Part shown: in pieces, positions 1-64,000 of the stretch | How the letters are laid out: each line of letters starts with the position of its first letter | How positions within the stretch are numbered: position 1 is the stretch's first letter | From: Bacteroidales bacterium | Lineage (GTDB): Bacteria > Bacteroidota > Bacteroidia > Bacteroidales > WCHB1-69 | Direction: 5' to 3' | Assembly: GCA_045600525.1 (NCBI GenBank) | Contig: JAZRYC010000010.1 | Span: 406-64,405 of the forward strand | DNA length: 64,000 nucleotides | Made by a program: the position numbers and the translations under genes | The notes under the pieces: model-generated | Told to the model about the DNA's origin: nothing | Database searches by the model: none | Seen by the model: only the letters and a program-made list of their open reading frames with translations

Positions 1-39
1 AACACAAGTTTGGAGGCAAGACCGATAACGAAAAAATTG

Positions 40-47
40 TATTTTTG
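40..47 (+). promoter_or_regulatory. candidate Bacteroides-type -7 promoter box (TATTTTTG)
   Basis: Matches TAnnTTTG. The box ends 25 nt before the first ATG (72) of the downstream ORF. Confidence 0.45.
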
Positions 48-71
48 CCGTCCTTACAAACATACATTATT

Positions 72-476
72 ATGTTCAAAAAAATAAAAGAGAAAAGACA
101 ACAATGGATCCGCTTTCTGTTCGGTTCCTTCACGGCCACGGCCCTCATGTTTACCTTTCAGGCATGCTATGGAATGCCCCAACCATTTGACGAATACGAC
201 AGCGCCATCCATGGAACCGTAGTCTCGGCCAAAACGGGAAAGCCCATTGCCGGCATCGTTGTCTCCTCTGATCAAAGCAATACGCTTTCCAAAACTGGTA
301 CAAACGGCAACTTCATACTTCCCGTTTACTCAGTAAGCGGCCAATACTCCGTCCACTTTTCCGACGAAGACGGCGAACTCAATGGTGCCTACCTCAACAT
401 GGACACCACCCTTTCCTCGTCTGAGATTTTCGACGACCTACTCATCCAACTGAACGAACAAGTTGAAAACCGATAA
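72..476 (+). CDS. putative lipoprotein with carboxypeptidase-regulatory-like beta-sandwich domain
   Basis: ORF track 45..476 starts at TTG inside the promoter box, so I trimmed it to the first ATG at 72. The hydrophobic N-terminus ends in FQAC (lipobox-like). GTVVSAKTGKPIAGIVV...TNGNF resembles CarboxypepD_reg domains. Motif recognition only. Confidence 0.5.
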   Translation: MFKKIKEKRQQWIRFLFGSFTATALMFTFQACYGMPQPFDEYDSAIHGTVVSAKTGKPIAGIVVSSDQSNTLSKTGTNGNFILPVYSVSGQYSVHFSDEDGELNGAYLNMDTTLSSSEIFDDLLIQLNEQVENR

Positions 477-483
477 AAATCTC

Positions 484-491
484 TATCTTTG
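484..491 (+). promoter_or_regulatory. candidate -7 promoter box (TATCTTTG)
   Basis: Matches TAnnTTTG, 51 nt upstream of ATG 542. Confidence 0.4.
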
Positions 492-541
492 CGTCCTTGT
501 TGTGCAAACAAACCTTTTATTAACCAAAAAATATTAAAACG

Positions 542-760
542 ATGAAAAAAGTATTCTGTATCTGCGCTGCCGCCTTATTGATCGCAGCTCTTTCCACTTC
601 CTGCAACAAAAACTGCAAATGCACCACTTATTTTAATGGCAAAGCACAATCCACCACTGAAATTGAGAATCCCAATCCTGATGGTCACTGCTCTGATATG
701 AACACCGTTGTTGTGATCAATGGCAAGAAAAACGGTATTGAATGTAAAGGATCCCTTTAA
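542..760 (+). CDS. small Cys-rich lipoprotein (72 aa), function unknown
   Basis: Signal peptide MKKVFCICAAALLIAALSTSC with a lipobox Cys. The mature part has four further Cys. A strong terminator follows. Confidence 0.5.
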   Translation: MKKVFCICAAALLIAALSTSCNKNCKCTTYFNGKAQSTTEIENPNPDGHCSDMNTVVVINGKKNGIECKGSL

Positions 761-781
761 TATTCACCGAAACACCCTATA

Positions 782-808
782 AGCCCCTCTTGCAGGGGCT
801 TTTTTTTT
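782..808 (+). terminator. rho-independent terminator
   Basis: Stem agcccct/aggggct, 5-nt loop, then a T9 run, 22 nt after the stop at 760. Confidence 0.8.
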
Positions 809-845
809 GAAGAGTTTCCTGTAAGACCTATCGTCAAAAGTTTAC

Positions 846-853
846 TATCTTTG
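846..853 (+). promoter_or_regulatory. candidate -7 promoter box (TATCTTTG)
   Basis: Matches TAnnTTTG, 24 nt upstream of the rimO ATG at 877. Confidence 0.5.
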
Positions 854-876
854 CATCCTCAAAATCGCAAACCACT

Positions 877-2151
877 ATGACCATCAACATCATCACCCTG
901 GGCTGTTCCAAAAACATCGTGGATTCGGAAGTCATTGCCGCCCAACTGCAGAAGAAAGGGCACCGTGTCTTCTTTGAAGGAAGTCTCAAAAGCGACATCG
1001 TCATCCTAAATACCTGTAGTTTTATCGGCGACGCACGCGAAGAATCCGTAAACGAAATCCTCGGCCAACTTGAAAGAAAAAAGAGACATCAAGTCAAGAA
1101 AGTATATGTAGTAGGTTGTCTGGCCCAACGATGTAAAACGGAATTGGAGGAATCTCTTCCAGAACTGGACGGCATTTACACCTTTGCCGAACTTGGGGAA
1201 ATGGTGGAATCCGAAGATTTCCAACTATTAGAGACCTCTGAACGCTTACTTTCCACCCCAAAGCACTATGCCTATTTGAAAATTTCCGAAGGGTGCGACC
1301 ACCAGTGTTCCTACTGCGCCATCCCGGTGATTCGCGGCAAACAGATTTCCAAGCCTATTCCGCTTTTGGTTGAAGAAGCCCAGAAACTGGCCGACCAGGG
1401 CGTGCGCGAACTCATGCTCATCGCTCAGGACCTCACCTATTACGGCATTGACCTTACCGGAAAGCGAGAGCTGGCCGCCCTTATGGAGGCATTGGCCCAA
1501 GTGAAAGGCATTGAATGGATACGTCTGCATTACGCATATCCCCTGAATTTTCCCTTTGAAATTCTCGAGGTAATGAAAAAGCATCCACAATACTGCCACT
1601 ATCTCGATATTCCCATTCAGCATATCAACGACGAAATCCTAAAGGACATGCGGCGCGGAGGCAGCGCAGAATACATCTACAGCATGGTGGATCGAATTCG
1701 GGAAGCTATTCCCGACATCGCCCTGCGCACCACGCTGATTTCAGGATATCCCACCGAAACTCGCGAGCAACACAAGGAATTAGTGGAATTTGTAAAACAT
1801 ACCCGTTTTGAACGCCTCGGCGTGTTCACCTACTCACAGGAAGAGGACACGCCCGCATACGAGCTGGGAGACCCCATTAAGAATTCTGAAAAAGGCAAAC
1901 GCCAAAGCGAAATCATGCGCATCCAAGAACAGATTTCCCTTGAACTCAACTTAGGCAAAGTCGGCAAGACATTCAAAGTCATCATCGATGACGAAGACGA
2001 AGAATACTACATCGGCCGCACCGAATATGATTCTCCCGATGTGGATAACGGTGTCCTGATTTCCAAAAGTCAGCTGCTGACCATGGGCGAATTCTACTCT
2101 GTCAAAATCACAGAGGCCTCTGCCTACGACCTTTTTGGAGAATTAGCCTAA
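877..2151 (+). CDS. rimO: ribosomal protein S12 methylthiotransferase RimO (MiaB-family radical SAM)
   Basis: N-terminal UPF0004 motif INIITLGCSKN. Radical-SAM motif CDHQCSYC. C-terminal TRAM-like region. Length 424 aa. Confidence 0.88.
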   Translation: MTINIITLGCSKNIVDSEVIAAQLQKKGHRVFFEGSLKSDIVILNTCSFIGDAREESVNEILGQLERKKRHQVKKVYVVGCLAQRCKTELEESLPELDGIYTFAELGEMVESEDFQLLETSERLLSTPKHYAYLKISEGCDHQCSYCAIPVIRGKQISKPIPLLVEEAQKLADQGVRELMLIAQDLTYYGIDLTGKRELAALMEALAQVKGIEWIRLHYAYPLNFPFEILEVMKKHPQYCHYLDIPIQHINDEILKDMRRGGSAEYIYSMVDRIREAIPDIALRTTLISGYPTETREQHKELVEFVKHTRFERLGVFTYSQEEDTPAYELGDPIKNSEKGKRQSEIMRIQEQISLELNLGKVGKTFKVIIDDEDEEYYIGRTEYDSPDVDNGVLISKSQLLTMGEFYSVKITEASAYDLFGELA

Positions 2152-2156
2152 ACACC

Positions 2157-3347
2157 ATGAAAGGAAGAGAAAGCAAACCGCACATCGGTATCTTCGGGCG
2201 ACGAAACAACGGGAAAAGCTCGCTCATCAACGCCATCACTGGACAGGAAACGGCCATTGTGGACGCACTGGCGGGAACCACCACGGACCCTGTAAAAAAA
2301 TCCATAGAGATTTTCGGCATCGGTCCTGCCATCCTGATAGACACCGCCGGCATAGACGACGAAGGAACAATTGGACAAAAACGCATCCAAAAGACCTTGG
2401 ACACACTGAAAGTCATCGACTTTGCCATCCTCGTCATCACTGATCACGAGTTCGGCGAGCCCGAACAACTGCTCCTCGGCCAATTCAACCAACTGGAGAT
2501 ACCCTATCTCATCGTCAATAACAAAGCCGACATACCCTGCACAAAACCAATCGTTGAGGGACTCAACGCTCCCACATGGGAAGTAAGTGCCTCCACCGGC
2601 CAAGGCATCCCGGAAATGCTTTCCGAATTGGTACGCCTAATGCCACCATCCGCATACATTTCCCATTCGCTCTTAGGAGGTATCATTCAGGAAAACGACA
2701 CCGTAGTATTAGTCACCCCCATCGACCAGGAAGCTCCCGAAGGCAGGCTCATACTCCCACAAGTGCAACTCATCCGCGACATTTTAGATAATAACGCCAT
2801 TGCCGTAGTACTCAAAGAAGACAAAGTCGGTGAATGGCTTCATAAGAACCCCATTCCCCGTCTAGTGGTCACCGACAGTCAAATGTTCGGACGAGTGGCT
2901 CAAGAGGTTCCTGAAGAGATCCCCCTTACTGGATTCAGCATCGTATTGGCACACCACAAAGGCGATTTCGAACACTATCTCCAAGGCACACCGCATATAG
3001 ACCAGCTACAGGATGGCGACCGCATTCTTATGTTGGAATCCTGCACGCACCTGACCTCCTGCGAGGACATCGGCCGCGGGAAACTGCCCCGCTGGATTCA
3101 GCAGCACACCGGTAAAGCACTACACTTTGACTTTGTAGCTGGCCTCAATGAAATCCCTGATATTACGAAATACGCCATGGTCATCCAGTGTGGAGGCTGC
3201 ATGATCACCCGCCGGCAAATCCTAAACCGACTGAGACCGGCCATAGAAAGTGGTATTCCCGTCTCTAACTACGGCATGGTCATTGCCTATCTCCATGGTA
3301 TTTTCAACAGGGCCGTAAAGCCTTTTCTAGAGCACACCCTTGCTTAG
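2157..3347 (+). CDS. hydF: [FeFe]-hydrogenase maturation GTPase HydF-like
   Basis: P-loop GRRNNGKSSLINAITG, then TTTDPV and DTAGIDD, NKAD. C-terminal cluster motif ESCTH...(45 aa)...QCGGC resembles the HydF CxHx46-53HCxxC motif. Confidence 0.72.
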   Translation: MKGRESKPHIGIFGRRNNGKSSLINAITGQETAIVDALAGTTTDPVKKSIEIFGIGPAILIDTAGIDDEGTIGQKRIQKTLDTLKVIDFAILVITDHEFGEPEQLLLGQFNQLEIPYLIVNNKADIPCTKPIVEGLNAPTWEVSASTGQGIPEMLSELVRLMPPSAYISHSLLGGIIQENDTVVLVTPIDQEAPEGRLILPQVQLIRDILDNNAIAVVLKEDKVGEWLHKNPIPRLVVTDSQMFGRVAQEVPEEIPLTGFSIVLAHHKGDFEHYLQGTPHIDQLQDGDRILMLESCTHLTSCEDIGRGKLPRWIQQHTGKALHFDFVAGLNEIPDITKYAMVIQCGGCMITRRQILNRLRPAIESGIPVSNYGMVIAYLHGIFNRAVKPFLEHTLA

Positions 3348-3395
3348 ATTTTATCGCTCAATCTTTTGTGAATATGTCTTTAATACGGCAATAAA

Positions 3396-6300
3396 TTAAA
3401 AGTCCGTTCCAATGGAGAAGAGAAACATTCCTTTCTTATTGGAAATTTTAAGATCTTCAACACCCCAAGCATAGTCAAAGCGAAGAAAATAACCAAACAG
3501 AGAGCAACGCAGACCGAGTCCGAAACCTCCCACGAAGGGATCCACCTGCCGCTTCACCATCACCGAAATCGGTCCTGAAATAATATACCGCGTATAAAGG
3601 CAATTATCCTCCGAATAGGGCGTTAGACCCGTCCACGCCGTGCCTATATCGCCAAAGACATTCAATTGCAGGGAATTCAACAGTTCAAAGGAAAGATTGT
3701 GACCAGCAATCAATTGGACGAATGGAACGCGAAGTTCCGCGCTAAGTAGGGCAAAGGAAGTACCATTGCGAATATTCTGTTTGAAGCCGCGCATATTGGT
3801 GGCCAAAGTCTGGTAGGCATAATTCTTCTGTTGATCCACCCATATATCACTGTCGAACTTAGCATTGATCCAATTATCCACTCCACCGAGGAAATAAACC
3901 AATCGCGCAGAACCAACATTCATGGACGCAGCACCTCGAACGGCAAAAGTCATATTTCTATACAACCTAAAGGAATGCCTCACATCTATTCCCGCAACAA
4001 AGAGATTCTGCGTCTCCCTTTCCGCGCGTTGCTCATATTCTCCAAAGATCTTCAATTTTGTACCACGCCATAAATTGGTATAAAGTTCCTTGGAAGAGTC
4101 AAACACATATTCTAACTTAACACCCGCCCATAAATGGCGCGTTTCAGGTTCCTGTAGAGACTGATCGCTCAAAGCGGCCACTACATTCGCCTCATACCTT
4201 CCCTTGAAAGTGAGGCGCAGACTACTACATTTGTCAAAGGGATATTTCAAAATATAGAACACACTGTTCGAACGCTGCTTGTAAACGCGATCGCTTATGG
4301 AAGAACTAATGGATTGTCTATAGAGGACAATCTGGCGATCTAACCTGCGGGCAAGATTTTCATAACTGAGCATAAACTCATAGCTACCCAAATCCAACCC
4401 AATTCTAAATCCGCCCGTAACCCTGTAATCCTCAAAGAGATCATTGATTCCCAGCATAAACAGGGCATTGAAGCCAGTATTCAAATAAATCGGTGAAGTA
4501 CCTCCTTCAAATTGCTGATACGAGGTATTTAGAAAACTAAAATCTGCCTGTGTGATAACCTTATTTATTGAATATTGTACACGATAACCTCGGCCAACCG
4601 GAATAACCAATTGATTGCTGTCTTCCTGCATCTGGAGCGTATCTGACAGCGTATCCTTCCTTTGAAAGGAAAAATCTTCGCGCATTTGTCTTTCCAGCAA
4701 AATACTCTTATGGAAAGGAGAAGAGACTGGCGTTTTCCTGACATCCAGACGCAAAGGCGACTGGAAAACACGTTTCACATTCTGTTTTTGGAAAATATCC
4801 GCCATCATCTGGCGAGCAGGATCGTAAGCATGTTCAAGAATCTGGAAACTGCCATCAGTCAAAGGACTGAACTGCGCATAATAGGCATAATGTATTGCTG
4901 TGTCAATCCTACTGATGGTGCTGTCAAAGTGTGCCTCATAACGGTTTAGCACCCCATCCCTATCGCTAAGGAAGACCACTTGCCGGTCACCCACCCTCTG
5001 GGCGGCATATTCATCGGCATATGGTGTCTGCGACACGCGAAGCAACGAACTGTCCTTTTTTGCATACGAATATAGAAAAAGATCGTATGAAGATTGTGCG
5101 TCAGCTTCCCGAAAATCATCTTTCAATAAAATGGAATCCTTTGAACGATTAGAAGAAAATACAATTTGTCGTTGATGATCTATGAAAACTGGAGCATAAT
5201 CATCGTAAAAGTCATTTGTGATATTTTGAAAGGAGCGTGAAAGAAAGCTATAGATAAATATGTCGGATTGTCCATTCTTAAAACCAGAGAAAAGCATCAT
5301 CTTACCGTCATCGGAATAATGCCATGAGGTAATCTTCTCAACATCCACCAAAAAACGTTTCCCCCATTTTCGTTCCGACACATTATAGGGATAATAATAG
5401 CAATGCCCCTTGTCCTCAATCGTCATGCCGAGAATGGAATCCTGAGGATGCCAAGCGAGCAGAGGAAATGAGAAGTCCGGATTATCCTCTGTTTTCTGAT
5501 ATCGGCGAAAAATGCAACGAGGCTTGTCTTGGTCGCCCGAAGAAAGCCAGACCTTAATTTGTCCGGCCTCATTTGTAACAAACGCATATGCGCCGTCATG
5601 GGAAAAGCACAATTGGCCATAGTCGCGTTTCTCCCGCGGACGTTCAATCAATTCTTCTCCTTGGGGCTTATCTTTCTGCGTATCTTGATAATACATCACG
5701 CAGTAATACTTATACCAATTGAGCATCAGCATTCTATAGGGTGTCCCCGTTCCATAATAAAAACCCTTTTTAAGGCTCTTCGTTTGCCGAGTGGCGTATA
5801 GGATACGGGCAATGGTCTGGCGACCATAAGTATCAACCACATACTTCCAAAACGAATGTCCGGCATAGGTCGCATCACGAGGGGACAATTCCTCTAATTC
5901 CACATAACGTTGAGATAGAATTCCATCCTTCACGTAAGCATCTAATTCACTATTCCAAGATTCGCCGACATAGGATGCCAAACCGCTGTAATACCAGCTC
6001 GGGATATTCATCAGATACTCGTATGCCATATTCTTCCCGACGGAGGCGCCCTGCACCATCCAATGCGCATATATATTCATGATGCCGCTACGGAGCATTC
6101 GATCTAAATGGGCATGGTTCCCGTCAAAATAGAGGTATATCTTCGTACCATATATATTAGTAACACCGCCTTGGTTGTAAAAGTCATCATCGTCATACGC
6201 AAAATTGGATTCGCGAAAATCAGCCTGGGTATTATAAACAATGATTTGGATCTTCTTCTTCGATGAATATTGTAGTAATTGCTCTATTTCCGCAATAACC

Positions 6301-6548
6301 TGTGGCGTTTTATAATAGACATATTGGGCCAAGTCGCGCCCCGTCGGATAATAATAGACATCATATTGGTTGGCACGCATAAACTGCCAATTGAAATGCT
6401 GATGCTGCACTCTGTTCTTTCCAAAACTAATTTGTGAACCGTTATAGAACTGCGCCTTCAAAGAGAAAGGAGTGAGTCCGCACAGCAGAAAAGCGAGCAG
6501 ACAAGATAGAGTTAGAAGATGGGCAAATCGTCTATTCACGGGATTCAA
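3396..6548 (-). CDS. large outer-membrane protein with a TolB/PD40-like beta-propeller region and a C-terminal Omp85 (bacterial surface antigen) beta-barrel
   Basis: Signal peptide present. PD40-like repeats include SDDGKMMLFSGFKNGQSDIFIYS, VFSSNRS and FLSDRDG. The C-terminus (RGF...ELRVPF...GDIGTAW...GFGLGLR...FSIGTDF) is Omp85-like and ends in Phe. The only in-frame start near the signal peptide is TTG at 6548. Confidence 0.6.
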   Translation of the reverse strand: MNPVNRRFAHLLTLSCLLAFLLCGLTPFSLKAQFYNGSQISFGKNRVQHQHFNWQFMRANQYDVYYYPTGRDLAQYVYYKTPQVIAEIEQLLQYSSKKKIQIIVYNTQADFRESNFAYDDDDFYNQGGVTNIYGTKIYLYFDGNHAHLDRMLRSGIMNIYAHWMVQGASVGKNMAYEYLMNIPSWYYSGLASYVGESWNSELDAYVKDGILSQRYVELEELSPRDATYAGHSFWKYVVDTYGRQTIARILYATRQTKSLKKGFYYGTGTPYRMLMLNWYKYYCVMYYQDTQKDKPQGEELIERPREKRDYGQLCFSHDGAYAFVTNEAGQIKVWLSSGDQDKPRCIFRRYQKTEDNPDFSFPLLAWHPQDSILGMTIEDKGHCYYYPYNVSERKWGKRFLVDVEKITSWHYSDDGKMMLFSGFKNGQSDIFIYSFLSRSFQNITNDFYDDYAPVFIDHQRQIVFSSNRSKDSILLKDDFREADAQSSYDLFLYSYAKKDSSLLRVSQTPYADEYAAQRVGDRQVVFLSDRDGVLNRYEAHFDSTISRIDTAIHYAYYAQFSPLTDGSFQILEHAYDPARQMMADIFQKQNVKRVFQSPLRLDVRKTPVSSPFHKSILLERQMREDFSFQRKDTLSDTLQMQEDSNQLVIPVGRGYRVQYSINKVITQADFSFLNTSYQQFEGGTSPIYLNTGFNALFMLGINDLFEDYRVTGGFRIGLDLGSYEFMLSYENLARRLDRQIVLYRQSISSSISDRVYKQRSNSVFYILKYPFDKCSSLRLTFKGRYEANVVAALSDQSLQEPETRHLWAGVKLEYVFDSSKELYTNLWRGTKLKIFGEYEQRAERETQNLFVAGIDVRHSFRLYRNMTFAVRGAASMNVGSARLVYFLGGVDNWINAKFDSDIWVDQQKNYAYQTLATNMRGFKQNIRNGTSFALLSAELRVPFVQLIAGHNLSFELLNSLQLNVFGDIGTAWTGLTPYSEDNCLYTRYIISGPISVMVKRQVDPFVGGFGLGLRCSLFGYFLRFDYAWGVEDLKISNKKGMFLFSIGTDF

Positions 6549-6559
6549 TATTAGGGTGG

Positions 6560-6567
6560 CAAAAATA
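6560..6567 (-). promoter_or_regulatory. possible -7 promoter box (TATTTTTG on the minus strand)
   Basis: Matches the consensus but lies only 12 nt from the TTG start at 6548, which would give a near-leaderless mRNA. Weak call. Confidence 0.25.
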
Positions 6568-6602
6568 ATAATTTTGAAGGATGTGACATATTATTTTTTT
6601 TG

Positions 6603-6610
6603 TATTTTTG
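6603..6610 (+). promoter_or_regulatory. candidate -7 promoter box (TATTTTTG) for rpsP-rimM
   Basis: Matches TAnnTTTG, 91 nt upstream of the rpsP ATG. This implies a roughly 85-nt leader rich in CCCC/GGGG runs. Confidence 0.45.
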
Positions 6611-6700
6611 CCGCCCCTAAAAAGGCCCCTCGGAAAACTTCCCCAAAAGGGTTTCCAATAAGGGGAATAAAAACAATAACTAACAACAAACCAAAATTTT

Positions 6701-7267
6701 ATGGCAACAAGAATCAGATTACAAAGAAGAGGTAAAAAGAATCAGCCTTTTTATCACGTTGTAATTGCGGATGGTCGTGCACCACGTGACGGACGTTTTA
6801 TCGAAGATCTTGGTACTTACAATCCACTGACCAATCCTGCAACATTGAACATCAATTTCGACCGTGCTCTGTATTGGTTAGAGGCAGGTGCTGCTCCTTC
6901 TGATACGGCTCGTGCGATTCTCAAACGCGAAGGCGTTTATTTGATGAAACACCTCAAAGGTGGTATCGCCAAGGGTGCTCTCACCGAAGCTCAGGCTCAA
7001 CAGAAATTCGAAGCTTGGAAACAGGAAAAGAACAGCAAACTCGGCAACGTAGTTCGCGAAGAAGCTGAAAAAGCCCGCAACATCAAGAAGGAACGTTTGG
7101 CTGCTGAAACAAAAGTAAAAGAAGCCATGTCCGCTAAAATCGCTGCAAAGGCTGCTGAAATCGCCGCTGCTGCTGCAAAGGCTGCTGAAGAAGCTGCCGA
7201 AGCCGCTGCTGCTGAAGTTGAAGCAACAGAAGCTCCCGCTGCAGAAGAAGCTCCTGCTGAAGCATAA
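6701..7267 (+). CDS. rpsP: 30S ribosomal protein S16 with an Ala/Glu/Lys-rich C-terminal extension
   Basis: MATRIRLQRRGKKNQPFYHVVIADGRAPRDGRFIEDLGTYNP is canonical S16. Roughly the last 85 aa are low-complexity (AAKAAEIAAAAAKAAEEAAEAAAAE). Confidence 0.95.
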   Translation: MATRIRLQRRGKKNQPFYHVVIADGRAPRDGRFIEDLGTYNPLTNPATLNINFDRALYWLEAGAAPSDTARAILKREGVYLMKHLKGGIAKGALTEAQAQQKFEAWKQEKNSKLGNVVREEAEKARNIKKERLAAETKVKEAMSAKIAAKAAEIAAAAAKAAEEAAEAAAAEVEATEAPAAEEAPAEA

Positions 7268-7788
7268 TGAAAGACGAATACTTCTATTTAGGCACACTGA
7301 CCCGTCCTTTCGGATTGAAAGGGGATCTGTGTGCCTTTTTTGATACCGACAACCCTGAAAACTACACCAACCTCCCCGCCGTCTTCCTGGATCTGGATGG
7401 CGAGAAGATACCCTATACCATTGAACACATCGCCTACCGAGGCAATAACCAATTCATCATTAAGTTTGACGGCGTGGGGCCCGATGAATGTCGCGACTTC
7501 GTCCAAGTTGAGCTATACCTCCCCCTCAGCGAACTTCCCACCCTACCAGGCAATCGATTTTATTTCCATGAAGTCATCGGTTTCAAGGTTATTGACCAAG
7601 CCAAAGGGGAAATTGGAATCTGCCAGGACTTTCTGGAAGTCAGCAACAACCCCATCATGCAGATTGACCACGACGGAAGGGAAATCCTCATTCCCGCATC
7701 TCAAAACTTCGTCACCAAAGTGGATCGTGAAAACCACGTCCTTGAAATCAACGCACCAGAAGGGCTTATTGACGTCTATTTAGCCTGA
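7267..7788 (+). CDS. rimM: 16S rRNA processing protein RimM
   Basis: Follows rpsP with a TAATG stop/start overlap. GxxxxPFGLKGDL motif and a PRC-barrel-like C-terminus. The rpsP-rimM order is conserved. Confidence 0.88.
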   Translation: MKDEYFYLGTLTRPFGLKGDLCAFFDTDNPENYTNLPAVFLDLDGEKIPYTIEHIAYRGNNQFIIKFDGVGPDECRDFVQVELYLPLSELPTLPGNRFYFHEVIGFKVIDQAKGEIGICQDFLEVSNNPIMQIDHDGREILIPASQNFVTKVDRENHVLEINAPEGLIDVYLA

Positions 7789-7949
7789 CCTTTCCTTTTA
7801 AAACTTTTCTTAAGGAATCATTATTTCTCCGAAAATCAATGCGTTAATTTAACATTCAATCGTTAAAAATCTCTTTATGGACTTCTAATTCATTGAATGC
7901 CAGGAATTGTTTTTTTTATAAAAAGGTCACTGTTGGATTCTTGTTATTG

Positions 7950-7957
7950 TATCTTTG
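7950..7957 (+). promoter_or_regulatory. candidate -7 promoter box (TATCTTTG), distal, upstream of recA
   Basis: Matches TAnnTTTG, 72 nt upstream of ATG 8029. Confidence 0.35.
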
Positions 7958-7987
7958 CGGAAAACAAAATCATAAACAAAAAAAGCG

Positions 7988-7995
7988 TATTTTTG
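7988..7995 (+). promoter_or_regulatory. candidate -7 promoter box (TATTTTTG), proximal, upstream of recA
   Basis: Matches TAnnTTTG, 34 nt upstream of ATG 8029. Confidence 0.45.
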
Positions 7996-8028
7996 CGCTC
8001 ATTTCAAAACTAAAAAACAAAACATCTT

Positions 8029-9051
8029 ATGGAAAAAGAAGAAATGAAAACCAGCATCAATGCTGAAAAATTAAAAGTACTCAATTCCACTTTGGAGAAG
8101 TTGGAAAAAACCTTCGGCAAAGGATCCATTATGAGAATGGGAGAGACTAAAGTAGAAGAAATGGATGTGATCTCCACTGGGTCCATTGGATTGGATACCG
8201 CGCTGGGTGTGGGCGGACTTCCCAAAGGAAGAATCATTGAAATATACGGACCGGAGTCTTCCGGTAAGACGACCTTGGCCATTCACGCGATTGCAGAGGC
8301 ACAACGTCAGGGCGGTATTGCTGCTTTCATCGATGCCGAACATGCCTTTGACCGGTTCTACGCCGAAAAACTGGGCGTCAACACTTCCGATCTCCTTATT
8401 TCCCAACCCGATAATGGAGAGCAAGCCCTTGAAATTGCCGACAACCTCATCCGATCAGGCGCCATCGATATCATCGTCATCGACTCCGTGGCCGCATTGA
8501 CTCCCAAAAGTGAAATTGAAGGAGACATGGGTGATTCCAAAGTCGGTCTGCAGGCGAGACTGATGTCTCAAGCCCTCCGAAAGCTAACCGCCACCATCAA
8601 TAAAACCGGCTGCTGCTGTATATTCATCAACCAGTTGCGGGAGAAAATCGGCGTTCTCTTCGGAAATCCTGAAACGACAACCGGCGGTAACGCCTTGAAA
8701 TTCTATGCATCCGTCCGTTTGGATATCCGCAGACAGGCTCAAATCAAAGACGGTGAGATGTCCATCGGAAACCACGTCAAAGTAAAAGTGGTGAAAAACA
8801 AAGTCGCTCCCCCATTCCGTCAGGCAGAATTCGACATCATGTACGGTGAAGGCATCTCCAAGACAGGCGAAATCATCGACCTCGGCGTGGAATACGACAT
8901 CATCAAGAAATCCGGCTCATGGTTTTCATACGGTGACAGCAAACTGGCACAAGGACGTGAAGCTGTGAAAAACGTTCTTGCCGACAATCCAGAACTTGCT
9001 GAAGAACTGGAAACAAAAATCAGAGAAGCCATCAAAGAAAATCTCCATTAA
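8029..9051 (+). CDS. recA: recombinase RecA
   Basis: Walker [12 protein letters not shown], plus [17 protein letters not shown] and LRKLT...[10 protein letters not shown] motifs. Confidence 0.97.
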
Positions 9052-9057
9052 AAAATT

Positions 9058-10059
9058 ATGAAAAGACGCATCGTCCTAATTCTAGTCTGCGCACTTGTAT
9101 GTCTTAGCGGTTGCCACAACAAAAAATACGACGGCATGCCCGAAGAACTGGCCGCCCTATGCAAGAACATCGACAGACATCCCAAAAACGCCGAGCTATA
9201 CTATCAGCGGGCCGACTACTATTATCATCACAAAGACGTAGATAAGGGAATCACCGATATGCAACAGGCCATCCGGTTGCAACCCGACAGCAGCAAATAC
9301 TATGTTTTGCTGTCCGACCTCTACTTTGCCCAACTGGAAACCGACCTTACCGAAGAAATGCTTCAAAAGGCCATTGAGAAACAGCCGGAGAACAATGAGG
9401 CACGTTTAAAACTGGCTGAACTTTATTTCCATCTGCGCATGCTTGACCACTGCAACAGCACCTTGGACGAAGCATTAAAACAACAAAAGCACAATCCCAA
9501 AGCATACCTCATCAAGTCCTTTGTTCTTAAAGAGCAGCAAGACACCACGGGATATCTGCGCATGCTTCAAATGGTCATCGACCAAGACCCCAAGGAAGTC
9601 AAGGCCTATCTGGAACTTGGGTATTTCTACCAGCAGAAGATGGACCCCATTGCAGCCTCCTACTATCAAAACGGACTCAGCGTGGATCCCAACAATGTTG
9701 AGCTACACTACAATTTAGGGAAACTCTATCAGGACATGAATAAATTCGAAGAGGCCGAGCAGGAATACAAAACCGTCATCAAATTAGACGGCAAGCATAT
9801 TCCGGCATTGAACAACCTCGGGTACATGTATCTTGACGAAAATGTGGCCAAATACGAGGACGCCGTCAAGCTGTTCACCCAGGCTATCCAGGCCAACCCC
9901 GACTTCGTTTATTCCGTTTGCAACCGAGGAGTTGCCTACGAATACCTCGGACAATATGACAAGGCACGCAAAGACTACGAAAAAGCTTTGAAAACCCAAA
10001 CCAATTTCGAACCGGCCATTCTTGGATTGAACCGGTTGGACAAGAAACAAAGCCGCTAA
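9058..10059 (+). CDS. tetratricopeptide-repeat lipoprotein
   Basis: Signal peptide with lipobox LSGC. Multiple TPR-like 34-aa repeats (AELYYQRADYYY..., YNLGKLYQDM..., LNNLGYMYLD...). Confidence 0.8.
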   Translation: MKRRIVLILVCALVCLSGCHNKKYDGMPEELAALCKNIDRHPKNAELYYQRADYYYHHKDVDKGITDMQQAIRLQPDSSKYYVLLSDLYFAQLETDLTEEMLQKAIEKQPENNEARLKLAELYFHLRMLDHCNSTLDEALKQQKHNPKAYLIKSFVLKEQQDTTGYLRMLQMVIDQDPKEVKAYLELGYFYQQKMDPIAASYYQNGLSVDPNNVELHYNLGKLYQDMNKFEEAEQEYKTVIKLDGKHIPALNNLGYMYLDENVAKYEDAVKLFTQAIQANPDFVYSVCNRGVAYEYLGQYDKARKDYEKALKTQTNFEPAILGLNRLDKKQSR

Positions 10060-10062
10060 GTC

Positions 10063-11088
10063 ATGAACGAGAATCTGGATCCGTCTGCAAGCCGGATGTC
10101 TTCGGCAGACAAAGAGTTTGAAAGGGCGATTCGCCCCAATGCCTTTCAGGAATTTCAAGGGCAACAGCAGGTCATTGAAAACATCATGGTGTTCGTGCAT
10201 GCCGCCAAGGCACGCGGCGAGGCATTGGACCACGTTTTACTCCACGGTCCTCCAGGTTTGGGAAAAACCACCCTATCTCATATCATTGGCAACGAAATGG
10301 GCGTGAATGTACGCTGTACTTCCGGACCCGTCATCGACAAGCCCGGTGATTTAGCGGGACTGCTCACCAATCTTGAGCCTCACGACGTGCTCTTCATCGA
10401 CGAAATTCATCGTCTTTCTCCCGTAGTAGAAGAATACCTCTATTCCGCCATGGAAGACTACAAAATCGACATCATGATTGACAGTGGCCCCAGTGCACGT
10501 AGTGTTCAAATCTCCTTGAATCCCTTCACGCTGGTTGGCGCCACCACGCGATCCGGCCTGCTCACCGCCCCACTGCGCTCCCGTTTCGGCATCAACCTGC
10601 GTCTCCAATACTACGACGCGGAGACCCTCTGCAAAATCATCAAACGCTCGGCCTCCATCCTTGACATTCCCATCCATGATGATGCCGCATACGAAATCGC
10701 CTCCCGTAGCAGGGGTACGCCACGTATCGCAAACCTGCTTCTTCGTCGAGTTAGAGACTTCGCGCAAATCAAGGGAGATGGAACCATCACCCTTGACATC
10801 ACCCAAATCGCCCTCACCGCCTTGAATGTGGACCGACATGGCTTGGACGAAATGGACAATCGTATTCTCAGCACTATTATTGACAAATTCAAAGGCGGTC
10901 CTGTGGGACTTACCACCATTGCCACCGCCGTCAGCGATGATCCCGGCACCATTGAGGAAGTCTATGAGCCTTTCCTCATTCAGGAAGGTTATCTTATGAG
11001 AACACCAAGGGGAAGAGAGGCAACTGCCCTCGCCTATCAGCATCTCGGAAAAAACAGGCTTTCCTCCATTCAATCCGAACTTTTCTAA
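10063..11088 (+). CDS. ruvB: Holliday junction branch migration DNA helicase RuvB
   Basis: LRPxxFxEFxGQ, Walker [11 protein letters not shown], Walker [10 protein letters not shown], and [17 protein letters not shown]. Confidence 0.97.
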
Positions 11089-11099
11089 ACAACCATATC

Positions 11100-11885
11100 A
11101 TGAAAAAAGTAATCCTAACCCTTCTTTTGCTCTGCATAGGGTTCATCGGAATTCATGCCCAGAACATCGTCAATCCGCGGCCAAGGCACCCACACCACAA
11201 CGCCGACAACCCCGTTCCCATCAAAGATAACGGCGAAGGCGGAAGAATCAATTTCGGAATCTCTTTTGCGCCAACCTTCGACTGGATGTACACCCAGCAA
11301 GGTATGGAACGCAATGGGTTCATTGTCGGAATGCGCTATGGCGTCAATTTAAACATCAACCTCACCCATAAAAAGCATTATTACGTATCCACCGGTGTGT
11401 TTGTCGAACAACTTGGCGGAAAGGTGAAATTCGTTGACAACATACTCATTCCCATTGACAATGCCCAAATCACCAGTACGGAAATCCAACGCACCTGCCG
11501 AAGCAACTATCTCACCATACCCCTCGGCATCACGCTGAAATCAAGATCGCTCAGCAACTTCTACATCATTGGGAACGCTGGCATTTACAACAGCCTACGC
11601 TTCAGATCTACGAACACCGACACCTACAAGTTCGGCAATGAGTTATGGTCGCGACAGAAAGTCACATCCGACGATGCGGCGATGGTTAAAGAATCCGCCT
11701 ACGCCGGTCTCGGATTTGAGTATTCCGTCACCAAGGATTTCAGAGCTGGTATCACCTTGAACTATTCGCACGGCCTGACCAACTATTTCAAAGGAAAGGG
11801 GCTCGCCCAAAATAGCATTACCGGTACTAACCAAAAGGCCCAGTTAGGTTATTTTGAAGTAGTACTCAACATAAACTTTTTCTAA
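11100..11885 (+). CDS. outer-membrane beta-barrel (porin-family/PorT-like) protein
   Basis: Signal peptide, alternating beta-strand pattern, and a C-terminal aromatic residue (LNINFF). Confidence 0.6.
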   Translation: MKKVILTLLLLCIGFIGIHAQNIVNPRPRHPHHNADNPVPIKDNGEGGRINFGISFAPTFDWMYTQQGMERNGFIVGMRYGVNLNINLTHKKHYYVSTGVFVEQLGGKVKFVDNILIPIDNAQITSTEIQRTCRSNYLTIPLGITLKSRSLSNFYIIGNAGIYNSLRFRSTNTDTYKFGNELWSRQKVTSDDAAMVKESAYAGLGFEYSVTKDFRAGITLNYSHGLTNYFKGKGLAQNSITGTNQKAQLGYFEVVLNINFF

Positions 11886-11888
11886 AAG

Positions 11889-12500
11889 ATGAAATTCATC
11901 TGTATTGCCCGCAATTACGCCGCCCATGTGGAGGAGCTGCAACACAAAATGCCGACCCAGCCTGTTTTCTTCCTCAAACAGGAAAACGCCATTACACGCT
12001 GCAATCGTCCCTTCTTTATTCCAGACTTCTCTCAACAGGTCGATTACGAAACGGAAATCATCGTAAAGATAAACCGCTTGGGGAAATGCATCCAAGAGAA
12101 ACATGCCCATCTCTACTACGAGGAAATCGGGTTGGGGGTGGACTTTACCGCGCGCGACATACAACGCAAATGCATTGAAGAAGGCAACCCCTGGGAAATC
12201 GCAAAAGCCTTTGACGGATCCGCCGTTGTCGGCAAATTTCTTCCCAAAAGCCGATTTGCCGACGTGCAGAACATCAACTTCCACCTCCTGCTCAACGGAG
12301 AAAAGGTACAGGAAGGCAATAGCGGCAATATGTTGTTTACCATTGACCAACTGATATCCCACGTTTCCAAATTTATGACGCTGAAAACCGGCGACATTCT
12401 GTTCACGGGAACTCCCGTAGGCGTAGGACCCGTACATATTAACGACCGCCTGCAAGGGTATTTGGAAGGAGAAAAACTTTTTGACTTTAACGTAAAATAA
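11889..12500 (+). CDS. fumarylacetoacetate hydrolase (FAH) family protein
   Basis: KFICIARNY...P.FFLK...YETEIIVKI...LGVDFTARD...GTPVGVG is the FAH-fold signature. Confidence 0.8.
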   Translation: MKFICIARNYAAHVEELQHKMPTQPVFFLKQENAITRCNRPFFIPDFSQQVDYETEIIVKINRLGKCIQEKHAHLYYEEIGLGVDFTARDIQRKCIEEGNPWEIAKAFDGSAVVGKFLPKSRFADVQNINFHLLLNGEKVQEGNSGNMLFTIDQLISHVSKFMTLKTGDILFTGTPVGVGPVHINDRLQGYLEGEKLFDFNVK

Positions 12501-12523
12501 TTAACGGAACTATCTCTAAGACA

Positions 12524-13810
12524 ATGCAATTAAAAATCAGACTCATCATCATGAATTTCCTCCAGTTTGCCATCTGGGGGGCCTATCTAACCTGTATGGG
12601 ACGCTATTTGGGGCCTAACGGACTGGGGCCGCACATTGGCCTATTCTATTCTGTCCAGGGCATCGTATCCATTTTCATGCCTGCTTTGCTTGGCATTGTC
12701 GCCGACCGCTGGATTCCTGCCCAGAAAATGCTGGGTATCAGTCACGCCATTTCCGGCATCGCCATGATTGCCGCCGGTATATACGGCCTTTCCATCGGCA
12801 GTGAAGTTCAATTCGGACACCTTTTCACATTGTACACGATAGCTGTAGCATTCTATATGCCCACCTTAGCCTTATCTAATTCGGTAGCCTACAGCGCTCT
12901 GGAAAACGCAGGATTAGATACCGTCAAGGCATTCCCGCCCATACGTGTTTTCGGAACCATCGGATTCATCTGCTCCATGTGGGCCGTTGACCTTCTCGGC
13001 TTCCAAGAAACGGCTATGCAGTTCGTAATGAGCGGCATCATCGGTATCGTACTGGCCATTTATTCCTTTACCCTCCCAAAGTGCCCAATTGTCCAAAACG
13101 CAGAGAAAAAATCCCTATCGGAAGCCTTAGGACTGAAAGCCTTCTCTCTGTTCAAAGAAAAAAGAATGGCTGTGTTTTTCATTTTTTCCATGCTTTTAGG
13201 CGTGTCGCTCCAAATAACCAACGGATTTGCCAATCCCTTTATTTCCAGCTTCGGAGCACAGCCCGAATTTGCGAACACCTTCGGCGTCAAACATGCCAAC
13301 ATGCTCGTATCTTTGTCCCAAATCTCCGAAACCCTATGCATCCTGCTCATTCCCTTCTGCCTAAAAAAATTCGGCATTAAGCGGGTAATGCTTATCGCTA
13401 TGTTCGCGTGGGTACTTCGCTTCGGATTGTTCGGCATCGGCAATCCAGGCAGCGGCGTTTGGCTGTTTGTGCTCTCTATGATCGTCTACGGCGTTGCCTT
13501 CGATTTCTTCAATATCAGCGGTTCCTTATTTGTAGATAAAGAAACCGACATATCCATGCGTTCCTCTGCTCAAGGCCTCTTCATGTTGATGACCAACGGT
13601 ATTGGAGCAACCATCGGCACCTTATGCGCCCAAAAGGTGGTTAATGTATTCTGCGAATGGCAGCCTTTCACCACAAACGGACAGGCCCGGGCATTCCTTG
13701 TGGGCGATTGGACTTCCGTATGGGGAATTTTTGCGGCTTACGCATTTGTTGTAGCCGTCACGTTCATCTTCGCCTTCAAATACAAAAAAGAAAACACGGT
13801 TCAAGCCTAG
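12524..13810 (+). CDS. nupG: nucleoside:H+ symporter (NupG/XapB family MFS permease)
   Basis: The N-terminus LKIRLIIMNFLQFAIWGAYLT...FMPALLGIVADRW closely parallels E. coli NupG. About 12 TM segments. Confidence 0.8.
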   Translation: MQLKIRLIIMNFLQFAIWGAYLTCMGRYLGPNGLGPHIGLFYSVQGIVSIFMPALLGIVADRWIPAQKMLGISHAISGIAMIAAGIYGLSIGSEVQFGHLFTLYTIAVAFYMPTLALSNSVAYSALENAGLDTVKAFPPIRVFGTIGFICSMWAVDLLGFQETAMQFVMSGIIGIVLAIYSFTLPKCPIVQNAEKKSLSEALGLKAFSLFKEKRMAVFFIFSMLLGVSLQITNGFANPFISSFGAQPEFANTFGVKHANMLVSLSQISETLCILLIPFCLKKFGIKRVMLIAMFAWVLRFGLFGIGNPGSGVWLFVLSMIVYGVAFDFFNISGSLFVDKETDISMRSSAQGLFMLMTNGIGATIGTLCAQKVVNVFCEWQPFTTNGQARAFLVGDWTSVWGIFAAYAFVVAVTFIFAFKYKKENTVQA

Positions 13811-13834
13811 TTTTTCAGATATATCCAACCATAG

Positions 13835-13866
13835 GGGGATGATCCAAAAGGTCATCCCCTTTTTTT
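13835..13866 (+). terminator. rho-independent terminator
   Basis: Stem ggggatga/tcatcccc, 9-nt loop, T7 run, 25 nt after the stop at 13810. Confidence 0.75.
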
Positions 13867-14156
13867 ATCACACTAAACTAAGACCGCCCATTAAAGAACC
13901 AACAAATCAAAAACTTATCGCGCATAAAGCGCTCTAAACATAAAAAAACTTTCCACAATAAACTTTTCATAAAAAAACAACTTGCCAAACATCAGCATAT
14001 ATATATATTTTATATATTGCGTGCTTGTTGTTGGCAACTACCTTTATTTCTTCACATTACTTCCCTATCTAATGCAAAAGCCCTAAAATCAACAACAATT
14101 CATATTCCTTTGTTTAAAAAATCAAAAAAATAATAATCAATTAAATACACATTTTC

Positions 14157-15098
14157 ATGAAAAAACTTCTATTTTTTCTGCTAAGCATCTTTATGCTTGC
14201 GAACATAACCGGCTTCGCACAAACATTAAACGAAGGGTTCGAAGGAACTTCGTTCCCACCTGAAGGTTGGACTTCCATTCACGTGAGTGGAGATTTCTTT
14301 TGGGAGCAATCTACTTATGTTCAACATAGTGGAAATGCAAGTGCGTATTGGCCATCAGGTTATGTGAGAATGACAAATAACTGGTTAATAACGCCGCGTC
14401 TTACTCCTCTTGAAGGCGAAAGTCTCTCTTTTTATACTAAAAGTCGAACATATTCAAATGGGACGAATGTCTATGTGAAAGTTTCAACTACAGGGACAGA
14501 CCCCTCATCTTTTAGCACTTTACGAGATATCACAAGCGAAATCACTGATAATTGGAGTAATATCCAAATAGACTTGAGTGACTATGTGGGCCAAAACATT
14601 TATATTGGTTTTTATGTAGAAAATCAGGGGAAAGATATTTATATCGACGACGTAACCGGTGTGAGCCTTTCTGCCATAACCTGCCCCAAACCTACTAATC
14701 TGCTGGCATCCAACCTTACGGCGACCTCTGCCGACATTACATGGACGCCTGCAGGTTCTGCCACCTCTTGGCAGTATGTTTGTGTGACAACAAGTGCCGC
14801 CCCGCCAGATTGGAGAACTGCGGTAACGGTAACCTCTCCATCTGCATCCATTTCTGGCTTGTCTCCCACTACAAATTACGACGTTTACGTGCGTTCCTAC
14901 TGCAGCGCGGAAGATCAGAGCGGAACGATGAAAGTGTCTTTTAAACACTGTGTCCTTCATCAATCAATATCCCCTTTGCTGAGAATTTCAGTTCCCTTTC
15001 CGGTGACCTGCCAGATTGCTGGGATAATTCAGAAGGTACATCAACAGAAAGCTATAGATGGAAATCTCACTTCTATGGTTATGAGCAATATGGATTGA
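14157..15098 (+). CDS. N-terminal fragment of the giant surface protein (signal peptide, MAM-like/choice-of-anchor-J-type domain, Fn3); residues after about 14945 are out-of-frame read-through
   Basis: Signal peptide MKKLLFFLLSIFMLANITGFAQ. EGFEG..FPPEGW...WLITPRL...IYIDDV is an adhesin-type beta-sandwich. CPKPTNLLASNLTATSADITWTP is an Fn3 domain. The tail HCVLHQSISPLLRIS... has no match to the paralog. Confidence 0.6.
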   Translation: MKKLLFFLLSIFMLANITGFAQTLNEGFEGTSFPPEGWTSIHVSGDFFWEQSTYVQHSGNASAYWPSGYVRMTNNWLITPRLTPLEGESLSFYTKSRTYSNGTNVYVKVSTTGTDPSSFSTLRDITSEITDNWSNIQIDLSDYVGQNIYIGFYVENQGKDIYIDDVTGVSLSAITCPKPTNLLASNLTATSADITWTPAGSATSWQYVCVTTSAAPPDWRTAVTVTSPSASISGLSPTTNYDVYVRSYCSAEDQSGTMKVSFKHCVLHQSISPLLRISVPFPVTCQIAGIIQKVHQQKAIDGNLTSMVMSNMD

Positions 15099-15427
15099 TA
15101 TTTAATTCCTGTTATAACCCTAGAGGCAATACTAATTTGTTGGCAACGCCCGCGATTCATCTTTCCGCACCGTCTCAACTTACCTTCATGTATAAAAATC
15201 CTATGGGTGGAGACTTCTCTATATTGATTTCCAATGATGGTGGAGCTACTAAACAGACGTTAGCCTCTGACTTAACTAACACTGATACTTGGACAGAAAA
15301 AACTATTCTTTTGACTGATTACACTAATGATGACGTTATCCTATACTTTAAAGGCACTTCCAATTATAATTGGACATCCGGCGATTCCTATATCTATTTG
15401 GATAACGTTTTGGTGGATACTACGCCT
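14679..15427 (+). repeat. repeat module A1 (Fn3 + PFAENF...DCWDNSEG domain)
   Basis: Paralogous at DNA and protein level to A2 (18767-19504). Contains the frameshift. Confidence 0.8.
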
Positions 15428-18400
15428 AACTGCGTGAACCCTATAGACCTTGTCGCTTCTGAACCCACAACCTCCTCCGTAAAATTGGCTTGGACGGACA
15501 AGAACGAAACACCGGCGAACAGCTATACCGTGGCCTACGGCTCCGTCGCAACCTTTGACTTAGAAGACCCGACAACGTATTCCACTACAACGGCCAATAC
15601 CAATCCGTTTACGCTGACAGACCTAAACGCTTATACTAATTATAAGTTTGCCGTGCGTGCCAACTGCGGCGGCAATGAATATAGCGAGTGGTCTGAAACG
15701 GCAAGAGCGCAAACCAAATTAACACCCTCCGACTGCGACCCCGCCTCCTACCGACAGTTTGTCTTAGGAACAGGATCTTCTGCTGCCAATACTATCCCGG
15801 GATATATGGTTGCGAGCTTCTCAAAAGGTAATTCTTGGACGATCTATCCCGCTTCGGAATTGATAGCAAATGATGTTTATGACGGTCTCGTCAAAGGTGT
15901 GGCCTATCAAGCCACCACAACCGCTTCGGTGGAAAGCATCAAGATCTATATGGCCAACACGGATATGACATCATTCTCAAACCCTTCCGATACGATTAGC
16001 CGAAACGACATGACCTTGGTATATAGTGGTCCTGTTGATTTTGCAGCCAACGAGTGGACGGAGATTGCCTTCAATAACGCATTCTCCTACGATGGACATA
16101 GCAATATCGTCATCCTGTTTTGCCGCGAATCTGCTATACCCAACGATATCTCTTGTTATTACACAATAGCCGATTTAACACCAACTTTTTGTTACTCCAA
16201 AAGTGGTACTCGTTTGGCATCACATACATTAGATGTTCGCCCGAATACTCGTTTCACCATGTGTGTGAATGAACCTTCTTGCTTCAAAGTAGAAGAAATT
16301 TCGGCCGATAGTATTAGATCCACGTCTATTGATTTGTCTTGGAAAGACACACGTAACACCGGCGCTTCCTACACTGTGGAATATGGCTTAGCTGGCTTCA
16401 CTCAGGGTGAAGGTACGGTGGTTTCCAATATCAATACTCTGCATACAACAATTGAAAACCTTTCACCGGCTACGAATTATGACTTCTACGTTACCCCTAA
16501 CTGCGGCAGTTCAGATAATGGTGAGTCCAAAATGTTGTCTGTTTCCACTATTTACGGATTCCCATTTAGTGAAACCTTTGAAACCTCAGACCTCCCCGCC
16601 GACTGGACTCGCCTGAGCGGTGATACGGCAAATCCCGTCAGCACAACAAGTGGCTGGGTTTCAAGCAATATTGCCTTAGACGACTATCATTTCAAGATAA
16701 ATATTTATAATACTGACAAATACTGGCTGGTAACTCCTAACATAGATTTGACAGATGCTACTTCTGCAGAATTAACCTTTGACATGGCTGTGACAGCTTA
16801 TAACTTTACAGCTCGTCCTTCCGGAATCGGAGCAGATTCCGATGACAGGTTTATGGTGATTGTTTCTACCGACGGTGGTCAGACCTGGGACAAAACCAAT
16901 GCTACTACCTGGGGCTATGGTTATTGGAATAATACTGACTATGACCTCACAGTTGTTTCAAATACTGGCGATTATGTTAAAGTGCCTTTGGATAGTTATA
17001 TCGGCGGTACGGTGATGATTGCCTTCTATGGTGCTTCCACAACCCCTGGCAGTGACTTTGACATCCATGTGGATAATGTGAAAGTGGCTCCTGCTTCAAA
17101 CTGCTTGAAACCCATAGACCTCATCGCTTCTGAGCCCTCACCCTCTTCTATAAATTTGGCTTGGACGGACCAGGACGAAACACCATCGGGCCACTATACC
17201 GTGGCCTACGGCCCCGCTGAGACCTTTGACTTAGAAGACCAGACAACGTATTCCACTACAACGGCCAACACCAATCCGTTTACGCTGACAGGCCTAAACG
17301 CTTATACTAATTATAAGTTTGCCGTGCGCGCCAACTGCGGCAACAATGAATATAGCGAGTGGTCTGCAACGATAAAAGCGCTAACAACACCCGACTGCGA
17401 CCCCGCCGCCTACCAACAGTTTGTCTTAGGAACAGAATCTTATTTATCCTTTAATATCCCGGGAAATATGGCTGCGGACTGCCCGAAAGCTGATTCTTGG
17501 ACGATTTATCCCGCTTCGGAATTGATAGCAAATAATGCTTATGAGGGTCTTGTCAAAGGTGTAGCCTATCAAGCCATCACAACCGCTTCGGTGGAAAGTA
17601 TCAAGATCTATATGGCCAACACGAATAAGACATCATTCTCAAGCTCTTCCGATACGATTAGCCGAAACGACATGACCTTGGTATATAGTGGTCCTGTTGA
17701 TTTTGTGGCCAACGAGTGGACGGAGATTGCCTTTGATAACGCATTCTCCCACGATGGACATAGCAGTATCGCCCTCCTGTTTTGCCGCGAATCCGCTGTA
17801 ACCACCTATATCAGTTTTAGTTACACATCTGTTTCATCATCAAGTGTGTATTACTACCCATTATCTAATGGCTCTCATTTTGCATCTACAGCATCTAATC
17901 GCCCGAATACTCGTTTCACCATGTGTGTGGAGGAACCTTCATGCTTCCCAGTGGACGAAATTTCGGCCGATAATATTTCATCCACGTCTCTTAATTTGTC
18001 TTGGAAAGACACACGTAACGCCGGCGCTTCCTATACTGTGGAATATGGCTTGGCCGGCTTCACTCAGGGTGAAGGTACGGTGGTTTCCAATATCAATACT
18101 TTGCATACAACAATTGAAAACCTTTCACCGGCTACGAATTATGACTTCTACGTTACCCCTAACTGCGGCAGTTCAGATAATGGTATTTCTCGTATGTCGT
18201 CTGTTTCTACTATTTACGCATTCCCATTCAGTGAAACCTTTGAAACCTCAGCCATCCTCCCTACAGACTGGACTCGCCTGAGCGGTGCGGCTTTTGTTGC
18301 TACAGATCCCGTCAGCGCAACAAGTGGCTGGGTACCAAGCAATATTGCCTTAGACGGCTATCATTTCAAGATAAATATTTATTATACTGACAAATACTGG

Positions 18401-21400
18401 CTGGTAACTCCTAATATAGATTTGAAAGATGCTACTTCTGCAGAATTGACCTTTGACTTGGCTGTGACAGATTATAACAGTGCAGCTCCAGCTGGTGCTG
18501 GCGAACCAGATGCCGATGACAGGTTTATGGTGATTGTTTCTACCGACGGCGGTCAGACCTGGGCCGAAACCAATGCCACTACCTGGGGCACAGGTGATGG
18601 TTGTGACTATGACCTCGCAGCTGTTTCCAATACTGGCGATTCCATTAAGGTGCCTTTGGATAGTTATCTCGGCGGTACGGTGATGATTGCCTTCTATGGT
18701 GCTTCCACATCCCCTGGCAGTGACTTTGACATCCATGTGGATAATGTGAAAGTGGCTCCTATTTACAACTGCCCCGAACCTACTAATCTACTGACATCCA
18801 ACATTACGGCAGTATCTGCCGACATTGCATGGACGCCTGCAGATACTGCCACCTCCTGGCAGTATGTCTGTGTGGCAGCAGGTACCACCCCGGATTGGAG
18901 CACTGCGACAACGGTGACCACTCCATCTGCATCCCTTTCTGGCTTGTCTGTCAGTACAAATTATGACGTTTACGTGCGTACCTACTGCAGCGCGGAAGAT
19001 CAGAGCGGAGCGGTGAATGTATCTTTTACAACACCGTGCTATTACAATATCCCCTTCGCTGAAAACTTCAACACATCTACCGTTGGCATTCCAGACTGCT
19101 GGGATAATTCAGAAGGTACTACGACATATGACCTATCTAAATGGAACCCTTACCAGTACGGTTATGAGCAAGGTGGATTGAGATTTAATTCCTATGCGAA
19201 CGCTAATGGCAATACTAATTTGTTGGCAACGCCTGTGATTCATCTTTCCGCACCGTCTCAACTCACCTTCATGTATAAAAATCCTACGGATGGAGACTTC
19301 TCTATATTGATTTCTAATAATGGTGGAGCTACTAGACAGACGTTAACCTCTGGCTTAACTAACACTGCTGATTGGACTGCAGACACTATTCTTTTGACTG
19401 ATTATACTAATGATGACGTTATCATATACTTTAAAGGCACTTCCAATTATGCATCGGGTGATGCCTTCATCTATTTGGATAACGTTTTGGTTGATGCTGT
19501 GCCTAAGTGTCTGAACCCCTTAGACCTCGTCGCTTCTGAGCCCACAGCCTCTTCTATGAAATTGGCTTGGACAGACCAAGATGGAATGCCGGTGGATAGC
19601 TATACGATTGCCTACGGCTTGGCTGAAACCTTCAATCGCGATTCTGCCGCCACCTACACCTTAGTGGAAAATGTGAACAATCCTTATACCTTAGAATCTC
19701 TTAGTGCATCAACTTCTTATACTTTCATGGTGAAGGCCAACTGTAGCGAAGAAAACAGTAACTGGTCCGAAACTTACACTTTCAAAACATCCTGCCCGGC
19801 AGTTCAAAATATCACGTACTCTGATCTTGCGTCCAATTCTGTGACGATTTCATGGAACCGTGGACAAAATGGCGAAGAAACCCAATGGGAAGTGGGCGTG
19901 GTTGGCAACAACAACCTCGTATGGACCGTTGACGACAGTACCGCTTTTGTTTACGGCCTCTCTCCTATAACTGATTACGAAATCTACGTCTCCCCTGTAT
20001 GCGACATTACGCCTGAAATTGGTGAAACAGTGTTGATTACTACGGATACTACGAACTTTATTATTGGCGAATGCCCTATAGTGGCCGATGGGTCGAAGGA
20101 GTACTATCGGACTCCAATTTTTGGATCTAGTTGCAATGATCGTCAACATAGTCAATCAATCTATCCTGCCGAAATGCTGACTGAATTGCAAGGCAAGACC
20201 ATTGTCAGCTTGAAATACTTTTCCTCTACGACTAATTCTAATCCCGTAAATGGCAGCTGGAATGGTGTTTTTACAATAAAGATGCAAATCACAAATGAGG
20301 ATAGTTTCTCCGACACTTTAATTTCAAATGATGAGGGCACTACCGTTTATACTGGAGATTTGCAAATAACGAATAGAGAAATGGAAATCACGTTGGATAG
20401 ACCATTTGTTTACACAAGCGGTAATCTACTGATTGATATTGACTTGCCTGAACCAGCCAACTTTCTTCCATGCTTGTTCTATGGAATAGAAACTGAAAAT
20501 ACCAGTAGTATATGTTTAACTTATAATTATAATTGGAACTATATGTACTACAGTAAATTCCTTTCCAAGGTTCAGTTCTGCTGCGTTTCCGATTCCTGTC
20601 TGAATGTTACGCGCTTAGCCGTTTCAGATATAACCGCACATGAAGCACACGCTTCCTGGTACCCGGGCGGTAGCGAAACCGCATGGAATCTCGTTTATTC
20701 TACAAGCGAGTTGTCTGAAGAAGAATTGAACAGCGCTCCTGCTGAACACCTCACAGCTCCATACTTTGACTTTACAGATCTTGATTTTGCCACCAACTAT
20801 TACGTATATGTCCAAGCCGATTGCGGCAGTGGGAATGTGAGCAGTTGGGAATCCACTTCGTTCACCACCCTTTGCGGAACATTCGTCGTAACAGCAGAAA
20901 ACCCATTCATAGAAGATTTTGAAGACGGCGTTTTCCCACCTTCTTGTTGGAGCGATATTAAAGATAGTACTTATTCTTGGACAAATAATATTCATTCCCA
21001 ACATCCGTCTCCTTCAGCCTTTAGTGGTTTTTCCGGTGATATTTATTTGATTACACTACCTATCTCCCTGCCTGAAGATATGCCCGCCATCTTGTCTTTT
21101 GAATCATTCAATTCCTATCCTTCCGATTATGGCAGAAACAATGTCTTGATTTCTACTACAGGAACGGATATTTCTGACTTTACGAATGTCTGGTCACCCA
21201 ACACGATAGAAGCACGTGGTATAGACACCATTTCCTTGACAGACTACAACGGGCAAACCATTTATATCGCATTCAGGCATGAAGGATTGCGTTCTAATGG
21301 CTGGTATGTAGACAATGTCAAGGTTGAAACTATTGATATACCTTGCCAGGTTCCTACATCCTTAGCTTCTAACAAGATTACATATAAATCCGCCACCCTC

Positions 21401-24400
21401 TCCTGGACAAGCAACAATTCTCTTCTGGCTCATCAATACGTCGTGGCATATGGTCCTTCCAACAACTTCAATCTCAACAACAATGCCACCTACACTACAG
21501 ATACCGTAGCAACCAACGAATTGGCCTTGACCGGACTCACCGCCAACACCGAATACACCTTCGCGGTGAAAGCCCTCTGTTTTATTGAAGATGAAAGCGA
21601 CTGGTCTAATTCAACAACTTTCACTACCTGCTGCGAACCATTGGCCGTAACGGTGGAGCATCCATTTGTGGAAGACTTTGAAAATAGCTATGTGTTCCCT
21701 CCTGCCTGCTGGAGTCAAATTTCTAAAGATAATGATCATTATTGGAGTAAGGCTAATAGCTCTACTTCACCAGGCTGTCATGGAAAATATCATGCTTATA
21801 GCGGTTTCAATGGTGATATTTATCTGATTACTCCTGCCCTGGTCCTTCCTGAACGTGGTAAAGCACGACTGTCAATCTTTACTCGTTATGAGGGCTCCAA
21901 CCACGACAATAATAGTGTTCTTATTTCCACTACAGGCACTGAAGCCGATGACTTCACTTCAATTTACGTACATCCTAGTGAATTAAATTGGTACAATATG
22001 ACAGAGACCGTTAACTTAGATGATTATGCTGGTGATACTATCTATATCGCATTCAGGCACAACAAAGATGTAGATGATATTGATTATTACAATACCTGGC
22101 ACTTGGATGATATTACTGTCGAAATTATTCCAGAGCCTTGCGAAATTCCCTCCTCTTTAGCTGCGGAAGATGTAACACTCAACTCCGCCACTCTCTCTTG
22201 GACAGACAACAACACCACATCCGCTCCTCGATATGCTGTGGCTTACGGTCCTTCCGCCAACTTCAATCTCAACAACAACGCCACCTACACTACGGATACC
22301 GTAACAACCAACGAATTGGCTTTGACCGGACTCACTGCCAATACCGAATACACCTTCGCAGTGAAGGCCCTCTGTGCTGAAGGAGATGAAAGCGATTGGT
22401 CTGAGCAAGCCACCTTCCAAACCTTGGTGGATCCTTGTGCGATGCTTACCCTCGTAGCATCAGCCGATGAAACAGAAGTCTGCGAGGGCAGTGCCATGAC
22501 ATTGCGCGCCACATCAAATTCCAGCGACGTCACCTACCAATGGCATTCCAACGCAACTCCGACAAACACCTACGATGGCGACACCTGGTATTTTGAACAG
22601 GTCACGCAGGCAAATGCCGGTACTTATATCGTAGCCATCAATGACAGCGTTACTGGTTGTGAAATGACAGACACTGTGATCGTAACGGTGAAACCGCTAC
22701 CTGTGGTTGAAACAATTACTCAAAGCATCACACAAGGACAATCCGTTGATTTGGACACCTGCTTGTCAAACGTGGATGCCGGCACAACGATTTCATGGTA
22801 CGATGGTGAAATTCTTCTTTCTTCAAGCATCGTTACGCCCAATGCCTCCACTACCTACTACGCCGTTGGTGAATTGAATGGTTGCGAAAGTGAACCTGTT
22901 GCCCTCATCATCAATATGGACAACATATATGTCGTAACCCTCAACCAGCCAGAGGCCGGCGGCCATATTGAATCCGATACGGCCTTCGCTACAGCTGGTG
23001 AGACCATCACGCTTAGTGCCACCCCAGACAATGGATACCATTTTGCTTCTTGGACGGTAACCAATGACAATGACACCATATCTGTCAATGAGGACAACGA
23101 ATTTATCATGCCCGCAAACAATGTGACGGTTTCCGCCACCTTTGAACCGAATGTATATAATATTACATATGTATTGTTCGGCGGCACTATAAATAGTGAT
23201 AATGTGGAAACTTATACCTATGGCGTAGGAGCCACCCTCCCAACCGATGTCACCAAAACAGGTTACACTTTTGCCGGATGGTATGACAATCCTGATCTGA
23301 CAGGGACTGCAATTACCGCCATTGGAGCCACAGACTCCCATGACACCACCTTCTATGCCAAATGGGATACCACCAAATCCTACGTGCTGACCATCAACTA
23401 TCAATATGCTGACGGCACTATTGCAAGTACTGCATACACAGATACCTTAGACAATAACACCGACTACGCCGTTCCTTCTCCAACCATCGCCACCTATATG
23501 CCGGATATGGATACCGTAAAGGGTACGATGGGTACTGAAAACGTTACCTTGTCTGTTACCTATAGTCAAGTTGTGATGGACACCGTCGTCAGCCTGATTG
23601 TCTGCAACAACAACGCAACTGGTGATATAGACTTCCACTCATCTGTCAGCGAATCCATGACTTATAATTGGATCAATGATGAAACCAGTATCGGCTTAGA
23701 CGCCGAAGGTTCCGATACCATCAAGAGCTTTACGGCTATAAACAATACGGAAGAACCCGTATCGGCAACCATCACCGTAACTCCTACCTGCACCCAGAAC
23801 GGCATACAGTACGTTGGTGTTCCAAGAACCTTCACCATCACGGTTAATCCTACCTACGTCACGGAGTTTACCCAAAGCGCTTGTGACAGTTTTGTATGGG
23901 AAGGTATTACCTACAATACCGAAGGTCTCAACGACTATACGAGAACCCTTACTGACGCCTACGGATGCGATTCCATCGTCACCATGCACTTGACCATCTT
24001 CAAAACTCCTACCTCGATGAAATTCGACATTACAGACAACACCACGTGCACGGGAACCCCGACTGGCGCAATCAATGTCACCAGCCCGACAGGCGACTTT
24101 GAATATTCCATTGATGGAACTACTTTCCAAACTGCCACTTTGTTCGAACAACTTAATAACGACACTTACACGGTATATGTTCGTCCAACGGGATCAACCT
24201 GCGTTTACCAACAAACGGCAACGGTTGAAAATACGAACACCTATCCTACTGCTGTACTCAATGTGAACAATGACCTTGTATGCGTTGATGGCAGCATTGA
24301 TTTGAGCAGTGAGGGTTCCGACACGGGCGATGACATCACCTACTCTTGGAGCGGTCCTAATGAATATTCTTCTTCCGAGGCCAATCCGTCCATCCCTGTT

Positions 24401-25366
24401 ACATCGGGAAGCCAAACTGGAACATATACCTTGACGGTCACCAATACCTCAACAAACTGCAGCAGCTCAACCGACACCGTGATTACTGTGAATGATCCTG
24501 ATAATGCCGATTATGATTTCTCTATCACCTGCGCTCCTGAAGCTTTCGCTTATATCGACAATTCTGGGTCCGCGACTATCACACTCGTCAATCCAACCGT
24601 CAACCACTATTTGGAAAATACTATCGCCAACTATGTCTCCCTTTCCGTGACATTAACCAACGACGCACCTGAGTCTTACACTACGCCAGGTTCCTATAAC
24701 ATCACCTGGACGGCTACTGACAACTGCGGAAATACGGCCACCTGCATACAACCCGTTACTATTGCCTATACAGAATGCCCCGATGTACAAGACTTTGAGG
24801 GCAATACCTACCGATCCGTCAGAATTGGCCATACTTGCTGGATGGCAGACAACCTTCGTTCTTCCTACTACTACGATGGAAGACCTATTTCCAATGTAAT
24901 GTCCTATTCCTGCAACTTATATCCTGATGCCAACGCCAACGCAGCTACTTTCGGATACCTTTACGATTGGTACGCTGCCATGGATACCGCAACAGGTATG
25001 ACCCCCAACGAAAACGGAAATTTGCGCGGCATCTGTCCTGATGGTTGGGTACTCCCTACCGCCGAACAATTTGCAGCCCTCGCTGATGATAATTCCCCAT
25101 TTACCATGGACGACTTTAGAGTAAATGGTATGTGGTTGGACGGCGGCGGAAACAACAGCACAGGAATGTCTCTCCTGCCTAGTGGTTATTACAACGGCTA
25201 TTACGACCGATATGAAAACCTCTATGGTGAAGCCTATTTCTGGAGTTATAACGATGCTGCTCCATCCGAGCCAAAGACCTTCTGGGCTGACTGCCACTGC
25301 TACATGTTCAAGATCGTTGACAACCATGCCCGCTATGGATGCAGCGTGAGATGCGTAAAAGAATAA
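15095..25366 (+). CDS. giant surface protein, main body (3,423 aa from the first ATG; frame open from 14945)
   Basis: Contains repeated Fn3 domains and repeated MAM-like/choice-of-anchor-J-type domains (FPFSETFE..WLVTPNIDL..HVDNVKV). Also Ig-like modules, Listeria-Bacteroides repeats (YTFAGWYDNPDLTG), a SprB-type repeat and a HYR-like module (TWTATDNCGNTATC). The C-terminus is a FISUMP domain (FEGNTYRSVRIGHTCWMADNL...CSVRCVKE). This ORF has no signal peptide. Confidence 0.7.
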   Translation: MIFNSCYNPRGNTNLLATPAIHLSAPSQLTFMYKNPMGGDFSILISNDGGATKQTLASDLTNTDTWTEKTILLTDYTNDDVILYFKGTSNYNWTSGDSYIYLDNVLVDTTPNCVNPIDLVASEPTTSSVKLAWTDKNETPANSYTVAYGSVATFDLEDPTTYSTTTANTNPFTLTDLNAYTNYKFAVRANCGGNEYSEWSETARAQTKLTPSDCDPASYRQFVLGTGSSAANTIPGYMVASFSKGNSWTIYPASELIANDVYDGLVKGVAYQATTTASVESIKIYMANTDMTSFSNPSDTISRNDMTLVYSGPVDFAANEWTEIAFNNAFSYDGHSNIVILFCRESAIPNDISCYYTIADLTPTFCYSKSGTRLASHTLDVRPNTRFTMCVNEPSCFKVEEISADSIRSTSIDLSWKDTRNTGASYTVEYGLAGFTQGEGTVVSNINTLHTTIENLSPATNYDFYVTPNCGSSDNGESKMLSVSTIYGFPFSETFETSDLPADWTRLSGDTANPVSTTSGWVSSNIALDDYHFKINIYNTDKYWLVTPNIDLTDATSAELTFDMAVTAYNFTARPSGIGADSDDRFMVIVSTDGGQTWDKTNATTWGYGYWNNTDYDLTVVSNTGDYVKVPLDSYIGGTVMIAFYGASTTPGSDFDIHVDNVKVAPASNCLKPIDLIASEPSPSSINLAWTDQDETPSGHYTVAYGPAETFDLEDQTTYSTTTANTNPFTLTGLNAYTNYKFAVRANCGNNEYSEWSATIKALTTPDCDPAAYQQFVLGTESYLSFNIPGNMAADCPKADSWTIYPASELIANNAYEGLVKGVAYQAITTASVESIKIYMANTNKTSFSSSSDTISRNDMTLVYSGPVDFVANEWTEIAFDNAFSHDGHSSIALLFCRESAVTTYISFSYTSVSSSSVYYYPLSNGSHFASTASNRPNTRFTMCVEEPSCFPVDEISADNISSTSLNLSWKDTRNAGASYTVEYGLAGFTQGEGTVVSNINTLHTTIENLSPATNYDFYVTPNCGSSDNGISRMSSVSTIYAFPFSETFETSAILPTDWTRLSGAAFVATDPVSATSGWVPSNIALDGYHFKINIYYTDKYWLVTPNIDLKDATSAELTFDLAVTDYNSAAPAGAGEPDADDRFMVIVSTDGGQTWAETNATTWGTGDGCDYDLAAVSNTGDSIKVPLDSYLGGTVMIAFYGASTSPGSDFDIHVDNVKVAPIYNCPEPTNLLTSNITAVSADIAWTPADTATSWQYVCVAAGTTPDWSTATTVTTPSASLSGLSVSTNYDVYVRTYCSAEDQSGAVNVSFTTPCYYNIPFAENFNTSTVGIPDCWDNSEGTTTYDLSKWNPYQYGYEQGGLRFNSYANANGNTNLLATPVIHLSAPSQLTFMYKNPTDGDFSILISNNGGATRQTLTSGLTNTADWTADTILLTDYTNDDVIIYFKGTSNYASGDAFIYLDNVLVDAVPKCLNPLDLVASEPTASSMKLAWTDQDGMPVDSYTIAYGLAETFNRDSAATYTLVENVNNPYTLESLSASTSYTFMVKANCSEENSNWSETYTFKTSCPAVQNITYSDLASNSVTISWNRGQNGEETQWEVGVVGNNNLVWTVDDSTAFVYGLSPITDYEIYVSPVCDITPEIGETVLITTDTTNFIIGECPIVADGSKEYYRTPIFGSSCNDRQHSQSIYPAEMLTELQGKTIVSLKYFSSTTNSNPVNGSWNGVFTIKMQITNEDSFSDTLISNDEGTTVYTGDLQITNREMEITLDRPFVYTSGNLLIDIDLPEPANFLPCLFYGIETENTSSICLTYNYNWNYMYYSKFLSKVQFCCVSDSCLNVTRLAVSDITAHEAHASWYPGGSETAWNLVYSTSELSEEELNSAPAEHLTAPYFDFTDLDFATNYYVYVQADCGSGNVSSWESTSFTTLCGTFVVTAENPFIEDFEDGVFPPSCWSDIKDSTYSWTNNIHSQHPSPSAFSGFSGDIYLITLPISLPEDMPAILSFESFNSYPSDYGRNNVLISTTGTDISDFTNVWSPNTIEARGIDTISLTDYNGQTIYIAFRHEGLRSNGWYVDNVKVETIDIPCQVPTSLASNKITYKSATLSWTSNNSLLAHQYVVAYGPSNNFNLNNNATYTTDTVATNELALTGLTANTEYTFAVKALCFIEDESDWSNSTTFTTCCEPLAVTVEHPFVEDFENSYVFPPACWSQISKDNDHYWSKANSSTSPGCHGKYHAYSGFNGDIYLITPALVLPERGKARLSIFTRYEGSNHDNNSVLISTTGTEADDFTSIYVHPSELNWYNMTETVNLDDYAGDTIYIAFRHNKDVDDIDYYNTWHLDDITVEIIPEPCEIPSSLAAEDVTLNSATLSWTDNNTTSAPRYAVAYGPSANFNLNNNATYTTDTVTTNELALTGLTANTEYTFAVKALCAEGDESDWSEQATFQTLVDPCAMLTLVASADETEVCEGSAMTLRATSNSSDVTYQWHSNATPTNTYDGDTWYFEQVTQANAGTYIVAINDSVTGCEMTDTVIVTVKPLPVVETITQSITQGQSVDLDTCLSNVDAGTTISWYDGEILLSSSIVTPNASTTYYAVGELNGCESEPVALIINMDNIYVVTLNQPEAGGHIESDTAFATAGETITLSATPDNGYHFASWTVTNDNDTISVNEDNEFIMPANNVTVSATFEPNVYNITYVLFGGTINSDNVETYTYGVGATLPTDVTKTGYTFAGWYDNPDLTGTAITAIGATDSHDTTFYAKWDTTKSYVLTINYQYADGTIASTAYTDTLDNNTDYAVPSPTIATYMPDMDTVKGTMGTENVTLSVTYSQVVMDTVVSLIVCNNNATGDIDFHSSVSESMTYNWINDETSIGLDAEGSDTIKSFTAINNTEEPVSATITVTPTCTQNGIQYVGVPRTFTITVNPTYVTEFTQSACDSFVWEGITYNTEGLNDYTRTLTDAYGCDSIVTMHLTIFKTPTSMKFDITDNTTCTGTPTGAINVTSPTGDFEYSIDGTTFQTATLFEQLNNDTYTVYVRPTGSTCVYQQTATVENTNTYPTAVLNVNNDLVCVDGSIDLSSEGSDTGDDITYSWSGPNEYSSSEANPSIPVTSGSQTGTYTLTVTNTSTNCSSSTDTVITVNDPDNADYDFSITCAPEAFAYIDNSGSATITLVNPTVNHYLENTIANYVSLSVTLTNDAPESYTTPGSYNITWTATDNCGNTATCIQPVTIAYTECPDVQDFEGNTYRSVRIGHTCWMADNLRSSYYYDGRPISNVMSYSCNLYPDANANAATFGYLYDWYAAMDTATGMTPNENGNLRGICPDGWVLPTAEQFAALADDNSPFTMDDFRVNGMWLDGGGNNSTGMSLLPSGYYNGYYDRYENLYGEAYFWSYNDAAPSEPKTFWADCHCYMFKIVDNHARYGCSVRCVKE
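15428..17098 (+). repeat. tandem repeat unit B1 (1,671 bp: Fn3 - unknown domain - Fn3 - MAM-like domain)
   Basis: Offset of exactly 1,671 bp to B2. I counted 7 mismatches and no indels in the 150 nt at 15551-15700 versus 17222-17371. Confidence 0.9.
17099..18766 (+). repeat. tandem repeat unit B2 (1,668 bp)
   Basis: Directly abuts B1 and has the same domain order. The alternative-frame ORFs 16407..16616 and 17844..18281 are duplicates caused by this repeat. Confidence 0.9.
18767..19504 (+). repeat. repeat module A2 (intact copy of A1)
   Basis: YNCPEPTNLLTSNITAVSADIAWTP...PFAENF...DCWDNSEG...YLDNVLVD parallels A1 throughout in a single frame. Confidence 0.8.
20873..21631 (+). repeat. repeat module C1 (MAM-like domain + Fn3)
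   Basis: NPFIEDFEDGVFPPSCW...YLITLPISLP...NVKVE + CQVPTSLAS...TEYTFAVKALC is paralogous to C2. Confidence 0.75.
21632..22435 (+). repeat. repeat module C2
   Basis: HPFVEDFENSYVFPPACW...YLITPALVLP...DITVE + CEIPSSLAA...TEYTFAVKALC. The Fn3 parts are close to identical at the DNA level (aacttcaatctcaacaacaa...). Confidence 0.75.
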
Positions 25367-25389
25367 TTAATTCTTAATTTCATATTTTA

Positions 25390-25417
25390 GGGGACGTTTT
25401 ATGCGTCCCCTTTTTTT
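25390..25417 (+). terminator. rho-independent terminator of the giant gene
   Basis: Stem ggggacg/cgtcccc, 7-nt loop, T7 run, 24 nt after the stop at 25366. Confidence 0.75.
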
Positions 25418-25555
25418 ATCTTCATATTACTAGTGTTGCGATAAATTTTGAAAAGTTCTTATAAATTATTGCTATAACATAAGATACAAAGCTATTATCA
25501 TCAATCATTTTGCCTTGAAGGGATCCCTTCACATGACATCAAAGGAATCATACCT

Positions 25556-25588
25556 AAAAAAAAGGATGGCCCAATGGACCATCCTTTT
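25556..25588 (-). terminator. rho-independent terminator of gcvP (minus strand)
   Basis: Stem ggatgg..cc/gg..ccatcc. On the minus strand it is followed by a U-run (A8 at 25556-25563 on the plus strand). It lies just downstream of the stop at 25611. Confidence 0.65.
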
Positions 25589-25610
25589 CAAATATGAGAA
25601 ATAATCGTCA

Positions 25611-28463
25611 CTATTCTTTTACAACGCAAACGAGGTTTCTGTCGCCGAAGGCATCGTCAATCTTGCCAACGGTTGGCCAGTACTTCTCGGTGTGAGCCAT
25701 CGGGAAGGCAGCCTGCTGACGGGTGTAAGGCCGCGTCCATTCGTCAGCGCAAACCACATTCATGGTGTGCGGAGCATTCTTGATGACGTTGCACTCGCGG
25801 TCAGCACGGCCTTCTTCGATATCGCGAATTTCCTGACGGATGGAAATCATAGCGTCACAGAAGCGGTCGAGTTCGCTCAGCGGTTCGCTTTCGGTTGGTT
25901 CTACCATCAAAGTGCCATGAACGGGGAATGCCACTGTAGGAGCGTGGAAGCCGTAGTCCATGAGACGTTTTGCAATGTCGCCAACTTGAACGCCGGCACT
26001 GCGGTCAAACTCGTTGCAGTCCAAAATCATTTCGTGAGCGCACATGCCGTTGGTGCCGGTATAGAGAATCTTGTAATGGCCTTCCAATCTTGCACGCATA
26101 TAGTTAGCATTCAGGATGGCGTGTTCGGTAACTTGTTTCAAGCCGGTGCCGCCGAGCATCTTGAGGTAACCGTAGGTAATCGGGAGGAGGTAAGCGCTAC
26201 CATAAGGTGCGGAAGCCACCTGGCTACCTTGCTTGCCACCAACGGTAACCATAGCGTGTTTCGGCAGGAAGTCAACGAGTTTTTCGCAAACGCCGATCGG
26301 ACCAACGCCAGGACCGCCACCGCCGTGAGGCATTGCGAAGGTCTTGTGCAAATTGAGGTGACAAACGTCAGCGCCCATATTGCCAGGAGAGGTCAAGCCA
26401 ACCTGAGCATTCATATTGGCACCATCCATATAGACGAGACCGCCGTTTTCGTGGATGATCTTGATGATTTCGAGGATACCCTCTTCAAACACACCGTGAG
26501 TGGAAGGATAGGTAATCATCAAGCAGGAGAGATTGTCGCGATATTGTTCAGCCTTTGCGCGCAGATCTTCGATATCGACTTCACCGTGTTCGGTAGCCTT
26601 GACCACCACAATCTTGTTACCGGCTTTGGCGGAAGATGCGGGGTTGGTACCATGGGCAGAAGAAGGAATCAAGCAGATGTTGCGGTGGCCTTCACCGCGG
26701 CTGACGTGGTAGTTGCGGATTACGGTCATACCGGCATATTCGCCAGCAGCACCGGAGTTCGGTTGCAGAGAGATAGCCTTAAAGCCAGTGATCTTGCAAA
26801 GCCATTCGCAAACTTCGTTAATCATCTCAATGAAACCTTGAGCCTGGTCAACGGGAGCATACGGGTGAATATTGCAGGTTGCAGCCCAGCTCAGCGGGAG
26901 CATTTCGGCAGCAGCATTCAACTTCATCGTACAGGAACCCAGCGGAATCATAGCGCGGTTGAGGGAAAGGTCTTTCACTTCGAGCATCTTCATATAGCGC
27001 ATCATTTCTGTTTCAGAATGATATTTACTGAAAATGCTTTCCGTCATAAAGGCGGAAGTACGTGCCAAAGCAGCGGGAACGCGCGGGGTTGGGCAGCAAT
27101 TGCCGTTGCATACGTGTGGGGTGAATGGTTTATTGGCAGCTGTGGCAAGGATTTCGAGGATGAGGTTGAGGTCATCATGGGTGACGGTTTCATCCAAGGA
27201 GATACTCATACAGCTGTCGCACCAGTATTGGAAGTTGACTTTCTTTTCGAGAGCCACTTTCTGTACGTCTTTGGTAGTGATGCCAGCAGGAACTTCCATG
27301 CAAACAGTATCGAAGAAGTCCGTTGTCGGTTTGTAACCATATTTTGCGGATTCGTCGGCGAGTACGCTGGCGAATTTGTTCATTTTAATAGCTTTATTCT
27401 TAAGGCCTTCTGCGCCGTGCCACATGCCGTAGAATCCGGCCATGATGGCGGTCAGGGCACTGGCGGTACAGATGTTGGAAGTTGCGCGTTCACGCTTGAT
27501 GTGCTGTTCACGGGTTTGGAGAGCCATACGTACGGCGCGGTTGCCCTGCGCATCAACGGTAACACCGATGATACGGCCCGGCATCTGGCGGAGGAATTCC
27601 TCGCGGCAGGCGTAGAAACCTGCAGCCGGAGAGCCAAAGCCCATAGGGATACCGAAACGCTGGGTGGAACCAGTCACACAGTCTGCACCCCATTCTCCCG
27701 GAGGAGTGAGCAATGTAAGGGCGAAGAGATCCGTAGCGACACCCACGAAGATGTTGAGTGCGTGAGCCTTTTCAACGAAAGCTCGGAAATCGTGGATTTC
27801 ACCGTGTTGATTCGGATATTGAATCATAGCACCAAAGAAAGTGTTGTCGAGTTCAACTTCATCAGCATTGCCGATGACGAGTTCAATACCTTGTGGAGCG
27901 GCATTGGTCTGCATTACGCCGATACAATGTTCAAACACGTCTTCGGAAACGAAATACTTGCAAACGTTGTTTTTCTGTTGCTCGCGCGTACGGCTACGGA
28001 AGAACATGAGCATCATTTCGCCGGCAGCGGTAGCGTCGTCCAACATAGAAGCGTTAGCCAACGGCATGGCAGTCAGGCTGCTGATCATGGTCTGATAGTT
28101 CAGCAGGGCTTCGATACGTCCTTGTGAAATTTCAGCCTGATACGGAGTGTAGGAGGTATACCAACCCGGATTTTCGAAGATGTTTCTCAAAATCACTGCT
28201 GGGGTATAGGTGTTGTAGTGGCCCATACCGATGTAGGATTTGTAGATTTTGTTTTTAGCCATCAAACCATGAATAACGTTCAGGTATTCGCCTTCAGTCA
28301 ATCCTTCGGGAAGTTCCAAAGCTTTCGGCAGGCGAATGGCAGCCGGTACGGTTTTTTCAATCAGTTCGTCCATGGATTTGACACCAATGGTGGCCAGCAT
28401 CTTCTGCTGTTCCTCTTCGCTCGGACCATTATGTCTTCTAACAAAGTTATCTTTAATTATCAT
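25611..28463 (-). CDS. gcvP: glycine dehydrogenase (decarboxylating), glycine cleavage system P protein, single-chain form
   Basis: 950 aa. FxRRHxGP start, YTPYQAEISQG, and the PLP-Lys motif NLHKTF. Both the alpha-like and beta-like halves are present. Confidence 0.95.
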   Translation of the reverse strand: MIIKDNFVRRHNGPSEEEQQKMLATIGVKSMDELIEKTVPAAIRLPKALELPEGLTEGEYLNVIHGLMAKNKIYKSYIGMGHYNTYTPAVILRNIFENPGWYTSYTPYQAEISQGRIEALLNYQTMISSLTAMPLANASMLDDATAAGEMMLMFFRSRTREQQKNNVCKYFVSEDVFEHCIGVMQTNAAPQGIELVIGNADEVELDNTFFGAMIQYPNQHGEIHDFRAFVEKAHALNIFVGVATDLFALTLLTPPGEWGADCVTGSTQRFGIPMGFGSPAAGFYACREEFLRQMPGRIIGVTVDAQGNRAVRMALQTREQHIKRERATSNICTASALTAIMAGFYGMWHGAEGLKNKAIKMNKFASVLADESAKYGYKPTTDFFDTVCMEVPAGITTKDVQKVALEKKVNFQYWCDSCMSISLDETVTHDDLNLILEILATAANKPFTPHVCNGNCCPTPRVPAALARTSAFMTESIFSKYHSETEMMRYMKMLEVKDLSLNRAMIPLGSCTMKLNAAAEMLPLSWAATCNIHPYAPVDQAQGFIEMINEVCEWLCKITGFKAISLQPNSGAAGEYAGMTVIRNYHVSRGEGHRNICLIPSSAHGTNPASSAKAGNKIVVVKATEHGEVDIEDLRAKAEQYRDNLSCLMITYPSTHGVFEEGILEIIKIIHENGGLVYMDGANMNAQVGLTSPGNMGADVCHLNLHKTFAMPHGGGGPGVGPIGVCEKLVDFLPKHAMVTVGGKQGSQVASAPYGSAYLLPITYGYLKMLGGTGLKQVTEHAILNANYMRARLEGHYKILYTGTNGMCAHEMILDCNEFDRSAGVQVGDIAKRLMDYGFHAPTVAFPVHGTLMVEPTESEPLSELDRFCDAMISIRQEIRDIEEGRADRECNVIKNAPHTMNVVCADEWTRPYTRQQAAFPMAHTEKYWPTVGKIDDAFGDRNLVCVVKE

Positions 28464-28512
28464 ATTGATTATAAATTAGTTATTAATGATTTCCATTTTT
28501 TATCAGCGGAGG

Positions 28513-28520
28513 CAAAGATA
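28513..28520 (-). promoter_or_regulatory. candidate -7 promoter box (TATCTTTG on the minus strand) for gcvP
   Basis: Matches TAnnTTTG, 50 nt upstream of the start at 28463. Confidence 0.45.
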
Positions 28521-28541
28521 GTAAAAAAAGAAGTAAAAACT

Positions 28542-29057
28542 CTATAGCGAATGCTCTCTAATTTTTGAAACAACCATCGCAAAGTCAAAATGTTCGCCAT
28601 CAACAATCAAATTGGCCTGCTCATAAAACGGAGCGCGTTCCAACAATGTATCATGAATATAAGCGGCAAGTTCATCCTTCGACAATCCTCGTATAAGAGG
28701 TCTTTGTTTATGGCTGTTTCTGAGTCTGTCAAGCAGTATGTTTTCAGGGAGTTTCCAATAAATTGAAAAGCACCGTTCCTTTATCAGTCTCATTGACTCT
28801 GCGTTACAAGGGGTACCGCCTCCGGTTGCAATAAGCAAATCGGATTGTGGCAACAGCATTTCAAGCGTACTTCTTTCGCATTGGCGAAAAACAAATTCCC
28901 CATACTTTTCAAAAATATGGGGAATCGTCGCATGATATTTATCTTCTACAGCTTCGTCTAAATCAACGAAGCGCAGGTTCAGTTGTGTGGCCAGTTCCTG
29001 TCCAATGGTCGTCTTACCGGCCCCGGGGAAGCCTACCAGCACGATGTTTCTATTCAT
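28542..29057 (-). CDS. aroK: shikimate kinase
   Basis: NIVLVGFPGAGKTTIGQELA, DLD, and GGG (ATGGGTP) motifs. 171 aa. Confidence 0.85.
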   Translation of the reverse strand: MNRNIVLVGFPGAGKTTIGQELATQLNLRFVDLDEAVEDKYHATIPHIFEKYGEFVFRQCERSTLEMLLPQSDLLIATGGGTPCNAESMRLIKERCFSIYWKLPENILLDRLRNSHKQRPLIRGLSKDELAAYIHDTLLERAPFYEQANLIVDGEHFDFAMVVSKIREHSL

Positions 29058-29713
29058 TACTGAATATTTTCAAGAATAGATTCAATGAGATTTTCGGCAC
29101 AATCAGCAATATCGGAAATACGGGCCGGAAGCATATAGCACGGTGTTGTGAATATCATATTCTGTTTATCCGCGATGACGCCTCCCTGCTGGGTATTGAT
29201 ATGTTGTGAGCCGAACTTCTCCACATTTGCAATAGTACCTTCGTCATTTCCGATGGTGATAGTGATGTCGCCTAAAATTCGTGACAGCATCACAGGGGCT
29301 ATGCAGAGTGCACCGATGGGCTTTCCTTGATTATGGAAAGCATGAACCAACTGCGTCACATCCTCGCGAACGGAGCAATTTGGTCCTTCAAGGGCATACG
29401 TGAATAAATTCTTGGCCGAGCCGTTTCCACCAGGGAAGACCAAGGCATCGAAATCGTTCACGCGGCAATCGCTGATGGGGCGGACCTGCCCGCGGGCAAT
29501 GCGGGCAGCCTCCACCAACATATTGCGTTGCTCAGCCATCGGCTGATGCGTAAGATGATTCATGACATGATACTGTTTGTCGTCAGGAGCGAATATTGAA
29601 TATTCACAGTTATTGCGATCAATAGCCAGAAGCGTCATCACAGATTCGTGAATCTCACTACCGTCCAATGTTCCGCAACCGCATAATATCACAGCAAATT
29701 TTTTCATAATCAA
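29057..29713 (-). CDS. elbB: isoprenoid biosynthesis glyoxalase ElbB (DJ-1/PfpI superfamily)
   Basis: MKKFAVILCGCGTLDGSEIHESVMTLLAI...FPGGNGSAKNL...GKPIGALCIAP is collinear with E. coli ElbB. TAATG overlap with aroK. Confidence 0.82.
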   Translation of the reverse strand: MIMKKFAVILCGCGTLDGSEIHESVMTLLAIDRNNCEYSIFAPDDKQYHVMNHLTHQPMAEQRNMLVEAARIARGQVRPISDCRVNDFDALVFPGGNGSAKNLFTYALEGPNCSVREDVTQLVHAFHNQGKPIGALCIAPVMLSRILGDITITIGNDEGTIANVEKFGSQHINTQQGGVIADKQNMIFTTPCYMLPARISDIADCAENLIESILENIQ

Positions 29714-29719
29714 TGTTTT

Positions 29720-32700
29720 CTATTCTGTTTCTTGTTCACCTTCGGAAGATTGATCCACCTGTGGCTTATCCAAACTATAATAGAAGTTTCTAAAGGCATT
29801 AGCCCATTCCGGAGAAGTGGTGCCCAAAGCCTTCAATTGTGCTTCTGCAATGTCTTGGATCTTTTGTGCGTTTGCGCGATCGCCACACTTATTGACCAAC
29901 TGAACAAGCTGGTGAATTTCTTGGAAATCACCAGCCACGGCCTGCTGATCAAAGTCTGCCTGACGCACGCGCGAAGTGATATCCTTTCCTAAAATCTTAG
30001 CATATTGGGCAGCCGTCTTTCCCACTTTCAAATTCTTGCACTGGGACATAATGCTGCTTGCATCCGGGAACTTAACATTATTAATAAGGTAACCCAAGAA
30101 TAATAGATCATAATGGATATTGTCTTCATGCATGGTCAATGTTCTTTCATCGCATTGGTCATACCAATTGAACAAATCAATCTCTCCCTGCATGATGTCA
30201 TTGGCCATCTTCATGCCCTTTTGATTTCCACTCGGTGTATTCAATTTGAAATAATCCTGCATATAGAAGATGCAATTCTGAGCATATCCATACACATGTG
30301 ACATGACAGGCACGTAAGGGAAGATGTCGTTCGGGAGCAATTTATTACCTTGATCGAAGACCTTTTCAGCCTTTTCGACTTGTCCTTCGGCAAGCAACTG
30401 GTTGCCCAAACGGTTATAGAGCTTGCGAATCAAGGATATCAAACGAGTGTTGTCCTCATTATGATAAACTCTCGGATCATTAAAGCCACCCCAGTAGTAT
30501 GGATAGGGAGCTGCCTGCTTGGCATCCGGATGATTGAGAAGATCCACTCTGCTATGGTCGTTGAACACATTCATAAGATTATTGTAGAGAATGTCTGTAT
30601 TCACGCGACCGACATCGTAGGAATTATGCGGCGACTTAATCGGCACCAAACGATAAGCAAAGCCTTCCAATTGGAAATAATCTTCCAAACCGAGATAGGC
30701 TTCAGGGCCGGTGGTTGATGCATAATACACAGGACGTTCCCAATTGTTATTGGCAAGAATATCCATCATTACGATATAGGCCTTAGCCAATGGGTTCACG
30801 CCCTGGGTATTCATATTCCATTCCAAACGATCCACAATCAATGCAGAGTCTTTGGCTGCCACCGTACCATTAGCCAGTACTTTTGCCTTGTCCACCTTCA
30901 AAGAGAAGCTGGCGGGGACAGCGCGACCATTGCTACGATAGCCCGTATTCTGAGAAACCAACAACAGATGTCTCATATGATCAAATTCCGAAGATTTCAC
31001 ATAATCCATCACGACGTTCAAATCCACGAACTGATTTCCGGCGGGATCCAAGTACATAACATCGCGTGTGCCATCCTTATACTGATCCCATGTCATGGAG
31101 ATAGGCAGCGGATCAGAATTATAAGCTTTACGCTTCATTTGGTCCACATACCAGCTGGTGCTCAGCAGGGAGAGGTTACAGACACGAACATCTGTACGAT
31201 ATCCTTCTACCTCCTGGGCGTACCACAACGGGAAGGTGTCGTTGTCACCAAGAGTAAACAAAATGGCGTTCGGGGCGCAGGAGTCAAGATAGTTCTTGGC
31301 TATGGCCAAAGCTGTATAGCGATTAGAACGATCATGGTCATTCCAGTTCTGATTGCCCATCACACAGGGAACGGCAGCAAAGCAGATGACAGTGGTCAGT
31401 GCGGCACCGGCAACTTGTACGGATTTGCTTTTGAGTTTCTCAAAAAGATTGTAGAGACCCAACACGCCGAAACCCACCCAAATAGCAAAGGCATAGAAGG
31501 ATGCGGCAAAGGCGTAGTCACGTTCACGAGGTTGGAAGGCATACATATTAAGATAGAAGGCAATAGCCAAACCAGTCATGATAAACAGCATGAATACCAC
31601 AAAGGAATTCTTCGTATCCTTACGGGTTTGGAATATAATACCCACCAAACCAAGCAATAATGGAAGAAGATAATATCTATTGTGGCCGGGACGTTCCAAA
31701 GCTTTTGGAAGATTTGTCTGATTACCTACCATGGTCTTATCAATAAACGGAATACCGCAGACCCAGTTGCCGTTGATATAGTCGCCACGGCCTTGAAGAT
31801 CATTCTGACGGCCGGCAAAGTTCCACATAAAGTACCTCCAATACATAAAGCCGAACTGGTAGGTCTGCATAAACTTGATATTCTGCTGCCAGGAGGGAAC
31901 CTCATTACGTGCCAAGGCACGTCTGTTTTCCTTATCGGAAGCACTTTCCGAATTATAGCGGTTATTCAGCCAATTCACATATTCGCCACGCTTGTCGGGG
32001 GACCACATTCTCGGGAAGAGCATGCAGTCAGCCGGATCATAAATCGGTTTTTCCTGTTTGCGGTCATTGGACACCACATATTGTTTTGTAGTCTGGTCCT
32101 TCACATAGACGGGTTTTCCGTCTTTCCCGCCAATAGTTCTGGAATTATAGCTTTGACCATAGAACAATGGGTTGGAGCCATATTGTTCACGATTCAAGTA
32201 AGCCAACAAAGCCACAGCATCCTCTGGATTGTTCTCATCAATGGTTGGATTGGCATTGGAGCGAATCACCAAGGTGAAGAACGTGGAATATCCCACCAAG
32301 AGGAAAGCAAAGCAATAAACCGTCATCAGGAGAACCGGTTTGTTCTTCTTGTATCCAGACACCAATCCCCACGCGATGAGAGCGGCAATGGCGAGGAAGA
32401 AGAAAATAGTACCGGAGTTAAACGGCAAATTCAGTGAATTGACAAAGAACAAGTCAAACTTACCTGCCAAATTGACAATTTGCGGAATGATACCCCAAAG
32501 GATCAATCCAAGCAACACGACAGAACCGCAAAGGGAGAGGAAAACACCCCATTCGGCCTTTGACCTCAAAGTACCTCTCTTCACACATAAAACAAACAAA
32601 GGGATCGTGATGAAGATCCAAATAAGGAACATCCACATGGGAGAGCAGAAAAAGGCAAAGAAGAAGGAAATGATGTCGAAGGCCAATACGGCGCCCATTC

Positions 32701-33358
32701 CCGTGGCGTTTTTGGAGAGCTTGTAGTAAACAATCAGCACAATGGCCGGAAGCGTCAGCAAGTTCAGCAAATGCACACCGATGGAAAGACCGACGAGATA
32801 GGCAATCAACACAATCCAGCGATTAGGGTTCACATTCCCCTTCGGGTTGTCATATTCCTCATCCCACTTGAGGATGCACCAAAACACCAAAGCCGTAAAA
32901 AACGAGGACATTGCATACACTTCTCCTTCCACTGCAGAAAACCAGAAAGTATCAGAGAAAGCGTAGGTCATAGCTCCTACCAAGGCTGCACCCATCACGG
33001 CTACCGCGCGCGGGAGGTTCATTTCCCCATACTTGGCCACCAGTTTGCGAGCCAAACGGACAATGGTAAAATACAGTAACATGATTGTCAGACCACTGCA
33101 TACTGCAGACATGCAGTTTACGCAGAATGCCATCTTTGTCACATCGCCTCCTGCAAAGAGGGTGCAAATACGGCCGATAATCTGAAAAGTAGGTGCCCCA
33201 GGGGGGTGTCCTACTAAGAGTTTTGAGGTGGTGGCGATATACTCACCGCAGTCCCACCAGGAAACGGTGGGCTCGGCAGTCATGATATAGATGGCAGAAG
33301 CCACTATGCCAATGATAATGCCGATGAGATTGTTAATCAGTTTGAATTTCTTACTCAT
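29720..33358 (-). CDS. DUF2723-type large polytopic membrane protein (glycosyltransferase-like) with a soluble C-terminal region
   Basis: N-terminus YIMTAEPTVSWWDCGEYIATTSKLLVGHPPGAPTF is typical of DUF2723 proteins. Many TM helices. 1,212 aa. Confidence 0.65.
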   Translation of the reverse strand: MSKKFKLINNLIGIIIGIVASAIYIMTAEPTVSWWDCGEYIATTSKLLVGHPPGAPTFQIIGRICTLFAGGDVTKMAFCVNCMSAVCSGLTIMLLYFTIVRLARKLVAKYGEMNLPRAVAVMGAALVGAMTYAFSDTFWFSAVEGEVYAMSSFFTALVFWCILKWDEEYDNPKGNVNPNRWIVLIAYLVGLSIGVHLLNLLTLPAIVLIVYYKLSKNATGMGAVLAFDIISFFFAFFCSPMWMFLIWIFITIPLFVLCVKRGTLRSKAEWGVFLSLCGSVVLLGLILWGIIPQIVNLAGKFDLFFVNSLNLPFNSGTIFFFLAIAALIAWGLVSGYKKNKPVLLMTVYCFAFLLVGYSTFFTLVIRSNANPTIDENNPEDAVALLAYLNREQYGSNPLFYGQSYNSRTIGGKDGKPVYVKDQTTKQYVVSNDRKQEKPIYDPADCMLFPRMWSPDKRGEYVNWLNNRYNSESASDKENRRALARNEVPSWQQNIKFMQTYQFGFMYWRYFMWNFAGRQNDLQGRGDYINGNWVCGIPFIDKTMVGNQTNLPKALERPGHNRYYLLPLLLGLVGIIFQTRKDTKNSFVVFMLFIMTGLAIAFYLNMYAFQPRERDYAFAASFYAFAIWVGFGVLGLYNLFEKLKSKSVQVAGAALTTVICFAAVPCVMGNQNWNDHDRSNRYTALAIAKNYLDSCAPNAILFTLGDNDTFPLWYAQEVEGYRTDVRVCNLSLLSTSWYVDQMKRKAYNSDPLPISMTWDQYKDGTRDVMYLDPAGNQFVDLNVVMDYVKSSEFDHMRHLLLVSQNTGYRSNGRAVPASFSLKVDKAKVLANGTVAAKDSALIVDRLEWNMNTQGVNPLAKAYIVMMDILANNNWERPVYYASTTGPEAYLGLEDYFQLEGFAYRLVPIKSPHNSYDVGRVNTDILYNNLMNVFNDHSRVDLLNHPDAKQAAPYPYYWGGFNDPRVYHNEDNTRLISLIRKLYNRLGNQLLAEGQVEKAEKVFDQGNKLLPNDIFPYVPVMSHVYGYAQNCIFYMQDYFKLNTPSGNQKGMKMANDIMQGEIDLFNWYDQCDERTLTMHEDNIHYDLLFLGYLINNVKFPDASSIMSQCKNLKVGKTAAQYAKILGKDITSRVRQADFDQQAVAGDFQEIHQLVQLVNKCGDRANAQKIQDIAEAQLKALGTTSPEWANAFRNFYYSLDKPQVDQSSEGEQETE

Positions 33359-33389
33359 AACAGCTTTTATGATTATTAATGGTTAGATT

Positions 33390-34412
33390 CTATTTGGTGG
33401 CAGCCTTGAACTGCTGGAGGAAACGGACATCGTTCTCAAAATAGAGTCTGATGTCGTTAGTTGTATATTTCAGCATAGTCATTCTTTCAATGCCGAGGCC
33501 GAAGGCAAAACCACTGTATTTTTTGCTATCTATACCGCAGTTATCCAAGACATTGGGATCCACCATACCACAACCGAGAATTTCCACCCAGCCGGTGTGC
33601 TTGCAGAGATTGCATCCCTCTCCGCCGCAAATATAGCAGGAAATGTCCATCTCCGCAGAAGGTTCCGTGAATGGGAAATAGGAAGGACGAAGACGTATTT
33701 TGACATCTGGGCCAAACATACGTTGTGCAAAATAAAGCAGGGTCTGCTTCATATCTGCAAAGGAAACGTTCTCCGCAATATAGAGGCCCTCCACCTGATG
33801 GAAGATGCAGTGGGCACGAGAAGTGATGGCTTCGTTACGAAACACTCTACCGGGGCATATCACGCGAATAGGCGGTTGCTGTTTCTCCATCGTGCGTACT
33901 TGCAAAGAGGAAGTGTGCGTGCGAAGCAGCACGTCGGGATGTAGTTCCACAAAGAAAGTATCCTGCATGTCACGGGCAGGATGTTCTTCCGCAAAGTTCA
34001 ATGCTGTGAAAACATGCCAGTCATCTTCCACATCAGGCCCTGTGACGGCGGTAAAGCCGATATCTTCAAAAATCCTACGGACCTGGTTCATCATAATGGA
34101 AATGGGATGCATAGAACCCAACCCGATATTATTGGAAGGACGTGTAATATCAGAGATTCTGTCCTTGGCCATAACAGAAGTTTCCGTCTTGGCCTTCCAT
34201 TCTTCAAAACGTTGCTGTGCCAAGTCCTTCAAGTCGTTCACCTTCTGTCCGAACGACTTCCTTTCCTCGGGTGCGATGTTTTTAATTTCTCCGAAAAGAG
34301 ATTGCAGATCACTTTTCTTACTTAAAAATTTAAGGCGGAATTGCTCGAGTGCTTCCGCATTTTCTATTTTGAAACTTTCAATTTCGTTTCTAAGTTCTTC
34401 GATAGATTTCAT
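33390..34412 (-). CDS. pheS: phenylalanine--tRNA ligase alpha subunit
   Basis: Class II aaRS motifs (FRNEAI..RAHCIFHQVEG, GFAFGLGIERM). N-terminal coiled-coil region. Confidence 0.95.
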   Translation of the reverse strand: MKSIEELRNEIESFKIENAEALEQFRLKFLSKKSDLQSLFGEIKNIAPEERKSFGQKVNDLKDLAQQRFEEWKAKTETSVMAKDRISDITRPSNNIGLGSMHPISIMMNQVRRIFEDIGFTAVTGPDVEDDWHVFTALNFAEEHPARDMQDTFFVELHPDVLLRTHTSSLQVRTMEKQQPPIRVICPGRVFRNEAITSRAHCIFHQVEGLYIAENVSFADMKQTLLYFAQRMFGPDVKIRLRPSYFPFTEPSAEMDISCYICGGEGCNLCKHTGWVEILGCGMVDPNVLDNCGIDSKKYSGFAFGLGIERMTMLKYTTNDIRLYFENDVRFLQQFKAATK

Positions 34413-34423
34413 ATAGTGTATTG

Positions 34424-35149
34424 TTATTCGACAATTTTCATGCTGATAATCTTGATGTCTTCGAGCGGTCTGTCACTGCCGTCCTTTTGCTGTGCGGCAA
34501 TTTTGTCTACGACATCCATCCCGACAAGCACCTGGCCGAAGACCGTGTAGTCTCCATCCAAGAACGGAGCGCCGCCAACGGTGGTATAGGCTTCGCGCTG
34601 TTCTGCGGAAAATTTCTTTCCCGTACGCTGCTCTATCATGTCCAAGTAGGCATTGTCATAAACTTTGCCATCCACAATATAGAACTGCGAACCAGATGAG
34701 GCTTTGGCGGGGTTGTTATCACGCGCGGCAGCCACAGCCCCACGACGATGGTAGATGGAAGGAACGAACTCTGCCGGGATCCGGTAGTCAGGGCCTCCCA
34801 TGCCAAGACGCTGGCCAGGTTTTGCCGTCTTCGAATCTGGGTCTCCCGTCTGCACCATGAATCCTTGGATGATTCTATGGAAAAGAACTCCGTCATAATA
34901 ACTTTCCTTCACCAGTTTGATGAAATTGTCACGATGTTGCGGTGTTTCATTATAAAGGGCGATTTTGATATTGCCCATGGATGTTTTAATCAGTACTTCT
35001 GTCATCTTTGAGTTATCTTTTGGGGTTTCTTTCTTCATTTCCTTGTCGGAAGAGGCAACCTGCTGGCTGGGTTCAATCTTCTTTTGGGAACCACATGCAG
35101 ATACCAAAACTGCGACAATTAGAATCATTGACTTTGCAAATTTATTCAT
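34424..35149 (-). CDS. cyclophilin-type peptidyl-prolyl cis-trans isomerase, lipoprotein
   Basis: Lipobox VSAC. FHRIIQGFMVQTGDP...SQFYIV...LDGDYTVFGQV are cyclophilin motifs. Confidence 0.88.
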   Translation of the reverse strand: MNKFAKSMILIVAVLVSACGSQKKIEPSQQVASSDKEMKKETPKDNSKMTEVLIKTSMGNIKIALYNETPQHRDNFIKLVKESYYDGVLFHRIIQGFMVQTGDPDSKTAKPGQRLGMGGPDYRIPAEFVPSIYHRRGAVAAARDNNPAKASSGSQFYIVDGKVYDNAYLDMIEQRTGKKFSAEQREAYTTVGGAPFLDGDYTVFGQVLVGMDVVDKIAAQQKDGSDRPLEDIKIISMKIVE

Positions 35150-35204
35150 AAGTTGCTTATTATGAGTTATTTGATGTTATCCGTATAGATAGCGATAGAA
35201 ACGG

Positions 35205-35212
35205 CAAAGATA
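35205..35212 (-). promoter_or_regulatory. candidate -7 promoter box (TATCTTTG on the minus strand) for the PPIase-pheS-DUF2723-elbB-aroK string
   Basis: Matches TAnnTTTG, 56 nt upstream of the start at 35149. Downstream genes are separated by at most 31 nt. Confidence 0.45.
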
Positions 35213-35337
35213 TAAAATTTTCCCGATTTAACTTTTATTTTCATGATAAAGCTTGCACATAACTTTTGAGGAAGCGTCATTTCAAATTGTACTGTGGGCG
35301 AACTATTTTGAAATTGATCGGTTACCACATTTTTTTA

Positions 35338-35345
35338 TATCTTTG
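35338..35345 (+). promoter_or_regulatory. candidate -7 promoter box (TATCTTTG) for methylmalonyl-CoA mutase
   Basis: Matches TAnnTTTG, 35 nt upstream of ATG 35380. It lies inside the longer ORF-track call (35266), which argues for the 35380 start. Confidence 0.5.
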
Positions 35346-35379
35346 CACCCTCGTAGAAAATTATAAACTAAACAATATT

Positions 35380-37527
35380 ATGCGCCCAGATTTTAGCAAC
35401 GTTGACTTTAAGAAAGTACCTGAAAATCAACAAGATTTTCGTGAATGGGAAAAACAGAACAACATCAGCGCGGACTGGCTGACAGCCGAGCAGATTCCTG
35501 TAAAGCAGGTTTATGGGGCTGACGACCTTGCCGGCATGGAACACCTCAATTACACGGCAGGTATTCCTCCGTATCTTCGCGGTCCGTACTCTATGATGTA
35601 CGCTTTCCGCCCGTGGACGATTCGCCAGTACGCAGGATTTTCCACCGCTGAGGAATCCAACGCCTTCTACCGCCGCAATCTTGCCGCCGGACAGAAGGGG
35701 CTTTCCATCGCCTTCGACTTGGCAACCCACCGCGGATACGATTCCGACCATCCACGCGTGGTGGGTGACGTCGGCAAAGCCGGTGTCGCCGTGGATTCCA
35801 TCCTCGATATGAAGATTCTCTTCGACCAAATTCCTTTGGACAAGATGTCCGTATCTATGACCATGAACGGTGCCGTCCTTCCTATCTTGGCATTCTACAT
35901 TGTGGCTGCCGAGGAACAGGGCGTCAGCATGGACCAACTTTCCGGTACCATCCAAAACGACATCCTCAAGGAGTTTATGGTGCGTAACACCTATATCTAC
36001 CCGCCATTGCACTCTATGAAGATTATCGCCGACATCTTTGAGTTTACTTCTAAGAATATGCCGAAGTTCAATTCCATTTCCATTTCCGGTTATCATATGC
36101 AGGAAGCAGGTGCTACCGATGATATTGAGTTGGCTTATACGCTGGCAGACGGTCTCGAATATCTTCGTGCAGGTGTGAACGCCGGCATGAGCGTGGATGA
36201 TTTCGCTCCACGTTTGTCATTTTTCTGGGGTATCGGCATGAACCACTTCATGGAAATCGCCAAGATGCGTGCCGCCCGTATGCTTTGGGCTAAGATCGTA
36301 AAACAGTTCAACCCGAAGAACCCGAAGTCCATGGCTTTGCGTACACACTGTCAAACTTCCGGCTGGTCACTGACCGAACAGGACCCGTTCAACAATGTGG
36401 CACGTACCTGTGTGGAAGCTATGGGTGCCGCCCTCGGACACACACAGTCACTGCACACCAATGCCCTCGACGAGGCTATCGCCCTGCCGACGGACTTCTC
36501 CGCACGTATTGCCCGCAATACTCAGATTTACATTCAAGAAGAAACCAAGGTCTGCAAGTCCATTGACCCATGGGCCGGCTCCTACTATATTGAAAGCCTT
36601 ACGCACCAAATCGCCCACCGTGCTTGGAAGCACATCCAAGAAATCGAATCTCTTGGCGGTATGGCCAAGGCTATTGAAACGGGTATTCCTAAGATGCGTA
36701 TTGAAGAGGCTTCCGCACGCAAACAAGCACGTATCGACTCTGGCAAGGAATCCATCATCGGCGTCAGCAAATACAGATTGGACAAAGAGGCTCCTATTGA
36801 AACACTGGAAGTGGATAACACCACGGTTCGTGAGGCTCAGCTCAAACGTTTGGCAGAACTTCGTGCCAATCGTAACGAAGCTGATGTCAAGGCTGCTTTG
36901 GCTGCCCTTACCGAATGTGCCAAGACTGGCAACGGCAACTTGCTGGATCTCTCCATCAAGGCCGCCCGCGTTCGCGCATCCTTAGGCGAAATTTCCGACG
37001 CACTTGAAGAAGTGTACGGTCGTTATAAAGCAAAAATTAATTTGATTTCAGGCGTGTACAGTGCAGAACAACAGAACAACGACAGCTTCAAGAAGGCTTG
37101 TCAGATGTGCGACGAATTCGCAAAGAAAGAGGGCCGTCGTCCTCGTATCATGATTGCCAAGATGGGCCAAGACGGTCACGACCGCGGCGCCAAGGTAGTC
37201 GCTACAGGTTATGCCGACATCGGCTTTGACGTGGATATGGGACCACTCTTCCAAACTCCCGCCGAGGCCGCAAAGCAAGCCGTAGAGAACGATGTCCATA
37301 TCATGGGCGTTTCCTCTTTGGCTGCTGGTCATAAAACCCTCGTACCGCAAGTTATCGAAGAACTCAAAAAGCTCGGCCGCGAGGACATCATGGTCATTGT
37401 TGGCGGCGTTATTCCTCCGCAAGATTACGAGTTCCTCTATAATGCAGGGGCTGCCTGCATCTTCGGACCTGGTTCTGTCATCAGCGACTGCGCCATCAAG
37501 ATGCTCGACATTCTTATGCAAGACTAA
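35380..37527 (+). CDS. mutB: methylmalonyl-CoA mutase, large (catalytic, B12-binding) subunit
   Basis: 715 aa from [39 protein letters not shown], and the C-terminal B12 domain with the DxHxxG motif (GQDGHDRG). Start trimmed from 35266. Confidence 0.9.
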
Positions 37528-37556
37528 TTTTGGATTTTTCAGAATTCTCCATAATG

Positions 37557-37588
37557 AAAATCCCGTCTGAAATCAGACGGGATTTTTT
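37557..37588. terminator. bidirectional rho-independent terminator between convergent genes
   Basis: Stem aaaatcccgtctg/cagacgggatttt, flanked by A4 and T6. Confidence 0.8.
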
Positions 37589-37630
37589 CATCAAGACTAT
37601 ATAATATTTGCCTTACGTTTTCGTAATACA

Positions 37631-39202
37631 CTATCTTTTCACAATCTTTTGAGTTGTAACATTTTGGTCTGATACAATACGTACTAGATAAAGTCCGCTT
37701 GCCAAATCCGAAATGTCTATTTGATGCCCCGGAGATTGAATTTCAAGGATGGTTTTGCCAAGTAGATTGCAGATTTCTATGGTTTCAATATGGCATCCTT
37801 CAACATTCAGAAGGTTGGTGGCCGGGTTAGGGAAAAGGCGAATGTTATCAGCGCTATTGTCCACTATGCCCGTATTAAAGAAATGGACATGAAAAGAAAG
37901 CGTACCTCCATCGGCATGAATATCCGTTATTTCAAAACTGTTTTCAGGCGTTCCATCCGTAAGGAAGGGATGCGGATCTGTGGTAGGCCCGAAACTGGTA
38001 TTGTCAAGTGCCGCATAATAGATTGAGCCGTTCACGGTGTCGATTTCGCTGCCAGGACGGAACACCCAATAATTATGGACATATTGGTAAAAATCAAACA
38101 TGGCGTTCCCAGAATTATAAATATCACCCACGTCCACTGTATCAACCCAACGACCAATAATCAATCCATTATCAACAACATTGTCCATAAAATCAAAATT
38201 GTTACGGTATTCCAATGTATACCACTGCGTGCTGTCAATAGCAGATTTTATATAATAGCAATTTTGATAATCGGCACTTGCATTGCTAAGCAAGGTGTAA
38301 TCACCATCCTCCGTAATCTGGATGGGTTCATCAATAATTCCCAAAAACTTGTATTTCAAAATAGTGCTAAGTTGCTGCATACAATTCTGCCCCATGATGT
38401 CCCAAACACCAACAGGATCAATAAAGGAATAGTTGTAATAATGATAAAGATCAGGAAGGCCTAACGAATGGGACATCTCATGACAAAAAACATTGGCTGA
38501 GAAATAGTATCCAGATCCCTCTAACTCAAAATTATAGGTATAAGGTGTAACACCGTTTATAGTGACAGGGTACGGTTCATTGTTAATAAACTCCATGTGC
38601 GGCCAAAGCAAAGAGGCCCATTCACCACAACCGCCTTTGACAATAAAACTGATGTTATCAATGTATCCATCCTCATTGCCATCCAGGTTGATACTGGGAT
38701 CCACTAAGTGCAAAGAGTCAATGTAGTGCATGGCATCAGCCAAAAGCTGTCTTTCACGCGGACAGACGGAATCCGGAGAAAAGGGCTCATAACCTTCCGG
38801 ATTAAATACACTGTATGGTTCATAATAACAACGCGGATGAGAATCACAATAAGAAACGATGACATCTCCATTTATTTGATTGGTATATACAGTATTGTAG
38901 TGTATCTTACCATAACTCATCGCGTCAAAATAATTATATACAGACATTGCACCAGCAGACGAATCGCTGAACATCTGATCTATCTCACTAAAGGTTTTGT
39001 CAATTTCAGGATCATCGGCAAATCGAATAAACACCACTAGATTGGTAAGGTTGATTTGGTCGCGGTTCTGTAAATTCACCTTTGGCAACGGCATTTTTGA
39101 CTTGGGCGGCAAAGGCAACCGCATTCTCACGGAGTCTGGAATGGAAGCAAGACAACAATTCAAAATAAGAGTTACAACTGCGAGTGAAAATAGTTTTTTC
39201 AT
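37631..39202 (-). CDS. secreted zinc metalloprotease (M6/InhA-like HExxH domain) with a T9SS C-terminal sorting domain
   Basis: Start trimmed to MKKLFSLAVVTLIL (signal peptide). FCHEMSHSLGLPDLY is the zinc motif. The last 70 aa or so (IRLFPNPATNLLNV...GLYLVRIVSDQNVTTQKIVKR) match a type-A T9SS CTD. Confidence 0.65.
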   Translation of the reverse strand: MKKLFSLAVVTLILNCCLASIPDSVRMRLPLPPKSKMPLPKVNLQNRDQINLTNLVVFIRFADDPEIDKTFSEIDQMFSDSSAGAMSVYNYFDAMSYGKIHYNTVYTNQINGDVIVSYCDSHPRCYYEPYSVFNPEGYEPFSPDSVCPRERQLLADAMHYIDSLHLVDPSINLDGNEDGYIDNISFIVKGGCGEWASLLWPHMEFINNEPYPVTINGVTPYTYNFELEGSGYYFSANVFCHEMSHSLGLPDLYHYYNYSFIDPVGVWDIMGQNCMQQLSTILKYKFLGIIDEPIQITEDGDYTLLSNASADYQNCYYIKSAIDSTQWYTLEYRNNFDFMDNVVDNGLIIGRWVDTVDVGDIYNSGNAMFDFYQYVHNYWVFRPGSEIDTVNGSIYYAALDNTSFGPTTDPHPFLTDGTPENSFEITDIHADGGTLSFHVHFFNTGIVDNSADNIRLFPNPATNLLNVEGCHIETIEICNLLGKTILEIQSPGHQIDISDLASGLYLVRIVSDQNVTTQKIVKR

Positions 39203-39212
39203 TATTTGATGA

Positions 39213-39581
39213 TTATTGATTAGAAATATTTGCATTATGGATATATGCTTGCATCTTTTTAGGCATTTTCTTGACGACTTCATCGTAGGAATGGTCAATA
39301 AGCGAACAAAGCAAGTTATCATCCACGTCACCGTGAAAATAGATTTGGTTCCAGTATTTTTTGTTCCAATGCCAGGCACCTTCAACGGCGCTGTAGCGGT
39401 CGCGCAACTCAATGGCATAGCTTGGTTCACACTTCAACACTACGAGGTCGGGACGCTCCATATCCAGACAAGCAAAAATCTTGTTCATCACACGGATGAC
39501 GAGGGTTGTCTCGTCAAACGGTGTGTCTTCCGTGGCAAGCGGCTTGGAAAGACAATATTCACGACAGGTTTCGATATTCAT
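39213..39581 (-). CDS. MmcQ/YjbR family DNA-binding protein
   Basis: Start trimmed to MNIETCREYCLSKP. The pattern ...FDETTLVIRVMNKIFA...LKCEP...WHWNKKYWNQI...LIDHSYDEV is typical of YjbR. Confidence 0.7.
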   Translation of the reverse strand: MNIETCREYCLSKPLATEDTPFDETTLVIRVMNKIFACLDMERPDLVVLKCEPSYAIELRDRYSAVEGAWHWNKKYWNQIYFHGDVDDNLLCSLIDHSYDEVVKKMPKKMQAYIHNANISNQ

Positions 39582-39595
39582 AACAGACCAATTAA

Positions 39596-39871
39596 TTAAG
39601 TTAAAAAAGCACCTACCAACACCACGCAGATGATCAACAGGGTGATGATGACCATCATGGCCAATAATGTGCCTATGCAGCCCCACTTTTTCTCCTGCCC
39701 CGGCAATGGGTCTGACAATAGTACCCCGATGAGTCCGGCAACAGGGGTGAGGATTACGGACAATAAAAACGTCCATCCGAAGCCGATGCGACGGCGCGCG
39801 CCAAACAGTCCGATGATGACGGAAAGCAACGTGTGACTGGCCAATCCGAAAATCAAAAGGGCAATAGTCAT
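39596..39871 (-). CDS. small integral membrane protein (91 aa), function unknown
   Basis: Three predicted hydrophobic helices. Has its own -7 box 24 nt upstream. Confidence 0.45.
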   Translation of the reverse strand: MTIALLIFGLASHTLLSVIIGLFGARRRIGFGWTFLLSVILTPVAGLIGVLLSDPLPGQEKKWGCIGTLLAMMVIITLLIICVVLVGAFLT

Positions 39872-39894
39872 AATATGCGTTTTTTAGGTGGGTG

Positions 39895-39902
39895 CAAAAT
39901 TA
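39895..39902 (-). promoter_or_regulatory. candidate -7 promoter box (TAATTTTG on the minus strand)
   Basis: Matches TAnnTTTG, 24 nt upstream of the start at 39871. Confidence 0.45.
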
Positions 39903-39914
39903 CAAGTTTTTATG

Positions 39915-39922
39915 TACTTTTG
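39915..39922 (+). promoter_or_regulatory. candidate -7 promoter box (TACTTTTG) for the MNT/HEPN pair
   Basis: Matches TAnnTTTG, 23 nt upstream of ATG 39945. It lies inside the GTG-started ORF-track call (39888), which argues for 39945. Confidence 0.5.
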
Positions 39923-39944
39923 CACTGCTAAAAAAAAGAGTGAA

Positions 39945-40259
39945 ATGATACATCCCAAAGTTGTTGAGCAAATACGAGATTTATTAAGCCAAATTGTCCC
40001 ATCGGCAACAAAAATTCTTTATGGAAGTGAGGCTCGTGGCGATGCACGGGTAGATAGTGATATAGACATTCTGATTCTATTAGATGGGGATGTTTTGTCT
40101 ATAGAACGTGAACAGAGTATAACTACTCCCTTGTATAAATTGGAATTAGAGTCGGGCGTGGCTATTAGTCCAATTGTTATGTTGAAAAAGAATTGGGACA
40201 ACCGTCCGTTTAACACTCCTTTTTATTTAAATGTTATAAATGAAGGCATTATATTATGA
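39945..40259 (+). CDS. minimal nucleotidyltransferase (MNT) domain protein, antitoxin-like partner of HEPN
   Basis: GSEARGDARVDSDIDILIL is the Pol-beta-type NTase GSxxxG..DxD motif. 104 aa. ATGA overlap with the HEPN ORF. Confidence 0.75.
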   Translation: MIHPKVVEQIRDLLSQIVPSATKILYGSEARGDARVDSDIDILILLDGDVLSIEREQSITTPLYKLELESGVAISPIVMLKKNWDNRPFNTPFYLNVINEGIIL

Positions 40260-40657
40260 AACAAATATTAGACATAGAAAGCAAAAATGCTTTAGTGAAA
40301 TACCGTTTGGAACGCGCTTCTGAAACTATGAAAGAAGCAGCACTTTTATCCGGAGAAGGATATTTTAATGCTGCTATTAACAGACTATACTATGCTTGCT
40401 ATTATGCGGTTATTTCTTTGTTGTTGAAAAATGATTTACAAGCTCAAAGTCACGCCGGGGTCAAAACAATGTTTGGCTTACATTTTGTGTCTTCCGGAAT
40501 TGTTCCAATAGAGATAGGAAAAACGCTATCAACACTTTTTGAAAAACGACAAAGTGGCGATTATGATGATTTCGTTTTGTGTACAAAAGAAGATGTTGTT
40601 GCTCTTACTGACCAAGCCAATTCTTTTATCGAATATATAAAATCACTTGTGGAATAG
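40256..40657 (+). CDS. HEPN domain protein (toxin-like partner of MNT)
   Basis: All-helical 133-aa protein with AINRLYYACYYAV and EKRQSGDYDD motifs, as in HEPN proteins paired with MNTs. Confidence 0.7.
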   Translation: MKQILDIESKNALVKYRLERASETMKEAALLSGEGYFNAAINRLYYACYYAVISLLLKNDLQAQSHAGVKTMFGLHFVSSGIVPIEIGKTLSTLFEKRQSGDYDDFVLCTKEDVVALTDQANSFIEYIKSLVE

Positions 40658-40663
40658 GAATAA

Positions 40664-44575
<3,912 letters not shown>

Positions 44576-44586
44576 AATCTTCGAAT

Positions 44587-44985
44587 TTAAACGAATAGTT
44601 TGATTTCGGAAAAATCTTTTCCGATGGTATGTAATGCATCTTCTATTTTCTGGAGTTGTGTTTGTGAAATGTATTCCCCTATTTTGTATCGACGCATAAG
44701 AGAGTCGCTTATTCCTATGCGTTTTGCCAATTTGCTCATATTGATGAAATCGTAATAATTGAATAGTGCGCCAACATCGAAATGATATTCAAAAGATAGA
44801 TTCTGCAACTCTTTGGGAATCTTTTCCGTTGGGTAAGTGCTGATAATTTCCTGTGAAGTGTTCTCAAAGTCAACTTTCGCTTCTTCCACACTGCTACCTT
44901 CTCCAATAATCATTGTTTTAAGCCCTTTGGAGTAAATGTGGAATTTTCCTTCTTTCCCTTTTTCTATGAGTGCTATTGCTTTCAT
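44587..44985 (-). CDS. hicB: HicB-family antitoxin with a C-terminal HTH
   Basis: The N-terminal HicB fold (AIALIEKGKEGKFHIYS) and a C-terminal HTH-like segment (MSKLAKRIGISDSLMRRY). Sits downstream of hicA. Confidence 0.68.
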   Translation of the reverse strand: MKAIALIEKGKEGKFHIYSKGLKTMIIGEGSSVEEAKVDFENTSQEIISTYPTEKIPKELQNLSFEYHFDVGALFNYYDFINMSKLAKRIGISDSLMRRYKIGEYISQTQLQKIEDALHTIGKDFSEIKLFV

Positions 44986-45023
44986 TTCTTATAGTATTAG
45001 AATCCTATGATTTTTTTGATTTG

Positions 45024-45179
45024 TCAATAAGTTCCTGTTGGTATTTCTTCGTTGTTATGTCGTCCGATTGCAATTCTATTTTCGGAGTCTGGGTGCGCGT
45101 AAATATCATGCTTTGCGCCATGGCGAATTAAGTACCACCCTTTTTGAACTATGATTTTCTTAAGCTCTGACCATTTCAT
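45024..45179 (-). CDS. hicA: HicA-family mRNA interferase toxin
   Basis: Start trimmed to MKWSELKKIIVQKGWYLIRHGAKHDIY...IGRHNNEEIPTGT (YcfA/HicA signature). A -7 box 25 nt upstream supports this start. Confidence 0.75.
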   Translation of the reverse strand: MKWSELKKIIVQKGWYLIRHGAKHDIYAHPDSENRIAIGRHNNEEIPTGTY

Positions 45180-45203
45180 GATTTGAGTATGAAAATCGTG
45201 CTG

Positions 45204-45211
45204 CAAATATA
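45204..45211 (-). promoter_or_regulatory. candidate -7 promoter box (TATATTTG on the minus strand) for hicAB
   Basis: Matches TAnnTTTG, 25 nt upstream of ATG 45179. It lies inside the longer ORF-track call. Confidence 0.5.
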
Positions 45212-45264
45212 GCACGAATATGTGATATAATTAGTTCTGACGAGTTTTTTTATTTCCTTGATAA

Positions 45265-46320
45265 TCAGTTAGGTGTTTTTAATGATGCGGACTGAACCAG
45301 TTTGATTTCCACATAAACCGGAAGATGATCGGCGAATCCGCCGATATAGCGTGGCCCTAAGAAGGTGCGGAAGGTTTTCACACCGCCGTATTTCTCATCT
45401 GGAATGAGCAGGAAGTCGGCATCGAAGATGTGCGGTATGTGGTCTATGATATGTAGGCGATTCTGGTCGAAGAGCAGGCCGCGCGAAACTACAATCTGAT
45501 CCAAACAACGCCAGAAATCCTCGTGTTTGTGTGAGCCCACATTGTTCATGCCTTCAAAATAATACATAAGATTGAAAAGGCTGTCCCGCGTGTTTTCAGG
45601 TTGGTAGGGCTTGGCGCGCAGATGCTGCGACAGGCTCTCGTCGGTGCAATAATCGTTGAAATCGCCCATATACAGGATGTTGGCCTTTGGGTTTTCGCCT
45701 AAGAGCGAGTCGGCAATCTGCCGTGCCACATCGGCGTAATAGTTTCGTTTGGGGATGGTGGCCGCATACCCGCCATAGCGCGAGGTCCAGTGGTTGACGA
45801 TGAGGTGCAGCGAGTCGCCATTCGGAAACTGCGCGCACACGTACAGCAGGTCGCGGTTGCGCGTGTTCGGCTCAAAGGGGAATATGATAGGAACTTTATG
45901 TTCGCGCAGGATGCGCACCATCGTGTCACGGTAGAGTAAGGCAACATCCACGCCGCGGCGGTCGGGCGAGTCGTGATGCACGTATCTGTACCCGTATTTC
46001 TGAAGGGGAGAATGATAGCAGATGTCCTTCAGCACCTGCTCGTTCTCTATTTCCGCCAAACCGATAATGGCCGGAGGACTCCCTTTTCCCATCGCGATGA
46101 ACACCTTGGCGATGTTGCTGATTTTCTTATAGTACTTCTTATAGCTCCAGTGGTAGAGCCCCGTGGGCGTGAAGTCATCGTCATGGGTAAGAGAATCGTT
46201 GGAAGGATGGAAGACATTTTCCACATTGTAGAAGGAAAGAAGCAAAGGGTAATCATCCGTTTGGGCATTTGTCGCAAACGACAATAGGGCTAAGCCCAAG
46301 ATAAATGCAGATTTTTTCAT
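45265..46320 (-). CDS. secreted endonuclease/exonuclease/phosphatase (EEP) family protein
   Basis: Signal peptide. LLSFYNVENVF near the N-terminus and SDHLPV-like FADHLPVYVEI near the C-terminus are EEP hallmarks. Confidence 0.7.
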   Translation of the reverse strand: MKKSAFILGLALLSFATNAQTDDYPLLLSFYNVENVFHPSNDSLTHDDDFTPTGLYHWSYKKYYKKISNIAKVFIAMGKGSPPAIIGLAEIENEQVLKDICYHSPLQKYGYRYVHHDSPDRRGVDVALLYRDTMVRILREHKVPIIFPFEPNTRNRDLLYVCAQFPNGDSLHLIVNHWTSRYGGYAATIPKRNYYADVARQIADSLLGENPKANILYMGDFNDYCTDESLSQHLRAKPYQPENTRDSLFNLMYYFEGMNNVGSHKHEDFWRCLDQIVVSRGLLFDQNRLHIIDHIPHIFDADFLLIPDEKYGGVKTFRTFLGPRYIGGFADHLPVYVEIKLVQSASLKTPN

Positions 46321-46348
46321 GGTGCGTTACGTTTTCAGGTTGAGGTTG

Positions 46349-46356
46349 CAAAGATA
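46349..46356 (-). promoter_or_regulatory. candidate -7 promoter box (TATCTTTG on the minus strand) for the EEP gene
   Basis: Matches TAnnTTTG, 29 nt upstream of the start at 46320. Confidence 0.5.
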
Positions 46357-46379
46357 ATAAAAACAAGAACAATTTTTAT

Positions 46380-46387
46380 TATTTTTG
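46380..46387 (+). promoter_or_regulatory. candidate -7 promoter box (TATTTTTG) for the ABC-to-anmK gene string
   Basis: Matches TAnnTTTG, 25 nt upstream of ATG 46412. Confidence 0.5.
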
Positions 46388-46411
46388 CAGGCTTAAAATA
46401 TCAGTGCAAAC

Positions 46412-47158
46412 ATGTCTATCATTGTAAATAACGTTACCAAGATATTTGACTCCCAACGCGCATTAGACAACGTCAGTTTCGAAGCCAAAAAAGGTGAAAT
46501 CGTAGGTTTCCTCGGTCCTAACGGAGCCGGCAAGACCACCATGATGAAAATCATCACCTGCCTCATTCCCCCTACAGAAGGTACAGTCACCGTATGTGGC
46601 CTGGATATCTGGAAAGATTCCTTGGAACTTCGTCGAAAAATAGGATACCTTTCCGAAGCAAATCCACTTTATTATGACATGTACGTTCGTGAATTTCTTG
46701 AATTTATCGGGGGTGTCCACCATCTTAAAAATGTCAAGGAAAAAGTGTCCGACATCATTGAAAAGACTGGCTTAACCCCTGAGCAACACAAGAAAATCGG
46801 AGCCCTATCCCGTGGTTATAAACAGCGTGTGGGCATTGCACAGGCGCTTATCCATGATCCGGAAGTGCTGATATTGGATGAGCCCACCACCGGTTTGGAC
46901 CCCAACCAACTCATTGAAATTCGCTCCCTCATCCGTTCTTACGGGAAAGACAAGACCGTTCTACTTTCCACGCACATCATGCAGGAAGTACAGGCCATGT
47001 GCGACCACGTCATCATCATCAACAAAGGTCATCTCGTGGCAGATGCTCCTGTCAGCGAACTTCCCAATATGGCCGAAAAACTCGGATTAAAGCATTCCGA
47101 AGAATTGAACGCACTGGGTATGGAAGAATTATTCCACGCTCTTACCCATAAAGAATAA
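46412..47158 (+). CDS. ABC transporter ATP-binding protein (ABC-2/DrrA-like)
   Basis: Walker A GPNGAGKTT, signature LSRGYKQR, and Walker B LILDEPTTGLD. Confidence 0.88.
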   Translation: MSIIVNNVTKIFDSQRALDNVSFEAKKGEIVGFLGPNGAGKTTMMKIITCLIPPTEGTVTVCGLDIWKDSLELRRKIGYLSEANPLYYDMYVREFLEFIGGVHHLKNVKEKVSDIIEKTGLTPEQHKKIGALSRGYKQRVGIAQALIHDPEVLILDEPTTGLDPNQLIEIRSLIRSYGKDKTVLLSTHIMQEVQAMCDHVIIINKGHLVADAPVSELPNMAEKLGLKHSEELNALGMEELFHALTHKE

Positions 47159-47160
47159 AT

Positions 47161-48438
47161 ATGAGCAGAATTCTCCAACCTCTTCTTCGTATCAACCATA
47201 GTTACAGGCAAATCTCCTTTGAAGAAGCCCTCCAGTACATCTACGAGAAATGTTCTACGGCGACTGAGAATAAGACCCTGCTTATGACTTCCGGTGATTA
47301 TACCAACGAGGAACTCTACCTCATGCAGCGCTTATGTCGTGCTGGTTTTCAAAGCAATGCCTTAGGCTCTTTTGACTACTACCGCCGAGGAACCGCCTTC
47401 TTCATCGACAAAAACGACATTGTCCCTTTTGTTGAATTACTTGGTTCGAGTCATTTTTTCTGCATCTTGGACCATTCCGCAGAGACCGCCTCCATGTGCT
47501 CCATTCGTAAGTTGCTTGAAAACTGCAAAAATATTCCTCGTTACGATTTCAACACTACGGGGAACTTACACATTTCCAATTATGGGGATTTCTTTCGCGC
47601 CGTAAACCACTATCTTATCCGAAACAATCTTGCCAAAGGAATCTATGTGGATGCCCTAGGCAAAGACTACGGCACGTACAAAAACAACATTCTATCGGAG
47701 GACTTCTCCCCTCTACTTGAAAGCAATCAACTAACGGAAAATGACATCAGCCATTTTGCCGAGATGCTTCTTCGGGAAAGCACACCCGTCTTTATCGTTT
47801 GGGAACGCCTGCTGGATGAACGTGGAACCATTGAGTTGGAGAATCTATGCATGCTGCTCGATATCCAAGCCAAACCTTCGAGTGGTTTTCTTAATATAAA
47901 AGCAGATCTCAACTCCCAAGGTCTTTTCGACATGGGCATATTCCCCGATGTGTGCGTAGGCGGACTACCCTTCACCGAAGACAGCAGAAACTTGATGAAT
48001 GAACTCTATGGGAAGGAAGCCTGTACAAAACCTATACGCATTGCCGAGGGAATTGAGCAACATGTTTTCACCCATTTATTCGTCATGAATGCCACCGGAT
48101 GCCCCATTCCGGAAGAAATTGCCAAATCGGTTGAATACACCTCCTTCTCCATGCTGCAAACCGCCGATTGGGATGGCAAAGACCACGGCTTCGACCTCCT
48201 CATGCCGGCATCGCTGCCAGAAGAAGCCTCCGGCACTTTTACCGATTCGACCCGTGCTGCGCACAACAGCAAACCGGATACACCCTGCCCCCTACCCTAC
48301 AACAATCTACAACAATTCTCAACATTGGGCGAACGATTTGGTCTTGGGAAACTTGACCAGTCCACAGACATTTTCTTGGAATACGCCTCCTTCTTCCAAG
48401 GGGGCTGCCGAAGCAAATACAGACATTTTTTCAGATAA
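47161..48438 (+). CDS. hypothetical protein with weak resemblance to the molybdopterin-oxidoreductase fold
   Basis: Starts 2 nt after the ABC gene. ISFEEALQYI..., SGDYTNEELYLMQRLCRAGFQSN and NSQGLFDMGIFPD recall domains I-II of Mo-bisPGD enzymes. I see no N-terminal Fe-S Cys cluster. Low-confidence fold guess. Confidence 0.35.
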   Translation: MSRILQPLLRINHSYRQISFEEALQYIYEKCSTATENKTLLMTSGDYTNEELYLMQRLCRAGFQSNALGSFDYYRRGTAFFIDKNDIVPFVELLGSSHFFCILDHSAETASMCSIRKLLENCKNIPRYDFNTTGNLHISNYGDFFRAVNHYLIRNNLAKGIYVDALGKDYGTYKNNILSEDFSPLLESNQLTENDISHFAEMLLRESTPVFIVWERLLDERGTIELENLCMLLDIQAKPSSGFLNIKADLNSQGLFDMGIFPDVCVGGLPFTEDSRNLMNELYGKEACTKPIRIAEGIEQHVFTHLFVMNATGCPIPEEIAKSVEYTSFSMLQTADWDGKDHGFDLLMPASLPEEASGTFTDSTRAAHNSKPDTPCPLPYNNLQQFSTLGERFGLGKLDQSTDIFLEYASFFQGGCRSKYRHFFR

Positions 48439-48458
48439 TCATTTTAAATTTCAATATT

Positions 48459-49265
48459 ATGAGTCCCGATTTTTTAACATCCGCATTCAACATCTACCTT
48501 TGGGTAATGATTGCCATGGCCGTTGTTGTCTTCATTTCCCTCTATTTTGTAAATGCCGGATATGGCCAATTCACCTCCAACAAATGGGGCAAGGCCATCA
48601 ACAACAAACTGGCCTGGTTCCTTATGGAATTTCCCATCTTCCTGGCTATGATTATCATCTGGCTCTGTTCTCCTCATCGTTTTGATGTGGTCCCGATGGT
48701 TTTCCTACTTATCTTTGAATTCCACTATTTCCAACGGTCACTGATATTTCCTTGGTTAATGAAAGGCAAAAGCAAAATGTCCCTGGCAGTGATGTTCATG
48801 GGTATTTCCTTCAACATCCTCAACGCTATGATGCAGGGTTATTGGATCTTCTTTGAATCCTATAAAGCCAATTACCATGTGTTCGGTCTTGCCTACACCG
48901 ATATTGCCTGGCTATGGTCTCCACAATTCATCATCGGTCTCTGCATCTTCATCTTCGGCTTCATTGTCAATCTGCGTTCCGACTATATCATTCGCCACCT
49001 ACGCAAAAACGATGAAGACACCAAACATTATCTGCCTAAAGGATTCATGTTCAACTATGTCACCAGTGCGAACTACCTGGGCGAACTTACCGAATGGCTC
49101 GGATTCGCCATCCTCACCTGGTCCATTTCCGGATTGGTGTTCTTTATCTGGACCTTTGCCAATCTGGTGCCCCGCGCCAACGCCATTTATAAACGCTACC
49201 AAGCAGAATTTGGCGAAGAAATGAAGCAAAAGAAACTCAAAAGAGTATTCCCGTTTATCTACTAA
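48459..49265 (+). CDS. 3-oxo-5-alpha-steroid 4-dehydrogenase (steroid 5-alpha-reductase/DUF1295) family membrane protein
   Basis: Polytopic. The C-terminal motif YVTSANYLGELTEWLGFAILTWS...YKRYQAEFG is the family signature. Confidence 0.65.
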   Translation: MSPDFLTSAFNIYLWVMIAMAVVVFISLYFVNAGYGQFTSNKWGKAINNKLAWFLMEFPIFLAMIIIWLCSPHRFDVVPMVFLLIFEFHYFQRSLIFPWLMKGKSKMSLAVMFMGISFNILNAMMQGYWIFFESYKANYHVFGLAYTDIAWLWSPQFIIGLCIFIFGFIVNLRSDYIIRHLRKNDEDTKHYLPKGFMFNYVTSANYLGELTEWLGFAILTWSISGLVFFIWTFANLVPRANAIYKRYQAEFGEEMKQKKLKRVFPFIY

Positions 49266-49280
49266 TCTAATCCGCCCAAG

Positions 49281-50531
49281 ATGGAAGAGCTCTATGCCAA
49301 ATACCTGAAACATCCGCAAATATGCACGGATACCCGAAACATCCTTCCGGGCTGCATCTTCGTTTGCCTCAAAGGTGAACGCTTCGATGGCAACCAGTTC
49401 GCGACGCAGGCCTTGGACAAAGGCGCCGCATACGTTGTGACAGAAGACAGTTCCCTATCCAATCATCCCAACTGCATCGTTGTAGACGACTGCCTGAAAA
49501 CCTTACAGGATTTGGCCAGATATCACCGCGAACACCTTACCATCCCTATCATCGGTGTCACCGGTACCAATGGTAAGACAACCACCAAGGAACTGATTGC
49601 CGAGGTTCTTTCCTCCAAATATAAGATCACTTACACACAAGGAAATCTCAACAATCACATCGGCGTTCCGCTCACCCTTCTCTCCATCAAACCGGAAGAC
49701 CAACTTGCCGTTGTGGAAATGGGTGCCAACCATCCAGGGGAAATTGAATTTCTCTGCAACATCGCCCAACCGACCTACGGTGTAATTACCAATATTGGGA
49801 AAGCACATATCGAAGGTTTCGGTTCTGTGGAAGAAATCATCCATACGAAAAAGGCTCTCTACCGCGCTGTCATAAAAAACAAAGGAACGTTGTTTGTAAA
49901 CGTAAACGACAACATTTTACGCGACAGCCTAACCTATGACAACGTGGTGTTTTACGCCGAAGGCGGCGAAGACAACATCGTCAGTATGTCCCCCTATCTG
50001 CAAATCAACGTGGCAGGCCACATCATTGATACACACCTGACGGGCAGCTATAACATCTATAACTTTCTGGCAGCTGCAGCTATTGGGAAACATTTCGACG
50101 TAAGCGATGAACACATCGCCCAAGCATTGTCCTGCTATATGCCCACTAACCATCGATCACAAATCAACACAATCGGCAGCAACACCATCATTTCGGACTA
50201 CTACAACGCCAATCCGACCAGCATGGAGGCCGCCATCCGCAACCTGTCTAAGCTCACTCATCCACACAAACGCGCAATCTTAGGAGACATGCGCGAACTG
50301 GGCGCCATCAGCCGTGAAGAGCACAAACACATTATCGCATTATGCGACGAATTTGATTTGGATGTTATCTTCGTAGGACCGGAATTTAGTGCTCTACAAC
50401 CATCCCACTGCTTCAACAATGTAGAAGAGCTCAACCTTTTCCTCCAAAAGAACCCCATAACTGATTCCATGATTTTAGTAAAAGGATCCAACGGCATCCA
50501 TTTGGACAGACTGACTTCAATTTTGCAATAA
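49281..50531 (+). CDS. murF: UDP-N-acetylmuramoyl-tripeptide--D-alanyl-D-alanine ligase
   Basis: DTRNILPGCIFVCLKGERFDG, GVTGTNGKTTTKE, and DYYNANPTSM motifs. Confidence 0.9.
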   Translation: MEELYAKYLKHPQICTDTRNILPGCIFVCLKGERFDGNQFATQALDKGAAYVVTEDSSLSNHPNCIVVDDCLKTLQDLARYHREHLTIPIIGVTGTNGKTTTKELIAEVLSSKYKITYTQGNLNNHIGVPLTLLSIKPEDQLAVVEMGANHPGEIEFLCNIAQPTYGVITNIGKAHIEGFGSVEEIIHTKKALYRAVIKNKGTLFVNVNDNILRDSLTYDNVVFYAEGGEDNIVSMSPYLQINVAGHIIDTHLTGSYNIYNFLAAAAIGKHFDVSDEHIAQALSCYMPTNHRSQINTIGSNTIISDYYNANPTSMEAAIRNLSKLTHPHKRAILGDMRELGAISREEHKHIIALCDEFDLDVIFVGPEFSALQPSHCFNNVEELNLFLQKNPITDSMILVKGSNGIHLDRLTSILQ

Positions 50532-51589
50532 TGAAATATTCCACAGGCATCGGCGTGATGTCCGGCACCTCACTCGACGGTATAGACTTGGCTTGGTGCA
50601 AATTTTCAGAAGAAGCGAAAAACTGGCACTATGAAATCCTCAAAGCCGACACCTACCCATATACACAATGCATGCGTGAGCAGTTGGCACATGCCACAGA
50701 GCTTTCGGCAGCAGACTACTGCAGGCTGAATGTCGCCTTGGGCAAAGTCATCGCCGAACATATTCGTAAATTTATCGGAAACCGCGCCAAGCCCGACTTC
50801 ATTGCCTCACACGGACATACTGTCTTTCATCAGCCTAACGACGGACTGACCACGCAAATCGGTAGCGGCGCCGTCATCGCAGCCGAGACGGGCATTACCA
50901 CTGTTTGCGATTTCCGAACATTAGACGTGGCCCTTCACGGACAAGGCGCACCTCTTGTTCCTATCGGCGACCAACTCCTATTTGGACAATACGACGCCTG
51001 CCTGAACCTGGGAGGCTTTTCCAATATCTCCTTCCAATGGCGCGGACAACGCATCGCATTTGACATTTCTCCCTGCAACATGGCATTAAACCATCTCGCG
51101 GAAAAAATGGACCTGAACTTCGACAAGGATGGCCAAACCGCCCGATCCGGCGACATCATTCCCGAGCTCCTACAACAATTGAACCTACTGCCCTATTATC
51201 AAACGTCTCCACCTAAATCACTCGGGAAAGAATGGTTTGATCAGTGTTTCCTTCCCATACTAAAACCCTATATTTTCTCAAACAAAATTGCCGATTGCCT
51301 GAGAACAACAACCGAACATATCGCCATTCAACTGGCCTCCGCCCTACCCCAAAACGCCCAAAACCTCCTCATCACTGGCGGCGGCGCAAAGAACAAATTT
51401 CTCATTGAATCACTTCAAAAAAAATGGCCAGGGAATGTCATCGTGCCCGACGAACATACGATAGACTACAAAGAAGCCCTGATTTTCTGCTTCCTCGGAA
51501 TGCTTCGATTAGAACGTAAAATCAACTGTCTGAGCAGTGTCACAGGAGCTTCCGAGGACTGTTGCGGAGGGGCTGTTTATTTTGTTTAA
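50531..51589 (+). CDS. anmK: anhydro-N-acetylmuramic acid kinase
   Basis: GVMSGTSLDGIDLA, HGHTVFH, DFRTLDVALHGQGAPLVP and TGGGAKN motifs. TAATG overlap with murF. Confidence 0.9.
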   Translation: MKYSTGIGVMSGTSLDGIDLAWCKFSEEAKNWHYEILKADTYPYTQCMREQLAHATELSAADYCRLNVALGKVIAEHIRKFIGNRAKPDFIASHGHTVFHQPNDGLTTQIGSGAVIAAETGITTVCDFRTLDVALHGQGAPLVPIGDQLLFGQYDACLNLGGFSNISFQWRGQRIAFDISPCNMALNHLAEKMDLNFDKDGQTARSGDIIPELLQQLNLLPYYQTSPPKSLGKEWFDQCFLPILKPYIFSNKIADCLRTTTEHIAIQLASALPQNAQNLLITGGGAKNKFLIESLQKKWPGNVIVPDEHTIDYKEALIFCFLGMLRLERKINCLSSVTGASEDCCGGAVYFV

Positions 51590-51630
51590 TTTTTTTAACA
51601 AAAAACAAGACGAACAAACGATAAAAATAT

Positions 51631-51638
51631 TACTTTTG
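51631..51638 (+). promoter_or_regulatory. candidate -7 promoter box (TACTTTTG) for tonB
   Basis: Matches TAnnTTTG, 49 nt upstream of ATG 51687. Confidence 0.45.
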
Positions 51639-51686
51639 CAGTCACTATTTTATAATACGAGTATTTAACCTAAAAAGTCATACAAT

Positions 51687-52373
51687 ATGATTACAAAGAA
51701 AACCGACAAAGGAAACCTTGAGAATAAGAGGACGCTCTTTATTCTCGTTGGTTTGGTGGTCGTCCTTGCCTTCGTATATGCTGGTTTTGAGTTATTTGCC
51801 AGTGAAGACAAAGCACCTGCATTCACGGTTGCTGATGACGACTTCATTGAAGTGAAGGATGAAGATGTCATTGCTACAGACCAAACTCCTCCCCCCCCTC
51901 CAGAACCAGTACAACAACAACAAGCAGTCGTGCTGAACATCGTGGAAGACAACATCAAAGTAAACACAGACCTTGACTTCGGCGTTGAATTTGACGAAGA
52001 AGAAGTAGTAGCTGAAATTGATGAAGTGGTAGAAGTCGTAGAAGAAGCCGAAGACGCAGCTCCTCCTGTTTACTTTACGGAAGAAATGCCCGAATTCCCT
52101 GGTGGTATGGATGCCCTTAACACATTCCTCTCCAAAGAAATTCAATATCCGGAAGTGGCTCGTAACAACGGCATCACCGGCACGGTTCTGATTGAATTCG
52201 TGGTTGAACGCGACGGCCGTGTTAGTAACGCAAAAGTTAAAGTCCCTCTTTTCCCTGATTGTGACAAAGAGGCTGTTCGCGGTATCATGGCCATGCCTAA
52301 ATGGAAACCTGGTAAGAATATGGGCAAACCTGTACGTTGCTTCTATCAGGTTCCGGTTACCTTTAGAATGTAA
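51687..52373 (+). CDS. tonB: energy transducer TonB
   Basis: N-terminal TM anchor, Pro-rich spacer (PPPPPEP), acidic linker, and the C-terminal TonB domain (PEFPGG...YPEVARNNGITGTVLIEFVV...G). Confidence 0.82.
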   Translation: MITKKTDKGNLENKRTLFILVGLVVVLAFVYAGFELFASEDKAPAFTVADDDFIEVKDEDVIATDQTPPPPPEPVQQQQAVVLNIVEDNIKVNTDLDFGVEFDEEEVVAEIDEVVEVVEEAEDAAPPVYFTEEMPEFPGGMDALNTFLSKEIQYPEVARNNGITGTVLIEFVVERDGRVSNAKVKVPLFPDCDKEAVRGIMAMPKWKPGKNMGKPVRCFYQVPVTFRM

Positions 52374-52394
52374 TATTTACTTCCCCAAATATAA

Positions 52395-52424
52395 GGCCGC
52401 AGTACCCACATACTGCGGCCTTTT
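52395..52424 (+). terminator. rho-independent terminator
   Basis: Stem ggccgcagta/tactgcggcc, 6-nt loop, TTTT. Confidence 0.75.
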
Positions 52425-52482
52425 CTATATAATAGATATAGGAAGTCCTATTATTCACACATTCATACTACCATTATTGCTT

Positions 52483-52490
52483 TATCTTTG
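52483..52490 (+). promoter_or_regulatory. candidate -7 promoter box (TATCTTTG)
   Basis: Matches TAnnTTTG, 39 nt upstream of ATG 52529. Confidence 0.45.
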
Positions 52491-52528
52491 TATATGGAAT
52501 GTATTGGAAAATAAAACTCTAACCAATA

Positions 52529-53152
52529 ATGGCACAAACCATTGACCCTCAAACCACTTCCCGCGCCAAAGCCTTTGAACTTTGGATGAAATCACCCATG
52601 CCGATGGTCACGCTGACCAAGACCTTCAACATCAGTCATTTGGTGCGAATAAGTAAGAAAAGAAATCTTAAACTCAATATGCTGATGTGCTACTGCATCG
52701 GTCAGGCGGCCAGTACCATCAGGGAATTTTACCTGCTGCCCCAAAAAGACAAAATGCTGCAATACGACACATTGGCCGTCAACGTCATCGTACCCAACCA
52801 ACAGGGAGGCATCAACTTCTGCGACATCCACGTCACCAGCGACCTGCAGCAGTTTAACCACGACTATCTGGAGTTAACGAAATCAGTGGCCGAGAACTGC
52901 GAAAGTTCCTTCCGTGAAGACGACATGGTCATCGGCACCTCCACGATGCCGGCCACCGAACTCAATTGCATTGTCAACCAATACACGGAATTATTCAGCA
53001 ATCCTATGGTGATGTGGGGGAAGTATCGCAAGCATTTGTGGAAAACGGAAGTGCCCGTCTCCTTCCAATTCCACCATGTGCAGATGGACGGCATGGACGC
53101 GGCAAGATTCTTGGAAAAGCTGCAGGAAACGATAAAGTCACTTGCAATATAA
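52529..53152 (+). CDS. CatA-like (chloramphenicol acetyltransferase fold) O-acetyltransferase
   Basis: 207 aa. NPMVMWGKY...VPVSFQFHHVQMDGMDAARF aligns with the CAT catalytic-His region (QVHHAVCDGFH). Confidence 0.62.
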   Translation: MAQTIDPQTTSRAKAFELWMKSPMPMVTLTKTFNISHLVRISKKRNLKLNMLMCYCIGQAASTIREFYLLPQKDKMLQYDTLAVNVIVPNQQGGINFCDIHVTSDLQQFNHDYLELTKSVAENCESSFREDDMVIGTSTMPATELNCIVNQYTELFSNPMVMWGKYRKHLWKTEVPVSFQFHHVQMDGMDAARFLEKLQETIKSLAI

Positions 53153-53170
53153 CTCAAAACACTATCGGAT

Positions 53171-53701
53171 ATGGAAACTCAAATCAAAACGGAAAGACTA
53201 CTACTCCGTCCCTGGCACGAAAATGACGCGCCGGCCTTGTTCAAATATGCCTCTGACCCAGAAGTCGGGCCGCGCGCGGGCTGGCCGCCCCACCAAAGCG
53301 AAGCCGAAAGTTTGGAATTTATCCGCACCATCTTCCATGGCGAAGGCATGTGGGCCATTGTGCTATTAGAAACAGACGAACCCATTGGCTGCGTCGGCTA
53401 TCTGCCGCAGGAAGCAAGCAACATCCCCATTGACGAAAACGAAGCCGAAGTCGGCTATTGGGTCGGCAAGCCCCATTGGAACAAAGGCTTCTGCACAGAA
53501 GCCCTGCACGCCGTGGTGGAATACTGCTTCTGCGAGAAGGGCTTTGCCACACTTTGGGGCGACTACTTCATCGACAATCCCGCATCCCGCAGAGTGATGG
53601 AGAAGTGCGGCTTCACCGACTGCGACATCGAAACCGAATGCCCCAAGCTCTTAGTGGGCAGAGACAAGAAAGTGCGCGTGATGAAATTAAGGAATCGGTA
53701 A
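53171..53701 (+). CDS. GNAT family N-acetyltransferase (RimJ/RimL-like)
   Basis: TERLLLRPW start, WAIVL...IGCVG, GYWVGKPHWNKGFCTEA, and NPASRRVMEKCGF. Confidence 0.8.
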   Translation: METQIKTERLLLRPWHENDAPALFKYASDPEVGPRAGWPPHQSEAESLEFIRTIFHGEGMWAIVLLETDEPIGCVGYLPQEASNIPIDENEAEVGYWVGKPHWNKGFCTEALHAVVEYCFCEKGFATLWGDYFIDNPASRRVMEKCGFTDCDIETECPKLLVGRDKKVRVMKLRNR

Positions 53702-53711
53702 TGAAAATTTT

Positions 53712-53719
53712 TATTTTTG
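53712..53719 (+). promoter_or_regulatory. candidate -7 promoter box (TATTTTTG)
   Basis: Matches TAnnTTTG, 30 nt upstream of ATG 53749. Confidence 0.45.
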
Positions 53720-53748
53720 CCACCCACAATTTTTAATCAAACTCCATT

Positions 53749-54975
53749 ATGAACCACAAGCTATTCCCACATTTCGTCCCAGCCATACTGCCTTTCCTGC
53801 TGGTCCTAATAGCGTGCCAACAGCCTAAGGCTCAAGACGTCACCATTCAACAGCTTCGCCAAGCGGATCTCTCGCAATCTATCATCTGCCACGACACGGT
53901 GTTTGCGGAACCCGAAATATGGATTGACAGCACAAATACTTACGCCACCGAAGATTCTTTGTGCCTCATAAAATTCGGCCATACAGAACCTATTGGCTAT
54001 CGTGGCCCCAATTTTCAAAGATTCTATATCCATTACAACAATGTGAAACATCTCGGTAATGGCGACTATCTGGTGAACGGATACACGCGATGCCGCGACA
54101 CTATCCGCTATTTCTCTGGTCATATCGTACTGGATTCCGCTACTACATACAAAGATTGGGAATTTCCCGAATTAGCGGAAGAAGAAGGTACCATCTTTGC
54201 CCATTATGTTTTCAACGAAGACACCAACTGCACGGGTGCCGGCATTCTATCCGGACGGGCCTCTTTCGACTATGTCAGGCGTCGCGGGCGATATTACTAT
54301 GATGCCTTTGGGGCCGTTGCCGACGGCTACTGCAACAACCAGTACGAAGGTACCTGGACATCGTACGATTTGAAACAAAAGGAAAAATGCAACTGGGGCG
54401 ACTTTCGCATTCCGGACTCCGAAGCGCTTGATACGGGAGTTGCAGAGTTCTATCCCCATGAAAAATATGTTGATTTTGGGTGGAAACTTTATGATGAACT
54501 TTTGTATGCACATTGGGGGACGCCACAATATGACTCCCTTCGAAAATTCAATGAAGTAGATGAAACATGGTGGATGCACATTCAAGATTACACCACGCCC
54601 TACGCCACGCGACTGCGAGCATTGTTGCGTACACCCAAAGAGGAAATCACTGCTGCAGCACTTTGCGATATCATCCCATTCAGTGAATTGGAGATGAGTA
54701 TTTATTACAATATTGTTGAAATAGAAGAAGATACCACCAAGCCTTTTGATCTCACAGAAATTATTCGTAAGTACGCGGCGGCCGATAGTGCGAACGTGTT
54801 GGAAGCCTATATGCGTATGGGAGAGTATGTAGATGGAGAATTAGCCGAGGCGGTCTTTGACGATTACATCTATTTGTATCATCATCTGCCCCAACGTTTT
54901 GCCCAATTACGCAAACTCAGAAGCAAACGGTGGAATGGCGCATTTAATGAGTGGCGGAAATATTATGACGAATGA
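53749..54975 (+). CDS. hypothetical lipoprotein (408 aa)
   Basis: Signal peptide with LIAC lipobox. I recognise no family motifs. Confidence 0.4.
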   Translation: MNHKLFPHFVPAILPFLLVLIACQQPKAQDVTIQQLRQADLSQSIICHDTVFAEPEIWIDSTNTYATEDSLCLIKFGHTEPIGYRGPNFQRFYIHYNNVKHLGNGDYLVNGYTRCRDTIRYFSGHIVLDSATTYKDWEFPELAEEEGTIFAHYVFNEDTNCTGAGILSGRASFDYVRRRGRYYYDAFGAVADGYCNNQYEGTWTSYDLKQKEKCNWGDFRIPDSEALDTGVAEFYPHEKYVDFGWKLYDELLYAHWGTPQYDSLRKFNEVDETWWMHIQDYTTPYATRLRALLRTPKEEITAAALCDIIPFSELEMSIYYNIVEIEEDTTKPFDLTEIIRKYAAADSANVLEAYMRMGEYVDGELAEAVFDDYIYLYHHLPQRFAQLRKLRSKRWNGAFNEWRKYYDE

Positions 54976-55044
54976 TGATTTGACATGCCTTTGGGTCGCC
55001 AGCGTTGAGCTGCCCTAAACAAAGGTGATGTTCTGCGCAAAACA

Positions 55045-55076
55045 CAAAGCGGGGCCGATGTTGATCGGCCCCGCTT
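55045..55076. terminator. bidirectional rho-independent terminator between convergent genes
   Basis: 14-bp stem aaagcggggccgat/atcggccccgcttt with a 4-nt loop. Confidence 0.8.
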
Positions 55077-55099
55077 TATTCATTTCGTTTCTGTAACAA

Positions 55100-55756
55100 T
55101 TAGTAGTTTTCGAGGTGAATTTCAAAATAGGATTGCGGATGAGCACAGGTAGGACATACTTCCGGAGCTTTGGTGCCCACTACGATATGACCGCAGTTGC
55201 GGCATTCCCAAACCTTAACTTCGCTCTTTTCAAATACTTGAGCGGTTTCCACATTCTTCAATAAAGCGCGATAGCGTTCCTCGTGGCGTTTTTCAATAGC
55301 AGCCACCAGGCGGAATTTCTTAGCTAATTCAGCAAAGCCTTCAGCTTCTGCAGTCTTTGCAACACCTTCGTACATATCGGTCCATTCGTAGTTTTCGCCA
55401 GCAGCGGCAGCAGCCAAGTTTTCAGCAGTGTTGCCAATGCCATTCAATTCCTTGAACCACATTTTGGCATGTTCTTTTTCATTGTCAGCTGTTTGCAGGA
55501 AAAGAGCTGCGATTTGTTCGTAACCTTCTTTCTTTGCTTTGGAAGCAAAATAGGTGTACTTGTTTCTAGCCATTGCTTCACCAGCGAAAGCGCCTTCCAA
55601 ATTCTTTTCCGTTTGCGTGCCAGCATACGGATTGGACTTCGTTTCCGTTACAACTTCCAAGTCGTTACCAGACTTACGGCAACGAGGACATACAGCTTCC
55701 TGTCCATCAGCGACTTCAAAAACTTCGCCGCAAACTTTACATTTGTACTTTGTCAT
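55100..55756 (-). CDS. rbr: rubrerythrin with an extra N-terminal rubredoxin-like Cys4 domain
   Basis: N-terminal CKVCG...CPRC, a ferritin-like diiron core ([14 protein letters not shown]...EKEHAKMW...EKRHEERY), and C-terminal CRNCG...CPTC. Confidence 0.9.
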
Positions 55757-55772
55757 AATTTTCTTTTTTAAG

Positions 55773-55784
55773 TATTACGTAATA
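55773..55784. promoter_or_regulatory. perfect 12-bp palindrome TATTACGTAATA between the perR stop and the rbr start
   Basis: Self-complementary. Built from the same ATTAC/GTAAT half-sites as the palindrome at 56228-56244, but in the opposite arrangement. Confidence 0.35.
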
Positions 55785-55797
55785 AAATAGATTATTG

Positions 55798-56223
55798 TTA
55801 TTCTTTTTCAGACTGGCAATGCGGGCAAATCCCTTTGTAATAAATTTGCGTCTGCTGCACCTCAAAGCCCGTCATTTCATTCATTCCCAAAAGTTCGACC
55901 ATCTTACCGCCATTTTTCACAGACACATCAAATATCTTCCCACAACGCATACATTGAAAGTGCGCGTGGGGCTCCATCGTGGCATCCAAACGGACATTTC
56001 TCTCATCAATATTCAATAGCTGCACTACCTTCTTTTCTTCAAACAGTTTCAAAGTATTGTAAACCGTTGTCTTCGACAATGTCGGCATAGAAGTATGAAG
56101 CGCATCGTATACGGCCTCTACCGTAGGGTGATTGCAATTGTCGAGCAAATAGTTCATAATTGCAATGCGCTGAGGAGAAGGACGTACGCCTTTGGATAGA
56201 AGGTATTCCTGAACGTTTTTCAT
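55798..56223 (-). CDS. perR: Fur-family transcriptional regulator, PerR-like
   Basis: PSPQRIAIMNYL...HPTVEAVY...TVYNTLKLF winged helix. CxxC...CxxC (CMRCG, CPHC) structural Zn site. Sits next to rubrerythrin. Confidence 0.65.
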   Translation of the reverse strand: MKNVQEYLLSKGVRPSPQRIAIMNYLLDNCNHPTVEAVYDALHTSMPTLSKTTVYNTLKLFEEKKVVQLLNIDERNVRLDATMEPHAHFQCMRCGKIFDVSVKNGGKMVELLGMNEMTGFEVQQTQIYYKGICPHCQSEKE

Positions 56224-56227
56224 AAAA

Positions 56228-56244
56228 TTTGTAATGATTACAAA
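56228..56244. promoter_or_regulatory. candidate PerR/Fur operator: 8-1-8 perfect inverted repeat TTTGTAATgATTACAAA
   Basis: Lies 5-21 nt upstream of the perR start codon and overlaps a candidate -7 box. The geometry is that of Fur-family 7-1-7 boxes. Confidence 0.5.
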
Positions 56245-56248
56245 AATA
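56241..56248 (-). promoter_or_regulatory. candidate -7 promoter box (TATTTTTG on the minus strand), proximal, perR-rbr
   Basis: Matches TAnnTTTG, 18 nt upstream of the start at 56223. Confidence 0.35.
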
Positions 56249-56257
56249 AAACGATTG

Positions 56258-56265
56258 CAAAAATA
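56258..56265 (-). promoter_or_regulatory. candidate -7 promoter box (TATTTTTG on the minus strand), distal, perR-rbr
   Basis: Matches TAnnTTTG, 35 nt upstream of the start at 56223. Confidence 0.4.
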
Positions 56266-56308
56266 GTAAATTTTACAACATCCAAAAATCTTTTGTGAAA
56301 ATTCGCCT

Positions 56309-56342
56309 ATTATTCCGCAAGTTCATAAACATTATTCCGCAA
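56309..56342 (+). promoter_or_regulatory. two exact 12-bp direct repeats ATTATTCCGCAA spaced 22 bp start to start
   Basis: Copies at 56309-56320 and 56331-56342. The second ends 7 nt before the -7 box at 56349. Confidence 0.35.
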
Positions 56343-56348
56343 AAGGAG

Positions 56349-56356
56349 TATTTTTG
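56349..56356 (+). promoter_or_regulatory. candidate -7 promoter box (TATTTTTG) for the GAF-MsrA gene
   Basis: Matches TAnnTTTG, 71 nt upstream of ATG 56427. Confidence 0.45.
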
Positions 56357-56426
56357 CCACTGCTTTATAAGTCTTCGTCAATTATATTTTAGCTGCCGAG
56401 GATCAAGATTTTGAAATACAGATTAA

Positions 56427-57395
56427 ATGATGCAGACCATAACAAACGGTAAAAAAGAAAAATACTCCACCTTACTGTCCATAGTTCGTTCGTTGATGGA
56501 GGGTGAAAGTGACGATATTGCCAAAATGGCCAACCTTGCTGCCTTATTGCACCGCGAATTTGGATTCTGGTGGACGGGGTTCTATCGCGTGATCGATAAC
56601 GAATTGGTGCTCGGACCGTTTCAAGGGCCGCTCGCCTGCACGCACATCGCATACGGGAAAGGCGTGTGCGGAACGGCCTGGCAGCAGCAGCAGACTCTTG
56701 TTGTGCCCGATGTGGAAAAATTCCCAGGACACATCGCCTGCTCTTCCGAATCGCGAAGCGAAATCGTCGTGCCCGTTTGGAACAACAGACATATCGTGGC
56801 TGTGCTGGATATTGACAGTCGTGAATTGGGCACTTTCGATGAGGTTGACCAGCATTATTTGGAGCAGATTGTTGCCTGTCTTTACGATGCGGAGCGGGAA
56901 ATATGGTTCGCGGCGGGATGCTTCTGGGGAGCGCAGAAGTTCTTCAAAATGGTGGACGGCGTGACGTTCACCGAAGTGGGATTTGCCAACGGAAATACCG
57001 AAAACCCATCGTACAAAGAGGTCTACACAGACACCACAGGCCATGCCGAGTGTGTACATATCCGCTACAATCCTAATATCGTAACATTGAATGAATTGGC
57101 AGAACTTTACTTCAAAATCATCGATCCATTGAGTTTGAACAAACAGGGCGAAGACGAAGGTACGCGCTACCGTACCGGCGTCTATTATTCTAACAATCAG
57201 GATTTCGAAACTCTGCAGGCGGTTTTCAAAAAACAAGAATCCGCCTTAGGTTCCAAACTGATGGTGGAATTATTGCCCTTGCAATGTTTTTACACCGCAG
57301 AGGAATACCATCAGGACTATCTTGACAAAAATCCCAACGGCTACTGCCACTTGAGTCAGGAAGTTTTTGAATGGGCGAAAAAGAAGCAGAAATAG
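56427..57395 (+). CDS. msrA: bifunctional free-methionine-(R)-sulfoxide reductase (GAF domain) / peptide-methionine (S)-S-oxide reductase MsrA
   Basis: The N-terminal half (WTGFYRV...LVLGPFQGPLACTHIAYGKGVCG...HIACSSESRSEIVVPV) is fRMsr/GAF. The C-terminal half begins with GCFWGAQKFF, the MsrA active site. Confidence 0.85.
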   Translation: MMQTITNGKKEKYSTLLSIVRSLMEGESDDIAKMANLAALLHREFGFWWTGFYRVIDNELVLGPFQGPLACTHIAYGKGVCGTAWQQQQTLVVPDVEKFPGHIACSSESRSEIVVPVWNNRHIVAVLDIDSRELGTFDEVDQHYLEQIVACLYDAEREIWFAAGCFWGAQKFFKMVDGVTFTEVGFANGNTENPSYKEVYTDTTGHAECVHIRYNPNIVTLNELAELYFKIIDPLSLNKQGEDEGTRYRTGVYYSNNQDFETLQAVFKKQESALGSKLMVELLPLQCFYTAEEYHQDYLDKNPNGYCHLSQEVFEWAKKKQK

Positions 57396-57408
57396 AAGAA
57401 AAATTTGA

Positions 57409-57416
57409 TATTTTTG
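57409..57416 (+). promoter_or_regulatory. candidate -7 promoter box (TATTTTTG)
   Basis: Matches TAnnTTTG, 88 nt upstream of ATG 57504. Confidence 0.35.
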
Positions 57417-57503
57417 CCATCAAATAAGATAATAACATGGCTTTGCCCATTAAGCATAATGCTCTTATGACAAAGCAAATATTAACCTATAAAACACAAC
57501 ATT

Positions 57504-57824
57504 ATGATTTTAACAACAACTCCCACCATTGAAGGAAAACAAATCGTAGAATACAAAGGCGTCGTGTTTGGCGAGGTCGTTGCCGGCGTGAACTTTATGA
57601 AAGACATTGGCGCCAGCCTCCGCAACATCTTCGGCGGTCGCTCCCAATCGTACGAAGGCGAGCTGATAGATGCACGCAAAAATGCCATGGAGGAGATGTC
57701 CCAACGTGCCGCTCAATTGGGTGCCAACGCCGTAGTGGGCATTGATATCGATTACGAAGTGCTCGGTGCTGATAACGGAATGATGATGGTCATTGCCTCC
57801 GGCACGGCAGTTGTGGTTCGTTAA
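57504..57824 (+). CDS. ybjQ: YbjQ family (UPF0145) protein
   Basis: [20 protein letters not shown]...GGRS.SYE......R..A.EEM...[15 protein letters not shown] is collinear with E. coli YbjQ. Confidence 0.78.
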
Positions 57825-57870
57825 AACACCTTTGATTGCTATTTTGTAATTTTATGAAAATAAATTATTT

Positions 57871-60816
57871 ATGATGATATCTAAACAACAATTAGCCGCA
57901 AAGTCATTCGCTGAGGAATGGAAAAATCGTGGAGACGAAAAAAGTGAAACGCAATTGTTTTGGATGTCGCTGCTACAGTATGTGTTTGGGATCGTTGAGC
58001 CGCAGAAGTTCATTGAGTTTGAAAAGCGTGTGCAGCTCACACACGTCAGCTTTATCGATGCGTACATCCCGGCTACAAAAGTACTGATTGAGCAAAAATC
58101 TTTTGATATTGATTTGCACAAAGGCTACAAGCAGAGTGACGGTTCGATACTTACGCCTTTTCAGCAGGCCAAACGCTATGCTAATGAACTGCCTTATTCG
58201 ATGCGTCCGCGTTGGGTAGTGGTAAGCAATTTTCAGTCGATTTTGGTCTATGATATGGAAAATCCGAATGGAGAGCCTTTTGAAATTCTTCTAGAAAATC
58301 TTGACAAAGAGTATTATCGGCTCTCATTTCTGACCAATACCGGAAATGCCCATCTGCAAAAGGAAATGGAGGTGAGTATCAAGGCTGGTGACTTGGTGGG
58401 TAAAATTTATGATGCGCTGCTACCGCAGTACAAGGATCCCACCAGCGCCGAAACCCTCCACAGCTTGAATATGCTCTGCGTGCGTCTGGTGTTCTGTCTG
58501 TATGCCGAAGATGCGGGCGTTTTCGGGAAACGCAGTATGTTTCACGACTATATGTCGGAATTCGATGCCCGCAATTTCCGCCGCGCGCTAATTGACTTGT
58601 TTAAAGTTTTAGACACCAAAGTTGAAGACCGAGACCCGTATATGGATGAAGCGCTATCGGCCTTCCCGTATGTGAATGGCGGTCTGTTTTCGGATTGCAA
58701 CGTCGAGATTCCGAATTTCACCGACGAACTGCGCGCGCTGATTTTGGAAAAGGCGTCCGACGATTTCGACTGGAGCGAAATCAGTCCCACCATTTTCGGT
58801 GCCGTATTCGAATCGACATTGAATCCGGTGACGCGCCGTTCGGGCGGTATGCACTATACCTCTATCGAAAACATCCATAAAGTTATCGACCCGCTGTTCT
58901 TTAATGATTTGCGCCGCGAGTTGGATGAAATAAAAGCGGAGAAAGTAGGAAAATTGCAAACGAAAAAGGCAGCGGAATTCCAGATGAAACTTTCAAAACT
59001 GAAATTTCTGGATCCTGCCTGCGGAAGTGGCAACTTTCTGACGGAGACTTACCTGTCGCTGCGCCGTTTGGAAAATGAGGCCATCCGTCTTCAGACTAAG
59101 GGACAGGTACAAATGGGTTTGGAAGAAACCAATCCGGTGAAAGTCTCCATTCATCAGTCCTATGGCATCGAAATCAACGATTTCGCGGCAGATGTCGCAA
59201 CCACCGCATTGTGGATTGCCGAGAGCCAGATGCTGAAGGAAACCTCCACCATCGTGGACTTCGATTTGGATATGCTACCGCTAAAAACCTACCACAATAT
59301 CAAGAAGGGCAACGCGTTGCGCCTGTCATGGACCGAATGGCCTATCGCTGAAAAGCGTACAGCCATCATTGCAAAGCAAACCAATGTCTATCCATTACAG
59401 GATGCACCGGTAACAACTGCCAATGAACCGACCGTTCAATACAATAATATTGATTTATACAGCGACGAAATCAATCTGCATCCCAAGCGTAAAGAGCCCG
59501 CGACATATCACGTAGATTTTGATTACATTATGGGAAATCCGCCGTTTGTTGGTGCAAGATTGATGTCGGAAAGCCAAAAGCAAGATATGTTGGAAGTCTT
59601 CGGAAAGAAGTGGAAAAACATTGGGAATATGGATTACGTTTCTGCTTGGTATTATAAAGCGGCAAAAGTTATGTTGAGTAGCGATAGTCATACGGCTTTG
59701 GTTTCCACCAACAGCATAACGCAGGGCGAGCAGGTTGCCAATCTTTGGAAACCGCTGTTTGAAAAATTCGGCATTCATATCGATTTCGCCTATCGAACTT
59801 TCCGATGGGACAGCGAATCAACATTAAAAGCGCACGTCCACTGCGTCGTAATTGGATTTTCGAGATGCGAAAGCGAAACGAAAACGATATTTACAGAGTC
59901 ATCTTCCCTTCAAGCACAAAATATTAATCCGTATCTAATTGATGCGGAAACAGTTTGGATTGAAAGTAGAAAATATCCATTATGCGATGTGCCGGAAATT
60001 GGTATAGGAAACAAACCTATTGATGGTGGCAATTATTTGTTTACAGAAGAAGAAATGCGTGCCTTCATTAAGAAGGAACCCAAATCAGAACCTTATTTCA
60101 AAAAATGGATAGGTGCAGATGAATTTATCAATGGTTGGTACCGATATTGTCTTTGGCTGGGAGATTGTTCCCCCGCAGAAATTCGTTCAATGCCAGAATG
60201 CTTCAAACGAGTTCAGGCTGTACGCGATTTCCGCTTGGCCAGCAAGAGCGAGGGAACACGTAAACTTGCCGACAAACCTACTCGCTTTCACGTAGAAAAT
60301 ATGCCAAAGGGGAATTATATTGTTATTCCAGAAACATCTTCTGAAAAAAGAAAATATACACCTATCGGCTTTTTGACACCAGATATTCTTTGTAGTAATG
60401 CAATAAGGTTAGCACCCAATGCAACCCTCTATCATTTTGGCATTCTGACTTCCAATGTCCATATGGCGTGGATGCGTGTGGTTTGCGGCCGGTTGAAATC
60501 TGATTATCGCTATTCCAAAGATATTGTATATAACAATTTTCCATGGCCTACACCGACAGACGAACAGAAGGCTAAAATTGAGCAAACGGCGCAAGCCATC
60601 CTGGATGCGCGGGCAAAATATCCGGAAAGTTCGTTGGCCGACTTGTACGATGATGTCACAATGCCACCCGAGCTGCGCAAAGCCCATAAGGAAAATGATC
60701 ATGCCGTGATGGCTGCCTACGGTTTCAATGCAACAATTCTATCCTCTAACAATGAATCTCAAATTGTTGCTGAATTATTCAGACTCTATCAAACAATAAT
60801 AGAACAAGAACAATGA
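57871..60816 (+). CDS. MmeI-family type IIL (IIG) restriction-modification enzyme, single-chain endonuclease + N6-adenine methyltransferase + specificity domain
   Basis: N-terminal PD-ExK-like motif FIDAYIP...VLIEQKS as in MmeI (D-x9-ExK). MTase motif I FLDPACGSGNFL and motif IV NPPFVG. 981 aa. No separate methyltransferase gene nearby. Confidence 0.78.
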   Translation: MMISKQQLAAKSFAEEWKNRGDEKSETQLFWMSLLQYVFGIVEPQKFIEFEKRVQLTHVSFIDAYIPATKVLIEQKSFDIDLHKGYKQSDGSILTPFQQAKRYANELPYSMRPRWVVVSNFQSILVYDMENPNGEPFEILLENLDKEYYRLSFLTNTGNAHLQKEMEVSIKAGDLVGKIYDALLPQYKDPTSAETLHSLNMLCVRLVFCLYAEDAGVFGKRSMFHDYMSEFDARNFRRALIDLFKVLDTKVEDRDPYMDEALSAFPYVNGGLFSDCNVEIPNFTDELRALILEKASDDFDWSEISPTIFGAVFESTLNPVTRRSGGMHYTSIENIHKVIDPLFFNDLRRELDEIKAEKVGKLQTKKAAEFQMKLSKLKFLDPACGSGNFLTETYLSLRRLENEAIRLQTKGQVQMGLEETNPVKVSIHQSYGIEINDFAADVATTALWIAESQMLKETSTIVDFDLDMLPLKTYHNIKKGNALRLSWTEWPIAEKRTAIIAKQTNVYPLQDAPVTTANEPTVQYNNIDLYSDEINLHPKRKEPATYHVDFDYIMGNPPFVGARLMSESQKQDMLEVFGKKWKNIGNMDYVSAWYYKAAKVMLSSDSHTALVSTNSITQGEQVANLWKPLFEKFGIHIDFAYRTFRWDSESTLKAHVHCVVIGFSRCESETKTIFTESSSLQAQNINPYLIDAETVWIESRKYPLCDVPEIGIGNKPIDGGNYLFTEEEMRAFIKKEPKSEPYFKKWIGADEFINGWYRYCLWLGDCSPAEIRSMPECFKRVQAVRDFRLASKSEGTRKLADKPTRFHVENMPKGNYIVIPETSSEKRKYTPIGFLTPDILCSNAIRLAPNATLYHFGILTSNVHMAWMRVVCGRLKSDYRYSKDIVYNNFPWPTPTDEQKAKIEQTAQAILDARAKYPESSLADLYDDVTMPPELRKAHKENDHAVMAAYGFNATILSSNNESQIVAELFRLYQTIIEQEQ

Positions 60817-60875
60817 AAAAAGAAAAAATAGATTTCATGACCATATTAAACCTTGCAGAAATTTATCAAGATCAG

Positions 60876-60913
60876 TAGGGGTCAGATAGTATAGAACTTT
60901 ATCCTGAACCCTA
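60876..60913. other. imperfect hairpin TAGGGGTCAG-(18 nt)-CTGAACCCTA
   Basis: 10-bp arms with one mismatch. The left arm is identical to the first 10 nt of the array at 63721. No T-run follows. Confidence 0.5.
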
Positions 60914-60934
60914 ATCCCTAACCCCTAACCCCTA
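60907..60934 (+). repeat. telomere-like heptamer array, C-rich strand: AACCCTA ATCCCTA ACCCCTA ACCCCTA
   Basis: Four tandem 7-mers. The last base is the A of the ATG at 60934. The minus strand reads GGGG-TTA-GGGG-TTA-GGG-ATTA-GGG. Confidence 0.85.
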
Positions 60935-61587
60935 TGAAAGTAATCATCACTGGAACAACGGGCTATGTTGGCGAAGGCGTGCTGCTCTGCTGCCTCGAAC
61001 ATCCCGAAATAGAGAAAATCCTGAGTGTGTCGCGCCGCCCGACCAACATCGAACATCCCAAACTGGAAGAACTGATTGTGGATGACTTTATGAATCTGCA
61101 AACTGGTGACGCGCGCTTGGCCGGGTACGATGCGGTGTTCTTTATCGCCGGCATCACCAGCGTGGGCACACCCGAGGATGTTTATCGCAAAATCAGTCAG
61201 ACGATTCCGCTGCACTTTGCGGAAATTCTGCCCGACAAAGAGCAGATGACCTATATCTATCTGTCGGGCGAAGGCACCAACGCCAATGGGAAATTGGCAT
61301 GGCAGAAAATCAAAGGCGGCACGGAGAACGCGCTTTTCGCGATGCCCTTCAAACACGCCTTCGGGTTCAGACCCAGCATTATGCGCCCGCACCCGAAGCA
61401 GAAAACCCGCAAGTCGTTCCAGATTGCCAGCCGCATCCTATATCCGCTGATGTGGCCGCTGTGCCAGTCCAACACGATGCAGGAGGTGGCCGACGCGATG
61501 ATTTGCTGCTCGAAGTTCGGATATGAAAAACGACATATTTCCGTTCGTGATATCCGGAAGTTGTCCAGAGATTTGAAAAAGAAGTGA
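60934..61587 (+). CDS. NAD(P)H-binding (atypical SDR/epimerase-like) protein
   Basis: Rossmann motif MKVIITGTTGYVGEGVL. 217 aa. Confidence 0.68.
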   Translation: MKVIITGTTGYVGEGVLLCCLEHPEIEKILSVSRRPTNIEHPKLEELIVDDFMNLQTGDARLAGYDAVFFIAGITSVGTPEDVYRKISQTIPLHFAEILPDKEQMTYIYLSGEGTNANGKLAWQKIKGGTENALFAMPFKHAFGFRPSIMRPHPKQKTRKSFQIASRILYPLMWPLCQSNTMQEVADAMICCSKFGYEKRHISVRDIRKLSRDLKKK

Positions 61588-61607
61588 TACTTTTAAATAA
61601 AAACGCT

Positions 61608-62291
61608 ATGAACGAAGAATGTTTGATTTGCCAAGCTCCCTTGGAATATCTTAACGAAGACGTGGAGATGGAGTGTGTGCTTTGCCATAAGAAGGTGCTG
61701 TCGAAAACACGTTGTGTAAACGGGCATTTCGTATGTGACGATTGCCACACCCGCGGTTTGGCCACCGTGATAAGCATTTGCCTGAACGAAAAATCCCGAA
61801 ATCCTATAGAGGTGATGAACCGCCTGATGTCGCAACCGTTCTGCCACATGCACGGCCCTGAGCATCACGTGCTGGTCGGTTCCGCTTTGCTGACTGCCTA
61901 CAAGAATGCCGGCGGAGATATTGACCTTCCCAAAATGCTGGTGGAAATACAGAGCCGTGGCCGGCAGGTGCCCGGCGGCGTATGCGGTTTCTGGGGTGCG
62001 TGTGGCGCAGGTATCAGCAGCGGAATGTTCGTCTCCCTGATTTCCGGTGCCACGCCGCTCAGCGTGGAGCCGTGGGGGCTCGCCAACCGCATGACCTCCC
62101 AATCGCTGAATGCAATCGGCGAAATCGGCGGCGCACGCTGCTGCAAACGTGACTCTTATCTCGCTATCCTTGCCGCTATCGACTTCGTGGCGGAACATTT
62201 TGGCGTTCAAATGGAAAAATCCAACATTTTTTGTCAGTTTTCTAACAAAAATAACCAGTGCATCGGAAACAGATGCCCCTTTCATCCGTAA
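61608..62291 (+). CDS. Cys-rich protein, DUF5714-like (zinc-ribbon N-terminus)
   Basis: CLICQ...CVLCH...CVNGHFVCDDCH is a Zn-ribbon. Further Cys motifs are CGFWGACGAG and GGARCCKRD. The ORF track starts at GTG 61584, which overlaps the upstream stop; the first ATG is 61608. The family assignment is from memory. Confidence 0.45.
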   Translation: MNEECLICQAPLEYLNEDVEMECVLCHKKVLSKTRCVNGHFVCDDCHTRGLATVISICLNEKSRNPIEVMNRLMSQPFCHMHGPEHHVLVGSALLTAYKNAGGDIDLPKMLVEIQSRGRQVPGGVCGFWGACGAGISSGMFVSLISGATPLSVEPWGLANRMTSQSLNAIGEIGGARCCKRDSYLAILAAIDFVAEHFGVQMEKSNIFCQFSNKNNQCIGNRCPFHP

Positions 62292-62311
62292 ACCTTTTAA
62301 TAAACAATATA

Positions 62312-63718
62312 ATGAAAAAAACAATCCTTTTTTTCGTGCTTTTAGTGATGGTCAACTTCGTGTTCGGCCAAGTTAACATTCCTGTCGGTTTTGACGAGCG
62401 TGCCGACCTGATGAGTCTCATCTTTCGGACTGCAGGGGCCAATGAGTACGGCTTCTGTTATTTTGATGAATATGTGAATAATCTGAAGCCCTATATCAAT
62501 GAAACCGACGAGGTGGTAAAGCTGGCACAGAAATACCGCGAGGAAACAGACATCTCGTATGACGCTGTGGCTGATTTCGCTCTCCATCTCAAAATTTCTG
62601 AGAATGGGAAGTTTACCTTGGATGACGCTTTCCAAGATGGCATTGACGAACGTTGGACGGAAGAACAGAAGCAGAATTTCTTGGCCGCGTTGAACGAATA
62701 TTATGCAAAATCCAATTTTCATCAGGGCTACATGAAAAATGCGGAAATCCAGCAGAAAGCGGTAGAAGCATTTAAACAGGATGTGTGTCAGAAGATTGAT
62801 TTGGAATGGTTTGACAAGTTCTTTGGAGCCAACAACAATCCTCAATTCCGCATTGTGCTGAGCATCCTGAATGGTCCCAATAACTATGGCTGCAGTGCGC
62901 AGATGAAAGATGGAAGTTTCCTGCTCTGTCCGTTTATCGGCAGCTATTCTATGGACAATTCGCAAAATCCGGTTTACAGGGTAAATGAGGTTCTGCCGAT
63001 TGTCATTCACGAATTCTGCCATGCCTATTGCAATCCGCAGATTGAGCACTTTTGGCCGGATATGGAAGGGAAATCTACGGAAGTCTATAATGCTAACGCG
63101 CTGACATTGACTCAGATGGCATACGGAGATGCCAAAACAATGATGTGTGAGACTTTTGTTCGTAGTTGCGTGATTCGCTATTTCCTGAATCACTATCCGC
63201 AGATATCCGTTGACGACCTGCTGTCGGAAGAAGCAGATTTCTACCTCACACGCACGATGGTGGAGTCTTTGGAAAAATACGAGCAGAACCGGGAACAATA
63301 TCCGACGATTGAAAGTTATATGCCGCAGTTGATCAATGACATCAACCAATTCAATCTTAAAAACTTCCTGAAAGAACAGAAAAAAGAATTAAAGGCCAAC
63401 GCGCACGTGATGAAATGTAGCATCAAAAACGGTGCGAAGAATGTCCCTTCCGGAGAAATAGAATTGAAGATTATCTTCAGCAAGCCGATGCAACAAATGA
63501 TTGCCTTGGGATATGGCAATTCTGATGGTGTTTTTTTGGAATTTGATAAAAATATTGAACATACTTTCACATGGAGCAAAGACTGTAAAACCACCACGAT
63601 TTATCTGGATTTGCAGCCGAACACGCACTACTCTTTCAGCATATTAGGAGGCTTGTACCGCACGCAGGACGGACATACCGCCGGCGAAACCCAGTTTTAC
63701 GATTTCTGGACCAAGTGA
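62312..63718 (+). CDS. secreted DUF4932-like putative metallopeptidase with a C-terminal Ig-like (SbsA/Big_5-like) domain
   Basis: Start trimmed to MKKTILFFVLLVMVNFVFGQ (signal peptide). HExxH motif HEFCHAYCNP. The C-terminal 100 aa or so are beta-rich. Confidence 0.5.
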   Translation: MKKTILFFVLLVMVNFVFGQVNIPVGFDERADLMSLIFRTAGANEYGFCYFDEYVNNLKPYINETDEVVKLAQKYREETDISYDAVADFALHLKISENGKFTLDDAFQDGIDERWTEEQKQNFLAALNEYYAKSNFHQGYMKNAEIQQKAVEAFKQDVCQKIDLEWFDKFFGANNNPQFRIVLSILNGPNNYGCSAQMKDGSFLLCPFIGSYSMDNSQNPVYRVNEVLPIVIHEFCHAYCNPQIEHFWPDMEGKSTEVYNANALTLTQMAYGDAKTMMCETFVRSCVIRYFLNHYPQISVDDLLSEEADFYLTRTMVESLEKYEQNREQYPTIESYMPQLINDINQFNLKNFLKEQKKELKANAHVMKCSIKNGAKNVPSGEIELKIIFSKPMQQMIALGYGNSDGVFLEFDKNIEHTFTWSKDCKTTTIYLDLQPNTHYSFSILGGLYRTQDGHTAGETQFYDFWTK

Positions 63719-63720
63719 TA

Positions 63721-63776
63721 TAGGGGTCAGGGTATAGGGTATAGGGTTTAGGGTATAGGGTTTAGGGTTTAGAATT
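63721..63776 (+). repeat. telomere-like heptamer array, G-rich strand: 8 x TAGGGTW (TAGGGGT CAGGGTA TAGGGTA TAGGGTT TAGGGTA TAGGGTT TAGGGTT TAGAATT)
   Basis: Starts 2 nt after the stop at 63718. There are seven G3-4 tracts separated by 3-4 nt. It is the reverse-complement motif of the array at 60907-60934. Confidence 0.9.
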
Positions 63777-63811
63777 GGAGAATGATTTTACTTGTCTAAT
63801 TAACAAAAACT

Positions 63812-64000
63812 ATGATTCAAAGTTACAAAGATTTGATTGTTTGGCAAAAGGCCATGCAGATGACTGAAATGGTATATTCTATGGTGAAAAAACTTCCGAA
63901 GGAGGAAACGTATGCATTGAGCGACCAAATGAGGCGCGCGGCTGTGTCGATTCCTTCGAACATAGCGGAAGGCTACGGGCGGAACTCAAAGAAAGAGTAT
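63812..64000 (+). CDS. four-helix-bundle protein (23S rRNA intervening-sequence protein / Avd-like family), 5' part only, truncated by the window end
   Basis: Not in the ORF track because no stop lies inside the window. My translation is MIQSYKDLIVWQKAMQMTEMVYSMVKKLPKEETYALSDQMRRAAVSIPSNIAEGYGRNSKKEY, which carries the family hallmarks (DLxVWQKA, LxxQxxRAAxSIxxNIAEG). Confidence 0.75.
   Translation, partial: MIQSYKDLIVWQKAMQMTEMVYSMVKKLPKEETYALSDQMRRAAVSIPSNIAEGYGRNSKKEY

Follow-up and report, generated by a model that had tools for sequence, protein, structure and literature searches.

Genes of the four-helix-bundle (4HB) family PF05635 lie in intervening sequences (IVSs) of 23S rRNA genes, as in Coxiella burnetii, whose IVS encodes S23p, and in Leptospira; the initial annotation of the DNA studied here had stated that the family was first found in such sequences, in agreement with PMC4990558. 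In the Coxiella IVS, two to three tandem GACAGAT heptamers, variable in number between strains, precede the S23p ORF, a 28-bp terminal stem is formed, and RNase III makes its 5′ cleavage at the first repeat (PMC4990558). The element described below shares with 23S IVSs the ORF family, complementary stem-forming termini that enclose the ORF, tandem heptamers upstream of the ORF in strain-variable numbers, and a sporadic distribution among strains with evidence of horizontal transfer (PMC4990558). Unlike an IVS, it is located between protein-coding genes instead of in helix 9, 25 or 45 of a 23S rRNA gene, with no Rfam rRNA, or any other Rfam family at gathering score, anywhere in the window (the whole stretch of 64,000 nt of Bacteroidales DNA analysed), and long heptamer arrays form both of its arms. 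Excision by RNase III, shown for the Coxiella IVS (PMC4990558), is putative for this element.

Seven-nucleotide tandem units in spacers between aligned ORFs have also been described as GGGAATC and GGGGA(C/T)T repeats of Xanthomonas and Nostoc (PMC4692102) and as cyanobacterial STRR. The Xanthomonas/Nostoc repeats lie within ~50 nt of stops or starts, vary in copy number and form 70-75 convergent (inverted) pairs in each Xanthomonas genome (PMC4692102); they have been treated as G-quadruplex (G4)-forming simple repeats, with no link to 4HB genes in the passages searched. A supplementary table of the same paper includes a GGGAATC array that runs over the start of XCC0516, whose 4HB protein was solved as PDB entry 2GSC. 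TAACTGA repeats of marine Beggiatoaceae, some Cyanobacteria and Bacteroidetes reach up to start codons or fall 1 nt short of them, and contigs end in their arrays (PMC4679880). They have been described as direct repeats, with a single inverted repeat reported and a proposed role in translational regulation, and a text search of PMC4679880 found no mention of S23, 23S or 'helix bundle'.

Across the 64-kb window, GGG/CCC runs (at least three at 7-nt spacing) occur in two arrays only. The 10-mer TAGGGGTCAG, which the initial annotation had noted at both of them, has just two exact matches in the window, 60876-60885 and 63721-63730 (chance expectation per given 10-mer ~0.12 in 128 kb, two strands, by our own arithmetic); with up to one mismatch it has 7 matches in the window, five of them inside the two arrays, where 2.2 matches in total are expected. 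As that annotation had read it, the right-hand copy opens a G-strand array followed by a 4HB ORF. The array (63721-63776, plus strand; TRF score 67-87) begins 2 nt past the TGA of a DUF4932 gene and consists of seven good units of the TAGGGKT/CAGGGTA type at 63721-63769 (TAGGGGT, CAGGGTA, TAGGGTA, TAGGGTT, TAGGGTA, TAGGGTT and TAGGGTT), then a degenerate TAGAATT. Like the Xanthomonas/Nostoc type, it comprises at least four tandem units in an intergenic spacer, each with G3+, and the seven tracts of G3-4 at 63721-63769, separated by 4-nt loops, would allow putative G4 folding, of which the G-rich strand of the Xanthomonas/Nostoc repeats is also capable (PMC4692102). Stop codons (TAG, TAA) are contained in the heptamer units of the window. 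A leader (63777-63811, plus strand) connects the array to the ATG of the ORF and is ~90% identical to a related locus, L083, over 63778-63837. The ORF itself (63812-64000, plus strand) is cut by the window end after 63 codons, and its 63 readable residues match PF05635 at 87.7 bits (cut-off 33.8) and TIGR02436 at 79.5 bits (cut-off 24).

Relatives of this locus show the element in full. In both L083 and L001, the gene order is DUF4932, G-array, 4HB, C-array and GNAT acetyltransferase, and the C-strand array overlaps the final codons and stop of the 4HB ORF and contains CTGAACCCTA, the complement of the same copy's arm start. The proposal had been that the right array is a loaded element's 5′ arm and has a C-strand array downstream; both points were borne out through these two relatives, the window's own C-strand array being predicted beyond 64000. 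The full-length ORF in L083 encodes 127 aa and is 98.4% identical in DNA to the window over the 189 readable nt, and the L001 copy carries an internal deletion. The L083 orthologue matches PDB entries 2GSC (E 5.9e-22) and 2RLD (E 8e-10), each deposited with 5 chains, and Xanthomonas S23p is a homopentamer (PMC4990558). RNA folding of the whole L083 element (MFE -123.4 kcal/mol, z -3.31, 0/100 shuffles as good) predicted pairing of the G array with the C array around the 4HB ORF, that is, the complementary ORF-enclosing termini of an IVS. The right feature of the window is the start of an accessory cassette made up of G-array, short leader, 4HB ORF and complementary C-array, which measures roughly 460-490 bp in the relatives. 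The 4HB protein matches no defence system in PADLOC, and exact look-up of three window proteins returned no record.

The cassette stands in place of a 9-nt spacer between the DUF4932 and GNAT genes. Its presence is sporadic: the window, L083 and L001 carry it, whereas in L089-L101 DUF4932 is followed by TTTTAAGTT and then GNAT, with no 4HB match and no heptamer array. Comparison of filled and empty junctions showed no target-site duplication or clean insertion scar, and DUF4932 itself differs between the two kinds of site in its two final codons and its stop. The G array has seven units in the window and four or 3-4 in the relatives (3-4 at the matching site). Between the window and L083, identity is 98.4% in the 4HB ORF but 85% in the adjoining DUF4932 gene; likewise, L084 shares 94% identity with the window in the 4HB ORF versus 80% in an epimerase-like gene, and carries the 4HB element directly after that gene, i.e. 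behind a different upstream gene. These differing identities, together with the placement in L084, indicate a separate history of the element. Because the window is the outgroup by DUF4932 distance, the presence/absence pattern taken alone also allows that the element may have been ancestral and lost once.

The left copy of the 10-mer starts a second, ORF-less array pair. In line with the initial annotation, a degenerate G remnant precedes a C-strand array here: the vestigial G arm (60876-60896, plus strand; TAGGGGT, CAGATAG, TATAGAA, i.e. the 10-mer followed by ATAG and TATAGAA) is identical in L083 and separated by a 6-nt spacer from the C array (60903-60934, plus strand; CCTGAAC, CCTAATC, CCTAACC, CCTAACC, CCTA). 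This array shares its final A with the start codon (ATG at 60934) of the epimerase-like gene, a placement that resembles that of TAACTGA arrays at start codons. In L083 the unit variants follow one another in a different order, and the array is missing from L084 and L091-L098. The pair had been read as an empty stem. An imperfect 13-bp hairpin can indeed form (MFE -11.9 kcal/mol, z -2.9 against mononucleotide shuffles), but it leaves three C units unpaired and reaches only z 0.09 in its 80-nt context, compared with a median z of -6.4 for ORF-less hairpins elsewhere, so that the empty-stem reading is weakly supported. No 4HB coding relic was detected beside the array (score 17 versus a null mean of 15). 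A more fitting description is an asymmetric array pair that has since decayed. It sits at the 3′ end of a strain-variable insertion (57825-60875, plus strand), a separate acquisition that carries an MmeI-family type IIG restriction-modification gene (ORF 57871-60816). This insertion is missing between the YbjQ-family and epimerase-like genes in L091, L094 and L097, and its left end carries no G array.

On genome contigs from many phyla, inverted flanking arms exceeded every local control at 55 of 78 4HB genes, the criterion being a score above the maximum of ~60 same-geometry pairs per locus. The array catalogue proposed as a check in the initial annotation showed that inverted pairs recur: among 87 sources there are 49 pairs with a 4HB ORF inside and 23 without any ORF, the latter forming hairpins in the same loci or genomes with the same unit type. 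A tandem-repeat census recorded period 7 in 306 rows and any other period in at most 106, and 48% of heptamer arrays fell within 200 nt of a 4HB match, a zone corresponding to 6.7% of the sequence. In predicted viral contigs, arrays flank both sides at 19 of 34 evaluable 4HB genes. Ten of 82 4HB genes had no detectable array, and a further 24 had a one-sided array. The window element is one instance of a design that is spread over many bacterial phyla. Full-text searches of the openly available literature found no paper that reports this design outside ribosomal RNA genes or links the 4HB family generally to inverted heptamer arrays.

The arms, with a median length of 5 units, are tandem heptamers whose sequence varies by locus, with a common N-Y-A-G-K-R-R core (information content 3.65 bits versus 2.58 +/- 0.12 in shuffled units, maximum 2.97 in 200 shuffles; AG in 43 of 48 units versus 29 expected). 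The consensus unit of Xanthomonas has no AG core (PMC4692102); TCAGTTA, the reverse complement of TAACTGA, bears the YAG core. Most unit types are without G runs (TAGACTT, TAGTCAT, CAGTTGT and others) and cannot form G4, unlike the Xanthomonas/Nostoc type, and the G3 tracts of the window's arm are not general across the family. Polarity is strict: the G-rich arm comes first in 42 of 49 loaded pairs read on the ORF strand (G>C in the upstream arm) and in 20 of 23 empty pairs. Elements are mostly co-directional with both neighbours (34 of 44), the upstream array starting a median of 3 nt past the end of the upstream ORF and the downstream array leaving a median gap of 14.5 nt to the next one. 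In the relatives of the window the 4HB ORF terminates in its own C array, and in L084 the epimerase-like gene terminates on a TAG inside the G array. Stop codons as a general feature of the units were discarded, being present in 27 of 49 upstream units versus 45% of random heptamers of the same composition. Unit type tracks the locus or genome and not the protein; protein and heptamer sequences do not co-vary (rho -0.03), and units are shared only by pairs of at least 70% identity. Paralogues are old (62-78% identity). Assembly breaks are frequent at 4HB genes.

Like MITEs, IS elements and REP/BIME palindromes, the element is small, intergenic and strain-variable with inverted termini, and ORF-less hairpin copies exist. 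In contrast to them, its arms differ from element to element, it has no transposase or RAYT inside or beside it, no target-site duplication was seen at the junctions, and the 4HB gene is its only ORF, which places it outside the transposon/MITE class. Avd, the DGR accessory protein, has a homologous four-helix-bundle fold, with weak matches to bAvd and DivGenRetAVD; the scores of the window ORF are far below the cut-offs (NF033474, 27.4 versus 80 bits; PF22296, 24.7 versus 40), and in L083 and L001 the orthologue is flanked by DUF4932 and GNAT, not by a reverse transcriptase, so it falls outside the Avd class.

Taken as a whole, the observations are probably best explained by an accessory, horizontally exchanged 4HB cassette with heptamer arms and an IVS-like stem likely cut by RNase III, a reading in which we place reasonable but incomplete confidence. 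The element would be transcribed together with its neighbours, and pairing of the arms would create a long stem around the ORF that places the stop of the upstream gene next to the start of the downstream gene. By analogy with the ORF-bearing 23S IVS of Coxiella, this IVS-like stem is possibly an RNase III substrate, and its cleavage would let the insert leave the host transcript with little harm. A G·U signature of a sense-strand RNA stem was not found in the arms (36 sense-G·U versus 63 antisense-only mismatches, p 0.009), and in duplex stability the antisense RNA form of the arms has a slight edge (30 versus 18, p 0.016). G·U asymmetry was thus rejected as proof of a sense-RNA stem, the trend running slightly in the opposite direction. 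Scans for sigma-70 promoters and intrinsic terminators gave nothing over chance, and Rfam searches of arrays and elements returned no match apart from one spurious miRNA hairpin (E 0.023).

As an alternative, the initial annotation had taken the C array (60903) and the G array (63721) for inverted repeats on either side of a mobile cassette of three genes (60934-63718), a reading that is now hardly credible. In its favour are the complementarity of the two arrays (79-83% over 33-39 nt) and a slightly raised GC in the first 1.3 kb of the block. The description of the block as visibly GC-richer was overstated (47.6% versus 45.9% for the whole window, the local values of 0.44-0.52 falling inside the range elsewhere in the window). 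The epimerase-like (60934-61587), DUF5714 (61611-62291) and DUF4932 (62312-63718) genes, all on the plus strand, are ancestral and syntenic, and so is the upstream neighbour, a YbjQ-family gene (57501-57824, plus strand; 86% DNA identity to positions 189-512 of L091). The three-gene block is syntenic without arrays in L089-L101, and at least 13 related loci carry YbjQ, epimerase-like, DUF5714, DUF4932 and GNAT genes while arrays, 4HB and MmeI are all absent, which refutes the three-gene cassette by the strain comparison that the initial annotation itself had named. Moreover, the element directly follows the epimerase-like gene in L084, each of the two arrays belongs to its own insertion, and a C-first order would reverse the usual topology. 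In a metagenome scan, the DUF4932 protein retrieved only relatives at 31% identity, and the scan did not extend the window.

Two further explanations place the function of the arrays at the protein or the DNA level, and we consider both unlikely. The arrays could be putative binding sites of the pentameric 4HB protein, serving autoregulation or action on empty hairpins: about five YAG heptamers would wrap a toroidal pentamer as the trp leader wraps TRAP, and the protein and the complementary arm would be rivals for one strand. The 4HB family is related to DGR Avd, which binds nucleic acid. The YAG core conserved across phyla and the median of 5 units per arm, set beside the five chains of 2GSC and 2RLD and the homopentameric Xanthomonas S23p (PMC4990558), also speak for such binding, but unit type follows the locus or genome instead of the protein, similarity of proteins and of units is uncorrelated (rho -0.03), and arrays in Xanthomonas favour 4 units (PMC4692102). 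At the DNA level, arms might form cruciforms or ssDNA hairpins, the window's G arm with its seven G3 tracts and 4-nt loops also being G4-capable, and arrays would act as hot spots of slippage, recombination and gene gain or loss at which the 4HB gene accumulates as a passenger. This would fit the missing sense-RNA G·U signature, the variable copy number among relatives (7, 4 and 3-4 units), the breaking of contigs at arrays, the fact that both independent strain-variable insertions in the region finish in arrays, and the in vitro G4 folding of GGGAATC arrays (PMC4692102). However, most unit types are without G runs, and a DNA-level role alone leaves unexplained both the strict polarity relative to the ORF and the placement at stop and start codons of co-directional genes.

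Extending the favoured reading of an IVS-like accessory cassette, we tentatively propose, as a broader and more doubtful claim, that PF05635 genes could be carried as cargo by a very large class of mobile, IVS-like cassettes spread over bacterial phyla, with self-complementary YAG-core heptamer arms and residing in operon spacers and occasionally in rRNA helices; STRR, GGGAATC and TAACTGA repeats would then be arms or ORF-less footprints, and the pentamer may recognise or propagate the arrays. The 4HB family (S23p, TIGR02436), with 35,424 clusters at 50% identity (17,357 at E <= 1e-10), is among the largest small-protein families lacking known function. The pattern amounts to a context rule of inverted arms, a common core, fixed polarity and stop/start placement in co-directional neighbours. 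It accounts for 4HB ORFs that enter repeats and take their stop codons there and for neighbouring genes that finish inside an array, such as the epimerase-like gene in L084, and it offers testable handles in arm pairing, RNase III cleavage and pentamer binding to YAG heptamers. If the pattern holds, 23S IVSs, the heptamer repeats of Xanthomonas, cyanobacteria and Beggiatoaceae, and assembly breaks would all reflect one kind of element.

Heptamer arrays occur at two sites in the window. The 10-mer TAGGGGTCAG is present in exact copies only at 60876 and 63721, and within the 64 kb GGG or CCC runs spaced at 7 nt were found only in the arrays at these two positions. The copy at 63721 is the start of seven heptamers (TAGGGGT CAGGGTA TAGGGTA TAGGGTT TAGGGTA TAGGGTT TAGGGTT), followed directly on the 3' side by a degenerate TAGAATT. 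This array starts after a gap of 2 nt from the stop of the DUF4932 gene (62312-63718) and precedes an ORF (63812-64000) of the four-helix-bundle (4HB) family PF05635/TIGR02436, which scored 87.7 and 79.5 bits, both far over the cut-offs. At 60876, the 10-mer leads into ATAG TATAGAA, and after a 6-nt spacer comes a C run (CCTGAAC CCTAATC CCTAACC CCTAACC CCTA), whose final base is the A of the ATG of the epimerase-like gene (60934-61587). Upstream of this left array pair lie a YbjQ-family gene (57501-57824) and an MmeI-family type IIG restriction-modification gene (57871-60816), and between the epimerase-like and DUF4932 genes lies a DUF5714 gene (61611-62291). On re-examination, the 10-mer copies, the arrays and the 4HB ORF were all as described in the initial annotation. 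The DUF5714 protein is rich in cysteine motifs and covers about half of the NCBIfam model MbdU, a metal-binding double selenoprotein (E 3e-39, under the model cut-off). A 21-codon ORF (MKKEKIDFMTILNLAEIYQDQ, 60815-60880) shares bases with the MmeI stop and takes its own stop, a TAG, from the first heptamer at 60876; it is probably without meaning.

Because the window ends inside the 4HB ORF, relatives were examined for the 3' arm. In locus L083, the 4HB ORF shares 98.4% DNA identity with the window over the 189 nt readable there and encodes 127 aa; in locus L001, an internal deletion shortens this ORF to a 102-aa product. Both loci have the gene order DUF4932, G array, leader, 4HB ORF, C array and GNAT acetyltransferase, so the C-strand array that had been predicted downstream is indeed present in these relatives, at the end of the ORF. 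In L083, this C array (ACTAACCCCAAATCCCTGAACCCTAAACCCTAAAA) codes for the final residues and the stop of the 4HB ORF, and the next ATG follows after 10 nt. When the L083 element was folded as a single RNA (-123.4 kcal/mol, z -3.31), the minimum-energy and centroid structures alike paired the G array with the C array around the entire ORF. The number of G-arm units is seven in the window, about four in L001 and three to four in L083. L083 also holds, between its epimerase-like gene and DUF5714, an additional 86-aa ORF (843-1103) with a 21-nt tandem repeat (AAAACGCACATAGCTGA...), which the window lacks. A further heptamer array (4224-4268; ATTGACA TTGACTA ... TTAGCTT), whose units are of another type, runs from the GNAT stop to the contig end of L083; the majority of 4HB entries in the protein database are also truncated by a contig end, and heptamer arrays therefore break assemblies.

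At least 13 related loci (L089-L101) provided empty sites for comparison. They carry the YbjQ, epimerase-like, DUF5714 and DUF4932 genes, a 9-nt spacer, and the GNAT (94-97% protein identity) and patatin genes, and have no 4HB match, heptamer array or MmeI gene. Relative to these loci, the window contains two separate insertions: one consists of MmeI with the left array pair and separates YbjQ from the epimerase-like gene, and the other, the 4HB cassette, separates DUF4932 from GNAT. The first (57825-60932) is strain-variable; the gap from YbjQ to the epimerase-like gene is 17 nt in L091, L094 and L097, and the old spacer (TGTAATTT...) is kept in part upstream of the MmeI gene. The alternative that the arrays bracket a three-gene cassette (60934-63718) is thereby refuted, as the three genes are syntenic and array-free in L089-L101 and the window shows two independent insertions instead. 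The GC excess that had accompanied this proposal has the stated direction and is only marginal in extent (47.6% vs 45.9%). No target-site duplication was found in the comparison of filled and empty sites, which differ as well in the DUF4932 stop codon and last two codons. In the more distant relative L084, the same kind of element lies directly 3' of the epimerase-like gene, whose ORF enters the G array and ends on a TAG there (4600-4614), so that the array gives its last codons and stop. The 4HB ORF is far more alike than the adjoining host genes, both between the window and L083 (98.4% vs 85% for DUF4932) and between the window and L084 (94% vs 80% for the epimerase-like gene), with the step in identity located at the array. 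This sequence pattern points to a recent exchange of the element between lineages.

The association extends well beyond these relatives. Scanning with a 4HB alignment, at one genome per species, identified at least 593 relatives, and the best 80 loci were examined (Bacillota, Bacteroidota, Acidobacteriota, Planctomycetota, Pseudomonadota, Cyanobacteria, candidate phyla and others). Comparing the 150 nt upstream of the start with the 150 nt around the stop, a flanking inverted repeat exceeded every local control (about 60 placements of the same geometry in the same locus) in 55 of the 78 evaluable 4HB genes. A tandem-repeat census returned 306 rows for period 7, while no other period exceeded 106, and 48% of heptamer arrays fell within 200 nt of a 4HB match, a zone comprising 6.7% of the sequence. 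While the units vary by locus (TAGTGGT, TAGACTT, CAGTGGG, CAGTTGT, TAGGCAA and others), alignment from random starts yielded the consensus N-Y-A-G-K-R-R (3.65 bits vs 2.58 +/- 0.12 in shuffled units), with AG in 43 of 48 units (29 expected). Arms have a median of five units, and the G-rich arm lies upstream of the 4HB ORF in 42/49 elements. Both neighbours are co-directional with the element in 34/44 cases, and median distances are 3 nt from the upstream ORF end to the upstream array and 14.5 nt from the downstream array to the next ORF; as in the window, an element thus occupies the operon spacer between one stop codon and the next start codon. Among 34 evaluable 4HB genes on IMG/VR viral contigs, arrays were present on both sides in 19 and on one side in 12. 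Loci L075 (5782-5898 and 6383-6481) and L082 (5921-6001) have complete small array hairpins at one or both sides of their 4HB genes, without a single split stem, an alternative layout of the same components. In locus L064, an array of about 30 heptamers (6944-7152), drifting from CAGTGGT to CAGTCGG and TAGTGGG at 620 nt from a 4HB gene, shows that great expansion is possible. 4HB paralogues within one locus are old (62-78% identity).

Inverted heptamer-array pairs also occur without an ORF. In a set of 76 pairs, 49 surrounded a 4HB ORF, 23 enclosed only a spacer of 11-100 nt and four were of other types. The empty pairs fold strongly (median z -6.4), have the G-rich arm first in 20 of 23 cases and share their unit type with the loaded element of the same locus (mean circular distance 1.44 vs 3.06 between loci). 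The idea that empty and loaded elements form one family is therefore sound for the class, but the left element of the window represents it poorly: it forms only a 13-bp imperfect hairpin (TAGGG-TCAG-ATAG with TTAT-CTGA-CCCTA, -11.9 kcal/mol) that leaves three C units outside, and a search beside it found no 4HB coding relic. Overall, the finding is real and the main hypothesis of the initial annotation largely right.

With the anatomy, placement, accessory status and pairing potential of the element established, a probable mechanism can be proposed with the Coxiella 23S rRNA intervening sequence (IVS) as anchor. This IVS contains an S23p ORF preceded by two to three tandem GACAGAT heptamers, in strain-variable number, has a 28-bp terminal stem and is cut by RNase III at a site mapped to the first repeat (PMC4990558). 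Similarly, the element would be co-transcribed with its neighbours, its arms would pair into a stem, setting the insert apart and placing the two flanking cistrons next to each other, and RNase III would cut this stem. In the sense strand, however, arm mismatches are more often A·C (63) than G·U (36), and antisense RNA gives arm duplexes of slightly higher stability. Both observations count against a purely sense-RNA role, and candidates therefore include a role at the DNA level or a process of copying that maintains the similarity of the arms. The pentameric 4HB protein may also bind the YAG heptamers, but protein and unit sequences do not co-vary, which counts against this putative interaction.

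ORF-bearing IVSs in rRNA have been described (PMC4990558). According to PMC4692102, Xanthomonas and Nostoc have GGGAATC and GGGGAYT heptamer arrays with G4 formation in vitro, Xanthomonas carries 70-75 inverted heptamer-array pairs per genome, and an array overlaps the start of XCC0516, a 4HB protein (PDB 2GSC; supplementary table); the terms "S23" and "four helix" were not found in the text or supplements of this paper. In Beggiatoaceae, TAACTGA repeats end at start codons (PMC4679880). Rfam has no family matching the arrays or elements, and no statement of a general rule of heptamer arms around 4HB genes was found in full-text searches of a mostly open-access literature. The element differs from rRNA IVSs in location, their defining test, and fails the tests for Avd, the homologous 4HB accessory protein of diversity-generating retroelements, and for transposons. 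We file it with the IVS kind, as a variant. Because the 4HB family is very large (35,424 clusters at 50% identity), a rule for its genomic context is useful.

Follow-up and report, generated by a model that had tools for sequence, protein, structure and literature searches.

A G-rich heptamer array in a Bacteroidales genome is the upstream arm of a small four-helix-bundle gene cassette

What is a run of eight tandem TAGGGTW heptamers doing between two co-directional genes of a Bacteroidales bacterium? The run lies close to the end of the stretch of DNA analysed here (the window, 64,000 nucleotides in length, positions 406-64405 of contig C10 in assembly G000, which comprises 2.12 Mb in 180 contigs). 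A first-pass annotation had presented it as a plant-telomere-like array with strong G-quadruplex (G4) potential. Two puzzles meet at this spot, namely the role of the widespread four-helix-bundle (4HB) proteins of the "23S rRNA intervening sequence" (IVS) family and the question why, in many bacteria, no long simple repeat is as common as the tandem heptamer. The comparisons presented below reveal that the array forms the upstream arm of a cassette with one small gene and is not a stand-alone G4 element. The features of the locus are compiled in Table 1.

Table 1. Positions of the features discussed in the text; positions without a contig name refer to the window.
Feature	Position	Strand	Remark
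5′ arm: TA followed by eight tandem TAGGGTW heptamers	63719-63776	+	G-rich sense strand; direct reading and TRF
A/T-rich spacer of 35 nt between arm and start codon	63777-63811	+	several differences between G000 and L036 despite the identical ORF
Cargo gene, N-terminal 63 codons; 4HB protein (TIGR02436 / PF05635 23S_rRNA_IVP / PF22296 bAvd)	63812-64000	+	
Upstream host gene, DUF4932 protein of 486 aa	62258-63718	+	stop codon is the left edge of the insertion
C-rich array CCCTAAY x3.7, inverted unit family	60909-60934	+	runs into the ATG (60934) of a 217-aa gene
TAGGGGTCAG, same sequence as the opening 10 nt of the array starting at 63721	60876-60885	+	can pair with CTGAACCCTA at 60904-60913
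Contig-end array	C127:1-25		
Contig-end array	C136:1-28		
Contig-end array	C138:2119-2148		
Contig-end array	C163:6565-6585		
Contig-end array	C164:2134-2166		
Contig-end array	C171:59-106		

Direct reading agrees with the annotation that eight units begin 2 nt behind a stop codon and end 35 nt ahead of an open reading frame. The stop codon TGA (63716-63718) is followed by TA and then, from 63721, by TAGGGGT, CAGGGTA (63728), TAGGGTA (63735), TAGGGTT (63742), TAGGGTA (63749), TAGGGTT (63756), TAGGGTT (63763) and a degenerate TAGAATT (63770-63776). TRF reports a period of 7 with 6.3 copies, 91% matches and a score of 67, and a period of 21 with a score of 87. The two-unit pattern TAGGGTWTAGGGTW, allowing at most two mismatches, occurs 12 times in the window versus 0.68 occurrences expected, and none of 100 shuffles reached this density, confirming that the array is not a product of chance; 11 of the 12 matches belong to this array or to the reverse-complement array at 60909-60934. 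The units stand head to tail without spacers, unlike the 24-48 nt repeats and unique spacers of the CRISPR class, and the array was rightly kept apart from the latter. All seven tracts of three or four Gs counted initially are present, together with a canonical G3+N1-7 motif and a G4Hunter score of 1.41. The potential to form a G4 thus holds at the level of the sequence. The emphasis laid on it does not, because only six of 49 arms flanking 4HB genes contain GGG or CCC, and G4 potential is therefore incidental to the arrays as a group.

The gene behind the array is cut by the end of the window, and the contig itself ends 72 nt further downstream, still inside the ORF. The fragment of 63 amino acids scored 79.5 bits with the TIGR02436 HMM (cut-off 24), and extension to the contig end raised this to 111 bits over model positions 1-76. 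Full-length relatives match PF05635 and PF22296, and Bacteroides thetaiotaomicron also possesses genes of the family. One of them, P0001, has 133 amino acids and is 100% identical to the cargo protein over 87 residues. Compared with a second relative (P0002) the ORF has a pN/pS of 0.10, a ratio that points to purifying selection. Structures have been solved for the homologues 2GSC (Xcc0516; E 1.3e-22) and 2RLD (E 1.9e-10), and the equivalog model of the diversity-generating retroelement (DGR) protein Avd, NF033474, gave 27.4 bits with a cut-off of 80. The neighbours read at the locus code for DUF4932 and GNAT proteins, and neither a reverse transcriptase nor template/variable repeats were noticed there. 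By eye, the spacer between arm and start codon contains no exact copy of the Bacteroidetes -7 motif TAnnTTTG. A search of the G000 assembly recovered neither a 3′ arm nor the rest of the cassette. The GNAT gene, which is the right-hand neighbour in relatives, is found from codon 17 onwards at the start of contig C37.

The complete arrangement can be read in relatives. Since the three complete cassettes of the same genome (see below) have inverted arms, a WACCCTA array was predicted beyond the gene at the end of the window, and it was indeed present in the metagenome contig L036, whose 4HB ORF is identical to ours at 260 of 261 nt. In L036 the DUF4932 stop codon is followed by five TAGGGTW units, an ORF of 133 codons that runs into the next array, about 14 AACCCCT/AATCCCT units, a stretch of 11 nt and the ATG of a GNAT acetyltransferase gene. 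The contigs L037 and L038, coding for a protein with 93% identity, show four units, the ORF, 4.5 CTAAACC units and 4 nt in front of the GNAT ATG; here, the GNAT gene is the one found in L036 and the left neighbour is different. In the three closest species (G006, G050 and G024; DUF4932 protein 81-86% identical), DUF4932 and GNAT are separated by a gap of 9 nt with neither array nor 4HB gene. The layout in L036, L037 and L038 together with these 9-nt empty sites identifies the array as the 5′ arm of a cassette inserted where two co-directional host genes of an apparent operon meet. The 5′ arm has eight units in G000, five in L036 and four in L037/L038, and the 3′ arm has about 14 in L036 and 4.5 in L037/L038, so that the microsatellite-like variation in unit number which the first-pass annotation had proposed to look for exists among close relatives. 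Comparison of filled and empty junctions revealed no target-site duplication, transposase, integrase or recombinase. Transposons and MITEs do not provide a matching class, as there is no target duplication and each copy carries different arms.

A closer alignment of window positions 63460-64000 with positions 1-560 of L036 uncovered a sharp mosaic. Identity is 88% over the whole alignment and about 80% in the host gene (judged by eye), and arm and spacer differ by an indel of three units and several substitutions. The ORF shows no synonymous change at all; its sole difference between window and L036 concerns the start codon, where ATG is replaced by GTG. Such a pattern means either that the ORF was exchanged recently or that the metagenome contig is chimeric.

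Within G000, four 4HB genes have adjacent arrays in one and the same layout. Three of these cassettes are complete, the one in the window being cut, and in all three the array ahead of the gene is the reverse complement of the array behind it, the units being GTGAATA, ATTATTAA and GTTTAAR; contigs C169 and C170 hold examples. To score such flanks, the 170 nt upstream of a gene were aligned with the reverse complement of the 170 nt downstream, and a Smith-Waterman score of at least 30 was taken as a pass. Among 30 genomes of the genus, 26 of 30 4HB loci passed with a median score of 40.5. Control alignments of the same 30 loci scored around 17, and passes were limited to two direct, no reversed and one complement-only alignment. 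At the level of the order, represented by one genome per family, 19 of 29 4HB loci passed. The background amounted to ten of 1527 genes in G000 (0.65%) and to eight of 326 non-4HB genes (2.5%) in 389 kb sampled from a relative rich in arrays. Hence, between two thirds and nine tenths of the family genes in the sample sit between complementary heptamer arrays at junctions of ordinary genes, and the recurrence beside homologous four-helix-bundle ORFs that had been suggested as a check was found.

Nearly all arms have a period of 7. The sequence of the unit varies from locus to locus, and within a given cassette the two arms match each other. The conserved feature is the complementarity between the upstream and downstream arrays, not the unit sequence. 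The 4HB paralogues of G000 are old, as reflected by identities of only 19-50%, which accounts for the differences between their arms. At one locus common to five species the divergence of the ORF keeps pace with that of the flanks, indicating that cassettes can be stable residents. We also considered whether the protein subfamily predicts the arm unit. The mean unit distance was 3.1-3.5 in all bins of protein identity, and a general rule of this kind was discarded. A few pairs are suggestive: near-identical units are shared by three of nine non-orthologous pairs with at least 60% protein identity versus about 2% of pairs at lower identity.

Inverted flanks were occasionally seen around other genes, and a second cargo family was considered for a DsrC-like gene, a DUF2147 gene, a CvpA gene and a DUF559 endonuclease gene. 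These are ordinary genes, and the idea of a second family was dropped. The strongest inverted flanks in G000 (score 60) surround a 143-aa ORF at C159:60661-61089 that resembles a DUF559 endonuclease by eye. They are non-tandem, and the ORF seems to represent another type of small gene enclosed by repeats. Very long inverted arrays bracket a gene for 437 amino acids in a genus relative (locus L009, G022:C1:35500-40000, arrays at 1256-1450 and 2947-3297). One side is made up of 14 copies of TTAAACCCTAAACC, the other of 34 copies of TAAGGTT followed by 17 copies of AAGTCTC. Together with the DsrC-like, DUF2147 and CvpA genes, this example indicates that ordinary genes can be enclosed as well in array-rich genomes.

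Heptamer arrays are by no means restricted to 4HB genes. With a threshold of at least three copies TRF found 108 period-7 arrays in G000, as compared to 25, 37 and 19 arrays with periods of 6, 8 and 9. The excess of period 7 and the intergenic position of 88 of the 108 arrays are the hallmarks of the heptanucleotide SSR or STRR class. Dozens of different units occur. CAAGTTT and CAGGTTT are the commonest with 18 arrays each, followed by AAAGTTT, CATTATT, AAGGTTT and others, and arrays of the xAGGGxx type with at least three units number 11, making TAGGGTT-like repeats a minority. Across the genus, (TAGGGTT)3 was detected in 12 of 25 genomes, one of them with 126 matches, and relatives possess arrays of 17-34 units; in 16 other families of the order (TAGGGTT)3 was not found. 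Perfect (TAGGGTT)4 occurs in many unrelated bacteria, mostly Bacteroidota. Given the many units, the minority share of TAGGGTT-like arrays and the wide distribution of (TAGGGTT)4, the telomere-like sequence is nothing special, and the likeness to plant telomeres highlighted by the first-pass annotation is a coincidence affecting one unit among dozens. Nor do such arrays mark 4HB genes, as none of 80 (TAGGGTT)4 loci from diverse bacteria has one within 150 nt. The association is one-sided in G000 as well, where more than 90% of the heptamer arrays have no 4HB gene nearby.

Several other properties of the arrays deserve mention. Intergenic spacers often string together different arrays, such as AAGGGTT followed by GAAACYT; spacers with several arrays are present at C54:3180-3308, C162:16600-16760, C173:9800-9990 and C170:3461-6021, among others. 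Some units show a strand bias relative to the neighbouring genes. CAGGTTT is in sense orientation in 23 cases versus five, and in eight of ten cases the G strand of AGGGTTT-type arrays in G000 is in sense with the neighbouring genes. At six G000 contig ends (Table 1) an array of heptamers or octamers is located no more than 60 nt from the end, as compared to about 1.6 expected. Repeats of this kind seem to have broken up the assembly from short reads, and contig C10 stops within the 4HB gene. Perfect (TAGGGTT)n runs of kilobase scale were noticed in unrelated phyla, at the start of an alphaproteobacterial MAG contig (L076, 65 matches) and in an Acidobacteriaceae MAG (L124, 38 matches). They may be eukaryotic contamination with plant-type telomeres or genuine long bacterial arrays.

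The first-pass annotation had tied the array to a reverse-complement motif at 60907-60934. This motif is real according to both TRF (CCCTAAC x3.7, score 45) and the pattern search, and a 32-nt alignment with part of the L036 3′ arm gives 94% identity. We nevertheless rejected it as the functional partner of the array at 63721. In L036 and L037 an inverted partner directly follows the gene, and in L038 the array is absent upstream of the gene orthologous to the one it precedes in the window. As it is the complementarity of the flanking arrays that is conserved, the array most likely has its functional partner in the inverted array that directly follows the gene and not in the motif 2.8 kb upstream. 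The array at 60909 may stand alone, or it may be the 3′ portion of a decayed element without a gene. An "empty" palindromic element at 60876-60934 was examined as a candidate of this kind. Its 10-bp stem has an MFE of -12 kcal/mol with z = -0.11, which equals the level of shuffled sequences, and the candidate was dismissed, except as a possible decayed derivative. Two other genes of this region are worth recording. A 981-aa ORF (57871-60816, + strand) gave weak matches to N6-adenine methyltransferases of the BREX PglX and Alw26I types (E values between 6e-07 and 7e-04, scores well short of the cut-offs) and probably codes for a fused type IIL/IIG restriction-modification enzyme. A Cys-rich protein of 235 amino acids (61584-62291, + strand) matches the model of the double selenoprotein MbdU, a metal-binding protein, over about half its length (E 7.7e-40; 137 bits with a cut-off of 600) and looks like a single-module, Cys-containing relative of MbdU.

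The anatomy of a 4HB gene between mutually inverted arms is directly visible in the filled loci. As to its mode of action, we infer, with a probability of roughly 0.5, that the best explanation is a cassette whose stem is processed by RNase III in the operon transcript in an IVS-like manner. Transcription of the host operon would continue across the cassette. In the RNA, (UAGGGUW)n of the G-rich 5′ arm would pair with (WACCCUA)n of the C-rich 3′ arm to give a long stem holding the 4HB ORF in its loop. RNase III would then cut this stem, as it does in the 23S rRNA IVS of Coxiella burnetii, and thereby part the cargo RNA from the host cistrons. We propose that an insertion at an operon junction is tolerated because the cargo RNA is cut free in this way. 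Replication slippage, acting separately on each arm, might give rise to the heptamer periodicity and to the variable number of units.

Structure predictions are compatible with such a stem. The MFE structure predicted for L036 shows pairing from arm to arm, and so does the centroid structure. At least 25 long-range pairs between the flanks were found in the MFE structures of 29 of 35 cassettes (83%) versus 15 of 60 control genes (25%), and at least 12 such pairs in 37% of the control genes, as isolated RNAs of 600 nt often pair their ends. Cassettes are thus enriched, but with controls this high we did not accept long-range pairing in the MFE structure as proof. The folding energy of the entire L036 cassette is unremarkable (z = -0.22), and the arms are imperfect with 14-21% mismatches. 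An excess of G.U-type mismatches was likewise abandoned as proof of an RNA stem. Loci at which the cassette and both of its neighbours are on one strand had four G.U-type versus 22 A.C-type mismatches, pseudo-replicated counts that point in the wrong direction and lend no support to selection on the sense RNA. G000 has an RNase III gene that scored 159 bits, just under the cut-off of 166.

Judged by eye, some cassettes appear to have a promoter-like TAnnTTTG box of their own between arm and ORF, and these are antisense to their neighbours. At one conserved locus type (L048, L051, L054, L056, L058, L064, L067 and L068), inspection by eye suggests a Bacteroidetes-like promoter box (tgTAtTTTTGcaaa) between the 5′ arm and the ORF. 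Cassettes of the tgTAtTTTTGcaaa type in genus relatives lie antisense to two co-directional neighbours. With a promoter-like box of its own and an antisense orientation, the cargo gene would not depend on the stem for expression; the host transcript would nevertheless fold into it.

The inverted arrays may act on DNA rather than on RNA. By folding into hairpins or cruciforms when the DNA is single-stranded or supercoiled, they could form the mobile or recombinogenic ends of a cassette and serve insertion, excision or exchange of the 4HB gene, with RNA pairing as a by-product. We regard this as unlikely, although several observations are compatible with it: filled and empty sites with sharp boundaries in close species, the mosaic of an almost identical ORF amid diverged flanks, the different left neighbour of the cassette lineage in L037/L038, the surplus of arrays at contig ends and the contig break inside the gene. 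Moreover, the types of mismatches favour neither RNA strand convincingly, and the near-identical units of three of nine more closely related pairs are compatible with such a role, too. However, the junctions lack a transposase, an integrase and a target-site duplication, paralogues within one genome share neither arms nor much sequence, the five-species locus diverges together with its flanks as expected for vertical descent, and the mosaic could stem from a chimeric contig. Alternatively, the arrays might be operator-like sites, in RNA or DNA, bound by the pentameric 4HB protein they surround, for instance for autoregulation or for protecting or marking the junction, and the complementarity of the arms would then be secondary. 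Avd binds nucleic acid, and the matches to NF033474 and PF22296 place the cargo protein in the Avd superfamily, Avd being the DGR accessory protein. The tight association of gene family and tandem heptamers, the apparent purifying selection on the ORF and the weak link between protein similarity and arm unit are also in accordance with recognition by the protein. Such recognition seems improbable to us, since unit distance follows no trend with protein identity and the great majority of arrays, in G000 as well as at the (TAGGGTT)4 loci elsewhere, have no 4HB gene in their vicinity.

The array might also be the product of neutral slippage, in which case the inverted arrangement around 4HB genes would be a historical accident of gene arrival. 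The genome-wide excess of period 7 with dozens of mostly intergenic units, the relatives with arrays of 17-34 copies and the unequal numbers of units between arms and among relatives would all be expected then, and an excess of heptanucleotides is known from many bacteria (Mrazek 2007, as cited in PMC4679880). We nonetheless consider an absence of function quite improbable. Complementarity has been kept across proteins of 19-50% identity and across families of the order, and an enrichment of 87% versus 0.65-2.5% is not accidental. Complementarity maintained in cassette lineages this distant requires a constraint or an active homogenising process. The initial idea, in which a G4 forms in DNA or mRNA and thereby influences how transcripts end, are processed or are translated at this junction, appears very unlikely. 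It draws on the G tracts and G4Hunter score of the array, on a G-rich sense strand right after the stop codon, which is also the placement of the GGGAATC and GGGGAYT repeats (PMC4692102), and on the predominant sense orientation of AGGGTTT-type arrays in G000. On the other hand, G3 or C3 units are rare among the arms, the other cassettes of G000 cannot form a G4, and orientation is not fixed, given that the upstream arm of L041 and, on the sense strand, the array at 60909 are both C-rich. In addition, a complementary arm about 0.45 kb downstream would compete with G4 formation.

The proposed RNase III-processed stem predicts RNase III-dependent processing at operon junctions and, possibly, recognition of the repeats by the protein. 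In a broader and more speculative view, which we hold to be doubtful, the 4HB (PF05635) genes and their inverted arrays would constitute one system that colonises transcribed junctions, be they rRNA helices or operon boundaries, with a pentameric protein recognising, maintaining or spreading the arrays. If true, this would link the function of the 23S IVS proteins with the excess of heptanucleotide repeats. A practical point is that arrays and cassettes appear to break short-read assemblies, including that of G000.

Several known systems share part of this picture. The cargo protein matches both of the 4HB pentamers 2GSC and 2RLD, and it matches Avd of diversity-generating retroelements weakly, below the cut-off. 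The short tandem repeats (STRR) of cyanobacteria and the TAACTGA repeats of Beggiatoaceae, Cyanobacteria and Bacteroidetes are intergenic and located near start or stop codons, and repeats of this class are described as having no known function (MacGregor 2015, PMC4679880; Mrazek 2007). They differ from the cassette arms in being solitary arrays of one sequence; paired inverted arrays around a gene family are not described in these reports. The GGGAATC repeats of Xanthomonas and the GGGGAYT repeats of Nostoc (Rehm et al. 2015, PMC4692102) are G-rich heptamers with one tract of three or four Gs per unit, as in our array, and their form and placement match an array starting 2 nt after a stop codon. 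They are reported to form G4 structures in vitro. In contrast to G000, where TAGGGTW is a minority unit (11 xAGGGxx arrays versus 108 arrays in total), one unit dominates the genome there. Furthermore, most units of G000 cannot form a G4, and S23 is not mentioned in PMC4692102.

The closest counterpart is the IVS of 23S rRNA known from Coxiella and Leptospira (Warrier et al. 2016, PMC4990558; Ralph and McClelland 1993), with which the cassette has the protein family in common. In the literature searched, the IVS of Coxiella burnetii is the only experimentally studied object with the anatomy of the cassette: an S23p (PF05635) ORF resides in the loop of a 28-bp stem that is cut by RNase III, and the 5′ part of the stem contains tandem heptamers varying between strains (PMC4990558). 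Terminal inverted repeats that can form a long stem are present in L036 and L037/L038, the window holding the 5′ arm only; variable tandem heptamers are found in the stem, the 5′ arm having eight, five or four units; and the size of the element, about 430-560 nt, is similar. The differences concern location, processing and state of the ORF. IVSs are embedded in helix 25 or 45 of 23S rRNA, whereas the cassette lies between the protein-coding genes for DUF4932 and GNAT. Excision by RNase III has been demonstrated for the IVS and is proposed by analogy for the cassette. The Coxiella ORF appears to be decaying, whereas that of the cassette has a pN/pS of 0.10. Searchable literature naming the protein family, subscription journals not included, contained no armed cassettes between protein-coding genes, and in that literature the layout has so far been described only inside rRNA genes; its occurrence outside them is new in this sense. 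With filled and empty sites and inverted arms at ordinary gene junctions, the rRNA IVS looks like a special case within a wider class of gene-in-a-stem cassettes.
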